39,225 bases of DNA from a virus (Duplodnaviria; Caudoviricetes), in IMG/VR virus record IMGVR_UViG_3300020388_000005, positions 1-39,225 of that record; one strand, written 5' to 3'. Positions 1-39,225 of the stretch are shown here, one piece after another; positions within the stretch are counted from its first letter, which is position 1, and every line of letters starts with the position of its first letter. The notes beneath the pieces are model-generated. The model was not told where the DNA came from. It worked only from the letters and a program-made list of their open reading frames with translations, and ran no database searches. The translations under genes and the position numbers were made by a program.

Positions 1-77
1 GGCCTGGGTAACAGTGCCGCCAGTTGTCGGGCCAATGAGTTTGCCCGCTGTTGCCTCAAAAATGGATGCCATGGTTA
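1..77. repeat. 77-bp exact terminal overlap (copy 1); indicates a circular assembly
   Basis: Positions 1-77 are identical to 39149-39225; joining them places the 38855..39220 gene directly after the major capsid gene with an AGGAGG RBS. Confidence 0.95.
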
Positions 78-89
78 GTACCTCCTGGG

Positions 90-1118
90 TTAATCAAGGG
101 AGCTAACAACGGTCGAGCGGACGATCCCAATGTTCTTGGTTTCGTACACCTTCGACCAGTTGCCCACGGTTTCCAGCTGAGCGCGAGTTGGGTTCACCGT
201 GGTCACGCCCCACTTGGCACCGATCGGGTGGTAGCAGTACCCGAGCGAAATTGCAAGCGCGTCTGACAGGGATAAAATATCGCGGTCAGTTTCGGTCCTG
301 AGCGCAGTGACCTCAGATCCGCCAACAGCGCCCTGAGTCATGAAGTAAACGGCGTACTCCTTAGAAGCACCGCTTCCGTGGGTTTGCACGTCATCGCTGA
401 CCACAACCCGCATCCCCATGAAGACCGGAACAGTGGGGTTGCCAAATGCACCCGCAATCGAACCGCCGCTTGCGGTTGCGCCTGCAGCGGTATCCCCTGC
501 AGCGACGAAATCGACGGCCCTTCTTTCGACAAGCTCGTAATAAGTCGCGCTGTGCATGACCACAGCAGCCAACTTGTCGCCTTGATCGCCCAAGAGGTTC
601 TTGGCACGTGCGACGTGGCTAGGCGTCAATGAGGTTGGTGTATCGCCAGACTCAGAATCCAAACACAGGCCAAAGAAAGCACTGCTGGAAGAGTTGTTAT
701 TCAGCGATCCGAACACACCAGACAGACAGGAAACAAGATCCTTCTGCTTTTGGTGGTTGACGTAGCGGGCCATTTTCTGGCCAATCGCTCCGATGGGGTC
801 GGAGCCAGATGCCAATGCTGCAAGGTCTCTTGCTTCAAAGGCCCTGCCTCTACGAAGCAACACGCCGATCTGGCGATCTGCTTCGATTTTGCCTGGTGTC
901 AATGACGTGCTGTCGGTCAGCACCTCAAAGTCGCCAGAAAGGTTTGCCTTATAGAAAGGCACGGAAACAAAGTCTCCGCTGCCATCGCCGGAAGTATTTA
1001 GCTCGGCCATCGGTTGCACCACACCCGACTGCAAAAATGCGTCGGAACGGGTCGATTCCTCGATGACGTAAGGACTAAATACCTCGGGGATGATCAAATC
1101 TGACCGAAGGGTGGCCAT
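90..1118 (-). CDS. Major capsid protein
   Basis: 342 aa; N-terminal SDLIIPEVF..Y and F..SG motifs typical of siphovirus coat proteins; follows the scaffold gene; AGGAG RBS. Confidence 0.9.
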   Translation of the reverse strand: MATLRSDLIIPEVFSPYVIEESTRSDAFLQSGVVQPMAELNTSGDGSGDFVSVPFYKANLSGDFEVLTDSTSLTPGKIEADRQIGVLLRRGRAFEARDLAALASGSDPIGAIGQKMARYVNHQKQKDLVSCLSGVFGSLNNNSSSSAFFGLCLDSESGDTPTSLTPSHVARAKNLLGDQGDKLAAVVMHSATYYELVERRAVDFVAAGDTAAGATASGGSIAGAFGNPTVPVFMGMRVVVSDDVQTHGSGASKEYAVYFMTQGAVGGSEVTALRTETDRDILSLSDALAISLGYCYHPIGAKWGVTTVNPTRAQLETVGNWSKVYETKNIGIVRSTVVSSLD

Positions 1119-1145
1119 GATCTCCTGAAGTAGTGTTTACGGTGT

Positions 1146-1180
1146 GGGCGTAACCCGATTGGCTCGGCGTAGCGTTGCCA
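1146..1180 (-). promoter_or_regulatory. Two short hairpins with YTACG loops in the capsid gene leader
   Basis: GGG-TTACG-CCC (1146-1156) and TGGC..CGCTACGCCG..GCCA (1160-1180) on the minus strand; the same loop recurs at the scaffold start. Confidence 0.4.
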
Positions 1181-1191
1181 GTTGATTCATA

Positions 1192-1893
1192 TTAACGCTC
1201 GCGCAAACGTTTTTCCGCTTCAGCTTTGTAATTCTGCCAATTCTCAGGGTGCTTTCTAATAATTTCACCCAAGGCCGACATGTTGATGCCGCGATTGATG
1301 CCGCCGACGGTCAAGTCACGAAGCAAATCAGGATCTAGGCCACCGCTTGATGCACTACGCGCTGCAGGTGCGCCACCGCCCTGGGGCTTTGGAGCCTTCT
1401 GCACCCACTCCGGCACGTTGTTCCGAGCCCAATCAGCAACAGGAATTCGCTCATAGCCATCAACCACCACTGGGCCATTGTTGCCCTGCTCAATTTCCAT
1501 GTCCTTCAAATAATTCCGCATAACTAAGTCAGGGTCATGCACAACATCTGACAAGGCGCTAACTGCAGGCGCAGTCAACTCAAGATCACGTACACGGGTC
1601 TCAAGCTCTGCAATGCGTTCATCTTTTTTGGTGCTGTTTTCGCGAAACTGATGCTCTCTGGCTTGCAGTGCTTCGCTGTATTTGCCCTGTGATTCCAGTT
1701 GTTCTTGCTCTGATTTTGCCTTGAAGTCCATCAATTCTTGAACATTGACGCCTTCAGGCACTGATTTGGATTTTTTTAATTTACCAATCAGCTCGTGATT
1801 TTTACGCTCTAATGCTTCGACACTGCTTCTAAGCAGATCCAATTCATTAGTGTCTGCTGTAGGCGTAGCCTCTTGCAGTTGTTCTTCGGACAT
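1192..1893 (-). CDS. Capsid scaffolding protein
   Basis: 233 aa, acidic coiled-coil N-half, P..GGGAP motif, immediately upstream of the capsid gene. Confidence 0.8.
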   Translation of the reverse strand: MSEEQLQEATPTADTNELDLLRSSVEALERKNHELIGKLKKSKSVPEGVNVQELMDFKAKSEQEQLESQGKYSEALQAREHQFRENSTKKDERIAELETRVRDLELTAPAVSALSDVVHDPDLVMRNYLKDMEIEQGNNGPVVVDGYERIPVADWARNNVPEWVQKAPKPQGGGAPAARSASSGGLDPDLLRDLTVGGINRGINMSALGEIIRKHPENWQNYKAEAEKRLRER

Positions 1894-1928
1894 AAATAAC
1901 CCGTAAGGTTAATTGCAACCCAAATGTA

Positions 1929-2207
1929 CTACCAAAGAAATTTATTTGCCCAATAAGCCTTTGAGCTTGGCCCGCGTTTAATGTTTTGCGCGTGCCGGGC
2001 TTTCCAATTTTTGCGTGTTTCAGCAGCGGCTTTGCTTTCACCCTCACGTTTGGGGAAACGCTTTGCACCCTGCAGGCCAAACCTCAGCAGCTTTTCTTTG
2101 CCGTCAACCTTGGTGACTACCGCAGCCGCATATTTGGGGTGCTTTGTGGTCATGATCGGTTTGTTGAGGCCCTCGAAACGGTGGCCTCCTTTTTCAATAT
2201 TGGCCAT
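1929..2207 (-). CDS. Small basic hypothetical protein (FG..G ... WKARH ... YWANK motif)
   Basis: Start moved to MANIEK (2207), TAATG-coupled to the upstream ORF; 92 aa, K/R-rich. Confidence 0.75.
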   Translation of the reverse strand: MANIEKGGHRFEGLNKPIMTTKHPKYAAAVVTKVDGKEKLLRFGLQGAKRFPKREGESKAAAETRKNWKARHAQNIKRGPSSKAYWANKFLW

Positions 2208-2488
2208 TACTTCCGTTTTCTTGTGCTTGCCTTGGGCTTGGCCTTTGATTTTGGCCGCAACAGGTCCGCATCTGCCTGCCGCGCTTTGCCTTTGCCGGTC
2301 ACAAAACTGTTGACCCGGCCCATGGCCCAAGCCTCCATCGGCACGTTGCGCGATCCGCCCTCAAGGTAAGCACCTTGGCCACGGCGATAAACAGCAGATA
2401 GCTGCCCAAGTGTGAACCTGGACTTATCGGCCTTTTTTTTGAGCGCGGCCTTTGTTGCCTCGCTTAGTGGTTTTCTTTTTGGTGCCAC
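2207..2488 (-). CDS. Small basic protein resembling the C-terminal half of DUF5824-like viral proteins
   Basis: L..VYRRG.GAY..GGSR.....WAMGRVNSF motif; likely GTG start at 2488; family recalled from memory. Confidence 0.65.
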   Translation of the reverse strand: MAPKRKPLSEATKAALKKKADKSRFTLGQLSAVYRRGQGAYLEGGSRNVPMEAWAMGRVNSFVTGKGKARQADADLLRPKSKAKPKASTRKRK

Positions 2489-2666
2489 CTTGCTTGGTCC
2501 TCGATGCAGAAACGGCTTTGATGTCGATAAATTCGCCCGCCTTGTAAGCAGCCGCTGTGCGCTTGATCTCTCGGGCTTTGCTTGCGCGATTCTTGGCACC
2601 AGACAGGTACTTTTTCGGCAGGCCAGTGGCCTTGTCCTTTGAAACGCGCCGCATCTTCCGGGCCAT
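2424..2666 (-). CDS. Small basic protein resembling the N-terminal half of DUF5824-like viral proteins
   Basis: 80 aa; PKKYLSG...KAREIK...YKAG motif; TAATG-coupled to the upstream microprotein. Confidence 0.65.
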   Translation of the reverse strand: MARKMRRVSKDKATGLPKKYLSGAKNRASKAREIKRTAAAYKAGEFIDIKAVSASRTKQGGTKKKTTKRGNKGRAQKKGR

Positions 2667-2740
2667 TACTTCTTTTTCTTCTTGGGTTTTTTCTTGCCCG
2701 CAGGTTTTTGGGGCTTCATGGGGCCTTTGTAACTAGGCAT
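2666..2740 (-). CDS. 24-aa lysine-rich microprotein MPSYKGPMKPQKPAGKKKPKKKKK (not in ORF track)
   Basis: Manually translated; TGATG overlap at the start, TAATG overlap at the stop, AAGGAGG upstream. Confidence 0.65.
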   Translation of the reverse strand: MPSYKGPMKPQKPAGKKKPKKKKK

Positions 2741-2862
2741 CAGCTTTCCTCCTTGGATGCTTCTGTTTTAGCTGCTTTTTTCTTGGCAGCGGGCTTTTTT
2801 GGTGGGCAAGCCGGGGCCTCTTCGACGGTCGGTTTGAATTGAAACTTGCTGTGAAGTTGCAT
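2740..2862 (-). CDS. 40-aa basic microprotein MQLHSKFQFKPTVEEAPACPPKKPAAKKKAAKTEASKEES (not in ORF track)
   Basis: Manually translated; stop overlaps the next start (TGATG); fills the gap in the operon. Confidence 0.65.
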   Translation of the reverse strand: MQLHSKFQFKPTVEEAPACPPKKPAAKKKAAKTEASKEES

Positions 2863-2895
2863 GGGACAGGCCCTAACAGCATCACCAGCTTAACT

Positions 2896-3087
2896 TCAGC
2901 CGAAAAACTTGCTTACCAGATCGTTGTCTGCCTTGGTGAGCGAGCTTGCAAGCAAAATTTCCACCATCTGCCCCAGCTTCTCCCTGTGATCACCATCTGC
3001 AGCCTCGATGGCATCATGCAAGAGCCTTGGCACATTGCGGTTGTCGGGCCAGCCGCCAACCATCGCAACAGCTTCTTCAAGCGTCAT
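2896..3087 (-). CDS. Small acidic protein; candidate immunity partner of the MuF toxin domain
   Basis: 63 aa, start codon adjacent to the MuF stop; the immunity role is positional inference only. Confidence 0.6.
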   Translation of the reverse strand: MTLEEAVAMVGGWPDNRNVPRLLHDAIEAADGDHREKLGQMVEILLASSLTKADNDLVSKFFG

Positions 3088-5510
3088 TTAATAGCTTTTT
3101 GCATAGCATTATCGACCCAATCATAGAGGCCACTGGCCTTTTTCTTCAACCCGGCTGGATTCAAGACATATTGAACAAAGGCCTCAGCAAAGCGTTCTCT
3201 TTCATTCGTTAGACCGTATTGGCTGACTGAGGCTATCTGCCCAGGCACTTGGAATTGGCTGCCACTAAAAGCGCCCCCTTTAATACCAAAGTAGTGAACT
3301 TGGTGGCCAACCTCATGAAGGCTTGTAGATATCCAGCGTTGCTGTTTATTAATGCCAGCAGAATTTGAAAACGGTAGTTGACCTTTTCCAGTTTTTACAT
3401 AGTCCAAGCTTCGATTTAAAGTTTTTTCTGCAGCGTCGAGTAAATCTTTTTTCTTGCCTAGTGCCGAATCTCTTTGCATTGTAATGGCCACAACGCCTTG
3501 ACTTTGACGCGTGTATCCGTTGGCTCCTTTGTGTGGTGCGATGAGTGTCGGCAATACCTTTGTGTCACCTGCCTCAAGACGCTCCAGCATATATTCTGCC
3601 CACTCGGTTTCTTCGCCCGAAAAACCCTGCTTCTTAAGTGATGCAATCTTTGTTTTTTGTGACGCAGCAATAGCTTGAATTTTTGCGCCCTTGTAGCTTT
3701 GCAAAGCCTTTGAATTTTTTCTTATTTTTTCATCCCTAAAAGTGTAATGTTGAATCACATTATTTTTACGAACGAAGCTTCTATACTTTTCAATATTTTG
3801 TTTTCTTAAGGGGTCGTCTGACAAGGCCGTAAGCACCCGGTCAAAAGTTGCGCCAGTGCCGCCCACGGACTCCATATATTCAGCGACCTCTGGTGAATCA
3901 ACAAACTGAGCCTTAAAAGGCTTTTGCCTCTGCAAGTCACGACTTAATTTGTCGGCTTCTGCTTTGGTCTTAGCTGCAGCTGCTCTGGCCTTATCTGCAG
4001 CTGCTTTGGCTGCTGCTGTCTTTGCCTTAGCCCGTGCCAGCTCATCACGCAAATCCTGCGTTGTCTTTGGTTTGGCTTTAGGGGCCGCAGCTTTCTTGCT
4101 CTTTGTGATCTTGTCCGGCTCCCCATAACGGGAACGCAACTGTTTAAGGCTCACCTCTGAGCCGTCCTCACGCATGAATCGCTTCATGGCACCCTCCGGG
4201 CCATAGCGATCAGCCAAGCGGTTGTAATAACGGGCCTTCTCAAATGCTCCAGGCGTTGCATTGCCACCGTTCAGCATCCGGGCCTGGGCAGGGCTGGCAT
4301 CAAACCTTGATTTCTTGCCCGCCTTAGTCGTGCCCCGCAGGTCGTACAAATGCTGTGCTGCGCTAGTGCCTACAGGTACACGGCCACCTTTGGGGTCTGC
4401 ACTAGACGGCGTGCCCTCTTTAGTCGGGCGATAGCCAATCTTTGAACTAGGTGGTGGAATATCAATCCCAAATTTCTTGGATGCGCCCGCGTAATCAATC
4501 ACCGGCACAGTCGTAGATCTGCAACCGAAATGTGGTGGGTTGGCTGGGGTTGGCCCCTTGCCGTAGAAGAACTCCTTCTGATCAAGGTTGCGGCAAATCG
4601 CCGTGGTGTTGCTATCCAGCGTGGCAATCCACCTGTACTTCTTCGTGAGGTTTGGGTTGGCCTTATAAACCTGCAAGCTCGCAGCGTTTGACGTGGCGTT
4701 GACGCTGGTCCTCACCAACGTCCGTACCTGATGCTTTGCCATCTTCCAAGCGTTGCCCTGTTGGGCCAAGGCCACCTGACGTGGGGTCAGTGCCTCAGTT
4801 GAAAAGCCCAGTTCTCCATACAAAGACCGTGCAATCGATTCTGTGCTTTCACCTGTGAGCAGGCCATCCAGCACCGCACGCGAGAACAGATCGCCCTGGC
4901 GTTCAGCTAAACCGCGAAATGCTTTGACAATGCTGGTGCCATCAGGCATCCGAATAACAGCGCCCTGCCGTGCCGTCAGCTTCATCACTGCGCCTGGCCC
5001 TTTCACTGCCTCCTCAAAGCTTTCCTGCAAAAGGTTGGTGCCTACATCCAGTGGGTCAGCTTTCACCACAGCCTTGGCAAAGGACTCAGTGACCTCGACC
5101 GTCCTTACCTGAGTCTTGACCGCTGCAGGCACTACCCTTTGCAGCTCCGCTCTGGCAAACGCAACCTCAACATCAGCCAAGCCATCCAGCTGTTGAATTA
5201 ACTCGTTGATGCTTTGCCCAGACCACTTCTTCATAGCGTCCAGGTTTTGCTTTATCAGGGCCCGCATCCGTGCAGCCTTGAACTGCGGCTTTTTGCTGCT
5301 TGGCATCTTGTCGATGCGCTCCAGCTCTCGCACAGCCTTGACGATTTGCCGTCGGTAAGACTCCAGCAGCTTGTTCGCGACGCCATTGCTGAACCGATTT
5401 AGATCTAGTGCCTTGCGGTAGTAGCTCTCAGGCACTCCCGCAACGCCACCAGGCTTGATGGTGTTATCAAGAAACCTGACCTGTTCCCCAGCACTAGGCG
5501 TTGCAGTCAC
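3084..5510 (-). CDS. muf: MuF / SPP1 gp7-like minor head protein with a C-terminal zincin (HExxH) metallopeptidase extension
   Basis: RTLVRT, W.ATLD..T..IC..LD and PPHFGCRST MuF motifs; Ala/Lys linker; C-terminal LHEVGHQVH...SQYG.TN..ERFAEAF. Confidence 0.88.
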   Translation of the reverse strand: MTATPSAGEQVRFLDNTIKPGGVAGVPESYYRKALDLNRFSNGVANKLLESYRRQIVKAVRELERIDKMPSSKKPQFKAARMRALIKQNLDAMKKWSGQSINELIQQLDGLADVEVAFARAELQRVVPAAVKTQVRTVEVTESFAKAVVKADPLDVGTNLLQESFEEAVKGPGAVMKLTARQGAVIRMPDGTSIVKAFRGLAERQGDLFSRAVLDGLLTGESTESIARSLYGELGFSTEALTPRQVALAQQGNAWKMAKHQVRTLVRTSVNATSNAASLQVYKANPNLTKKYRWIATLDSNTTAICRNLDQKEFFYGKGPTPANPPHFGCRSTTVPVIDYAGASKKFGIDIPPPSSKIGYRPTKEGTPSSADPKGGRVPVGTSAAQHLYDLRGTTKAGKKSRFDASPAQARMLNGGNATPGAFEKARYYNRLADRYGPEGAMKRFMREDGSEVSLKQLRSRYGEPDKITKSKKAAAPKAKPKTTQDLRDELARAKAKTAAAKAAADKARAAAAKTKAEADKLSRDLQRQKPFKAQFVDSPEVAEYMESVGGTGATFDRVLTALSDDPLRKQNIEKYRSFVRKNNVIQHYTFRDEKIRKNSKALQSYKGAKIQAIAASQKTKIASLKKQGFSGEETEWAEYMLERLEAGDTKVLPTLIAPHKGANGYTRQSQGVVAITMQRDSALGKKKDLLDAAEKTLNRSLDYVKTGKGQLPFSNSAGINKQQRWISTSLHEVGHQVHYFGIKGGAFSGSQFQVPGQIASVSQYGLTNERERFAEAFVQYVLNPAGLKKKASGLYDWVDNAMQKAIK

Positions 5511-5776
5511 ACGCCCTCCAAACCCAATTCGGCAGGGTCACAATCCACATAAACAAACACGTCAGCCCCATCTCGCAAAGCTGTACCTACTACTGCGGTG
5601 AACTTTGCTGTATTAATCATCCAATCGTCGCTTTCCCTCAACTTTGTTTCTTGTATTCCGCTGATTTGGCCGTTGTCGTACCAAGTAGTTCTCACAATCC
5701 CAAAATGTGGACCCATACAACTGCCCTGATACACAAATAGGTTTCGCTCTCGACGCTCCGACTTATTCCGCCACAT
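5507..5776 (-). CDS. Hypothetical protein between portal and MuF
   Basis: 89 aa, overlaps both neighbours (GTGA coupling to MuF). Confidence 0.65.
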   Translation of the reverse strand: MWRNKSERRERNLFVYQGSCMGPHFGIVRTTWYDNGQISGIQETKLRESDDWMINTAKFTAVVGTALRDGADVFVYVDCDPAELGLEGV

Positions 5777-7214
5777 CTTCTACGTCCTCATCTTCTTCTG
5801 GCAGCGTATCTTCATCCTCTTCCTCGGGCTCTTGCTCCTGCTCTGGTTCAGGCTCCTGCGTGCCTGATAGACCGCCCATTTCAAGCGCCTCCAGCTCTTC
5901 TTCAACATCCAGATCATCAAGCACCTCTCCCTTGTTGAGTTCTTCAAGCAAGGTTTTCTGGGTGATAGTCCCGGCAGTGTAAAGCTGCAGCAATGCTTGT
6001 ATTTCTTGCGGCTGCAAACGTTGACCCATAAAGTCACGATTGACGTAAACCGTGCCTGGCTGGCTTTCGTTTAGATATTCGGCATGAAAACGCAAACAGT
6101 TGTCCAGCAGATCTTGCATTTGCTGAGCAATCAGCATCATGGTGCTGTCGCCTTGACTGCGGTCAATGCGCTTGGACTCGGCTGTTTCTGCTGACAGCTT
6201 TTGGCCCAAGACACTGGCCAACGCAAGCGTATTGATTTCTGTCGCGATCCGGTCCAGGTGCTTGAACTGCGCCTCGTAACTGTTGCCAGATGGCTCAATA
6301 AACTCAACTCTCGAATCAGTAGGCAGACTCATGGCTTCTGATGGGCCAGCCGTTATTTCTTCCGCGCTTGGCGGCATCCCGTAAATGGCCAAGAAAGGCA
6401 CTGCACTAATTCTCAACTGGTTGCTGAGATCAGAGCTTGCCTGATAGTGCTTAAGGTTTAGCTCTGCGATGTCATTCATTGGTGGCCGCGACTCAAGCAC
6501 GCCAAAGCGGTTGGAATATGCCACCGCAAACGGAATTTCTTTGACAGTGGTTGTGCCCTCGTCAAACAACTTGAATTCACCGTCCTGTTCTTTGCGGTGT
6601 ATCTCGTAAGCACCGGGAGTCAGGACTCGGACCTGCTCAACAACCTTCTCCCCGTATTTACCGTCGGGCTCAGTAATCGTTTCAAATAAACGCAGCTGAG
6701 TCAGCTTCTGTGCGCCATCAATAATTTCACTTCGCCAGCCAAGGATGTCCCTTGGGCTGTAGCGAACGAAGTATGGTCTTCCGCTGCCATCAGACGAAGC
6801 ATCGACCAGAACACCTACATGGCCATAACGCAGGCAAATTCTTGTTGCCTCATAGAGAAACTGCGTGATGTCGTTTCCCTGCAAATCTGCATCGAACAGT
6901 TGCTCTGTGATCGTGTCACTTACGTCGGTCAATCTGACCGGCTTGCGGGTCAACATGCCCGCCAACATTTTTTCGATGCGAGCGTAGAAAGGGCTGAGAC
7001 AGCTAATTTTTAGACGATTATCGTATGAAAGATCATCCTCGCGTGGGTATTGCGGAAGAAATTTTCTGTGACCCTTACGCAGGCCGTAGGTGCCCGATAA
7101 CAGGACTTCGAGAAGGCTCCAATGGTCAGCCATTTGCATATACGCCTGGTTAGGCGAATCAACACTGCTGACGCTGCCAACACGCTTAGCGCCACCAATC
7201 CCAGATGAATACAC
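5763..7214 (-). CDS. Portal protein (DUF4055-like)
   Basis: 483 aa after terL; LPQYPRE...Y..RL, DADLQGN and IPF motifs; acidic low-complexity tail. Confidence 0.88.
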   Translation of the reverse strand: MYSSGIGGAKRVGSVSSVDSPNQAYMQMADHWSLLEVLLSGTYGLRKGHRKFLPQYPREDDLSYDNRLKISCLSPFYARIEKMLAGMLTRKPVRLTDVSDTITEQLFDADLQGNDITQFLYEATRICLRYGHVGVLVDASSDGSGRPYFVRYSPRDILGWRSEIIDGAQKLTQLRLFETITEPDGKYGEKVVEQVRVLTPGAYEIHRKEQDGEFKLFDEGTTTVKEIPFAVAYSNRFGVLESRPPMNDIAELNLKHYQASSDLSNQLRISAVPFLAIYGMPPSAEEITAGPSEAMSLPTDSRVEFIEPSGNSYEAQFKHLDRIATEINTLALASVLGQKLSAETAESKRIDRSQGDSTMMLIAQQMQDLLDNCLRFHAEYLNESQPGTVYVNRDFMGQRLQPQEIQALLQLYTAGTITQKTLLEELNKGEVLDDLDVEEELEALEMGGLSGTQEPEPEQEQEPEEEDEDTLPEEDEDVEDVAE

Positions 7215-7262
7215 GGCTAAGCCCCTACCAATAATTTGATATTAATCGAGAGAACTGCAGAC

Positions 7263-7292
7263 ACAAGAAAAGGGCAGTTACCTGCCCCTCTC
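7263..7292 (-). terminator. Intrinsic terminator
   Basis: GAGAGGGGCAG-GTAA-CTGCCCTTTTC hairpin with a GNRA loop and T-rich tail. Confidence 0.75.
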
Positions 7293-7460
7293 AATATTCA
7301 ACTGGAAGGGGAGAACACAGCGTCTAGGGCGAACCCCGACCCGATCCAAATTGACTATACAGCGGTCACCGCTCCGGAGAGCTGGGGGTAACTCGGCCCC
7401 CTGGTGAGTTCTGTACCGTGGACTTTGACCCGGCAGCCCGCAAGCCATAGCCGGTTCTGC
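7265..7460 (-). ncRNA. Candidate structured non-coding RNA between terL and portal
   Basis: About eight mutually compatible helices found by hand, TATATT -10 box at 7465-7470 and a terminator at the 3' end; longest non-coding gap in an otherwise compact genome. Confidence 0.55.
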
Positions 7461-7462
7461 AA

Positions 7463-8824
7463 TCAATATACTCTTATTCCAGTGCCACGCCCAGCCCGGA
7501 CGTGTAGCGGGTTGTATAGAGCCCAAACCACGTAACCCAAGCTGTCAGTGAGATGGTCGTAGCCCCCCTCCTTATCGGGCTGCTCAGGATTGCGCTCTGA
7601 ATAACCCTGCAGCTCCAAGCACTCAATCATCTTTTCGCACTTGGCAAGGATCTGTAAACGGACTTCGCCTTTGCCGTTCACTAGCAGCGCCTGGAGTGCT
7701 GCCACTCTATCTCTGATTAGTGGGTTACTTTTACCTGCTACGACAGTGAGGTTGGCCATCTGCAACAGCTCGATATCTGTTCTCGCGGCATTAGTGCTGC
7801 GGTTTGCGCCTGATGAGTCAGGGTACACATATACAGGAACTTGTAAGTGAGCTGATTTTTCTTTAATGGCTTTTGCCATTGAGTCGGTGTCATGGGCTTT
7901 CACTTCGTCGATTAGAAGAAATGAATTGCCCAGGCGTACCCCGCACACTGCGTTGCAATTACCAATATTGAAATCGCAACCCCAGTGACGTGGCTCATTG
8001 TCCAAGTTGACCGGGGCCGTCTCAATGACATGCTTCGCTCGGTCAAAACGGTCGTAAACCTGGCCAGTGTTCAGGTTGACGAATACGCCGTTTAGATAGG
8101 ACTGAATGAGTTGCTCTGGGTAATTCTGGAGTAAAGAATCAATGAACCCCTCTGGAAGGAAAGGGTTATCCGTAGTCTTAGCGCGAATTAACGCGGTGTC
8201 ATCACCCGCGTTTTTCTCAAACGTGTCGAACGCCCAGCCGAAGCCTTCTGGAGTAGTGGCTGCATAGAACTGCTGGACATTGCCAGAACGCAGGCGAGCC
8301 AGTGCCATTCGCATGGCTTGGGTAGCAACTGATTTGTTTGCTGTATCAGCTTCGTCGAATCCAACAGCGCAAAGGTTCTGACCTCGAATCCTGTTTGCTG
8401 TCTCCATGGTGCGAAGAAGGATGGTATGTGAGCCCTCTTTGAAATGAATACGGTATTCAGGCAAGGGGCTTACACGAAAGTCAAAAGGAATCTCAAATTT
8501 TGTTAGCAATTCGTCCATTTGACGCATGAGTATATCTCTCAGCATTGGTGCAATGGGTTCAAACAAGGCAGAAACGTGGCCCACGTTTAGGGCCGCCATG
8601 TGAAGGCTTTTGCAAATCAGGCCGTAAGTTTTGCCCGCTCCGAATCCACATACAAGGCCAAGTTTGCGGTGCTCGGTGTCTTCGCAAAAAGCGATTTGAT
8701 GTGGAAGCAACCCCGCTTGCACACGCTGCAAAACTTCTGCGGTGGTCGGCTTGCTGAATCGTTGCAACTCAAGGATTGGAGCAAGCAGCGGTTCACTGCC
8801 TACGACATCATCAGCCAGGCTCAT
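7463..8824 (-). CDS. terL: Terminase large subunit
   Basis: Walker A GFGAGKT, Walker B VGFDEAD, TTPEG motif, nuclease DFN / YPDSSG / DHLTDSLGY. Confidence 0.95.
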   Translation of the reverse strand: MSLADDVVGSEPLLAPILELQRFSKPTTAEVLQRVQAGLLPHQIAFCEDTEHRKLGLVCGFGAGKTYGLICKSLHMAALNVGHVSALFEPIAPMLRDILMRQMDELLTKFEIPFDFRVSPLPEYRIHFKEGSHTILLRTMETANRIRGQNLCAVGFDEADTANKSVATQAMRMALARLRSGNVQQFYAATTPEGFGWAFDTFEKNAGDDTALIRAKTTDNPFLPEGFIDSLLQNYPEQLIQSYLNGVFVNLNTGQVYDRFDRAKHVIETAPVNLDNEPRHWGCDFNIGNCNAVCGVRLGNSFLLIDEVKAHDTDSMAKAIKEKSAHLQVPVYVYPDSSGANRSTNAARTDIELLQMANLTVVAGKSNPLIRDRVAALQALLVNGKGEVRLQILAKCEKMIECLELQGYSERNPEQPDKEGGYDHLTDSLGYVVWALYNPLHVRAGRGTGIRVY

Positions 8825-9144
8825 GACATCTCGAAGCGCAGAAGTCGAGCCTGTAACTCGATGGCCTTTAGTGCTGTGCTGTATTGGCTTTTGTTAGTGG
8901 CCTTGCGCTGGATGTCTTTTAAGGCGCAAAGCGATTCATGAAGCCACTCAGGCCGCTCCAGCTCAGCGTCCAGGCGCTGGTGATCACGAGCACGCTTGAT
9001 GTATTCCTCTAGCTGGCGAGTGCTGAGCCCCCAGGCGTCCGCGCCATATTGCAGGATTTGGGTTCTGCTGTTGCCTTCCAATAAAAGCTTGTAAACGGTA
9101 TTTATCCGCTCATCTACCTGAATATTGGTCGATTTAGCAGTCAT
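8821..9144 (-). CDS. Probable terminase small subunit (HTH)
   Basis: 107 aa, HTH-like WGLSTRQLEEYI, ATGA-coupled to terL. Confidence 0.65.
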   Translation of the reverse strand: MTAKSTNIQVDERINTVYKLLLEGNSRTQILQYGADAWGLSTRQLEEYIKRARDHQRLDAELERPEWLHESLCALKDIQRKATNKSQYSTALKAIELQARLLRFEMS

Positions 9145-9153
9145 ACCCAGACG

Positions 9154-9411
9154 TTAACAGGGCTTGGAAGTTTGGTGAAGTGAATTAAGGGCGACAGAGG
9201 TTATATGAAACGCCTGATCGCGTGAGAGAAAACCTTTGTATTTGCGATGAACGTCGGCAGCGGCCTTGTAAAGCTGCGAGGTGGAGGGCTTGAAATCTGA
9301 ATTGGTCAAGTGGTCAATGACGACGTGAGAAAGCGGTTTTTGATTTTGCTCAGCGATGCGTTTGTAAGCGTCTAGCTGGTCTTGCTTCAGGTTGATTGTG
9401 ACTTTAGCCAT
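9154..9411 (-). CDS. Hypothetical protein, possibly ribbon-helix-helix DNA-binding
   Basis: KVTINL....LDAYKRIA.....LS pattern resembles RHH. Confidence 0.55.
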   Translation of the reverse strand: MAKVTINLKQDQLDAYKRIAEQNQKPLSHVVIDHLTNSDFKPSTSQLYKAAADVHRKYKGFLSRDQAFHITSVALNSLHQTSKPC

Positions 9412-9442
9412 TAGAAGAAATGCAAAGAATGCAGTTAATTTT

Positions 9443-9637
9443 TTACTCAGGAATTTTTACTTGATCCCCTATCCAGTGCAAATATGGGCCAATATCAACC
9501 TCTGGTTGCTGCGCGGTGTACCACCTATAACCGCAGCTCTGGCAATGTCGGCGGCGCACTGTTTCGTACGGGCCATCAACAGTTTTTTTGGTGCATACAA
9601 CTCTAACAAGAAAAGAACCGCATTTTTTACATTTCAC
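9443..9637 (-). CDS. NrdR N-terminal-like zinc-ribbon protein
   Basis: KC..CG...RV..T.......RRRHC..CGYRWYT; likely GTG start at 9637; no ATP-cone. Confidence 0.7.
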   Translation of the reverse strand: MKCKKCGSFLVRVVCTKKTVDGPYETVRRRHCQSCGYRWYTAQQPEVDIGPYLHWIGDQVKIPE

Positions 9638-9827
9638 TCGCAGAAAGCCAAAGAACCCGATCAATTTCTTTCAATTGGCCCGCAATAAACTCATAAGTTG
9701 ACTCAGGTAAAGGCTCAACATCTTCGAAGGTGTTGTCAAGAACTGCACGCGATAAGGCCAAAGATTCGTCTAGCAACATCTGCAAGCGAAAAATGACAGG
9801 CCGTTGCCTGACTGTGTGAGGGTTCAT
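9627..9827 (-). CDS. Hypothetical protein
   Basis: 66 aa, abuts and overlaps neighbours in the same operon. Confidence 0.6.
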   Translation of the reverse strand: MNPHTVRQRPVIFRLQMLLDESLALSRAVLDNTFEDVEPLPESTYEFIAGQLKEIDRVLWLSASEM

Positions 9828-10337
9828 TCAGTTGATTGAAGGTAGGAGCTGCTCAACGTTTTGAAGCTGCTCTTTCACGTCAGCAATGTATGCAGGCAGC
9901 AGTGGCTTGAGTCCTGTGCGGACTTGTTGTCTTAACGAGTTGATATCGCGGGCAGTGGCCTCCCAGTTGATACGACGTTGACGGTGAATGTCGCGGATGA
10001 TGTCTTTATCGACGTTGACGCCTATGGGTTGTTGACGGCCACTTGTGTCAGTCGTGCAAACGCCACTGGAATTACGAAACCCCGCGCGAGTTGTTTGGGC
10101 CTCGTAATCCTGAGCCTCGTAAGCGGCAACGCAATGACAGATGACGGCTAAATCTGAGCCACCATGCCGATGGATGTTGCCGTCGATAATTTCGGCGTCG
10201 TAATCGGGCAAGTAATGGTTCAGGAGCCCATCGCCATTGGTGACGATGCCAGTGTCGTAGCAAGCGAAGCAGGAGACCTTTGGAGCGTAAAAAGTTGCGT
10301 CACGGTCAAGAGACGACCGCTTGTGTGATGAAGTCAT
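9828..10337 (-). CDS. Hypothetical replication-module protein with CxxC...CxC zinc ligands
   Basis: CFACYDTG ... ICHC; directly downstream of the initiator. Confidence 0.65.
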   Translation of the reverse strand: MTSSHKRSSLDRDATFYAPKVSCFACYDTGIVTNGDGLLNHYLPDYDAEIIDGNIHRHGGSDLAVICHCVAAYEAQDYEAQTTRAGFRNSSGVCTTDTSGRQQPIGVNVDKDIIRDIHRQRRINWEATARDINSLRQQVRTGLKPLLPAYIADVKEQLQNVEQLLPSIN

Positions 10338-10352
10338 TGGCCAGGGGTGGGT

Positions 10353-11162
10353 TTAGAAGGGATCGCCTTCCTGAGCCCCAAGATGGGTCAGGGGGCTTGG
10401 TTTAGCTGCGGCTGCTGTGGCAGTTTCCAAGAAGGATTCATAACGGCCATCACGCAGCCAACGGAAACAATCGGGGTAGCAGGTCAGGAACCGGCCCTTT
10501 TGCTCTCCTCTGGCCTGATCCTTCAACGAAGCGGCCAAAGTGCCTTCTAGACGCTCCTGGACGCCACTGGTGAGCTTTTTGTATTCAACCCATGCCTTGG
10601 GCTTTGATTGGCCAGTCGCTCTGTTGCTGATTTTTTGGTACTGCTGCCAAAAGGCCTGGAACTCGTCGCTGTAGGCATTTCGTCCTGGCTTTTGGCCTTT
10701 TGCAGCTTTACTTGTTGTTTGTAGTTCTTTTGTATTTAGTTCTTTTGTATTTAGTTCGGCGGCATCTCCTGCCGGGGGGTCCGGCACCATTTGCCGGGGG
10801 GTGCGGCATTTCCTGCCTAGGGGTGCGGCAGATGCTGCCGGGGGGTCTAAGGACGGTGGGGCGACGTTGGCCAGGTGGTTCACGGTGACCCGATAGAGGT
10901 TTGTGCAGCAGTCGCCTCGGTCGTTTCGACGTGATTCACGTTGAAGGAGTCCCATGGACTCCAGCTGCCCAGCGACAGCCCGAGCAGTGCGGACAGAAAC
11001 ACACGCACCGTCAGCGATGGTTTTGATGGACGGCCAGCAGTCGGCGTTTGCTCCGGCATAGGTCTGGATAACCCAAAGAACTGCGAGCTGATTTGGCTGA
11101 AGGGTTCCGCGAATTGCTGTTGGAAGTGACGTGAAGGGAACGCCTTGCGGGATGAATGACAT
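10353..11162 (-). CDS. Phage replication initiator (N-terminal winged HTH)
   Basis: CWPSIKTIA....SVRT......LE..GLL.R..R......TNLY pattern; F..FW..Y and WL...RYE C-terminal motifs; internal iterons. Confidence 0.8.
   Translation of the reverse strand: MSFIPQGVPFTSLPTAIRGTLQPNQLAVLWVIQTYAGANADCWPSIKTIADGACVSVRTARAVAGQLESMGLLQRESRRNDRGDCCTNLYRVTVNHLANVAPPSLDPPAASAAPLGRKCRTPRQMVPDPPAGDAAELNTKELNTKELQTTSKAAKGQKPGRNAYSDEFQAFWQQYQKISNRATGQSKPKAWVEYKKLTSGVQERLEGTLAASLKDQARGEQKGRFLTCYPDCFRWLRDGRYESFLETATAAAAKPSPLTHLGAQEGDPF
10722..10850. repeat. Putative replication origin: four 22-bp-period iterons plus an AT-rich 15-bp tandem repeat
   Basis: TGCC(G/T)(G/A)GGGGT units start at 10770, 10792, 10814 and 10836; TAGTTCTTTTGTATT x2.4 at 10722-10757. 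Confidence 0.8.
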
Positions 11163-11191
11163 GGATTAGCGTTGGAGGGCATGATTACCAG

Positions 11192-11218
11192 GCGGGGATT
11201 CGAGCACCCCGCTTTTTT
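11192..11218 (+). terminator. Terminator-like hairpin directly before the rusA ATG
   Basis: GCGGGG-ATTCGAGCA-CCCCGC-TTTTTT. Confidence 0.45.
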
Positions 11219-11638
11219 ATGCGTTACGAAATCGAAATTTCAGGAATCGAAGCCGCACCGCAAGGGTCAAAAATTCGCACTCGTTACGGGATGCGTGAAG
11301 CCTCAGAACGTGTCGGGCCTTGGAGAGACGCCGTGAGAGTTGAGGCCTTGGCTGCCTGTGGGGAATTAATTGAGGAAGCCTGCAGCGTTGCCGTTGAGTT
11401 TCGGTTTTTGCGCCCTAAAGGTGATTTTGGGGCCAAAGGCAAGTTGCGTCCATCAGCTCGCACGCATTACACCGCCAAGAAAAACGACATCGACAAAGTT
11501 TGTCGGAGTTTGCTTGATGGGCTCACAGGTTCGGCATTTACCGATGATTGTCTTGTGGTGGTGCTTAGTGCTTGCCAGAGATACTGCCTGCCTGGGGAAC
11601 GTCCAGGAGCAACTGTGACGATTGAAACTCTGGCCTAA
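11219..11638 (+). CDS. rusA: RusA-family Holliday junction resolvase
   Basis: PQGSK, F...RPK, DIDK..R..LDGL and DD..VV motifs; start moved to ATG 11219. Confidence 0.88.
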   Translation: MRYEIEISGIEAAPQGSKIRTRYGMREASERVGPWRDAVRVEALAACGELIEEACSVAVEFRFLRPKGDFGAKGKLRPSARTHYTAKKNDIDKVCRSLLDGLTGSAFTDDCLVVVLSACQRYCLPGERPGATVTIETLA

Positions 11639-11700
11639 TGCCTACCAAACACCTACTAATCGGGCGCATACTTAGCTCAGTTCAGACAACCACCCCGATG
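11614..11700 (+). promoter_or_regulatory. Early promoter cassette copy 1
   Basis: Degenerate TGTG box at 11614, CTACCA-N5-CTACTA at 11642, CATACT at 11667, CAACCACCCCGATG. Confidence 0.7.
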
Positions 11701-11925
11701 TTAAGCCCCACCGCAGTCATCAACTCCGCCATCGTCACCGGTTTGCCTGAAGGCTGGGAACACTCTGAAGCAGCTGCTGGCTTCTTTGGGCCAGACCTTG
11801 CAATGGTCGAGGCCAAAGCGACCCGCAAAGGCTTTGTTTGGGAGGCCACTACCCCTGATCTCGATTACAAAACCTTTGGGCCCACCAAGGTGTTCGCAGC
11901 AATGGCCTGGGCAGAGGCAAACTGA
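11698..11925 (+). CDS. Hypothetical early protein
   Basis: Start moved to ATG 11698 after the cassette; followed by a terminator. Confidence 0.7.
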   Translation: MLSPTAVINSAIVTGLPEGWEHSEAAAGFFGPDLAMVEAKATRKGFVWEATTPDLDYKTFGPTKVFAAMAWAEAN

Positions 11926-11930
11926 GCACA

Positions 11931-11952
11931 AGGGGCTAAGGCCCCTTTTTTT
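11931..11952 (+). terminator. Intrinsic terminator
   Basis: AGGGGC-TAAG-GCCCCT plus T-tract. Confidence 0.85.
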
Positions 11953-12037
11953 GTGCCAACCTAAAAAGCTGCACAATCCCTACCACTTGGCTACCAGCCA
12001 GGCCCATAATTAGCTCAGTTCAGTCAACCACCCCATG
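11952..12037 (+). promoter_or_regulatory. Early promoter cassette copy 2
   Basis: TGTGCCAACCTAAAAAGCTGCACA, CTACCA-N5-CTACCA at 11980, CATAAT at 12005, CAACCACCCCATG. Confidence 0.8.
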
Positions 12038-12274
12038 AACCTCTCCACCTTTTTCGCTGAGAAAGACTTCACCATCAAGACCTACGAAGTCACTAGCCCT
12101 ACGACCGGCGACTCGCACATCATCACCACCGACGTTGTGATTGATCGCATCCTCAGCACTAAGGACCAAGAGCGTCAGCAAATCACCGGCATCCTTCAGC
12201 AACTGGATTTCCGCAACGGCGATTTCCACCACTTCTTTAAGCACCTGGCCACTGGCCTTGCTGCTCAGTTCTGA
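12035..12274 (+). CDS. Hypothetical early protein
   Basis: 79 aa, FFAEKD...LDF.NGD..HFFKHLA; starts at the cassette ATG and ends at a hairpin. Confidence 0.8.
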   Translation: MNLSTFFAEKDFTIKTYEVTSPTTGDSHIITTDVVIDRILSTKDQERQQITGILQQLDFRNGDFHHFFKHLATGLAAQF

Positions 12275-12289
12275 GGCCTTCGGGCCTTT
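12274..12289 (+). terminator. Hairpin / weak terminator
   Basis: AGGCC-TTCG-GGCCT followed by a short T run. Confidence 0.6.
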
Positions 12290-12362
12290 CCGGGGATAAC
12301 AGTGAGGAGTCGCCGAACTTATGGGCGCAGGCTTGTCAACCCCGGCCTATTACCTCTGCTTT

Positions 12363-12716
12363 ATGGAATTAACTAAACCCCAGCTGTCCTACCTGGCCAG
12401 CTTGATTCGTGAAGACCTGGCCAATGGGGTCATGGCTTGGGACACCCCAGAGGGCCAGTCCTTAACCCGCGAAGATATTCGCGAATTGTGCGAGGGCTTA
12501 GAGCCTCCAAAAAAGGAAAGCCTGCATGAAATGCCGCTTGATCGGTTGATGCTGCCACTTCGTGCCCACAACGCTCTTTGGCGGCGTGGTTACAAAAACG
12601 TCGGGGCTGTTATGGCGTTGACCCGTAGAGACTTGCTGTTGATAAGCCACGTTGGCGAGGGCAGCGCGGACGACATCTTGGCCGCTATCGAAAACTTTCA
12701 AGAGGAACTGCAATGA
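12363..12716 (+). CDS. Protein containing an RNA polymerase alpha subunit C-terminal domain-like fold
   Basis: PLDRLMLPLRAHNALWRRGYKNVGAV...TRRDLL.I.HVGEGS..DI matches the alpha-CTD pattern (L.L..R..N.L...I..+.DL.....L.....G.KS..EI). Confidence 0.8.
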   Translation: MELTKPQLSYLASLIREDLANGVMAWDTPEGQSLTREDIRELCEGLEPPKKESLHEMPLDRLMLPLRAHNALWRRGYKNVGAVMALTRRDLLLISHVGEGSADDILAAIENFQEELQ

Positions 12717-13735
12717 GCAAATACCTAAACCCCATGTACGACCACCGCAATAGTGAGGAAAAAATTCAACAACGTTGTTCCTGGCTGCACGACAAGATCA
12801 CCCAGATGGGCCACCACCCAGACAAATATGAAAAATGGCATGAGGAGTTAGAGACTCTTAAGCGGCAGCCGAAGCAAGCCGAGCGGGAGCCAATCGTAAG
12901 GACTGAAAAATTTGCCGTTAGGCCTGCGGCAATCCTTAAGGATGGGGCATCCCTTAGAAGCTGCACAGACTACGAGTTACAGATCCTGCAAAAGTTTGTC
13001 AATGACGAAATCAGCAGACGCGCAACTGCTAGGCACAAAATCAAGATGCAACGTGTGGAAAAGATCCTGCTGAGATTCAAAGAACGGGGATGGCTGCCCG
13101 AGCTTGAAGCATTGTCAGAAGTGCGTCGTGTGATTGTTCAGCAAAAGATTTTTGGCATGGGCAAGAAACGCGCAGCTAAAGACTTAAGCGACCAAGTCAT
13201 CCGGGCTATGTGGCGAGGCGATAAACAGCCATGGGACAAGCATCAAGGCATCGGCGCGATGCCCAGGGGACATTTTGGCTATGAGCCAGGCAAGAAAAGC
13301 AAAACCCACTATTACCTGGATCCAAAACAATTGCTTTGTCATGTCATTAGTCAATGGAAGTATCAAGCCCAAAGGAAGCGACAACAAGCCGAAGCAGTCG
13401 CCGAACGAAAACGGTTCCACGAGGCAAAGTTGAAAGAATGGGAGGAAAAGAATAAAGCCCGATCAGCAGAAGTCGCTAAAGACTGGCATCAGCAGATAAA
13501 TGAGCAGAACAAAAAGTTTCGGCAGGCGCTGGCGAAGCACGAGGAGATAAAAGCGGAGTTATTAGCAAGGAGGGACCGCTTGGTATCCGAAGAAAACAGG
13601 AGCGACAGAATGTATGACGTTGCAATGCAGACTCAGCGGCTGCTGGCAAAGCATGGGATGAACACTATTCCTGTTCCAACTGACGAACCTGCACAATCCC
13701 TACCAAACGCCGACCATAAGGAGCAGAATGAATAG
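12713..13735 (+). CDS. Hypothetical basic coiled-coil protein
   Basis: 340 aa, ATGA-coupled to the alpha-CTD gene; no motif recognised. Confidence 0.75.
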   Translation: MSKYLNPMYDHRNSEEKIQQRCSWLHDKITQMGHHPDKYEKWHEELETLKRQPKQAEREPIVRTEKFAVRPAAILKDGASLRSCTDYELQILQKFVNDEISRRATARHKIKMQRVEKILLRFKERGWLPELEALSEVRRVIVQQKIFGMGKKRAAKDLSDQVIRAMWRGDKQPWDKHQGIGAMPRGHFGYEPGKKSKTHYYLDPKQLLCHVISQWKYQAQRKRQQAEAVAERKRFHEAKLKEWEEKNKARSAEVAKDWHQQINEQNKKFRQALAKHEEIKAELLARRDRLVSEENRSDRMYDVAMQTQRLLAKHGMNTIPVPTDEPAQSLPNADHKEQNE

Positions 13736-13755
13736 GCCCACGCAACCACCCCATG
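13672..13755 (+). promoter_or_regulatory. Early promoter cassette copy 3
   Basis: TGTTCCAAC..GCACAATCCCTACCA-N5-CGACCA, CAGAAT at 13724, CAACCACCCCATG. Confidence 0.7.
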
Positions 13756-13902
13756 GATCTTGGCTCTAACTACTTGAAAGCCCTTGTGGCCCACCAAGAA
13801 GAACTTGACCGCAAGGTACAAGAACAACACCAGCAACTGGTCAAAGACCTTGACCGGTATTTGGCCCAGGAGCGCAAGCGCCTCCTGGAATCTATCGATT
13901 AA
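13753..13902 (+). CDS. 49-aa helical microprotein MDLGSNYLKALVAHQEELDRKVQEQHQQLVKDLDRYLAQERKRLLESID (not in ORF track)
   Basis: Starts at the cassette ATG and stops just before a terminator. Confidence 0.75.
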   Translation: MDLGSNYLKALVAHQEELDRKVQEQHQQLVKDLDRYLAQERKRLLESID

Positions 13903-13907
13903 CCCTA

Positions 13908-13928
13908 GGGGCTACGGCCCCCTTTCTT
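13908..13928 (+). terminator. Intrinsic terminator
   Basis: GGGGC-TACG-GCCCC followed by CTTTCTT. Confidence 0.75.
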
Positions 13929-14012
13929 GTGTCAATCTAAAAAGCTGCACATGGGGTACTAGTCACCTACCAAGGCGGGGTCATACTTACTTCAGTTCCA
14001 ACCACCCCAATG
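13928..14012 (+). promoter_or_regulatory. Early promoter cassette copy 4
   Basis: TGTGTCAATCTAAAAAGCTGCACA, GTACTA-N5-CTACCA at 13956, CATACT at 13982, CAACCACCCCAATG. Confidence 0.8.
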
Positions 14013-14177
14013 AACCTCTGGACCCCCGAACGCTGCAAGACCATTTCCACCTTGGTCTTGATGGACAACTCACTCGAAATGAGTTCTCAGGCAGTCATCA
14101 CAAACAACCCCGCAAGGAAAGACCGCCTGATGTCCATTGTTGAAATGATCCAAGCCGAACTAAGTTCCCGCGTTTGA
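14010..14177 (+). CDS. 55-aa microprotein MNLWTPERCKTISTLVLMDNSLEMSSQAVITNNPARKDRLMSIVEMIQAELSSRV (not in ORF track)
   Basis: Starts at the cassette ATG; followed by a GGCCCC-TTCG-GGGGCC hairpin at 14184-14199. Confidence 0.7.
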   Translation: MNLWTPERCKTISTLVLMDNSLEMSSQAVITNNPARKDRLMSIVEMIQAELSSRV

Positions 14178-14214
14178 TTACCCGGCCCCTTCGGGGGCCT
14201 TCTCCCCTAAACCA

Positions 14215-14415
14215 ATGAAACAATTCCGCTACCAAAGCACCAAGCTTTACAACGACCCCGGCAGTCCCCCGTGGTTTGCTCCAGCGTTCATCACTTTTCT
14301 GTTCATGCTGTTTGGCGGTGCCTTCTTTGTTTCTCTGACCGGCACGCTTGACCAAATGACGGAACGCGACTGTCGCCTGGGCGTGCAGGCCGCCTGCGAA
14401 GAGCTGAAGCGATGA
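14215..14415 (+). CDS. Small membrane protein
   Basis: One hydrophobic segment and a C-terminal DC..G...AC motif. Confidence 0.7.
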   Translation: MKQFRYQSTKLYNDPGSPPWFAPAFITFLFMLFGGAFFVSLTGTLDQMTERDCRLGVQAACEELKR

Positions 14416-14774
14416 GTAATTTTCCTTCTGGTCGTTACTACCTAAAAGGCCCATCTCGCAAATGGGACAACTGGACCTTTAATCACACAGATCTCACTTT
14501 GATCTACGACAACTATTTGGTTTTTGAAATTGACCTTGCGTCAATTAACAGCACCGCTGAAATGGTTGACGAGATTTTCAAGGCGTTTAATCAGTTCAGC
14601 ACCAATCACGGAACAGTTGAGGAGCAGTACTACAGCAAGGTCATTTTTGGCTTGGTTCAGGCTTTTGAACACATTTTTGAGCCTAGCAAAAATTGCTGCG
14701 AAGGCAGTTTTAAAGGCGCAGAACTAGCGCAGGCTTATGCAGATGATGTCCGCTTTCACTACAAACTCAAATAG
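14412..14774 (+). CDS. Hypothetical protein
   Basis: 120 aa, ATGA-coupled, visibly more AT-rich than neighbours. Confidence 0.7.
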   Translation: MSNFPSGRYYLKGPSRKWDNWTFNHTDLTLIYDNYLVFEIDLASINSTAEMVDEIFKAFNQFSTNHGTVEEQYYSKVIFGLVQAFEHIFEPSKNCCEGSFKGAELAQAYADDVRFHYKLK

Positions 14775-14848
14775 GAGGACAAACCCCAGTGCTTCAACCA
14801 CCCCTGGCATCGCTTCTGAAGTCTGCCCATGCAGACTCTAGGCCCCAA

Positions 14849-15040
14849 ATGACTCAAAGCGAAATTACCCGAATGTTCCATATCGCCCAGGTGCATGGGG
14901 GCGACTTTGAGCGGAAGTTAGCCACCGCTGGCCTGGTTGCCGACCCGGACAACGTGGCCAAAATCTTGCGGACCTGGCCTCAGCTTCAAGGCATATATGG
15001 TCCTGGCGGCATCCATTGGGATCGGGAGGACGTGAAGTGA
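14849..15040 (+). CDS. Hypothetical protein (HGG.F...LA.A...AD..N...I...WP motif)
   Basis: Start moved to ATG 14849; GTGA-coupled to the exonuclease. Confidence 0.7.
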   Translation: MTQSEITRMFHIAQVHGGDFERKLATAGLVADPDNVAKILRTWPQLQGIYGPGGIHWDREDVK

Positions 15041-15810
15041 ACGTCTCAGAAGTCGATTATTTCAGCAACCCTGGCTACAGCCAGAGCGACATGAAACAGG
15101 CTTTAGAGTCGCCAGAACTTCTTTATTGGATGAAGCACAAAGGTGGACGTGTTGAACGTAAACCAAGCCCTCAAATGATTGAAGGCAGCTTGGCCCACTG
15201 CTTCATCCTTGAACCTGACAAACTATCAACCGCTTACGAAGTTTGCGGTCCACGCAACACCAAGGCAGGCAAGGAAGAGGCACAACAAGCCATTAAGAAC
15301 GGTCGGCAACCCATCACTTTGGCCCAATACGAAAAGGCCCACGGCATGAACCTGGCCGTAAATGCAAACCTCTTATGTAATACCTTTTTTGTCGATGGGT
15401 TAGCTGAACAATCTTTTTTTGCTGAAGACGATTCGACAGCCCTGCAGATAAAAGCTCGGCTGGATTGGATTACCCCAGATGAAACCATCGTTGATTTAAA
15501 GACGGTGGCCGCTGGTGGGGCAAGCCCAGCCAATTTTGCCAAACAGGTGGCCAATTTTTCTTACCACCTGCAATGCGCTCACTATCTGGAAATGTCCCAG
15601 ATGAAGCGTTTTGTCTTTGTAGTTGTTGAACGTGAGCCGCCTTATCAGATCGGCATATATCGCCTTGATGATGACGCAATTGCAGAAGGCCGCTACTTAC
15701 GCAAAAAGGCCCTGGACCTGATTGCAAACTGCAGAGTCTTCAACAACTGGCCGGGACACACCCCGATGGAACCGCAAACCCTTTCACTGCCCGCTTGGGC
15801 CTTCAAATAA
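15037..15810 (+). CDS. RecE / exonuclease VIII-like PD-(D/E)XK nuclease (DUF3799-like)
   Basis: S.S..K, GSLAHC.ILEP, KARLD, IVDLKT, YHLQ.A.Y and F.FVVVE motifs. Confidence 0.88.
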   Translation: MNVSEVDYFSNPGYSQSDMKQALESPELLYWMKHKGGRVERKPSPQMIEGSLAHCFILEPDKLSTAYEVCGPRNTKAGKEEAQQAIKNGRQPITLAQYEKAHGMNLAVNANLLCNTFFVDGLAEQSFFAEDDSTALQIKARLDWITPDETIVDLKTVAAGGASPANFAKQVANFSYHLQCAHYLEMSQMKRFVFVVVEREPPYQIGIYRLDDDAIAEGRYLRKKALDLIANCRVFNNWPGHTPMEPQTLSLPAWAFK

Positions 15811-16502
15811 TGGACATGTCCACGATTCTTTTAGATCAAGCCGCCAAGGATGCCTTGGCTGCACCTCTTGATCTCAACAACGTTAAAAAACGCAAGGGTG
15901 CTGGGAACCGCACGCTTGACTACATTTCCGGCGAACACGCCATCTCAGAAGCAAACCGTATTTTTGGGTTTGATGGATGGAGCAGTGAAACCCTTGATAT
16001 GAAATGTGTAAACGAAAAACAACCCACATATATCGCACGCGTTCGCGTCCGTGCCGGTGGTGTTACCCGTGAAGGTTGGGGAGGTGATAACAGCCACGAC
16101 CATGAAAACGCCGTTAAAGGTGCCGAGACTGACGCGATTAAGCGAGCCCTTCGCACGTTTGGCAACCAGTTTGGTTTGCCCTTGTATGACAAGGAAGAGA
16201 ACGCCGAGAACCTGACTCGTGGGTCAGAGCCTGCACCAAAGCCTCGGCCAACGCCTAGCCCAGAGTTCAAACGCACCCAAGAGATCGTCGAAAAAGAAAT
16301 TAAAACGGGCGCCTTTTATAGCTGGAAAACCAAAATTAATAACTCTGGCCCTGGGACTGACTGGATGGCCATGGATGTCGCCATCCGAAACGGCAAAAAC
16401 AAAAATGGAACCGATGCTGGTTTAACCGAAGCCCACAAACAAGACCTAATGAAGGCGTACAAGGCAAGAAAAGCCGAAGTTGAAAAGGTGGCAACCGCAT
16501 GA
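15810..16502 (+). CDS. Rad52/Rad22-family (Sak-like) single-strand annealing protein
   Basis: LDYI.G...I.EANRIFGFDGWS and A.KGAETDA.KRALRTFGNQFGL.LYDK. Confidence 0.9.
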   Translation: MDMSTILLDQAAKDALAAPLDLNNVKKRKGAGNRTLDYISGEHAISEANRIFGFDGWSSETLDMKCVNEKQPTYIARVRVRAGGVTREGWGGDNSHDHENAVKGAETDAIKRALRTFGNQFGLPLYDKEENAENLTRGSEPAPKPRPTPSPEFKRTQEIVEKEIKTGAFYSWKTKINNSGPGTDWMAMDVAIRNGKNKNGTDAGLTEAHKQDLMKAYKARKAEVEKVATA

Positions 16503-16747
16503 CCATGATCCAGGCCAACTATGACCCGAATTATTCCGGGCCCTACTTTTCTGAACAGCAGCTAGCGCAGCGGTGGGGCAAACACCCAAACACCCTGCGC
16601 CGTTACCGACAGGCAGGCACTGGGCCCGCTTTCTACGAAGTGCGGCAGGTCTTTGGCCCCCGCGCTCCACGCATCAGATACAAGCTTCATGACGTGCTGG
16701 CTTTTGAGCTGGCTAACTCCATTACCCCCGACAAACTCAATGGCTGA
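16499..16747 (+). CDS. Excisionase/AlpA-like HTH protein
   Basis: LAQRWG....TLRRYR..G.GP.F ... IRY....V..FE. Confidence 0.8.
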   Translation: MTMIQANYDPNYSGPYFSEQQLAQRWGKHPNTLRRYRQAGTGPAFYEVRQVFGPRAPRIRYKLHDVLAFELANSITPDKLNG

Positions 16748-17114
16748 TTTCATCCCCGCTCTTCCCGTTTCTGGCAAATGGAGCATCTATGAAAACGACG
16801 CAGACCATCAATGGAACCCTGGCGGCAAAAGGCTTGTACTCAGAATCCCTCTTGAGTCAGTCCCGGCTTTTTGCCAACACTTGATGAACCTTGCGGATGA
16901 TCCCGCCAAACATAAAGAAATGGAGGTTTGGGACTTCGACACCAAAGAAAACAAAACATATACCGCCATCGCAGCTGGTTTTAACGCGAAGCCTGGCAAA
17001 GAAGATAACGACGGTTGGTACGGCACCATTAGCCCCCAGGCGCATAAGGCCCCAGCCACGCAGCCTGCTGGCACTGTGACAATCCAAGCCAATGCCGAAG
17101 ACATCCCGTTCTGA
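16740..17114 (+). CDS. Putative single-stranded DNA-binding protein
   Basis: Start moved to ATG 16740; ends in an acidic EDIPF tail like SSB; lies in the recombination module. Confidence 0.55.
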   Translation: MADFIPALPVSGKWSIYENDADHQWNPGGKRLVLRIPLESVPAFCQHLMNLADDPAKHKEMEVWDFDTKENKTYTAIAAGFNAKPGKEDNDGWYGTISPQAHKAPATQPAGTVTIQANAEDIPF

Positions 17115-17275
17115 TGGCAGGCCCTGAACTCCAAGCCTTTCGAGAGCTGGACAAATTAGGGCTAATCTTAGAGGGCGAGTTTTTCTCGCCCTTTATGGCG
17201 GGCCAGGATCACTACACCAAACTTTTGGCGGCCATCAAGGCTGAGCGCCTAGGCATTAAACGCCGCGCACAGTGA
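17114..17275 (+). CDS. 53-aa hypothetical protein MAGPELQAFRELDK... (not in ORF track)
   Basis: TGATG-coupled to the upstream gene; converges on the lysin. Confidence 0.5.
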   Translation: MAGPELQAFRELDKLGLILEGEFFSPFMAGQDHYTKLLAAIKAERLGIKRRAQ

Positions 17276-17966
17276 TCATCCAACCTGAATTTGGCCCTTC
17301 AATCAGCCACCTGTAGTTAAATTCCGACTGACGAATCTGAACCGATTTGCCCGACCGGGATAAATCATGGCCGCCTTTTTGCATGAGTGGATAGCCCATT
17401 GGGTCGTGCATAACGTAATACTGATCGCCAACCGGGCTGTGTTTCCCCTGCACCCCCGTGATCACCGACCAATGACCGCAGGCAGGCCCCCCGCACATTG
17501 GCGCTTCACCTTTGGTTAAATCGCCTTTGTCATACCAGCCAACAAGGACCGCAGATCCCCGAGATATGGCCTCTTCGATCATCTGCGGATTGCCCTTTTG
17601 AGTGAACTCCACATCCAAACCCAGAAACCGAAGCGTGCGAATCTGAGCGTCAACGCTGGTGGTGTCCCCAAAGCTGGATAAGTGGAAAATGTACTCGTTA
17701 TCACTAGAGACCCGATTGACGCTGGCTGCGAGCATGGCGGCGGAAGAGGCGAAACAATCACGCCAGCCATCGGGGCCGTTATCGGTTTGCTGGAAGTAGG
17801 GAACATGGACCTGTTCGTCAATCCCAGCAGCCCGCCACGCCTCGAACCACTGGCTGTCTTCCTGTAGAAGCTCAGCAGGCATGGCATCTTGTAGGGACGC
17901 AACGCCAGCCAGGTGGTAGGGCGAGTCATTCCTGAAATGCTGGAAGAAGGGCAGCAAACTGAGCAC
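17256..17966 (-). CDS. Putative endolysin with a C39-like cysteine peptidase domain
   Basis: VPYFQQTD..., DCFASSAAM (Cys), GHWSVI (His), HDPMG (Asp); likely GTG start at 17966. Confidence 0.75.
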   Translation of the reverse strand: MLSLLPFFQHFRNDSPYHLAGVASLQDAMPAELLQEDSQWFEAWRAAGIDEQVHVPYFQQTDNGPDGWRDCFASSAAMLAASVNRVSSDNEYIFHLSSFGDTTSVDAQIRTLRFLGLDVEFTQKGNPQMIEEAISRGSAVLVGWYDKGDLTKGEAPMCGGPACGHWSVITGVQGKHSPVGDQYYVMHDPMGYPLMQKGGHDLSRSGKSVQIRQSEFNYRWLIEGPNSGWMITVRGV

Positions 17967-17977
17967 GCTCAGAAAAG

Positions 17978-18118
17978 TTACAGACGGCCTGATAATGGTC
18001 GGTTGCAAACGCTTTCGCCAGCTGTATAGCCGCTGATAAAAACCAGCGTTGAACTGAACAACAGCAGCATGACCGCGCCGCCCGCAACGAACCAACCCGC
18101 CAACGAGAAAATGGACAT
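17978..18118 (-). CDS. 46-aa hydrophobic protein MSIFSLAGWFVAGGAVMLLLFSSTLVFISGYTAGESVCNRPLSGRL; candidate lysis accessory (not in ORF track)
   Basis: Manually translated; fills the gap upstream of the lysin; long TM segment. Confidence 0.5.
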   Translation of the reverse strand: MSIFSLAGWFVAGGAVMLLLFSSTLVFISGYTAGESVCNRPLSGRL

Positions 18119-18120
18119 TT

Positions 18121-18294
18121 TCATTTTTCAATTCTTTTTTCCGGGTACATGGACTTGACTACATAAGAGACGACTTGATCGTCTATTTGTGATTCGGTCG
18201 ATTTGGCGTAGGCGGTCAAAAGATCGACCACCAGTTTTTTGACTCCTTGCGATTGCAAGAACGCAAACAGGATTGGGCGGATCAGTAGCAGCAT
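18121..18294 (-). CDS. Small amphipathic protein MLLLIRPILFAFL...; lysis-module candidate
   Basis: Start moved to ATG 18294; resembles a small protein I recall from cyanophages. Confidence 0.7.
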   Translation of the reverse strand: MLLLIRPILFAFLQSQGVKKLVVDLLTAYAKSTESQIDDQVVSYVVKSMYPEKRIEK

Positions 18295-18339
18295 CGTTTT
18301 TGCCTGATCGTTACCCTTAAAGAGTAGCTCTGTTACGTC

Positions 18340-18621
18340 ATGGCAGAAACACCGCAAACCAAGCCGGAAGAACAAGAGGAACAAGGCCACTCTTGGCTGG
18401 GTGATGTTGTTCGCGTGACCATCCTTTTATGGTCGATGGGGATTCTGACGGCAAATTATTTGGGCATTTTTTCGCAAAGTGTAGACCCCACGTTTCCAGC
18501 CTCTTTACTGACGGGAACGGCGGCTTCGTATTCGCCAGCACTCGGCAAACTTGGCAAGAAAAAGAAGGAGGAGAACGGCGTTATTGTTGATAACAGTAAA
18601 ACCAAAGCTGGCATCAAATGA
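18340..18621 (+). CDS. Two-TM membrane protein
   Basis: VR..IL.WS..ILT..Y and DPTF.AS...GT motifs; basic C-terminal tail. Confidence 0.75.
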   Translation: MAETPQTKPEEQEEQGHSWLGDVVRVTILLWSMGILTANYLGIFSQSVDPTFPASLLTGTAASYSPALGKLGKKKKEENGVIVDNSKTKAGIK

Positions 18622-19124
18622 CCCGCGCACTTTTGGTATTGGGAGCCACATTGGCGGTTGTTTTACCTGCTCAGGCTGACCTTACGCACCGACTCAGTAG
18701 TTCAGTTCAGCTCGACGTTGGCGCAGCTTCGTCTCGTGCCATTCGCGTAGGCAACAGCTACAGCATCAGCGGCAACGGAGTTGACACGTCAGTCAGCGCA
18801 GGCGGGTCAACCACCAATGACGCCCTGGGGGGGCTTGGGGCAGCTACCAACGGGGTCAACGCGATCACAATTCCAGACGCAACGCAGAAAACTGCGGGCA
18901 ACGCTTTTACATTCAGCACCAGCTACTCACAAGGCGATTTGGTGCCCACATCAGCCCCGACAGTTGGAGGCGTGCCAGCCTTCGGCGATGTAACCAGCAC
19001 GGCTGCAGGTACAAACACTGGCTTAGCAGCCACAATCAATACCAGCGGAATTCTCACAATCAGTCCAGGTGCGGGCAACACCAGCGCCATTGGGCAGGTG
19101 ATCAGTGAACTACAAAGCCGCTAG
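18618..19124 (+). CDS. Exported beta-rich protein
   Basis: Signal peptide ending AQA-D; S/T/G/A-rich; ATGA-coupled. Confidence 0.8.
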   Translation: MTRALLVLGATLAVVLPAQADLTHRLSSSVQLDVGAASSRAIRVGNSYSISGNGVDTSVSAGGSTTNDALGGLGAATNGVNAITIPDATQKTAGNAFTFSTSYSQGDLVPTSAPTVGGVPAFGDVTSTAAGTNTGLAATINTSGILTISPGAGNTSAIGQVISELQSR

Positions 19125-19500
19125 TGCGCTTTTGCTGCTGTTGGCATCCCCAGCGACAGCGGTGCCGGTTATCCCTAACTTCTCCCAGGGGCTGGTCACC
19201 AGCCATACCGAGTCGAAAACGGTAGTACGCGAGAGCATTGTTTCGGAATCGCACCGCACTGGCTGGGAGTACACAGTGATGGGCACCGGGGTTGAGCCAA
19301 GCAGTGGCACCGTGAGCCCTTCAGCAAGCGGCACAGCTCTAGACCTTGCCAATCGCAGCAGCTGGGTTCAATCGACGCCAGGCGCTGCCTTCCAGTTTGC
19401 AGAGACCTATCAGGGCCCCGGTCTGATCGAAAAAGTAATTATTGACAGGGAAACAATTATTGAAAGCGTGACCGACTCAACCAGCACCTTCAGCCAATGA
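19105..19500 (+). CDS. Exported beta-rich protein (AVPV.PNF.QG motif)
   Basis: Signal peptide ending ATA-V; ends STSTFSQ. Confidence 0.8.
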   Translation: MNYKAASALLLLLASPATAVPVIPNFSQGLVTSHTESKTVVRESIVSESHRTGWEYTVMGTGVEPSSGTVSPSASGTALDLANRSSWVQSTPGAAFQFAETYQGPGLIEKVIIDRETIIESVTDSTSTFSQ

Positions 19501-20282
19501 AAGCGACAGCAACTGCACTGCTGCTCGGCTTGATCTACACCGGGCCTGCCGCTGCACAGGTCAGCGCAACCGCAGCTCCAGTATCAAATAGTAGCGGCTC
19601 AGTTGTTAATCAAGCTGTGCAAATAACGCCGGGTCAATATCAAAAGTTTAGCTTTGGTTCTGGGATTCAATGTGACGGAGCCACGTTAAATGTGTCCCCT
19701 TTTGTGTCTGGTGTTCACTCTTGGGGTAAACCTAACAATGAATACTATCAGGAGCCGGTTTACGATAACAGCGACAATTACGGTTTGACTGATCCAGAAA
19801 CAGGCTTGGACGGACCAGACGGAATTCCCGACAGTCCTGGCAAAGTCCTGTTCATGAAGCCAATGAGGACGGGGTATCGCAGCAACTACAGCAACAATTT
19901 TGGAATTACTGCAACTATATCTGTGCCATTAGATCGTCGCGCAATAAACCTTTGCCTCAAGGCCGCAGAAAAACAGGTTGCTCTTTATGAACAGAGTTTG
20001 TCTGATAAAAGATTAAATTACGAAATGGGGAGATTAAAAGCGTGCCAACAGGCAATCCGCGATGGCTATGGCTTTTCTGATAACAGTCCCTTCAAAGCCA
20101 TCTGTGCTGATGTAGTCATTAGGCCCATACCTGTAGAAGACCACACCCACGCTATTACTTACCCACAGCCCGACGCAAAGCCATTAGTGCTCGATTCCGA
20201 TCTCGTTGAGCCAGGATTCGTTCCGACAAAGATACCGGTACTTCCTTTTTCAACAGAAGCTTCTTCACAACCTTCTTCGTAA
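19497..20282 (+). CDS. Exported protein with cysteines (SATA.P..NSSGSV.NQA.Q motif)
   Basis: Signal peptide ending AAA-Q; G.TAT.S.PLD...C...RLKAC...C. Confidence 0.8.
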   Translation: MKATATALLLGLIYTGPAAAQVSATAAPVSNSSGSVVNQAVQITPGQYQKFSFGSGIQCDGATLNVSPFVSGVHSWGKPNNEYYQEPVYDNSDNYGLTDPETGLDGPDGIPDSPGKVLFMKPMRTGYRSNYSNNFGITATISVPLDRRAINLCLKAAEKQVALYEQSLSDKRLNYEMGRLKACQQAIRDGYGFSDNSPFKAICADVVIRPIPVEDHTHAITYPQPDAKPLVLDSDLVEPGFVPTKIPVLPFSTEASSQPSS

Positions 20283-20922
20283 TTGGCTTGGCCAGCTTCT
20301 GCAAAACTGATGCAATTGGCTTCGACAAGATTGCAGCTGTTGTGGCAAAAGCAGCTGTAAGCGCCACAGAAGTTGTGGGGCCAACGTCCGGCAAGTAATT
20401 GTCAACAACCTGACTGACCGGAACTGATGCCCAGGTCTTGACGCACTCACCATCCTGCAGCTTGTAACCCGCAAGAACCTGCGTTCCTAATTTGTTAAAC
20501 GATCCAATTTCTTTCGCGCCAAACGGTGGGCACGGTTTGTCCTGTCGCAAGTTTGGAAAACTAGGGACGGCACTCGGTACACTTGGGGAAGGGACTGCGG
20601 CCGGGGCTTTTGACTCCGGCTTTTTCATGTTTGCTTGTGGTGGCTGCACCCATGTGAAATCGCGGGGGCTGTAGTTAGGGGCTTCATAAACAGGGACCGA
20701 GCCATCGCACAGCGTTACTGTGCCGCGTGGATCATCTTCAAAGGTTTGAACACCGCCGCCCTGGCTAATACGCGCACGGACGCATCCGGGCATCTCAATA
20801 ACTGGGAACGCTGCTGAAGTTACCGGTGGGGCTATTGGTAAAACAGGAGGCGGAATTGGTTGGCCCACATAGATGTCAGGGACGCCAATGCCTCGCACAC
20901 CTATCGCACGAATTTGCGGCAT
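20155..20922 (-). CDS. Proline-rich membrane-anchored protein with paired cysteines
   Basis: P.IEMPGCV, LCDG..P, CP, C; C-terminal hydrophobic helix and basic tail. Confidence 0.75.
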   Translation of the reverse strand: MPQIRAIGVRGIGVPDIYVGQPIPPPVLPIAPPVTSAAFPVIEMPGCVRARISQGGGVQTFEDDPRGTVTLCDGSVPVYEAPNYSPRDFTWVQPPQANMKKPESKAPAAVPSPSVPSAVPSFPNLRQDKPCPPFGAKEIGSFNKLGTQVLAGYKLQDGECVKTWASVPVSQVVDNYLPDVGPTTSVALTAAFATTAAILSKPIASVLQKLAKPITKKVVKKLLLKKEVPVSLSERILAQRDRNRALMALRRAVGK

Positions 20923-20963
20923 ATAGCCAAAGCGTTTACAGGGGGTAGAGCCTTAAAAACAAG

Positions 20964-21188
20964 TTAAAACGGTGACTTGATCGCGGGCCCAGTTGCCTTG
21001 GGCAGCTCAGGCATCTTTGGAACGGGCACTTGATCAAGGATCGTTTCTGTCAGCTCCAGCTTCATATCGCTCAGATATAGCTTCATCATTGACGGGACGC
21101 GCGTATAAGCCATAACGCCGATCACGGCCAAGCTTGTTGAAACGGTGAAGCCAAGAACACTCAGCAGATTGAAAATTTTTTGAGCCAT
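20964..21188 (-). CDS. Small single-TM protein
   Basis: QKIFN.L... N-terminal TM, Pro-rich tail ending PF. Confidence 0.75.
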   Translation of the reverse strand: MAQKIFNLLSVLGFTVSTSLAVIGVMAYTRVPSMMKLYLSDMKLELTETILDQVPVPKMPELPKATGPAIKSPF

Positions 21189-21198
21189 AGTTTTTAGG

Positions 21199-21229
21199 TA
21201 AACAAAAAGCCCCCTTCCGAGGGCTTCTT
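21199..21229 (-). terminator. Intrinsic terminator after the OMP-like gene
   Basis: AAGAAGCCC-TCGGAAGG-GGGCTTTTT-GTTT on the minus strand. Confidence 0.7.
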
Positions 21230-21262
21230 GCTGTCTGTGTGAGGAGACTTCTAAGTTATAAC

Positions 21263-21607
21263 TCAGAGATCAAACGTTTTGCCAACTTTGAGGTTGAAGT
21301 TTGTGTCTGAATTGATGCTGGCAAAGCTCAGCTCGCTGTAACCCGCACCGAAGCTGTAACCGGCCTTACCGCTGACGCCCACCTCAGTGTCGCCAGTGTC
21401 CGGAACCTGGACCATAGGCCCGATTTGAGCAAAAAAGCCCTCGCCTTTAGCGCCCAGGTGCAGGTCAACGGTCGCGCCGGTCACGCCGTTTTCGCCAGCT
21501 CCGACGTTAGCTTCTGGATTGAAATACAAAGGGTTTGCGATCGCAGACAGGGGGGCCAATGCACTGACCGCAATGACGGCGGCACCAGTCACAATAGATT
21601 TGATCAT
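21263..21607 (-). CDS. Small outer-membrane beta-barrel-like protein
   Basis: Signal peptide (AIA-N), alternating amphipathic strands Y.N.E.N.G, DLH.G, Q.GP, SGK.G, ELSF, K.G..F; start moved to ATG 21607. Confidence 0.7.
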   Translation of the reverse strand: MIKSIVTGAAVIAVSALAPLSAIANPLYFNPEANVGAGENGVTGATVDLHLGAKGEGFFAQIGPMVQVPDTGDTEVGVSGKAGYSFGAGYSELSFASINSDTNFNLKVGKTFDL

Positions 21608-21684
21608 TTTGAAACGAGAAAACGTTTTCCTTGGATACATTAACCGGCCCAGTCAATGGACGGTTTTGGATGTGATCTACAGGA

Positions 21685-21879
21685 TCAATCTTCGTCACTA
21701 CCAGGAGACCATAAATGATGTTTTTTAAAAAGCCCCGTATATAAACCGCGCTGAGGATGATCGACGTTGTCGCGGCCTTCGTAAAAATAAAGCATCTCAA
21801 GCCATTGCACTCGATTCCTGGCAACAGTTAAATCTTCTGCCCCAGGTTTGCCGCAAATTAGTGGGTCAGGCTTTTGCAT
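21685..21879 (-). CDS. Hypothetical protein (LY...GR....HP..GLYTGL)
   Basis: 64 aa, TGATG-coupled to the upstream fibre gene. Confidence 0.75.
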   Translation of the reverse strand: MQKPDPLICGKPGAEDLTVARNRVQWLEMLYFYEGRDNVDHPQRGLYTGLFKKHHLWSPGSDED

Positions 21880-22181
21880 CAGACAATTGTGTAAGTGCTC
21901 CCTGAGGTTACTGTCACGGTCACGCCTGAGGCGATTGTGATTGGCCCAGCACTCATGGCATTTTTGCCTGAGGTGATCGAGTAATTCGTCGAGATTGTCT
22001 GCGCGTTTTCATAAATGCAATCGTCCGCAACAGTGCCACCACCTGCAATTGCAGCAACAGAGCCGTCGTCTTTTTTCGTAAAAACGACGCCCGTATCGGT
22101 TCTTATGGCGAGTTCGCCTACGACAAGATCTGAGGCACTTGGATCAGAGGTGCCGCGCTTGTGCTTGATTGTGTTCGCCAT
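21879..22181 (-). CDS. Short fibre/adaptor protein
   Basis: N-terminal TI..KRG...P....L..GELA motif and C-terminal NAMSAGPITI motif. Confidence 0.75.
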   Translation of the reverse strand: MANTIKHKRGTSDPSASDLVVGELAIRTDTGVVFTKKDDGSVAAIAGGGTVADDCIYENAQTISTNYSITSGKNAMSAGPITIASGVTVTVTSGSTYTIV

Positions 22182-22193
22182 TGGTAGCTCCGA

Positions 22194-23927
22194 TCAATAG
22201 GTGCCGCCATCGAGAACGAACGAGCTGGCCGTTCCGTTCGCGAGGAAAGTCACCACATCAGAAAGAGCAACCTGCTTCATCGTGCCAGCGTCGTTTAACA
22301 CCACGCGGTCAGCAGCTGCCAGCGTCGTTGAAGTCGCTGATGTTCCACCGTCTAATAGGTTTAACTCGGTGGTTGTAACTGTTGCCCCATCGAGAATCCC
22401 GATTTCGGTGGAGGTCAACGCAGCGAGTGCAGATGCACCGCCTGATTGACATGAGGAAAGAGCTGTTAAATCAGCCGCGAGCGTTTGAGCGCCAATGCTT
22501 GTACGTGCAGTTGCTCCAGTTTCGAGGACAAAATTAGAGCCATCACCAACGATGAAGCCACCATTAGTAACGGCCAGGCCAGCAATATCAGTGAGCTGGG
22601 CGTCAGAAGCTTGCTTCGCGTCTAGCTGAGTTTGAATGCTGGACGTGACTCCATCAACATAATTTAGCTCTGTAGTTGATAGCGTTGCACCATCAAGGAT
22701 TGCAACCTCTGTAGAAGTAAGCGCGGCAAGAGCGGCTGACGCTCCAGACTGACAACTTGAAAGGTTCGTTAAATCAGCTGCAAGCGTTTGAGCCCCAATA
22801 CTTGTGCGAGCGGTTGCGCCAGTTTCCAGAACAAAGTTGGAGCCATCACCAACAATGAAACCGCCGTTTGTTACAGCCAGGCCAGCTACATCAGCAAGTT
22901 GTTGATCGAAGGCTTGAACGTTTGCGCCGATTTCGAGGCCAAGGGCGCTTCTGGCAGCGGATGCAGAAGTTGCACCTGTGCCACCATCACCAACCGCAAG
23001 CGTTCCAGTAATGCTCGAAGCGTCCAGCTTTAAAGCAAGCTCGGCTGATTCAATAACAAGACCGCCATTTGCTTTTAAGTCGGCAGAAATTGTGCTGCCA
23101 GATTTCTGCAGGCCATCGCCTGCTGTAATTGCACCTGCACCAGAAAACTGAGTAAAACTCAGAGCGGTGGAGCCAACCGTGATAGTGCCGTCAGTAGTTA
23201 GGACAAAGCCTTGGTCCGCTCCAACAGTGCCCTGCTCAACAAAGACAAATGCACCAGAAGTAACTTCGCTGTCGGCGTCAAAGTCGCTTGAGCGTGCCCA
23301 GGTGCCGGACTTGCAGTCATAGATGCCGTTTTGTGATCCGGTGGACTGGTTTTTAACCAGAACACGCTCATCAGCAGAAACCGCGACCCCGTCAATCGTC
23401 TGCGTGCCAGACAGCGTGATGTTTGCCGTGGTGGCAACCTTGACTGAGCCTTTTACATCTAATCCGGTCTTGACTGCATCGACATAAGCTTTGGTCGCTG
23501 CATCTTGTGCCGAGGTCGGGTCAGTGACGTTGGTCAGCTTGTTCGAGTTGACGTCAATGTTGCCCGTCGGGGCAGCCATTTGATCGAGACGATTGACCCG
23601 AACACCAGTGTCAAAATCACTGATCTTTGTGTGGGCAATGCTTGGAATATCAGCAGCAACTAGCGACCTAAATGTTGGATTTGCATCAGACCCTGTTGTT
23701 GGCCCAGCAAGAACAAGGTTTGCGCCTTTCGCGTCGGTTTTGGAGATGAACGCGCCGGAGCCCCCCAAACTAATAATGGATGTCGCAACTCCACTGCCAT
23801 TATCCCCGAAGCCATAGTACAGTTTAAGATCTGACTCATTAAAAGCCAGTTCCGAACTAGCTAGAGACGACGGAGCACCATCCGCCCCTGAAGCTGCTCT
23901 CTTCTTGATGCGGATGGTGTTGGCCAT
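22194..23927 (-). CDS. Long tail/head fibre protein with an internal duplication
   Basis: 577 aa; DAATKAYVD, LSG.QTIDG, RVLVKNQ.....NGIY; ends LDGGTY. Confidence 0.8.
   Translation of the reverse strand: MANTIRIKKRAASGADGAPSSLASSELAFNESDLKLYYGFGDNGSGVATSIISLGGSGAFISKTDAKGANLVLAGPTTGSDANPTFRSLVAADIPSIAHTKISDFDTGVRVNRLDQMAAPTGNIDVNSNKLTNVTDPTSAQDAATKAYVDAVKTGLDVKGSVKVATTANITLSGTQTIDGVAVSADERVLVKNQSTGSQNGIYDCKSGTWARSSDFDADSEVTSGAFVFVEQGTVGADQGFVLTTDGTITVGSTALSFTQFSGAGAITAGDGLQKSGSTISADLKANGGLVIESAELALKLDASSITGTLAVGDGGTGATSASAARSALGLEIGANVQAFDQQLADVAGLAVTNGGFIVGDGSNFVLETGATARTSIGAQTLAADLTNLSSCQSGASAALAALTSTEVAILDGATLSTTELNYVDGVTSSIQTQLDAKQASDAQLTDIAGLAVTNGGFIVGDGSNFVLETGATARTSIGAQTLAADLTALSSCQSGGASALAALTSTEIGILDGATVTTTELNLLDGGTSATSTTLAAADRVVLNDAGTMKQVALSDVVTFLANGTASSFVLDGGTY
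22347..22907 (-). repeat. Diverged intragenic direct repeat, 2 x ~258 bp, 303-bp period
   Basis: Copies at 22347-22604 and 22650-22907 encode near-identical 86-aa units. Confidence 0.9.
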
Positions 23928-23930
23928 GGC

Positions 23931-24164
23931 TTAGAAGTTCCCGCCTTCTACAAGGCTGAGTTTAGTGGTGGTCGTGTCCGCCTTAAACTCCCCAGCTGAT
24001 GCGGAGTAATAGACGATGCTGTCATTTACTTTAGCGTCACCATTGAAAACGAAACCAGCCGACGCCGGACCTTGCGGACCTGTGGTTGTGATTGAAACGG
24101 TGTTAGTCGTCGTGTTTTCAACGACCGTGGTTTTGCCGTTTGTCGTGACGTTGACTGCTGTCAT
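23931..24164 (-). CDS. Small fibre-associated protein
   Basis: GPQGP motif; ends VEGGNF. Confidence 0.7.
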   Translation of the reverse strand: MTAVNVTTNGKTTVVENTTTNTVSITTTGPQGPASAGFVFNGDAKVNDSIVYYSASAGEFKADTTTTKLSLVEGGNF

Positions 24165-24502
24165 GGCGACGTGTAGCCCTCAGACACAAAAATAATCCCT
24201 TCTAGGTAATACTCACGCAGCCCGCTGCCATTTTCCAGCAGAACGTCGTAGTACAGCTCATCTATAAACGTTGCCGTCTGCGTGTCTGTCAGGCTGATTG
24301 TCACCTTGCCGTTTGTGCGGTCTGTGTAGGCAACTGTAAAATCAGCATATTTTGTGGAACGCGACTTGTCCCAGGCCTGCGCGTAAAGCGTGTAACCGGT
24401 CAAGTTAATGACCGTGTTTGTGCTGTCTTTGAACTGCAGAATTAAGCTCCAGTCGCTTCGGCGCTGAAGAACGAAGTTATACGTCCCAGGATTAACGGCC
24501 AT
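24161..24502 (-). CDS. Fibre anchor/baseplate-type beta-sandwich protein
   Basis: INLTGYT..AQ, G.V.ISLT..QT, YYDV......YLEG pattern. Confidence 0.7.
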   Translation of the reverse strand: MAVNPGTYNFVLQRRSDWSLILQFKDSTNTVINLTGYTLYAQAWDKSRSTKYADFTVAYTDRTNGKVTISLTDTQTATFIDELYYDVLLENGSGLREYYLEGIIFVSEGYTSP

Positions 24503-24532
24503 AACGCACCCCCTGAGATGAGTCTACTGTCT

Positions 24533-24793
24533 TCAAGAATACGGGCTAGCGCCAAGAAGGCTCGTGTCCCATGACGCCTTCAGTTCATCAGCTGTGGTTG
24601 CCGCGTCGATTGCAGAAGCAGCAGGTGCATCGCGCAAGGCTTGCTTTGCTGTGACAATTGCAGCAGTGTCAGCACTGGTTTCTTGAGCACGGGTGAACTC
24701 AAGATCTTGTGCCTGCAACAGAGGCAAGCGTGCTGCGCGAATTTTGTCGCGGTGGATGTCCTTTGCTTTGGACAGGTCAAATCCGATTGGCAT
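24533..24793 (-). CDS. Tail fibre assembly-like protein
   Basis: IR.AR...L...D.....A.E ... KQALRD.P. Confidence 0.7.
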   Translation of the reverse strand: MPIGFDLSKAKDIHRDKIRAARLPLLQAQDLEFTRAQETSADTAAIVTAKQALRDAPAASAIDAATTADELKASWDTSLLGASPYS

Positions 24794-24794
24794 G

Positions 24795-24992
24795 TCAGCT
24801 CTCCGTGTAAGTCCAGGCGTTGCGGAATGAACGGTCGCTAGGCACGTCCGCTACATCCACAATCTGATAAGCCTTGCCAGAAGGCACATCTTTGCGGGCA
24901 ATAGCTTCAACGCTTAAGCCGCAGTTGTCTGACGGGATGATGACAGAAACGCCACCGTCGTTATTGGGGAAAATAATGCGCTTGTCGCTCAT
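24795..24992 (-). CDS. Small tail-associated protein
   Basis: IARKDVP.G..Y.IVD...P.DR.FRNAW. Confidence 0.7.
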   Translation of the reverse strand: MSDKRIIFPNNDGGVSVIIPSDNCGLSVEAIARKDVPSGKAYQIVDVADVPSDRSFRNAWTYTES

Positions 24993-25309
24993 GGCTTAGT
25001 GGGCCAGGTAGGGTTTGCAGGATCGCTGGTGTTAGCGGGAAGATCCCGTAACGCCTGACGATAAGTCCGCATGTCTGCACTAAGAGTAGCGTCAGACAAT
25101 GCCAGATAGTCAGTCTCGGCAATTAGCTGATTGCGCTTGGTGCGTAGATCGTCCCAAAGGCGCTGCCCATTAAGGCGTGTAATTTCTGCTGTTACTTCAG
25201 CGTCAGTTGGTTGGGTTTGCTCCGTTTCAAGCCAAGTAACGGCATCATCGGTCATGAAAAACTCTGCGCCAGGGCACAAAGACTTAATTGCATCAAAAGT
25301 GCTAGTCAT
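24989..25309 (-). CDS. Tail fibre assembly chaperone-like protein
   Basis: LR..RN.L..ETD......YRQALRDLP.....P....WP.KP. Confidence 0.75.
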   Translation of the reverse strand: MTSTFDAIKSLCPGAEFFMTDDAVTWLETEQTQPTDAEVTAEITRLNGQRLWDDLRTKRNQLIAETDYLALSDATLSADMRTYRQALRDLPANTSDPANPTWPTKP

Positions 25310-25827
25310 CCTGCTACCTCTATGAGTGTGATTGATGAAGCAGCATTCGAGTTAAAAGCGTCATTGCCACTGTCCATGGTACGGTTTACAGCGTAACCAT
25401 TACTGCTGTTTGTTGTCCTAATTTGCGCTTTATACGTCACCGCTGAAGTAGTAGAAGGTGAGTCTAAATAAGGGACCGTGAATGGATTTATACTGTAAAG
25501 AGTGGTCCTGATGTTCCACCAAACGTTATCGTCATGATTGGATTGTGTCCCAACACCCCCACCGAAAGCATTGAAGCTGCCGCTACCAATCTGGCGCACT
25601 AATCGCGCTAGAGCCGAATGATTATTTTCCTTACTAATTGCTAATTGTGGAAGAATAAGAATCTTGCTAGACGTTGCCGATGGAGTAATCGATGCGCTAA
25701 ATAAGTCTGTATAAGAAGTTTGAGTGCCTGTAAAGGCTGTGGTGTTTTGCGTTGAAACAATCTGCTTTATAAAATTCAGGGCGGTGCCGCTGGTGTTTTG
25801 AAGCGCGTTGACTTTGAGGGTGCTCAT
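25306..25827 (-). CDS. Putative receptor-binding fibre tip protein
   Basis: MSTLKV start; ITPS..SSKIL, LDSP.TTSAVTYK and SITL.EVAG motifs. Confidence 0.7.
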   Translation of the reverse strand: MSTLKVNALQNTSGTALNFIKQIVSTQNTTAFTGTQTSYTDLFSASITPSATSSKILILPQLAISKENNHSALARLVRQIGSGSFNAFGGGVGTQSNHDDNVWWNIRTTLYSINPFTVPYLDSPSTTSAVTYKAQIRTTNSSNGYAVNRTMDSGNDAFNSNAASSITLIEVAG

Positions 25828-25833
25828 GATTGA

Positions 25834-26199
25834 TTAGCGAAAGATAGCTACAGAGGCAAATTCAACGTCAGTAAAGTTAGTAAGATCTAGGAACGCAACT
25901 TTTAACGTTGTTGAGGTAGGCGCTTGCCTTCCTCCGCCATCAACAGCGTTGTCACCAGATTTAATACCTGATACCGCAAACGAAAAATTTGCATCAGCCA
26001 TAGCATTTGTAAAAGTTACGGTGTATTGTCCCGTAGCATTATCCGTAATGCTGCTGACGTTGAAATCTTCTCTAATGGCAACCGTACCAGTGCCATTAAA
26101 GTTGACCCATGCCTTTGCCGTGCCGGATGCAATCCCTGCAGGTGTCGAGCTGTTGTTGCCCGACGTGTCTTGAATAGTGGCGACCTTAAGTGTGCTCAT
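25834..26199 (-). CDS. Putative fibre tip protein (paralogue A)
   Basis: MSTLKV start; AKAWVNFNGTGTVAIR..FNVSSITD. Confidence 0.7.
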   Translation of the reverse strand: MSTLKVATIQDTSGNNSSTPAGIASGTAKAWVNFNGTGTVAIREDFNVSSITDNATGQYTVTFTNAMADANFSFAVSGIKSGDNAVDGGGRQAPTSTTLKVAFLDLTNFTDVEFASVAIFR

Positions 26200-26202
26200 G
26201 GA

Positions 26203-26589
26203 TCAAGCTCCGAAAACAACGACAAAGAATAAATTTGAATCGACAAAACCGCTGCCGTGACTGGAAACCTTGATTGCTGCTGTGCCTGTTGTGATGCCCC
26301 CAGTAAAAGCGTTACCAAAAGCCTCGAATGAGCCACTACCATCTCCAGAATTGAACATCACTGGACAACAATCAGCCGCAACAGCGTTTGTAAAATTAAC
26401 TTGATACCGTCCAGTTGCTAGATCAGTAATCGAGCTGACGTTGAAGCTAGTTCTAATAGCAACCGTTCCAGTGCCGTTAAAGTTGACCCACGCTTTTGCG
26501 AGCTGACCAATCTCCGTGCCAGAGCTGTTCTTGAAGACAGGAGCGCCACTCCCCGTGTTCTGTAAATTGGCTGCTTTTATCGTGCTCAT
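26203..26589 (-). CDS. Putative fibre tip protein (paralogue B)
   Basis: Start moved to MSTIKA (26589); shares the AKAWVNFNG block. Confidence 0.7.
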   Translation of the reverse strand: MSTIKAANLQNTGSGAPVFKNSSGTEIGQLAKAWVNFNGTGTVAIRTSFNVSSITDLATGRYQVNFTNAVAADCCPVMFNSGDGSGSFEAFGNAFTGGITTGTAAIKVSSHGSGFVDSNLFFVVVFGA

Positions 26590-26590
26590 G

Positions 26591-27199
26591 TCAGACCACC
26601 GTCCAAGTGGCACCGGAACTTACCGTCACTGTAACTCCACTGGCAATCGCTATCGGCCCTGCTGACATTGCGTTTAACGTTCCAGCCAACGTGAAATCTG
26701 TGGTGACCGATTGGCCATTGGTGGTAAAAATTTGATCAGTTCCGCCGCCAGTTGCACCCGCGCCAAGCTGCCCCCATGCTGAACCCGAATAACCCTCATA
26801 CCGAGCGAGCGTTGAGTTGTAACGGATCATCCCGTTATTAGGGCTACCCGGACGCTGAGCTGTTGTGCCGACCGGGATGTCAATCGTCCCATTGCCGGAC
26901 ATCAGGATGTCGCCGCCAAACGTCGCCGTTCCGGTAAACGTTGGTGATGCAGCAAGAGCTAAGCCAAGGTTTGCCGTCCCAATGCCACCAACTGCACTGA
27001 CGTTGACGTAGGCATTGTTTGCAGCATTCCTGATTTTTAAGGTGTTGTCCCCAGAATCGACGTAAAACTGGTTTGCAAACGTCGTGGCCGGATCTGTAGA
27101 ACCGCTGTTGTTAGTCGCAATCGCAGACAGCGCATTATTAAGGTCGCCACGGAAGCTGGCTCCGCTTTGGTCTGCTAGGGAATAGTCATGTTGGCTCAC
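26591..27199 (-). CDS. Proximal tail fibre protein
   Basis: Follows gpJ; QHDY...QSGA.FR.DLN.AL, P.GTTAQRP, G.IRYN and C-terminal NAMSAGP. Confidence 0.75.
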   Translation of the reverse strand: MSQHDYSLADQSGASFRGDLNNALSAIATNNSGSTDPATTFANQFYVDSGDNTLKIRNAANNAYVNVSAVGGIGTANLGLALAASPTFTGTATFGGDILMSGNGTIDIPVGTTAQRPGSPNNGMIRYNSTLARYEGYSGSAWGQLGAGATGGGTDQIFTTNGQSVTTDFTLAGTLNAMSAGPIAIASGVTVTVSSGATWTVV

Positions 27200-27227
27200 A
27201 AGGCCCTAGCGCAGTGCTCCCGACAGT

Positions 27228-30200
27228 TTACGACTTGCCAAAGCCTGTCGCCATGTAGTTGAAATTGCGATCAACAATTGTGCTGCTGCTGTTTTTAAAC
27301 GTCACTGTGAATCCCGTGCGAGAAATGCTGGACAGCTCAAAGAAATCGCCCGTTGCCATATTTTGCGGCGTAATGCCAATCGTTGGCAACGCACTATTTG
27401 CTCCGCCTAAGCTGCTCGTGCCGGTGAAAAACGCATTTGTAAACGTCACTGCTTTGGCCGACGTTCCGCTAGCAATCGCTGAGGTGCTCTGCTCTGTGCG
27501 CTGCTGCATCTGCGCCTTGTAACCAAGCTCATCCACAAGTATGTTTTGAGCCGCATTGGATGATGTCAAAACAGCCTTGAACTGAAAAGCACGAGCTTTT
27601 AAAACACCATTCGCCAAAGGCTGCCAGGCGCTGTATGTCGGAGAACCAGACGGGTTGTCGTTGGTCTTTCGCACGTAAAGTTCCGCATTAACTTGATCAA
27701 CAACACCGCCATCAATATCTAACCAAGTATCAATCAACGCTGTTCGACTGTCCCAGGTATCGGTTGGATAGATACCGCGAGCTACTAAACGACGTTCTAG
27801 ATCCAAGCTGTAAACGGCTTCAAGGTCCAACGTGTCGGCAAAAGCATATTCACCAGTACCTGCAGTCAGGCCATCGCTGTCGAGAATTAAAGCGTCATAG
27901 GTCGAGTCGTAAGTCGTGTCGGTTTTGCTGCCGCTAAATGGCGTTGATAGCTGATCTTCGCGTTGTGTTTTAACGCCAAAAAATGTCTGTGCAACTGGTT
28001 GATCAACAACGATGCTGGTTTCTGTTGCGCTTTTACGGAGGCCGTCATCCTCAAACTTGACCAGATACTCCCCCTCTAAAAGAGGAACCGTCGCCTCTGT
28101 AGCACTACCTGCAATAGCTGCAATTAGATCAGTGCTGTTGCTCCAAGTTGCACTGCCATCAGCCAAGTTGCTGTGACGAATATGGACCTTGCCGCTGACC
28201 TTTACGTCGAGATCAACGGTTTCATCCCAGCGCAATCGTGCGCTGTTGTAATTCAAAGGCTCCAGGGTCAAGTTCTGAACATTGCCTGGGATTGCTGTTT
28301 TGCCTGCAAGCGTGAATGTCTGGGTAGTCGTAGGCCCAGCTCTCCCCACGTAACTGCGCGGCGTTACTTGTATCTCAAAGACTCCAGCCTTTAAGCTTCT
28401 TACTTGCGTTGACTGCGCCTCAGTTTCAATTTTTTCAAAATTATTGTCATTCAGGCGATAACGAACAATAAAATCTGTAACGTTGGCCACGGGGCTTGAC
28501 CAACTAATGTCAACGGCTGCCCTAACTGTCCCACCTTCTTCATACAAAAACTCAGCTGCCGACAAGTTAGTGACAGCAGTTGGCGTCGCAGTGATGTTTG
28601 TAATATCGCGTTGAGTCAGGTTTAAGTCTTGCTCAACCGCGTCGTAAATACTTTCATTGTATTTAATAGCAGTAACGCCAAAAGTACTGTCTTCGTTTTC
28701 CGCGACACTAATGACTCGAAACTGTTGAGATTGTATGTCTGTTGTTTGAATTAACCAAGGGGCAAAGGTTGCTGGGGCCTGGCTAAATGCAGAGCTGACG
28801 TTAATACCCGTGCCACTTATTGAATTAATGTCTCTTGTTTCAATTAAGCCGTTAGGCAAAATAACTGAAATAGTTGGGCTATTGCCCATGTTGACTGACA
28901 ATTCTGTCGTGCTGTCGATCGTTATTTGGGTTGTAGTGGCTGATGAAATACGCCCGTTTCTTCTTGTCACACTTCGTACAGGGTCTGCAATGTCCACAAC
29001 CATGCCAGGTCTAACAACAATGCCTGAATCAATACCAATGGCAAAATCACACGTCTCGTACAAATCTTGTTCGCTTAGCAGCGTCCATTTGCCAAGCCTG
29101 TTGGCTTGGCCTTGTGAATAACATCCAACTGCTTTGATGTCCTTGTTGTTGACGCCGTACTTAGCAACAGCATCAGCATTTTCAACGTACTCAAACGACA
29201 CCTCGCCAAGCTCGTCGTAGTTTTGGTATGCAACAGTCGCGCAAGTGTGGCGGCTGCGAATTGATGACCCGGAATATGAAAACATCCCATCAATCACATT
29301 TGCCGGGCCAAGCGTGTACTGAGCGTCAGAAGGCTTGTCCTGCAGTAATACCAACGAACCAGCGCCGTAGTAAGAGATGCCCCTAAAGATGCTGCTCATC
29401 TCTTGGATGACATTATAAACTTCTTTGCGCTGGTTGATCAGCAGATTGCAGCTGAACCGTGGCTCTTGGCCGCCTTTGCCGTCATCGACAAGCGTGTTGC
29501 AAAATTGAGAAACAGAAAAGAAATCATACCGATCCAGCGATGATTCAGGCACGGAGCATCCATACCTTTCATTTGTAAGTAAATCCCAAAGGCACCAGGC
29601 AGGATCTGAAGTGAAGTGAGTGCCTGATTTAAATTCACCATTCCAGATCCCGGAATACGTGATCCTTCCAATATGCGTTGTTGTATCTACTGTCGCATTG
29701 CTTGGAATTTTGACCTTAATGCCACGGATCAAATACTTGCGTTGAGGAATGTTTTTGAACGCGCTTGAATCAAAACGCAGCCCAACTATTGCGCTGTTTG
29801 GGTAAGCCAGTTTGGCGTCAATAATTGATGTAAAGCTCTGCCAGTTAGTTACGTTTTGCAGTCTTGACGATGAGCTGTCAGCTGTGTTGCGTAGTAATTT
29901 GATATCTACAGGGAATGCGCCGGTAAGCGTTATTAGATAGTCTCGCTGATAGGCACCGCTGGCTTTGCCTGAAATAATGTCAGTTTTGACGGTGTTAAAG
30001 CCACCGCCGTTGTACTGAACTTGAATGCTAATGCTGACGCTTGTGCCGACAATATCTCCATCGTTTTCAATATTTTGCAGAGCAGGAATTTGAATAGTTA
30101 CGCGGACACGATCAACATTTGAATCAGCAATTTGCCGCGTAATTGGCGAGGAATTTGTAAAGTTTACGCCGACAGCCGTTTCGTTTTCTACGTTGGCAAA

Positions 30201-30500
30201 AACGCCAGGGATATAGGTCTGTGATTGTGTGCCATTTCGGGTGGCAATAGTAAACCCCGAGAAATTATCATTCCCTCCAAGGTCTTCGACCGGCGTTCCA
30301 TCAAGAAAGATGCTTTTATTTCCATCGTCTAAGCCTTGAATTTCTCCTTCGCTTAGCAGATCAAGAACATTCGCAAACTGCTTTGATTGCAGCGAATCAT
30401 CACTTTCAGTCGGAGTACCGCCGCCACCACCGCCAAATTTGCCGCTACCGCCGCTGCTGCTGCCGCCGCCAGCACCTGCAATGTACTTTGATTTAGTCAT
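27228..30500 (-). CDS. Central tail fibre / tail tip protein J (lambda gpJ-like)
   Basis: 1090 aa; DLLSEGEI.G, YPNSA, DPAW...D.LT..RYG, EPRF.CN motifs; FN3-like segments. Confidence 0.9.
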   Translation of the reverse strand: MTKSKYIAGAGGGSSSGGSGKFGGGGGGTPTESDDSLQSKQFANVLDLLSEGEIQGLDDGNKSIFLDGTPVEDLGGNDNFSGFTIATRNGTQSQTYIPGVFANVENETAVGVNFTNSSPITRQIADSNVDRVRVTIQIPALQNIENDGDIVGTSVSISIQVQYNGGGFNTVKTDIISGKASGAYQRDYLITLTGAFPVDIKLLRNTADSSSSRLQNVTNWQSFTSIIDAKLAYPNSAIVGLRFDSSAFKNIPQRKYLIRGIKVKIPSNATVDTTTHIGRITYSGIWNGEFKSGTHFTSDPAWCLWDLLTNERYGCSVPESSLDRYDFFSVSQFCNTLVDDGKGGQEPRFSCNLLINQRKEVYNVIQEMSSIFRGISYYGAGSLVLLQDKPSDAQYTLGPANVIDGMFSYSGSSIRSRHTCATVAYQNYDELGEVSFEYVENADAVAKYGVNNKDIKAVGCYSQGQANRLGKWTLLSEQDLYETCDFAIGIDSGIVVRPGMVVDIADPVRSVTRRNGRISSATTTQITIDSTTELSVNMGNSPTISVILPNGLIETRDINSISGTGINVSSAFSQAPATFAPWLIQTTDIQSQQFRVISVAENEDSTFGVTAIKYNESIYDAVEQDLNLTQRDITNITATPTAVTNLSAAEFLYEEGGTVRAAVDISWSSPVANVTDFIVRYRLNDNNFEKIETEAQSTQVRSLKAGVFEIQVTPRSYVGRAGPTTTQTFTLAGKTAIPGNVQNLTLEPLNYNSARLRWDETVDLDVKVSGKVHIRHSNLADGSATWSNSTDLIAAIAGSATEATVPLLEGEYLVKFEDDGLRKSATETSIVVDQPVAQTFFGVKTQREDQLSTPFSGSKTDTTYDSTYDALILDSDGLTAGTGEYAFADTLDLEAVYSLDLERRLVARGIYPTDTWDSRTALIDTWLDIDGGVVDQVNAELYVRKTNDNPSGSPTYSAWQPLANGVLKARAFQFKAVLTSSNAAQNILVDELGYKAQMQQRTEQSTSAIASGTSAKAVTFTNAFFTGTSSLGGANSALPTIGITPQNMATGDFFELSSISRTGFTVTFKNSSSTIVDRNFNYMATGFGKS

Positions 30501-30502
30501 GG

Positions 30503-31093
30503 TCAGACTTGATCAACGTCAAGGCCAGCGGAAATAACTGCCGATCCAACAAATACTCGCCCATAAGCTATTGGGACGGGGACTCCTTGGCGAACTGTGT
30601 TGCCAACCCCGCTGAAACTGTTTGATTCCAACTTCGATGCTTCTCTTGGTGGCTTGGGCACAGGCGAAATCATTTGAGCAATCCCGCCCAAAATTAAAGC
30701 GCCGCCAAACAAACCAACCTTTGTTACCAATGCACCGCCAAGGCCAATGCCAAGACCAGGGATAAAAACTGCAGCAGCGACCAGCCCAATTCCAAGCAAA
30801 ATTGAACCGAAACCGCCACGACCAGCACCAATCAAAACGGGAGTGATGCTGAAAACATCTTGCTCACTCCACGGTGCAAACATGCCCGACATGTTGTCGT
30901 TGTGGACTTTTTGCTTGCCTACCGTGACGCGATAAGCAACGCCACGTTTTTCGCTGTCAATCAACCACCGCTCAAGTTGCGGGAAATTTGCAAGCAGAGC
31001 ATTCATCGCTTGAGCAGGCGTGTCAGCGACAAACTCAAATCGAGTCTTGCCCAGCAGTTTGCGCAGTGCGCCGTAGACCTTAACGACTTTCAT
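30503..31093 (-). CDS. Tail assembly protein I (lambda gpI-like)
   Basis: YG.L...G N-terminus, hydrophobic Gly-rich segment, QG.PVP..YG...VGS..IS. Confidence 0.88.
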   Translation of the reverse strand: MKVVKVYGALRKLLGKTRFEFVADTPAQAMNALLANFPQLERWLIDSEKRGVAYRVTVGKQKVHNDNMSGMFAPWSEQDVFSITPVLIGAGRGGFGSILLGIGLVAAAVFIPGLGIGLGGALVTKVGLFGGALILGGIAQMISPVPKPPREASKLESNSFSGVGNTVRQGVPVPIAYGRVFVGSAVISAGLDVDQV

Positions 31094-31799
31094 GCCTATG
31101 CCTCAAGGCGCAAGCTACGTTCTTCAAATAGTAGCCGCCTAGAACATCGCGACTAGATAGCCGCCCTTGAACGTGATGCAAGATCAACTGGTCGCCCAAG
31201 TAAATCGCCGCATGGTTTGCTACTGGCGAGACAAGATTCATGAGCAACGCATCGCCACGTTGCACCTCTGCAAGCGGTATTTGCCGAAAGCCTTCTTTTT
31301 CAAAGTTTTCTATGTAGAGATTTTCGCCATGCTCCCACCACTTGTTACGACGTGGATAATTACGCAGCTCAAGCCCAAACTCACGCTTGTACCAATCACG
31401 GCACAGGCTGTAACAGTCCACCACACCGTGTGAAAACTCACGCCCCACATAGGGCAACTCAAACCCTTCGGGCTCGCAGTAACCCCAGTTCTCAGTGTTT
31501 GGGTTGACGATGTGCCAAGGCAGCCCGCTTTGCTCACATGCAACGCGATCGGCTGGTGATGGATTGTGGTTCGTTGTCGGATGGCTGTGAATTACAGCAA
31601 CGATTTCGCCTTTGTCCTCTACTGCTGCATAGTCAGCCGGGTCTAGGACAAAATGCTCATCCGGCGTATCAGCCAAGTTTTTGCAAGGGAAAAAACGACG
31701 CTTTCCCTTAACTACAGCCACCAAGCCGCAGCACTCTTTAGGGCTTTCTTTTTTTGCATGAGCCATGATCAGGCTCATAATTGAAGGCGGCAACATCAT
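31080..31799 (-). CDS. Tail assembly protein K (JAB/MPN plus NlpC/P60)
   Basis: ECCG, HSHP...PS.AD, DCYSL, NHAAIY, LHH. Confidence 0.92.
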   Translation of the reverse strand: MMLPPSIMSLIMAHAKKESPKECCGLVAVVKGKRRFFPCKNLADTPDEHFVLDPADYAAVEDKGEIVAVIHSHPTTNHNPSPADRVACEQSGLPWHIVNPNTENWGYCEPEGFELPYVGREFSHGVVDCYSLCRDWYKREFGLELRNYPRRNKWWEHGENLYIENFEKEGFRQIPLAEVQRGDALLMNLVSPVANHAAIYLGDQLILHHVQGRLSSRDVLGGYYLKNVACALRHRHESR

Positions 31800-32689
31800 T
31801 TGAGCAGTCCTGCCCCAGGGAATGACCCAAAGGGTAGTTCGCCATTTTCGCCAAAACGTTTTTTACAACTGCTAAGCCGCTTGCCGCACGCATCCTGCGC
31901 CAACGATCCAACGCTGTTGTTATTTACATCAAAGAAATTGCTGCCGGTGTAGCTGCATTCAGAGCTGCGATACTGCCACTGACAAATGTTTGCTACAACC
32001 TGACGATTTGGCAATTCCTTGTTAGACAAATCAAATTTGCTTGCAAGCTCGAAGCTCACAACATCTTGTGATTCTGTGGCTTTGCGATCAACATAGTATT
32101 CTTCAACAGGAAAAGTTGCGTATGGATCAGCAGCTGACTGACCGTCAAGAAACTTTTTTAGTGTTCTTATTCGCTTAACCTTGGCCCCGGTCAAGTCATT
32201 ACCTAATGTTACTTTGTTCACATCAAACAACAGTGCCGTGATTATTGAACCTAAATTTGAAACGGTTAACGTTGGTCGGGGAAGTTGGCCACCATTTGTG
32301 AACTCAAATCCTTCAGCTTTTACAGGGAAACGCGTGTAGGTGTTGCTATTCCAAGTAATGTCGCCCGTGACATCTGCATTGACTCCCGCGTGCCATCGCA
32401 AAATGTCTGAACTGCCGTGCAACGTATTGTCGTAATGCAGCTCAAATAATTCAATTATTGCATCTGGCGATAACGCAGAAAGATCAGCATAGATTGAACT
32501 AATTGCTGTCCAGACAACGGTGTTGTCGGTCAGCGTGCTGCCAATATCTGTAGGCCAATCAGGCTCCGAACTGCCTGACGTTCCGGCAGTCGAACACTCA
32601 AAAACTAAACCGCTGTTTTGTGATGTGGTGGCGCGTCTTACGTCACCAACAACAAAAGCGGTACTAGCGGCCCAAGCGGTGTAAGCCAT
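31796..32689 (-). CDS. Minor tail protein L with an extra N-terminal domain
   Basis: IELFEL, LPRP.L.VSN, RT..KFLD, C.W.YR..EC.Y...C.K....C, FG.FPG. Confidence 0.9.
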   Translation of the reverse strand: MAYTAWAASTAFVVGDVRRATTSQNSGLVFECSTAGTSGSSEPDWPTDIGSTLTDNTVVWTAISSIYADLSALSPDAIIELFELHYDNTLHGSSDILRWHAGVNADVTGDITWNSNTYTRFPVKAEGFEFTNGGQLPRPTLTVSNLGSIITALLFDVNKVTLGNDLTGAKVKRIRTLKKFLDGQSAADPYATFPVEEYYVDRKATESQDVVSFELASKFDLSNKELPNRQVVANICQWQYRSSECSYTGSNFFDVNNNSVGSLAQDACGKRLSSCKKRFGENGELPFGSFPGAGLLK

Positions 32690-33033
32690 TACGGTTCAAA
32701 TACTTGGCGGAATGTTGTTTGGATTGTGGCGCGGTTCAAATAAGGAATCGACTTGCTCCACTGTTCACAGACAAATTTAGAGCTGCTGGCTTCACCGGGC
32801 GGGGTAAAATCAAAGCTCTCCATGTTGTTCGCGGCCCTCGCATCCAAAAACGTTTCAATTGTGTCAGCATCTGTTTCTGACACTTCAAACGTCAGGCTAA
32901 AAGTTTTGGGGTTTTGATTCAGGCCAAACGTCAATCTCTGACTAAATCCGTCGCCAAATTGTTGCCTCTTGAAGTTTGGGGCGCTGCTTTTTTGAGTGCC
33001 ATAAGTTGGCGTGATTGAAGGAAAAGTGGCCAT
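32689..33033 (-). CDS. Minor tail protein M (distal tail)
   Basis: FGDG..QR...GLN, FL......F.FTPP, F.QVFEP. Confidence 0.88.
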   Translation of the reverse strand: MATFPSITPTYGTQKSSAPNFKRQQFGDGFSQRLTFGLNQNPKTFSLTFEVSETDADTIETFLDARAANNMESFDFTPPGEASSSKFVCEQWSKSIPYLNRATIQTTFRQVFEP

Positions 33034-35678
33034 CAGGTTGCAAGTAGACCGCCAGGACGTTTCTGCTTAATTAGCTCGGCTTGAACTGCACTGCCAAGCA
33101 TCTTGCCAAGCTGTGACGCTTGCTCCCCTTGACCCTCAACAGAAGAGCCTGAGGCATCAACGTTCACCACAATGCCCATGGATCCACCCATAGCATGGTT
33201 TGGAACAATACTGCCGCTACGGCTCGGAGTGAAAACTTCCGGCCCTCTTTCTCCGACCACATAAGAACGCCCAGCGTTTACAGGGCCGCCGTCAGCCCTA
33301 AATATGTCAGCGACTGCGCCAAGAATGCCACTGCCGCTGTTCTTGTCTTTGCCGCCAAAACCCCCAAGAGCAAATTTCATCAATTGGTTGCTGATGGTTT
33401 TTAAGACGCCGCTGGCTACTTCACCAAGTGTTTTAGTGCCCTCTACTGCGCCCATAATCGCGTCATGGACTCCGGTGCTAAGTGTATCGCCAATGCCTTT
33501 ATAAATCTCATTTAATTTTTCTGCCTCCTTTTGTGCTTCCTTTGCAAGTTCAAGTTGCTTTTGCTTTTCTTCGGTAATGTCGAAATTGTTTTGCAGCTCA
33601 TCTTTTAAAGCCTTAATTTTATCTTTGCTCAAAAGCTTGAATCTTTCTTCAATGTCTGCTTTAGCAAATTTAAGCTCTAGCTGTTTTCGCTCTTGATCTG
33701 TAGCTGTTGCGTCAAGTTCATTTTTTCTCTTGAGACTTGCTAAAAGTGCTTTAGCAGCCTTTTGCTGTTTTTGCAACGGTGTTTCTTTTTCAGTCGTTGC
33801 TGTTGTTTTGCCTCCAGCTGCCGCAAGGCCGCCGCCTGTTTGTTGTATTGCGTTGGCAGCTGATGCGGTTTCTGTTGATTTCTGCTGAACAGTTTCGACT
33901 GTAAATGTCGCAAGTTTTTCAGGCACTGCTTGAACAATTTCTTTAACGCTGTTTACTGCTGTTGCAATTGCTCCTACAACGTTTTTTGCTGCGCCGGTTG
34001 CCCCTGAAAGCGAGTCCTTAAGCCAACCAGGCAGAAAACCTTCAAAGCGGTTGATAATTCCTGCAAGCTCACTAAACAGCCCGCCGAAAAACTTCACAAC
34101 ATTAGTAACCGCTTCGCCTGCGTTACTGACAAATCCACCAAAGAAATTGCTTGCAGCTTGTCCAATTTGGCCAAATATCCCAAAAAGAAATTCTCGCAAT
34201 TGACCGTAAAGGTTAAATAATTTTCCAATTGGGTTGCCTAAAGCTTTGTTTATGTTTATTCCTAAATTAACAACAACACCAATTAGTTTCGCAACAGTCT
34301 GAAAATAAACCGAAGCGAACGCAGTCACTTTTTTAGACAGAGTGTCAAAAGCACCTAAAACTTTTTTCCATCCTTCTTCTAATTCAAAGGCAATGTTTAC
34401 ACCTTCTTTCAGAGGAGAAAAAGCATTAGCAATTTTTTTTGTGGCGTCAATAAGGCCTCGTAAAGGGGCCAAGTACAATTTCAAAGCAGCGCCAAAGGCC
34501 TCAACGGTCACTGCCGCCACCTGGAATGTGCCTTTAAGCAGCTCGCCCAGCTCTGAGCCACTGGCAAAGATATTTGTAAAAGCGCTTTGCAGTCGATTAA
34601 GGGCACCCTTAATTGTGTTACCTGCTTCAAAAGCAGATTTGGCGGCTTCGCCCTGAGAATTGCGTTGGTTCTCAACTAGCTGGTTCAGCTTGTCAAAGTC
34701 GTTCAATAACGGCTGCAAAACTGGGCCCGCTTCTGTTCCGAAGGCTTTAAGAATTGCGCCCGTATCAGCTCCAGAATCCTTGATTTTTTTCAAGGTGCCA
34801 ACGAAGCCATCAGCTGCAATTGAGTTGGCGTCAATATTGACCCCAAATTCTTTCAGCTTTTCTCCGACTCCACCAGACGCCAACTGGGCAAATGCTGTTT
34901 TAAGTGCTGTAAATGTGACTTCTGCACCAGTACCTGTGCCAGTGATCTGAGCCACCGCTGCGTTTACCTCATCTAGGCCAATACCCAGGGCCGCTGCGAC
35001 GGGAGCAACCTTTGCGATGTTGGCCGCATATTGACCGATAACGATCTTGCCGTCGTTTTGCGTCTGAATGAACTGGTCAGTGATGCGCGACGCTTGTTCT
35101 GCCCCCAGGCCATAGGAGTTGAGAACCGAAGTAGTGGCGTCTGCCACGGTGTTTAAATCAGAGAAACCACCAGTAGCCGCAAGGCTCGAAGCCTTCAGCA
35201 CCTGCGAGGCAGAGGCCGCATCATTGAAGCCAGCAGAAGCCACGTCGTAGGCCGCCGCAGTTAGTTCAACAACACTGGCCTGGCCCGATAGTTCACGGCT
35301 TACATCACTTAGGCGGCCCTTTAATTCCTCACTGTTAACGCCAAGCGTGCGGACCTTTGCTTCCGCAAAGTCTTGCTCAGCCAACGTCGAAAAGGCAGAA
35401 GTAAGGACACCCGCCGCTGATGTCAGCAAAGCGATGGGCCCTAATGCTGCTTTTAAAGCACCGCCTAAAGCCGCAACACCTGGGACCGCTCCCTTTGCCG
35501 CTTTGCCAAAAAACGCAGACGCAACGCCTGCACCCTTTGCAGACTTACCCGCATTGTCTAATGCGCCTTGGGCACCCTTGGCTTTATTTTTTAGCTGGTC
35601 AATCTGTGCCTGCGTCCCCTTGATGGCAGACTTCGGCTGAGAAAAATCAAACTTGGCTGTAAGGACTGTTGTGCTCAC
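33033..35678 (-). CDS. Tape measure protein
   Basis: 881 aa Ala/Gly-rich helical; A.YD.ASAG core; C-terminal A.GGPV..G..Y.VGERGPE.F.P. Confidence 0.92.
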   Translation of the reverse strand: MSTTVLTAKFDFSQPKSAIKGTQAQIDQLKNKAKGAQGALDNAGKSAKGAGVASAFFGKAAKGAVPGVAALGGALKAALGPIALLTSAAGVLTSAFSTLAEQDFAEAKVRTLGVNSEELKGRLSDVSRELSGQASVVELTAAAYDVASAGFNDAASASQVLKASSLAATGGFSDLNTVADATTSVLNSYGLGAEQASRITDQFIQTQNDGKIVIGQYAANIAKVAPVAAALGIGLDEVNAAVAQITGTGTGAEVTFTALKTAFAQLASGGVGEKLKEFGVNIDANSIAADGFVGTLKKIKDSGADTGAILKAFGTEAGPVLQPLLNDFDKLNQLVENQRNSQGEAAKSAFEAGNTIKGALNRLQSAFTNIFASGSELGELLKGTFQVAAVTVEAFGAALKLYLAPLRGLIDATKKIANAFSPLKEGVNIAFELEEGWKKVLGAFDTLSKKVTAFASVYFQTVAKLIGVVVNLGININKALGNPIGKLFNLYGQLREFLFGIFGQIGQAASNFFGGFVSNAGEAVTNVVKFFGGLFSELAGIINRFEGFLPGWLKDSLSGATGAAKNVVGAIATAVNSVKEIVQAVPEKLATFTVETVQQKSTETASAANAIQQTGGGLAAAGGKTTATTEKETPLQKQQKAAKALLASLKRKNELDATATDQERKQLELKFAKADIEERFKLLSKDKIKALKDELQNNFDITEEKQKQLELAKEAQKEAEKLNEIYKGIGDTLSTGVHDAIMGAVEGTKTLGEVASGVLKTISNQLMKFALGGFGGKDKNSGSGILGAVADIFRADGGPVNAGRSYVVGERGPEVFTPSRSGSIVPNHAMGGSMGIVVNVDASGSSVEGQGEQASQLGKMLGSAVQAELIKQKRPGGLLAT

Positions 35679-35702
35679 ATCAGCCAGTTAACTTGTCCCA
35701 GC

Positions 35703-35891
35703 TTACCGCCGTTGCTGCTTGGCGCGATCCATTGCCTTCTGCTCCTTTTCAGCCTTGAGTTCGTGGTAGGCAGCAAAATAAATAAGCTCCGCATCGGTCA
35801 ATTCGTTGCGAAGCCTGCTTACGGTCATGCCTAATTCGCAGGCCAGGAAAAACTCAAAATAAGCCCAGCTGTCCTGCGTTAGTCGTTTTTT
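35703..35891 (-). CDS. gpT portion of the G-T tail chaperone, reached by -1 frameshift
   Basis: Slippery A AAA AAC at 35885-35891; the -1 frame reads RLTQDSWAYFEFFLACELGMTVSRLRNELTDAELIYFAAYHELK...RR*. Confidence 0.8.
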   Translation of the reverse strand, partial: KKRLTQDSWAYFEFFLACELGMTVSRLRNELTDAELIYFAAYHELKAEKEQKAMDRAKQQRR

Positions 35892-36235
35892 GCGTCTTGC
35901 AAGTCGGCATCATCGCCAAGCCCAAACAAGAACAACTCAAGGTCATTCAACACATTCTCAGGTAACTGACGCTGCAGCTTGGCTACATCAGCAGATGCAA
36001 ACGCCTTAGTGCCGTCCTCAAGCTCAGCCATCTGACACAGCATCTGCGTGCTGATGTCTAAAGCCTCATCGGTGCCTGACAAGGCTTGAGCTTTTTTGCG
36101 GTCAGCGCGTGTGATCGGTTTGAAAAACAGATCTACAACTTTCTTGCCTTCAGCGTTTTTTAGTTCAAACTTCCGACGCTGGTTGAGGTCAAACGCCCCA
36201 ACCAGTAGATCAACGGTGCGATTTCCAGCGGGCAT
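35879..36235 (-). CDS. Tail assembly chaperone G
   Basis: 118 aa between tail tube and tape measure; ends AKND at the slippery site. Confidence 0.82.
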   Translation of the reverse strand: MPAGNRTVDLLVGAFDLNQRRKFELKNAEGKKVVDLFFKPITRADRKKAQALSGTDEALDISTQMLCQMAELEDGTKAFASADVAKLQRQLPENVLNDLELFLFGLGDDADLQDAKND

Positions 36236-36271
36236 TTAGACGACAGATTTGTCATCTAAACTATAGCCTTA

Positions 36272-36694
36272 TCACTCAAGATTAGAAGTAATGGTTCCGC
36301 TGGTGATGAAGTTACAGGACACAATCACCAATTCTCCAACAGTAGAACTGATTTCCATGTCGGTGATAATCCCGCCAAATGCGAGCGAATCGGTGCCGTT
36401 TGTGTTGCCGGTGGTGAACAACTCAAACGAAGCATCAGCCGCGTCCCCAGTCTTAATCACATCTTCGATCAAGCCGGATTGGCCCGTAGCGTCTGGGTCA
36501 TAAACCAATTCAACAGAGCCTGAACCACTGACCAAGCTCCCGACAAATTGCCGGGTTGTGTTCCCATGCACGGTGGTATCAAGTGTTTCTTTGGTAATTG
36601 ACAGGCTCCAGCTGCGAGTACCGACAACAGTGGCAAGACTGCCGCCGCCGGTCTCAAATTCAACTGAACCAGCTTCGCCGCGAATGGTGGCCAT
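36272..36694 (-). CDS. Major tail (tube) protein
   Basis: 140 aa; G..G.V, SWSL......DTT..G, SGS.EL.YD pattern; position. Confidence 0.82.
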   Translation of the reverse strand: MATIRGEAGSVEFETGGGSLATVVGTRSWSLSITKETLDTTVHGNTTRQFVGSLVSGSGSVELVYDPDATGQSGLIEDVIKTGDAADASFELFTTGNTNGTDSLAFGGIITDMEISSTVGELVIVSCNFITSGTITSNLE

Positions 36695-36696
36695 GG

Positions 36697-37122
36697 TCAG
36701 AGTTCCTCGATGAATTCAAAGGTCACAGAGACCCGTGTAACAAAATAGCCTTCAGGTTCTGGCGATGCCAGCGCCGTGGGGCCGATTGGGGCGTCGAAGA
36801 AAACCCCCGACACGTTGACCCTATTGTAAAGGTTACGAATCCGATTTCCAATCTTGTAATTAGCCCCAGGGCCTACCCCTTTTCCTGAAAAAATATTGAT
36901 CACAAGCAACCCCGTAATTCGGTTGCGGGCGTTGGTGGACAGGCCGTGGCTCAGATATTGATTAGAGCCAAAGGACGTAAGACATTGAACCCAGGTGCTA
37001 TTTGGTGTTGGCTCAAACGCCATGTTGTGAAACACCACTGGGACAGGCTGGGGCTTCACCAACTCATCAGCCAAGCGGCCCTCAATAGTGGCGCGTACTT
37101 CGTTTAGATCAGCTGCAGCCAT
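36697..37122 (-). CDS. Tail terminator-like protein
   Basis: N..F.P....W, G...INIF...G.G; position before the tail tube. Confidence 0.7.
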   Translation of the reverse strand: MAAADLNEVRATIEGRLADELVKPQPVPVVFHNMAFEPTPNSTWVQCLTSFGSNQYLSHGLSTNARNRITGLLVINIFSGKGVGPGANYKIGNRIRNLYNRVNVSGVFFDAPIGPTALASPEPEGYFVTRVSVTFEFIEEL

Positions 37123-37595
37123 TAGATCTTCCCTTTCCTTTGTGCGTCTTTAACAGCATTGTTGAAACGCCTCTGCGAATCAACCTGCAGATCTTTTGTG
37201 ATGCGCTCTGGAAAGCCTGCCTCTGTGGCCTGCAAAGTCTTGAAGTTTCCGCCCCATGAAGGTGGAAGGCCGGTGCCCATACAGACCGGTTCGGCATATT
37301 CCACGGCGTTGTGAATGTTGTAAACGTTGCCGATTTTCTCAGTGCCTGGTTGGTAGTTGATGCCCTTTGGTTGTGGGATGTTTCCTCCTTTAGCCGACGA
37401 GTATTCGCCAGGTGGTTCTGATTCACCACTTATGGCGTTTTCACCAATCTGCCAACTTGCCCGCAACCTGCCAGTTGTCGATGGCGTTGCTTCTTTTAAC
37501 AAAGCGTCGGCTGTAAAGACTGTTTCTTGCGCGAAGAAGTCCCCTAGCTGGTTCAAGTAGTCGTCAACTTGATCAAAACCAATCTGTTTTGCCAT
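37122..37595 (-). CDS. HK97 gp10-like neck/tail completion protein
   Basis: TP..TGRLRASW and N.VEYA motifs. Confidence 0.8.
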   Translation of the reverse strand: MAKQIGFDQVDDYLNQLGDFFAQETVFTADALLKEATPSTTGRLRASWQIGENAISGESEPPGEYSSAKGGNIPQPKGINYQPGTEKIGNVYNIHNAVEYAEPVCMGTGLPPSWGGNFKTLQATEAGFPERITKDLQVDSQRRFNNAVKDAQRKGKI

Positions 37596-37597
37596 CG

Positions 37598-37960
37598 TTA
37601 GGCCCTCAAAAACAGGTCGTAGGCAATGTCTACACCATTTAACTGCTCTGTTTGCACCTGAATGACTTGATAGACCACGCTGCTGATCACCACGCGATCC
37701 TTGGTCTCAGGGGCTGCCGACACGTCAACCGCTGAAATTGTTAGCTTTTTATCCCCGGCCTGAATCAGTTGGTTGGCCTCGCGCACGTTGACATCAGCGA
37801 CCACCCCTTTAATTGCTGTGTCTGACACAGACTCGTTGACGGTGCCCGAAGTTGCGTTGTAAGTGCCACCAGTCACCACGCGCACGGTTACATCCCCAGC
37901 AAGAACTGTGCCGCCAATAATTGGGGCCAGCTTGGCCGCCAGGATGTCACCGAGAGCCAT
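37598..37960 (-). CDS. Head-closure protein
   Basis: G.Y...SG, I..GD.K, P...D, Y.L.LR pattern; position. Confidence 0.7.
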   Translation of the reverse strand: MALGDILAAKLAPIIGGTVLAGDVTVRVVTGGTYNATSGTVNESVSDTAIKGVVADVNVREANQLIQAGDKKLTISAVDVSAAPETKDRVVISSVVYQVIQVQTEQLNGVDIAYDLFLRA

Positions 37961-38184
37961 TAGAGCTTGTAAGCGATAGCAGCACCGCTGGTCAGCTGAA
38001 TGCTAGTAAACACGCCGTAAATAACAGTACGGGCCACAAAGGTTTCCCCAGCAAGTGAGTCGCCCGTATAGCTAGCCGCAGTGATTGCATTGATCACCGT
38101 GTCTTCTTTGAACTGAATCGCCCCAAAGCGTCCAGTTCTTGCATCTGTTCCGGTGATTGACTCACCTTGGCAGCCCATGTGCAT
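37960..38184 (-). CDS. Small virion-associated hypothetical protein
   Basis: Start moved to ATG 38184; TGRF..I ... G.FTSI.L.SG...AY; TAATG-coupled. Confidence 0.65.
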   Translation of the reverse strand: MHMGCQGESITGTDARTGRFGAIQFKEDTVINAITAASYTGDSLAGETFVARTVIYGVFTSIQLTSGAAIAYKL

Positions 38185-38188
38185 TGGA

Positions 38189-38749
38189 TCAGCTCCGTTT
38201 GACAGAAATGTTGCCTGGTCCACTGATTCTAAGGCTGTGCAGATATCTTTCAAACATGGGCGGCACGCGATCAGCTCCCACTGAACCGGTCTTATCAGGC
38301 ACGACCGAAATACTGCCCACCTGAACGCTCTTGAAGTCTTCAAGGCCGCCCAGGCTGATGCCGTCTTTATTGCTGTGCAGGTAAACCGCTAACTCAATCT
38401 GAGCGTGTTTAATCTGCGGGGGAATCTCTGTATCGGTGAAGAAATCATCGGCGATACGAAAAGGAAAACCCGTTGCGTAGGTATTGATATAGGTCGAAGG
38501 CTTTCTGACACCTGTACGCGGCCACTCAAGCGCCTGCGTGTCGGTTGCCCTGGCCCCTAGAAATCTTTCACGGTCAAGCCGTTGTGTGGCAGCTGTCAGC
38601 GCACGGTTGCGACTATCAGCGTTGCCTGAGCCCCACTTGTTCGCATCAGTGCCCAGCACCATGGCGTCAACGTAGGCGTCAGCTTCCGCGAGCGTCATGT
38701 AGCTGTTCGAGCTTGCCCCGCCCGCTGTTGCGACGATTGTTACTGCCAT
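38189..38749 (-). CDS. Head-tail adaptor (DnaT-like domain family)
   Basis: NSY.TL.EA..Y, AL..AT..LD...F.G......QAL.WPR, IP..IK.AQ.ELA. Confidence 0.8.
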   Translation of the reverse strand: MAVTIVATAGGASSNSYMTLAEADAYVDAMVLGTDANKWGSGNADSRNRALTAATQRLDRERFLGARATDTQALEWPRTGVRKPSTYINTYATGFPFRIADDFFTDTEIPPQIKHAQIELAVYLHSNKDGISLGGLEDFKSVQVGSISVVPDKTGSVGADRVPPMFERYLHSLRISGPGNISVKRS

Positions 38750-38855
38750 TGGCCTTGCGGGTGGTGGTCTTGGGTTCAGTCTTAGCAGGGGCAGAGGCCA
38801 CCGCTTGCGCGGCAGCCTGCTGTTCCCTAAGTCGCTTAAAAGCGAACAAAGCCAT
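38679..38855 (-). CDS. 58-aa basic protein MALFAFKRLREQQAAAQ... (not in ORF track)
   Basis: TGATG-coupled to the upstream gene; fills the gap before the adaptor. Confidence 0.55.
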   Translation of the reverse strand: MALFAFKRLREQQAAAQAVASAPAKTEPKTTTRKANGSNNRRNSGRGKLEQLHDARGS

Positions 38856-39220
38856 CAGCTAGAAGCGCCCTTAAGCGCAACAAAGTTAATGACGATCGCC
38901 TCTGACAGCGACCCAGAAGTCACGTTTGAAACGGTCAGGTTGAAAGAACCTGCCGCCATCGTGTTTGCCTGCACCAAATAGCTGCCAGCAGTTCCGGCAG
39001 AGCCGTGAACAGCAACGACAACATCTGTTGCAGCCACCTCGCTGTTGGTCACAGCGAAAGTGGCTTCAGCGCCTGCACCAAGGGCAGCGCCGTTCATGGT
39101 GATTTGACCGGATGCAGCGTTAATCGTTACGCCGGTCGTCTTGTTGGTGGCCTGGGTAACAGTGCCGCCAGTTGTCGGGCCAATGAGTTTGCCCGCTGTT
39201 GCCTCAAAAATGGATGCCAT
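38855..39220 (-). CDS. Putative capsid decoration / minor structural protein
   Basis: 121 aa beta-rich, GG.VTQAT.K.TGVT.N...GQITM; follows the capsid gene across the circular junction. Confidence 0.7.
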   Translation of the reverse strand: MASIFEATAGKLIGPTTGGTVTQATNKTTGVTINAASGQITMNGAALGAGAEATFAVTNSEVAATDVVVAVHGSAGTAGSYLVQANTMAAGSFNLTVSNVTSGSLSEAIVINFVALKGASS

Positions 39221-39225
39221 GGTTA
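39149..39225. repeat. 77-bp exact terminal overlap (copy 2)
   Basis: Identical to 1-77; 77 is a common assembler k-mer size. Confidence 0.95.

Follow-up and report, generated by a model that had tools for sequence, protein, structure and literature searches.

A candidate structured-RNA cassette at an optional insertion site between the terminase and portal genes of a cyanosiphovirus-like phage

What lies in the largest gap of a siphovirus genome, and does its position between the terminase gene (terL) and the portal gene mean that it serves packaging? The question is raised by a 39,225-bp record, here called the window (the whole stretch of DNA analysed), which represents a complete virus with direct terminal repeats and encodes a siphovirus gene set according to PHROG profile matches. 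The terL–portal gap (7215–7462, 248 nt) is, as an earlier note on this DNA held, the largest of the genome with 62 genes used; four more gaps measure 200–229 nt. The same note proposed a discrete minus-strand RNA of ~190 nt in this gap, acting in packaging or on portal expression. The genes concerned are:

5763..7214, minus strand: portal gene, 483 aa (PHROG 145), preceded by a purine-rich RBS at ~7229-7222 (−)
7463..8824, minus strand: terL, 453 aa (PHROG 2), whose last codons form the left edge of the cassette
21263-21640, minus strand: cyanophage outer-membrane-protein-like barrel (PF24653)

The TerL of the window is ~50% identical to those of the cyanophages KBS-S-2A, S-H1, and MED4-184, and a relative at 60% TerL identity is situated on a Cyanobium MAG contig. 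Together with the PF24653 barrel, these resemblances make a marine picocyanobacterium the likely host. The profile search reveals no integrase among the 63 ORFs of the window. A 131-aa protein encoded at 12321-12716 (+) contains an RNA polymerase alpha C-terminal-like domain (PF03118, E 2e-10) and is possibly a transcription-hijack factor. At 35679-35878 (−), the interval that separates a 118-aa gene from the tape measure gene appears to be coding; it perhaps encodes a tail assembly chaperone's second half, reached by frameshifting.

The gap and its predicted fold

The predicted parts of the element are the following:

7465..7470, minus strand: −10-like hexamer TAnnnT, made up from the final two sense codons and the stop codon of terL
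7430..7454, minus strand: hairpin A, two stems with a 3-nt bulge between them and a UNCG-type tetraloop at 7442-7439
7344..7423, minus strand: arm B, a long irregular helix capped by a three-way junction, from pair probabilities
7401-7384, minus strand: first junction stem of arm B, 5-bp G/C stem with an 8-nt loop
7382-7371, minus strand: second junction stem of arm B, 4-bp stem with a UNCG-type loop
7322..7340, minus strand: hairpin C, bearing a bulged A and capped by a stable tetraloop
7312..7316, minus strand: 3' strand of the closing helix, partner 7458-7454, pair probability 0.74-0.85
7293..7311, minus strand: tail, pyrimidine-rich and mostly single-stranded, an imperfect inverted repeat of the portal leader
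7263..7292, minus strand: intrinsic terminator, 11-bp stem, GNRA loop, and U-tract
7239..7270, minus strand: right-hand spacer, conserved, 32 nt, with a further TAnnnT (7244-7239) at its end

The −10-like hexamer and four helices lie on the minus strand exactly where the earlier note had placed them, and all five positions are correct. The RNA presumably starts near 7458, as we assume from the usual −10 spacing. In a promoter and terminator scan of 1–12500, no −35 consensus is detected for the window cassette, and the terminator at 7263..7292 is the first-listed site. The GNRA-capped terminator that had been described is predicted here too, its 11-bp stem reaching a pair probability of 0.97–1.0.

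The single-sequence fold of 7240–7480 on the minus strand has a z-score of −2.11, with 7 of 200 shuffles equal or better, and the plus strand of the same segment gives −1.14; without the terminator, the value is −0.98 (allele L132, identical in sequence to the window). Taken as a single sequence, the predicted fold of the window thus appears only modestly above chance. Pair probabilities of 0.84–1.0 are obtained for the inner arm (7416–7357), the three-way junction, and the terminator, and values of 0.03–0.13 for the 5' hairpin (7454–7430), the outer helix (7423/7344), and the hairpin at 7340–7322. These three score low because a competing long rod pairs hairpin A with hairpin C. In allele L106, the substitution G7441A would disrupt one pair of this rod and hairpin A reaches a probability of ~0.9, and allele L001 possesses hairpin A with its rod partner (hairpin C) missing; the sequence comparison therefore favours the modular fold drawn by the earlier note over the rod. 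The pairing that it proposed between a loop at 7394 and an upstream segment at 7410 is given probability 0 when treated as a nested helix, and helix 7407/7366 would be its competitor. The pentamer repeated in unpaired linkers does occur at 7429 and 7355, but the segment that bears the second copy is absent from alleles L009, L169, L001, and L025.

Occupancy of the site and the frame of the cassette

Two scans of TerL relatives describe what the site holds elsewhere. In the first, covering the best 80 of 108 TerL relatives in IMG/VR, 15 of the 80 loci carry an RNA-type insert and one a protein insert (1.4 kb), 59 are empty (24–40 nt), and five end too early. Among the 16 loci with TerL at least 90% identical to that of the window, eight hold the RNA cassette, seven are empty, and one is truncated, the empty close relatives being L004–L008, L010, and L012. 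In L004–L008, the element is absent from phages whose TerL and portal are 96–98% identical to those of the window, and gap sizes of 248, 180, 126, and 27 nt form a series among phages more than 96% alike. The second scan, covering the best 80 of 265 members of a TerL family only ~30% identical to the window's, yields six RNA-type loci, 20 protein inserts, 52 empty loci, and two uninformative ones. In a quick TerL tree of the C-terminal 220 residues, filled alleles are mixed with empty ones. Protein genes are found at the same site in KBS-S-2A, S-H1, and others; KBS-S-2A carries an 85-aa gene and a terminator-like hairpin there. Among cyanosiphovirus-like phages, insertion into this gap is optional: in close relatives it is found empty, RNA-filled, or protein-filled.

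In L323–L328, L332, and L336, the site is occupied by small ORFs in tandem arrays, 0.5–1.2 kb in all, several with promoter-like and terminator-like sites. L094, L174, and L179, compared with the window, show that the two TerL families, ~30% identical, possess the same C-terminal motif, and the portals behind both families are 65–70% identical to that of the window; the common motif and the similar portals suggest, at the level of sequence, that terminases have been exchanged at one junction.

The left edge of the frame is the hexamer at the end of terL, which is present in 37 of 37 distinct RNA alleles versus 1 of 26 other alleles and, in the second TerL family, in 6 of 6 RNA loci versus 0 of 52 empty loci; RNA alleles are kin, and these counts represent related sequences rather than independent events. 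The hexamer is retained although the codon encodes V or L. Protein inserts utilize the same edge: AbrB-like genes (L317:1472-1795, PF14250; L334; L353:2852-3169) start 26 nt after a hexamer-type stop, and L327 and L332 possess a full −35/−10 built on the terL stop codon. Both kinds of insert lend independent support to the proposed promoter role of the hexamer.

At the right edge, the spacer pattern follows the terL stop in 69 of 69 loci, with a portal match downstream in 66, the pattern-found alleles having been selected on this spacer. The final 25 bases of this spacer are found a single time in the window. Empty alleles contain a TAnnnT overlapping the stop, at the position equivalent to the second TAnnnT of the spacer, and the spacer likely restores the promoter of the portal operon. 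The terminator stems covary across alleles (helix 6 in the family D alignment). The same frame is found behind the two TerL families ~30% identical. Looser and module-specific patterns add few extra alleles, every one of them at the terL–portal site; module patterns are found only in cassette-carrying contigs, and the genome itself contains no second copy of the cassette. The G+C content is 57.7% in the cassette and 50.8% in the genome, a difference also expected of any structured RNA.

Cargo families, covariation and transcript evidence

Within this frame, 35 distinct predicted transcripts of 57–295 nt are distinguished, 37 after further collection, and the second scan adds L281 and L292 to these. 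The window family exists as hairpin A alone, A+C, and A+B+C. Family D consists of a three-way junction, a pyrimidine 4x4 loop, and a kink-turn-like arm; family E of a multi-way junction with an invariant tail; and family F of one hairpin, besides a few singletons. L087, L099, L105, L179, and L230 combine modules of these families in mosaic fashion, L105 and L230 having as many as three or four. In the window family, hairpin A forms the entire cargo of the short alleles L001, L025, and L216, and its closing pair is U-G, U-A, or C-G across six alleles. Hairpin C is carried by the window, L106, L009/L115, and L169, and ~68 nt of arm B form an expansion in place of the 4-nt loop of a short stem in L009 and L169. 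Indels in this family remove whole helices and leave closed stems.

The closest allele, L106, differs from the window at seven positions, all seven of them compatible with the fold (in simulation, P ~0.004 for breaking no pair while changing one on both sides). Pair 7415/7358 changes on both sides from U-A to G-C, three loop changes all stay within the UNCG or GNRA type, and none of the seven differences falls in the lower stem of hairpin A. The window family comprises only seven distinct alleles after two collection rounds, with this one two-sided change. Across the families, the sense strand is more stable than the antisense strand in 34 of 35 alleles, and UNCG-capped stems number 16 on the sense strand, 4 on the antisense strand, and 4.35 in shuffled sequences (maximum 12 in 200 shuffles). 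In family D, 95.8% of the cells are paired and two-sided changes occur in 12 of 39 pairs, a level that none of 500 shuffles reaches and that exceeds all slid controls; the structure was derived from the same alignment, and 3 of the 12 covarying pairs belong to the terminator. Family E contains two-sided changes in 2 of 32 pairs. The A-like module outside the window family contains them in 3 of 10 pairs, and 35 of 500 shuffles score as high. Without the terminator, folding z-scores are weak for most alleles.

In family D and L230, a stem is retained together with a 3-nt bulge whose last base is U and with GA/AG positions in tandem, a motif resembling a kink-turn; no strict kink-turn is found in the window's own cargo. 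No homology is detected between hairpins A and C of the window and look-alike modules of other families. Since the covariance models of D, F, and the A-like module fail to recognise the window cargo, it constitutes a separate family in the shared frame. What is conserved in the cargos are helices, junctions, and the GA/GA kink-turn-like motif, not long unpaired seeds. On this comparison, a real, selected RNA structure is highly probable.

The gap is also overlapped by an 82-aa ORF (7278-7526), which is very unlikely to be the functional unit even though its frame is open across the cargo in both the window and L106. The earlier note had named conservation of this ORF as the result that would speak against an RNA, and the ORF is not conserved: the same frame yields 82, 94, 59, and 26 aa in four alleles, and both base changes of the compensatory pair 7415/7358 alter its amino acids. 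It matches no PHROG or Pfam profile.

The cassette resembles no listed RNA. Rfam and ARAGORN yield no Rfam, tRNA, or tmRNA match in the window at the gathering threshold, the best local E-value being 0.057. On the relatives, Rfam gives chance-level matches only in 18 loci and none in a set of 12. The search of GenBank phages by blastn with the window gap and L105 returns only chance matches of 31–39 nt. No published description of this locus was found in the literature, and the cassette motifs have no match in four supplementary files of PMC10690425, whose remaining files may hold single modules.

For transcription, four sequencing runs (X1–X4) were compared over 5500–9500, the metatranscriptome X1 having been selected for holding the stretch. 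Its only contig on this interval, of 208 nt and depth 3.3, corresponds to 7284–7488 with 0 differences; it covers the cassette almost exactly and ends inside the terminator. However, it begins 18 nt upstream of the −10 element, inside terL. Part, at least, of the nucleic acid behind it (RNA or DNA) therefore did not originate at the predicted site, and contigs display neither strand nor ends. In X2, a short allele of the L001 type is present, which may be DNA; X3 and X4 have no contig on the cassette and are uninformative either way. The agreement of the X1 contig with the extent of the cassette is suggestive. Of the discrete ~190-nt RNA proposed earlier, a structured non-coding unit of ~195 nt with a −10-like hexamer, an intrinsic terminator, and no Rfam or tRNA match stands, and its existence as an independent transcript is fairly probable.

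Function and its alternatives

The reading preferred here, at a probability of about 0.42, is that the cassette is an optional moron-like unit whose predicted, structured RNA of ~195 nt would serve in trans to decoy a host protein. Host RNA polymerase would start near 7458 and stop near 7263, and the right spacer would re-supply the portal promoter, leaving the head genes unsilenced by the insertion. Alleles would pass between phages via recombination in the conserved terL C-terminus and the portal start. The cargo would act by its shape, that is, by multi-way junctions and stable tetraloops, with kink-turn-like motifs in the sister families, and the RNA would occupy an RNA-binding protein of the host, for instance a nuclease or defence sensor, or else a regulator. 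The turnover of cargos would result from a host–phage arms race. Conservation in shape rather than in seeds fits protein binding better than base pairing. Furthermore, modules that are swapped and stacked, in a slot common with protein inserts including a transcription regulator, fit an arms-race locus. Considered overall against every other mode of action, a protein decoy falls somewhat short of even odds. The wider proposal, in which marine cyanosiphoviruses maintain the terL–portal site as a swappable RNA-gene slot, fill it from a pool of structured modules exchanged much as protein domains are, and use each module to decoy another host protein of defence or regulation, is rather doubtful.

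Against the decoy speak the smallest alleles, single hairpins that could represent cargo decay. Searches of GTDB, Cyanobiaceae genomes, and rRNA found no binding partner, target, or host counterpart for such a decoy. The cassette frame occurs in 0 GTDB genomes, and thus no prophage copy exists there. For a host origin, 25 of 301 Cyanobiaceae genomes matched at E ≤0.05, and the 16 loci examined are short matches within long ORFs. The family D model (R1) matches 0 of 121 genomes; model R2 matches 24 of 101 at E ≤0.05 (rough E-values), the 10 loci read being scattered and overlapping long ORFs. One R2 match adjoins a sequence that we take to be cobalamin-riboswitch-like. As for rRNA mimicry, sites of 9–12-mers occur at chance level in one Cyanobiaceae rRNA operon (P 0.23–0.69). 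The invariant 12-nt hairpin tip of family E (L265:3539-3550) equals the tip of a Cyanobiaceae 23S rRNA hairpin near position 730; family E was considered as a 23S rRNA mimic and rejected, the overall count of shared words being not above chance.

The decoy has to be weighed above all against an RNA that acts by base pairing, as an anti-sRNA or mRNA regulator of the AgvB/AsxR type, with the tail (7311–7293) as the seed in the window. A precedent exists in AgvB and AsxR, in which a variable 5' cargo precedes a constant 3' end at a moron site (PMC4104026). Four alleles keep the window tail nearly unchanged, and in L089, L091, and L092 the first 30 nt past the terL stop form 13–14 bp with the conserved loop of Cyanobiaceae Yfr1, at −21 to −23 kcal/mol (p ≤0.005 versus shuffles); L292:2827-2857 reaches −18. 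However, the Yfr1 pairing is absent from the short alleles L094, L101, L108, and L112, the window allele gives p 0.94, and 3 of 37 alleles are positive in a test in which G-runs pair easily. The complement in the short alleles is possibly an anti-Yfr1 RNA, or else a G-run artefact. In the short hairpins, stem changes are two-sided and the G-rich strand is paired; moreover, the window tail has no specific phage target, and the large multi-junction cargos exceed what a seed requires, which leaves base pairing unlikely. Less likely again is a cis element, in which the insert would stabilise the 3' end of the terminase mRNA and, with its terminator and new promoter, uncouple terminase from portal expression, leaving the RNA no task of its own. 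The X1 contig starts within terL, and the parts of the cassette that vary least are its terminator and its right spacer, in keeping with such a role. The helix between tail and portal RBS that it could utilize in read-through RNA has a probability of 0.15. The portal regulation advanced by the earlier note is a weak candidate on this pairing: the portal ranks 7th among 60 gene starts, and the tail is present in only 4 of 37 alleles. A cis role leaves unexplained why the left hexamer is retained across V/L codons and reused by protein inserts, and why 100–250 nt of covarying cargo are present; moreover, most loci in each of the two unbiased scans are empty (59/80 and 52/80).

An improbable further alternative is a non-functional or decaying passenger, the relic of a once useful insert or of a small selfish element, its structure owed to a past function. 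Stepwise loss could produce the size series of 248, 180, 126, and 27 nt, and the z-scores without the terminator are mostly weak, but indels take out entire helices, substitutions preserve pairs, the genome lacks a second copy, and module patterns are confined to cassette contigs. A packaging RNA analogous to that of phi29 is the position-based guess of the earlier note; the terL–portal location and the three-way junction in arm B speak for it. It is highly improbable: the element is absent from kin with 96–98% identical TerL and portal, the fold differs among filled alleles, and even sister alleles that are filled lack the three-way junction. Absence from near-identical phages makes an essential motor part very unlikely, and a structured RNA next to packaging genes is not necessarily a packaging RNA. 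The phi29 pRNA is described as an essential RNA whose secondary structure is conserved (PMC5066667). The window element shares a similar length and a three-way junction with it, whereas it is optional, its fold is not conserved, and its phage is of the TerL siphovirus type.

The decoy reading draws its closest parallels from phage accessory elements. Compared with phage morons (PMC3594210), the window cassette is likewise extra relative to close kin, has its own predicted terminator and a candidate promoter, lies in a morphogenesis operon, and deviates in G+C, and its site holds protein genes elsewhere; unlike theirs, the cargo at the window site is non-coding and modular. AgvB and AsxR are anti-sRNAs of lambdoid phages at a moron site (PMC4104026). 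Their fixed site, conserved 3' end, and variable 5' part recur here, and the shortest alleles (57–62 nt) are similar in size. In contrast, the variable part here extends to ~260 nt, is highly structured, and recombines by entire modules, and the cassette shows no sequence similarity to them and no identified base-pairing target. The cabRNA is a structured RNA transcribed from staphylococcal phage terminase genes that triggers defence, according to PMC10686824. It is also a structured phage RNA of the terminase region and sets a precedent for the binding of such RNAs by defence proteins, whereas the window cassette is a separate optional unit after terL.

Moron-borne phage sRNAs are already known, and the folds of the cassette are not in Rfam. 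Phage accessory loci are usually read as protein genes only; in this seemingly blank gap, several undescribed RNA folds appear in one predicted promoter–terminator frame, exchanged between TerL families ~30% identical. If the decoy-slot proposal is true, the site would be a hotspot of RNA-based counter-defence unlike any described so far. The filled and empty pairs in near-identical phages, together with the size series, constitute ready controls for the effect of a phage RNA on a picocyanobacterial host. Beside the cassette, L319 and L329/L330 contain a conserved non-coding stretch after a small ORF, which takes up the last ~110 nt of the terL–portal gap and gives no Rfam match at gathering level; its closing stem differs on both sides between L319 and L329/L330, and the stretch is possibly a further undescribed RNA.
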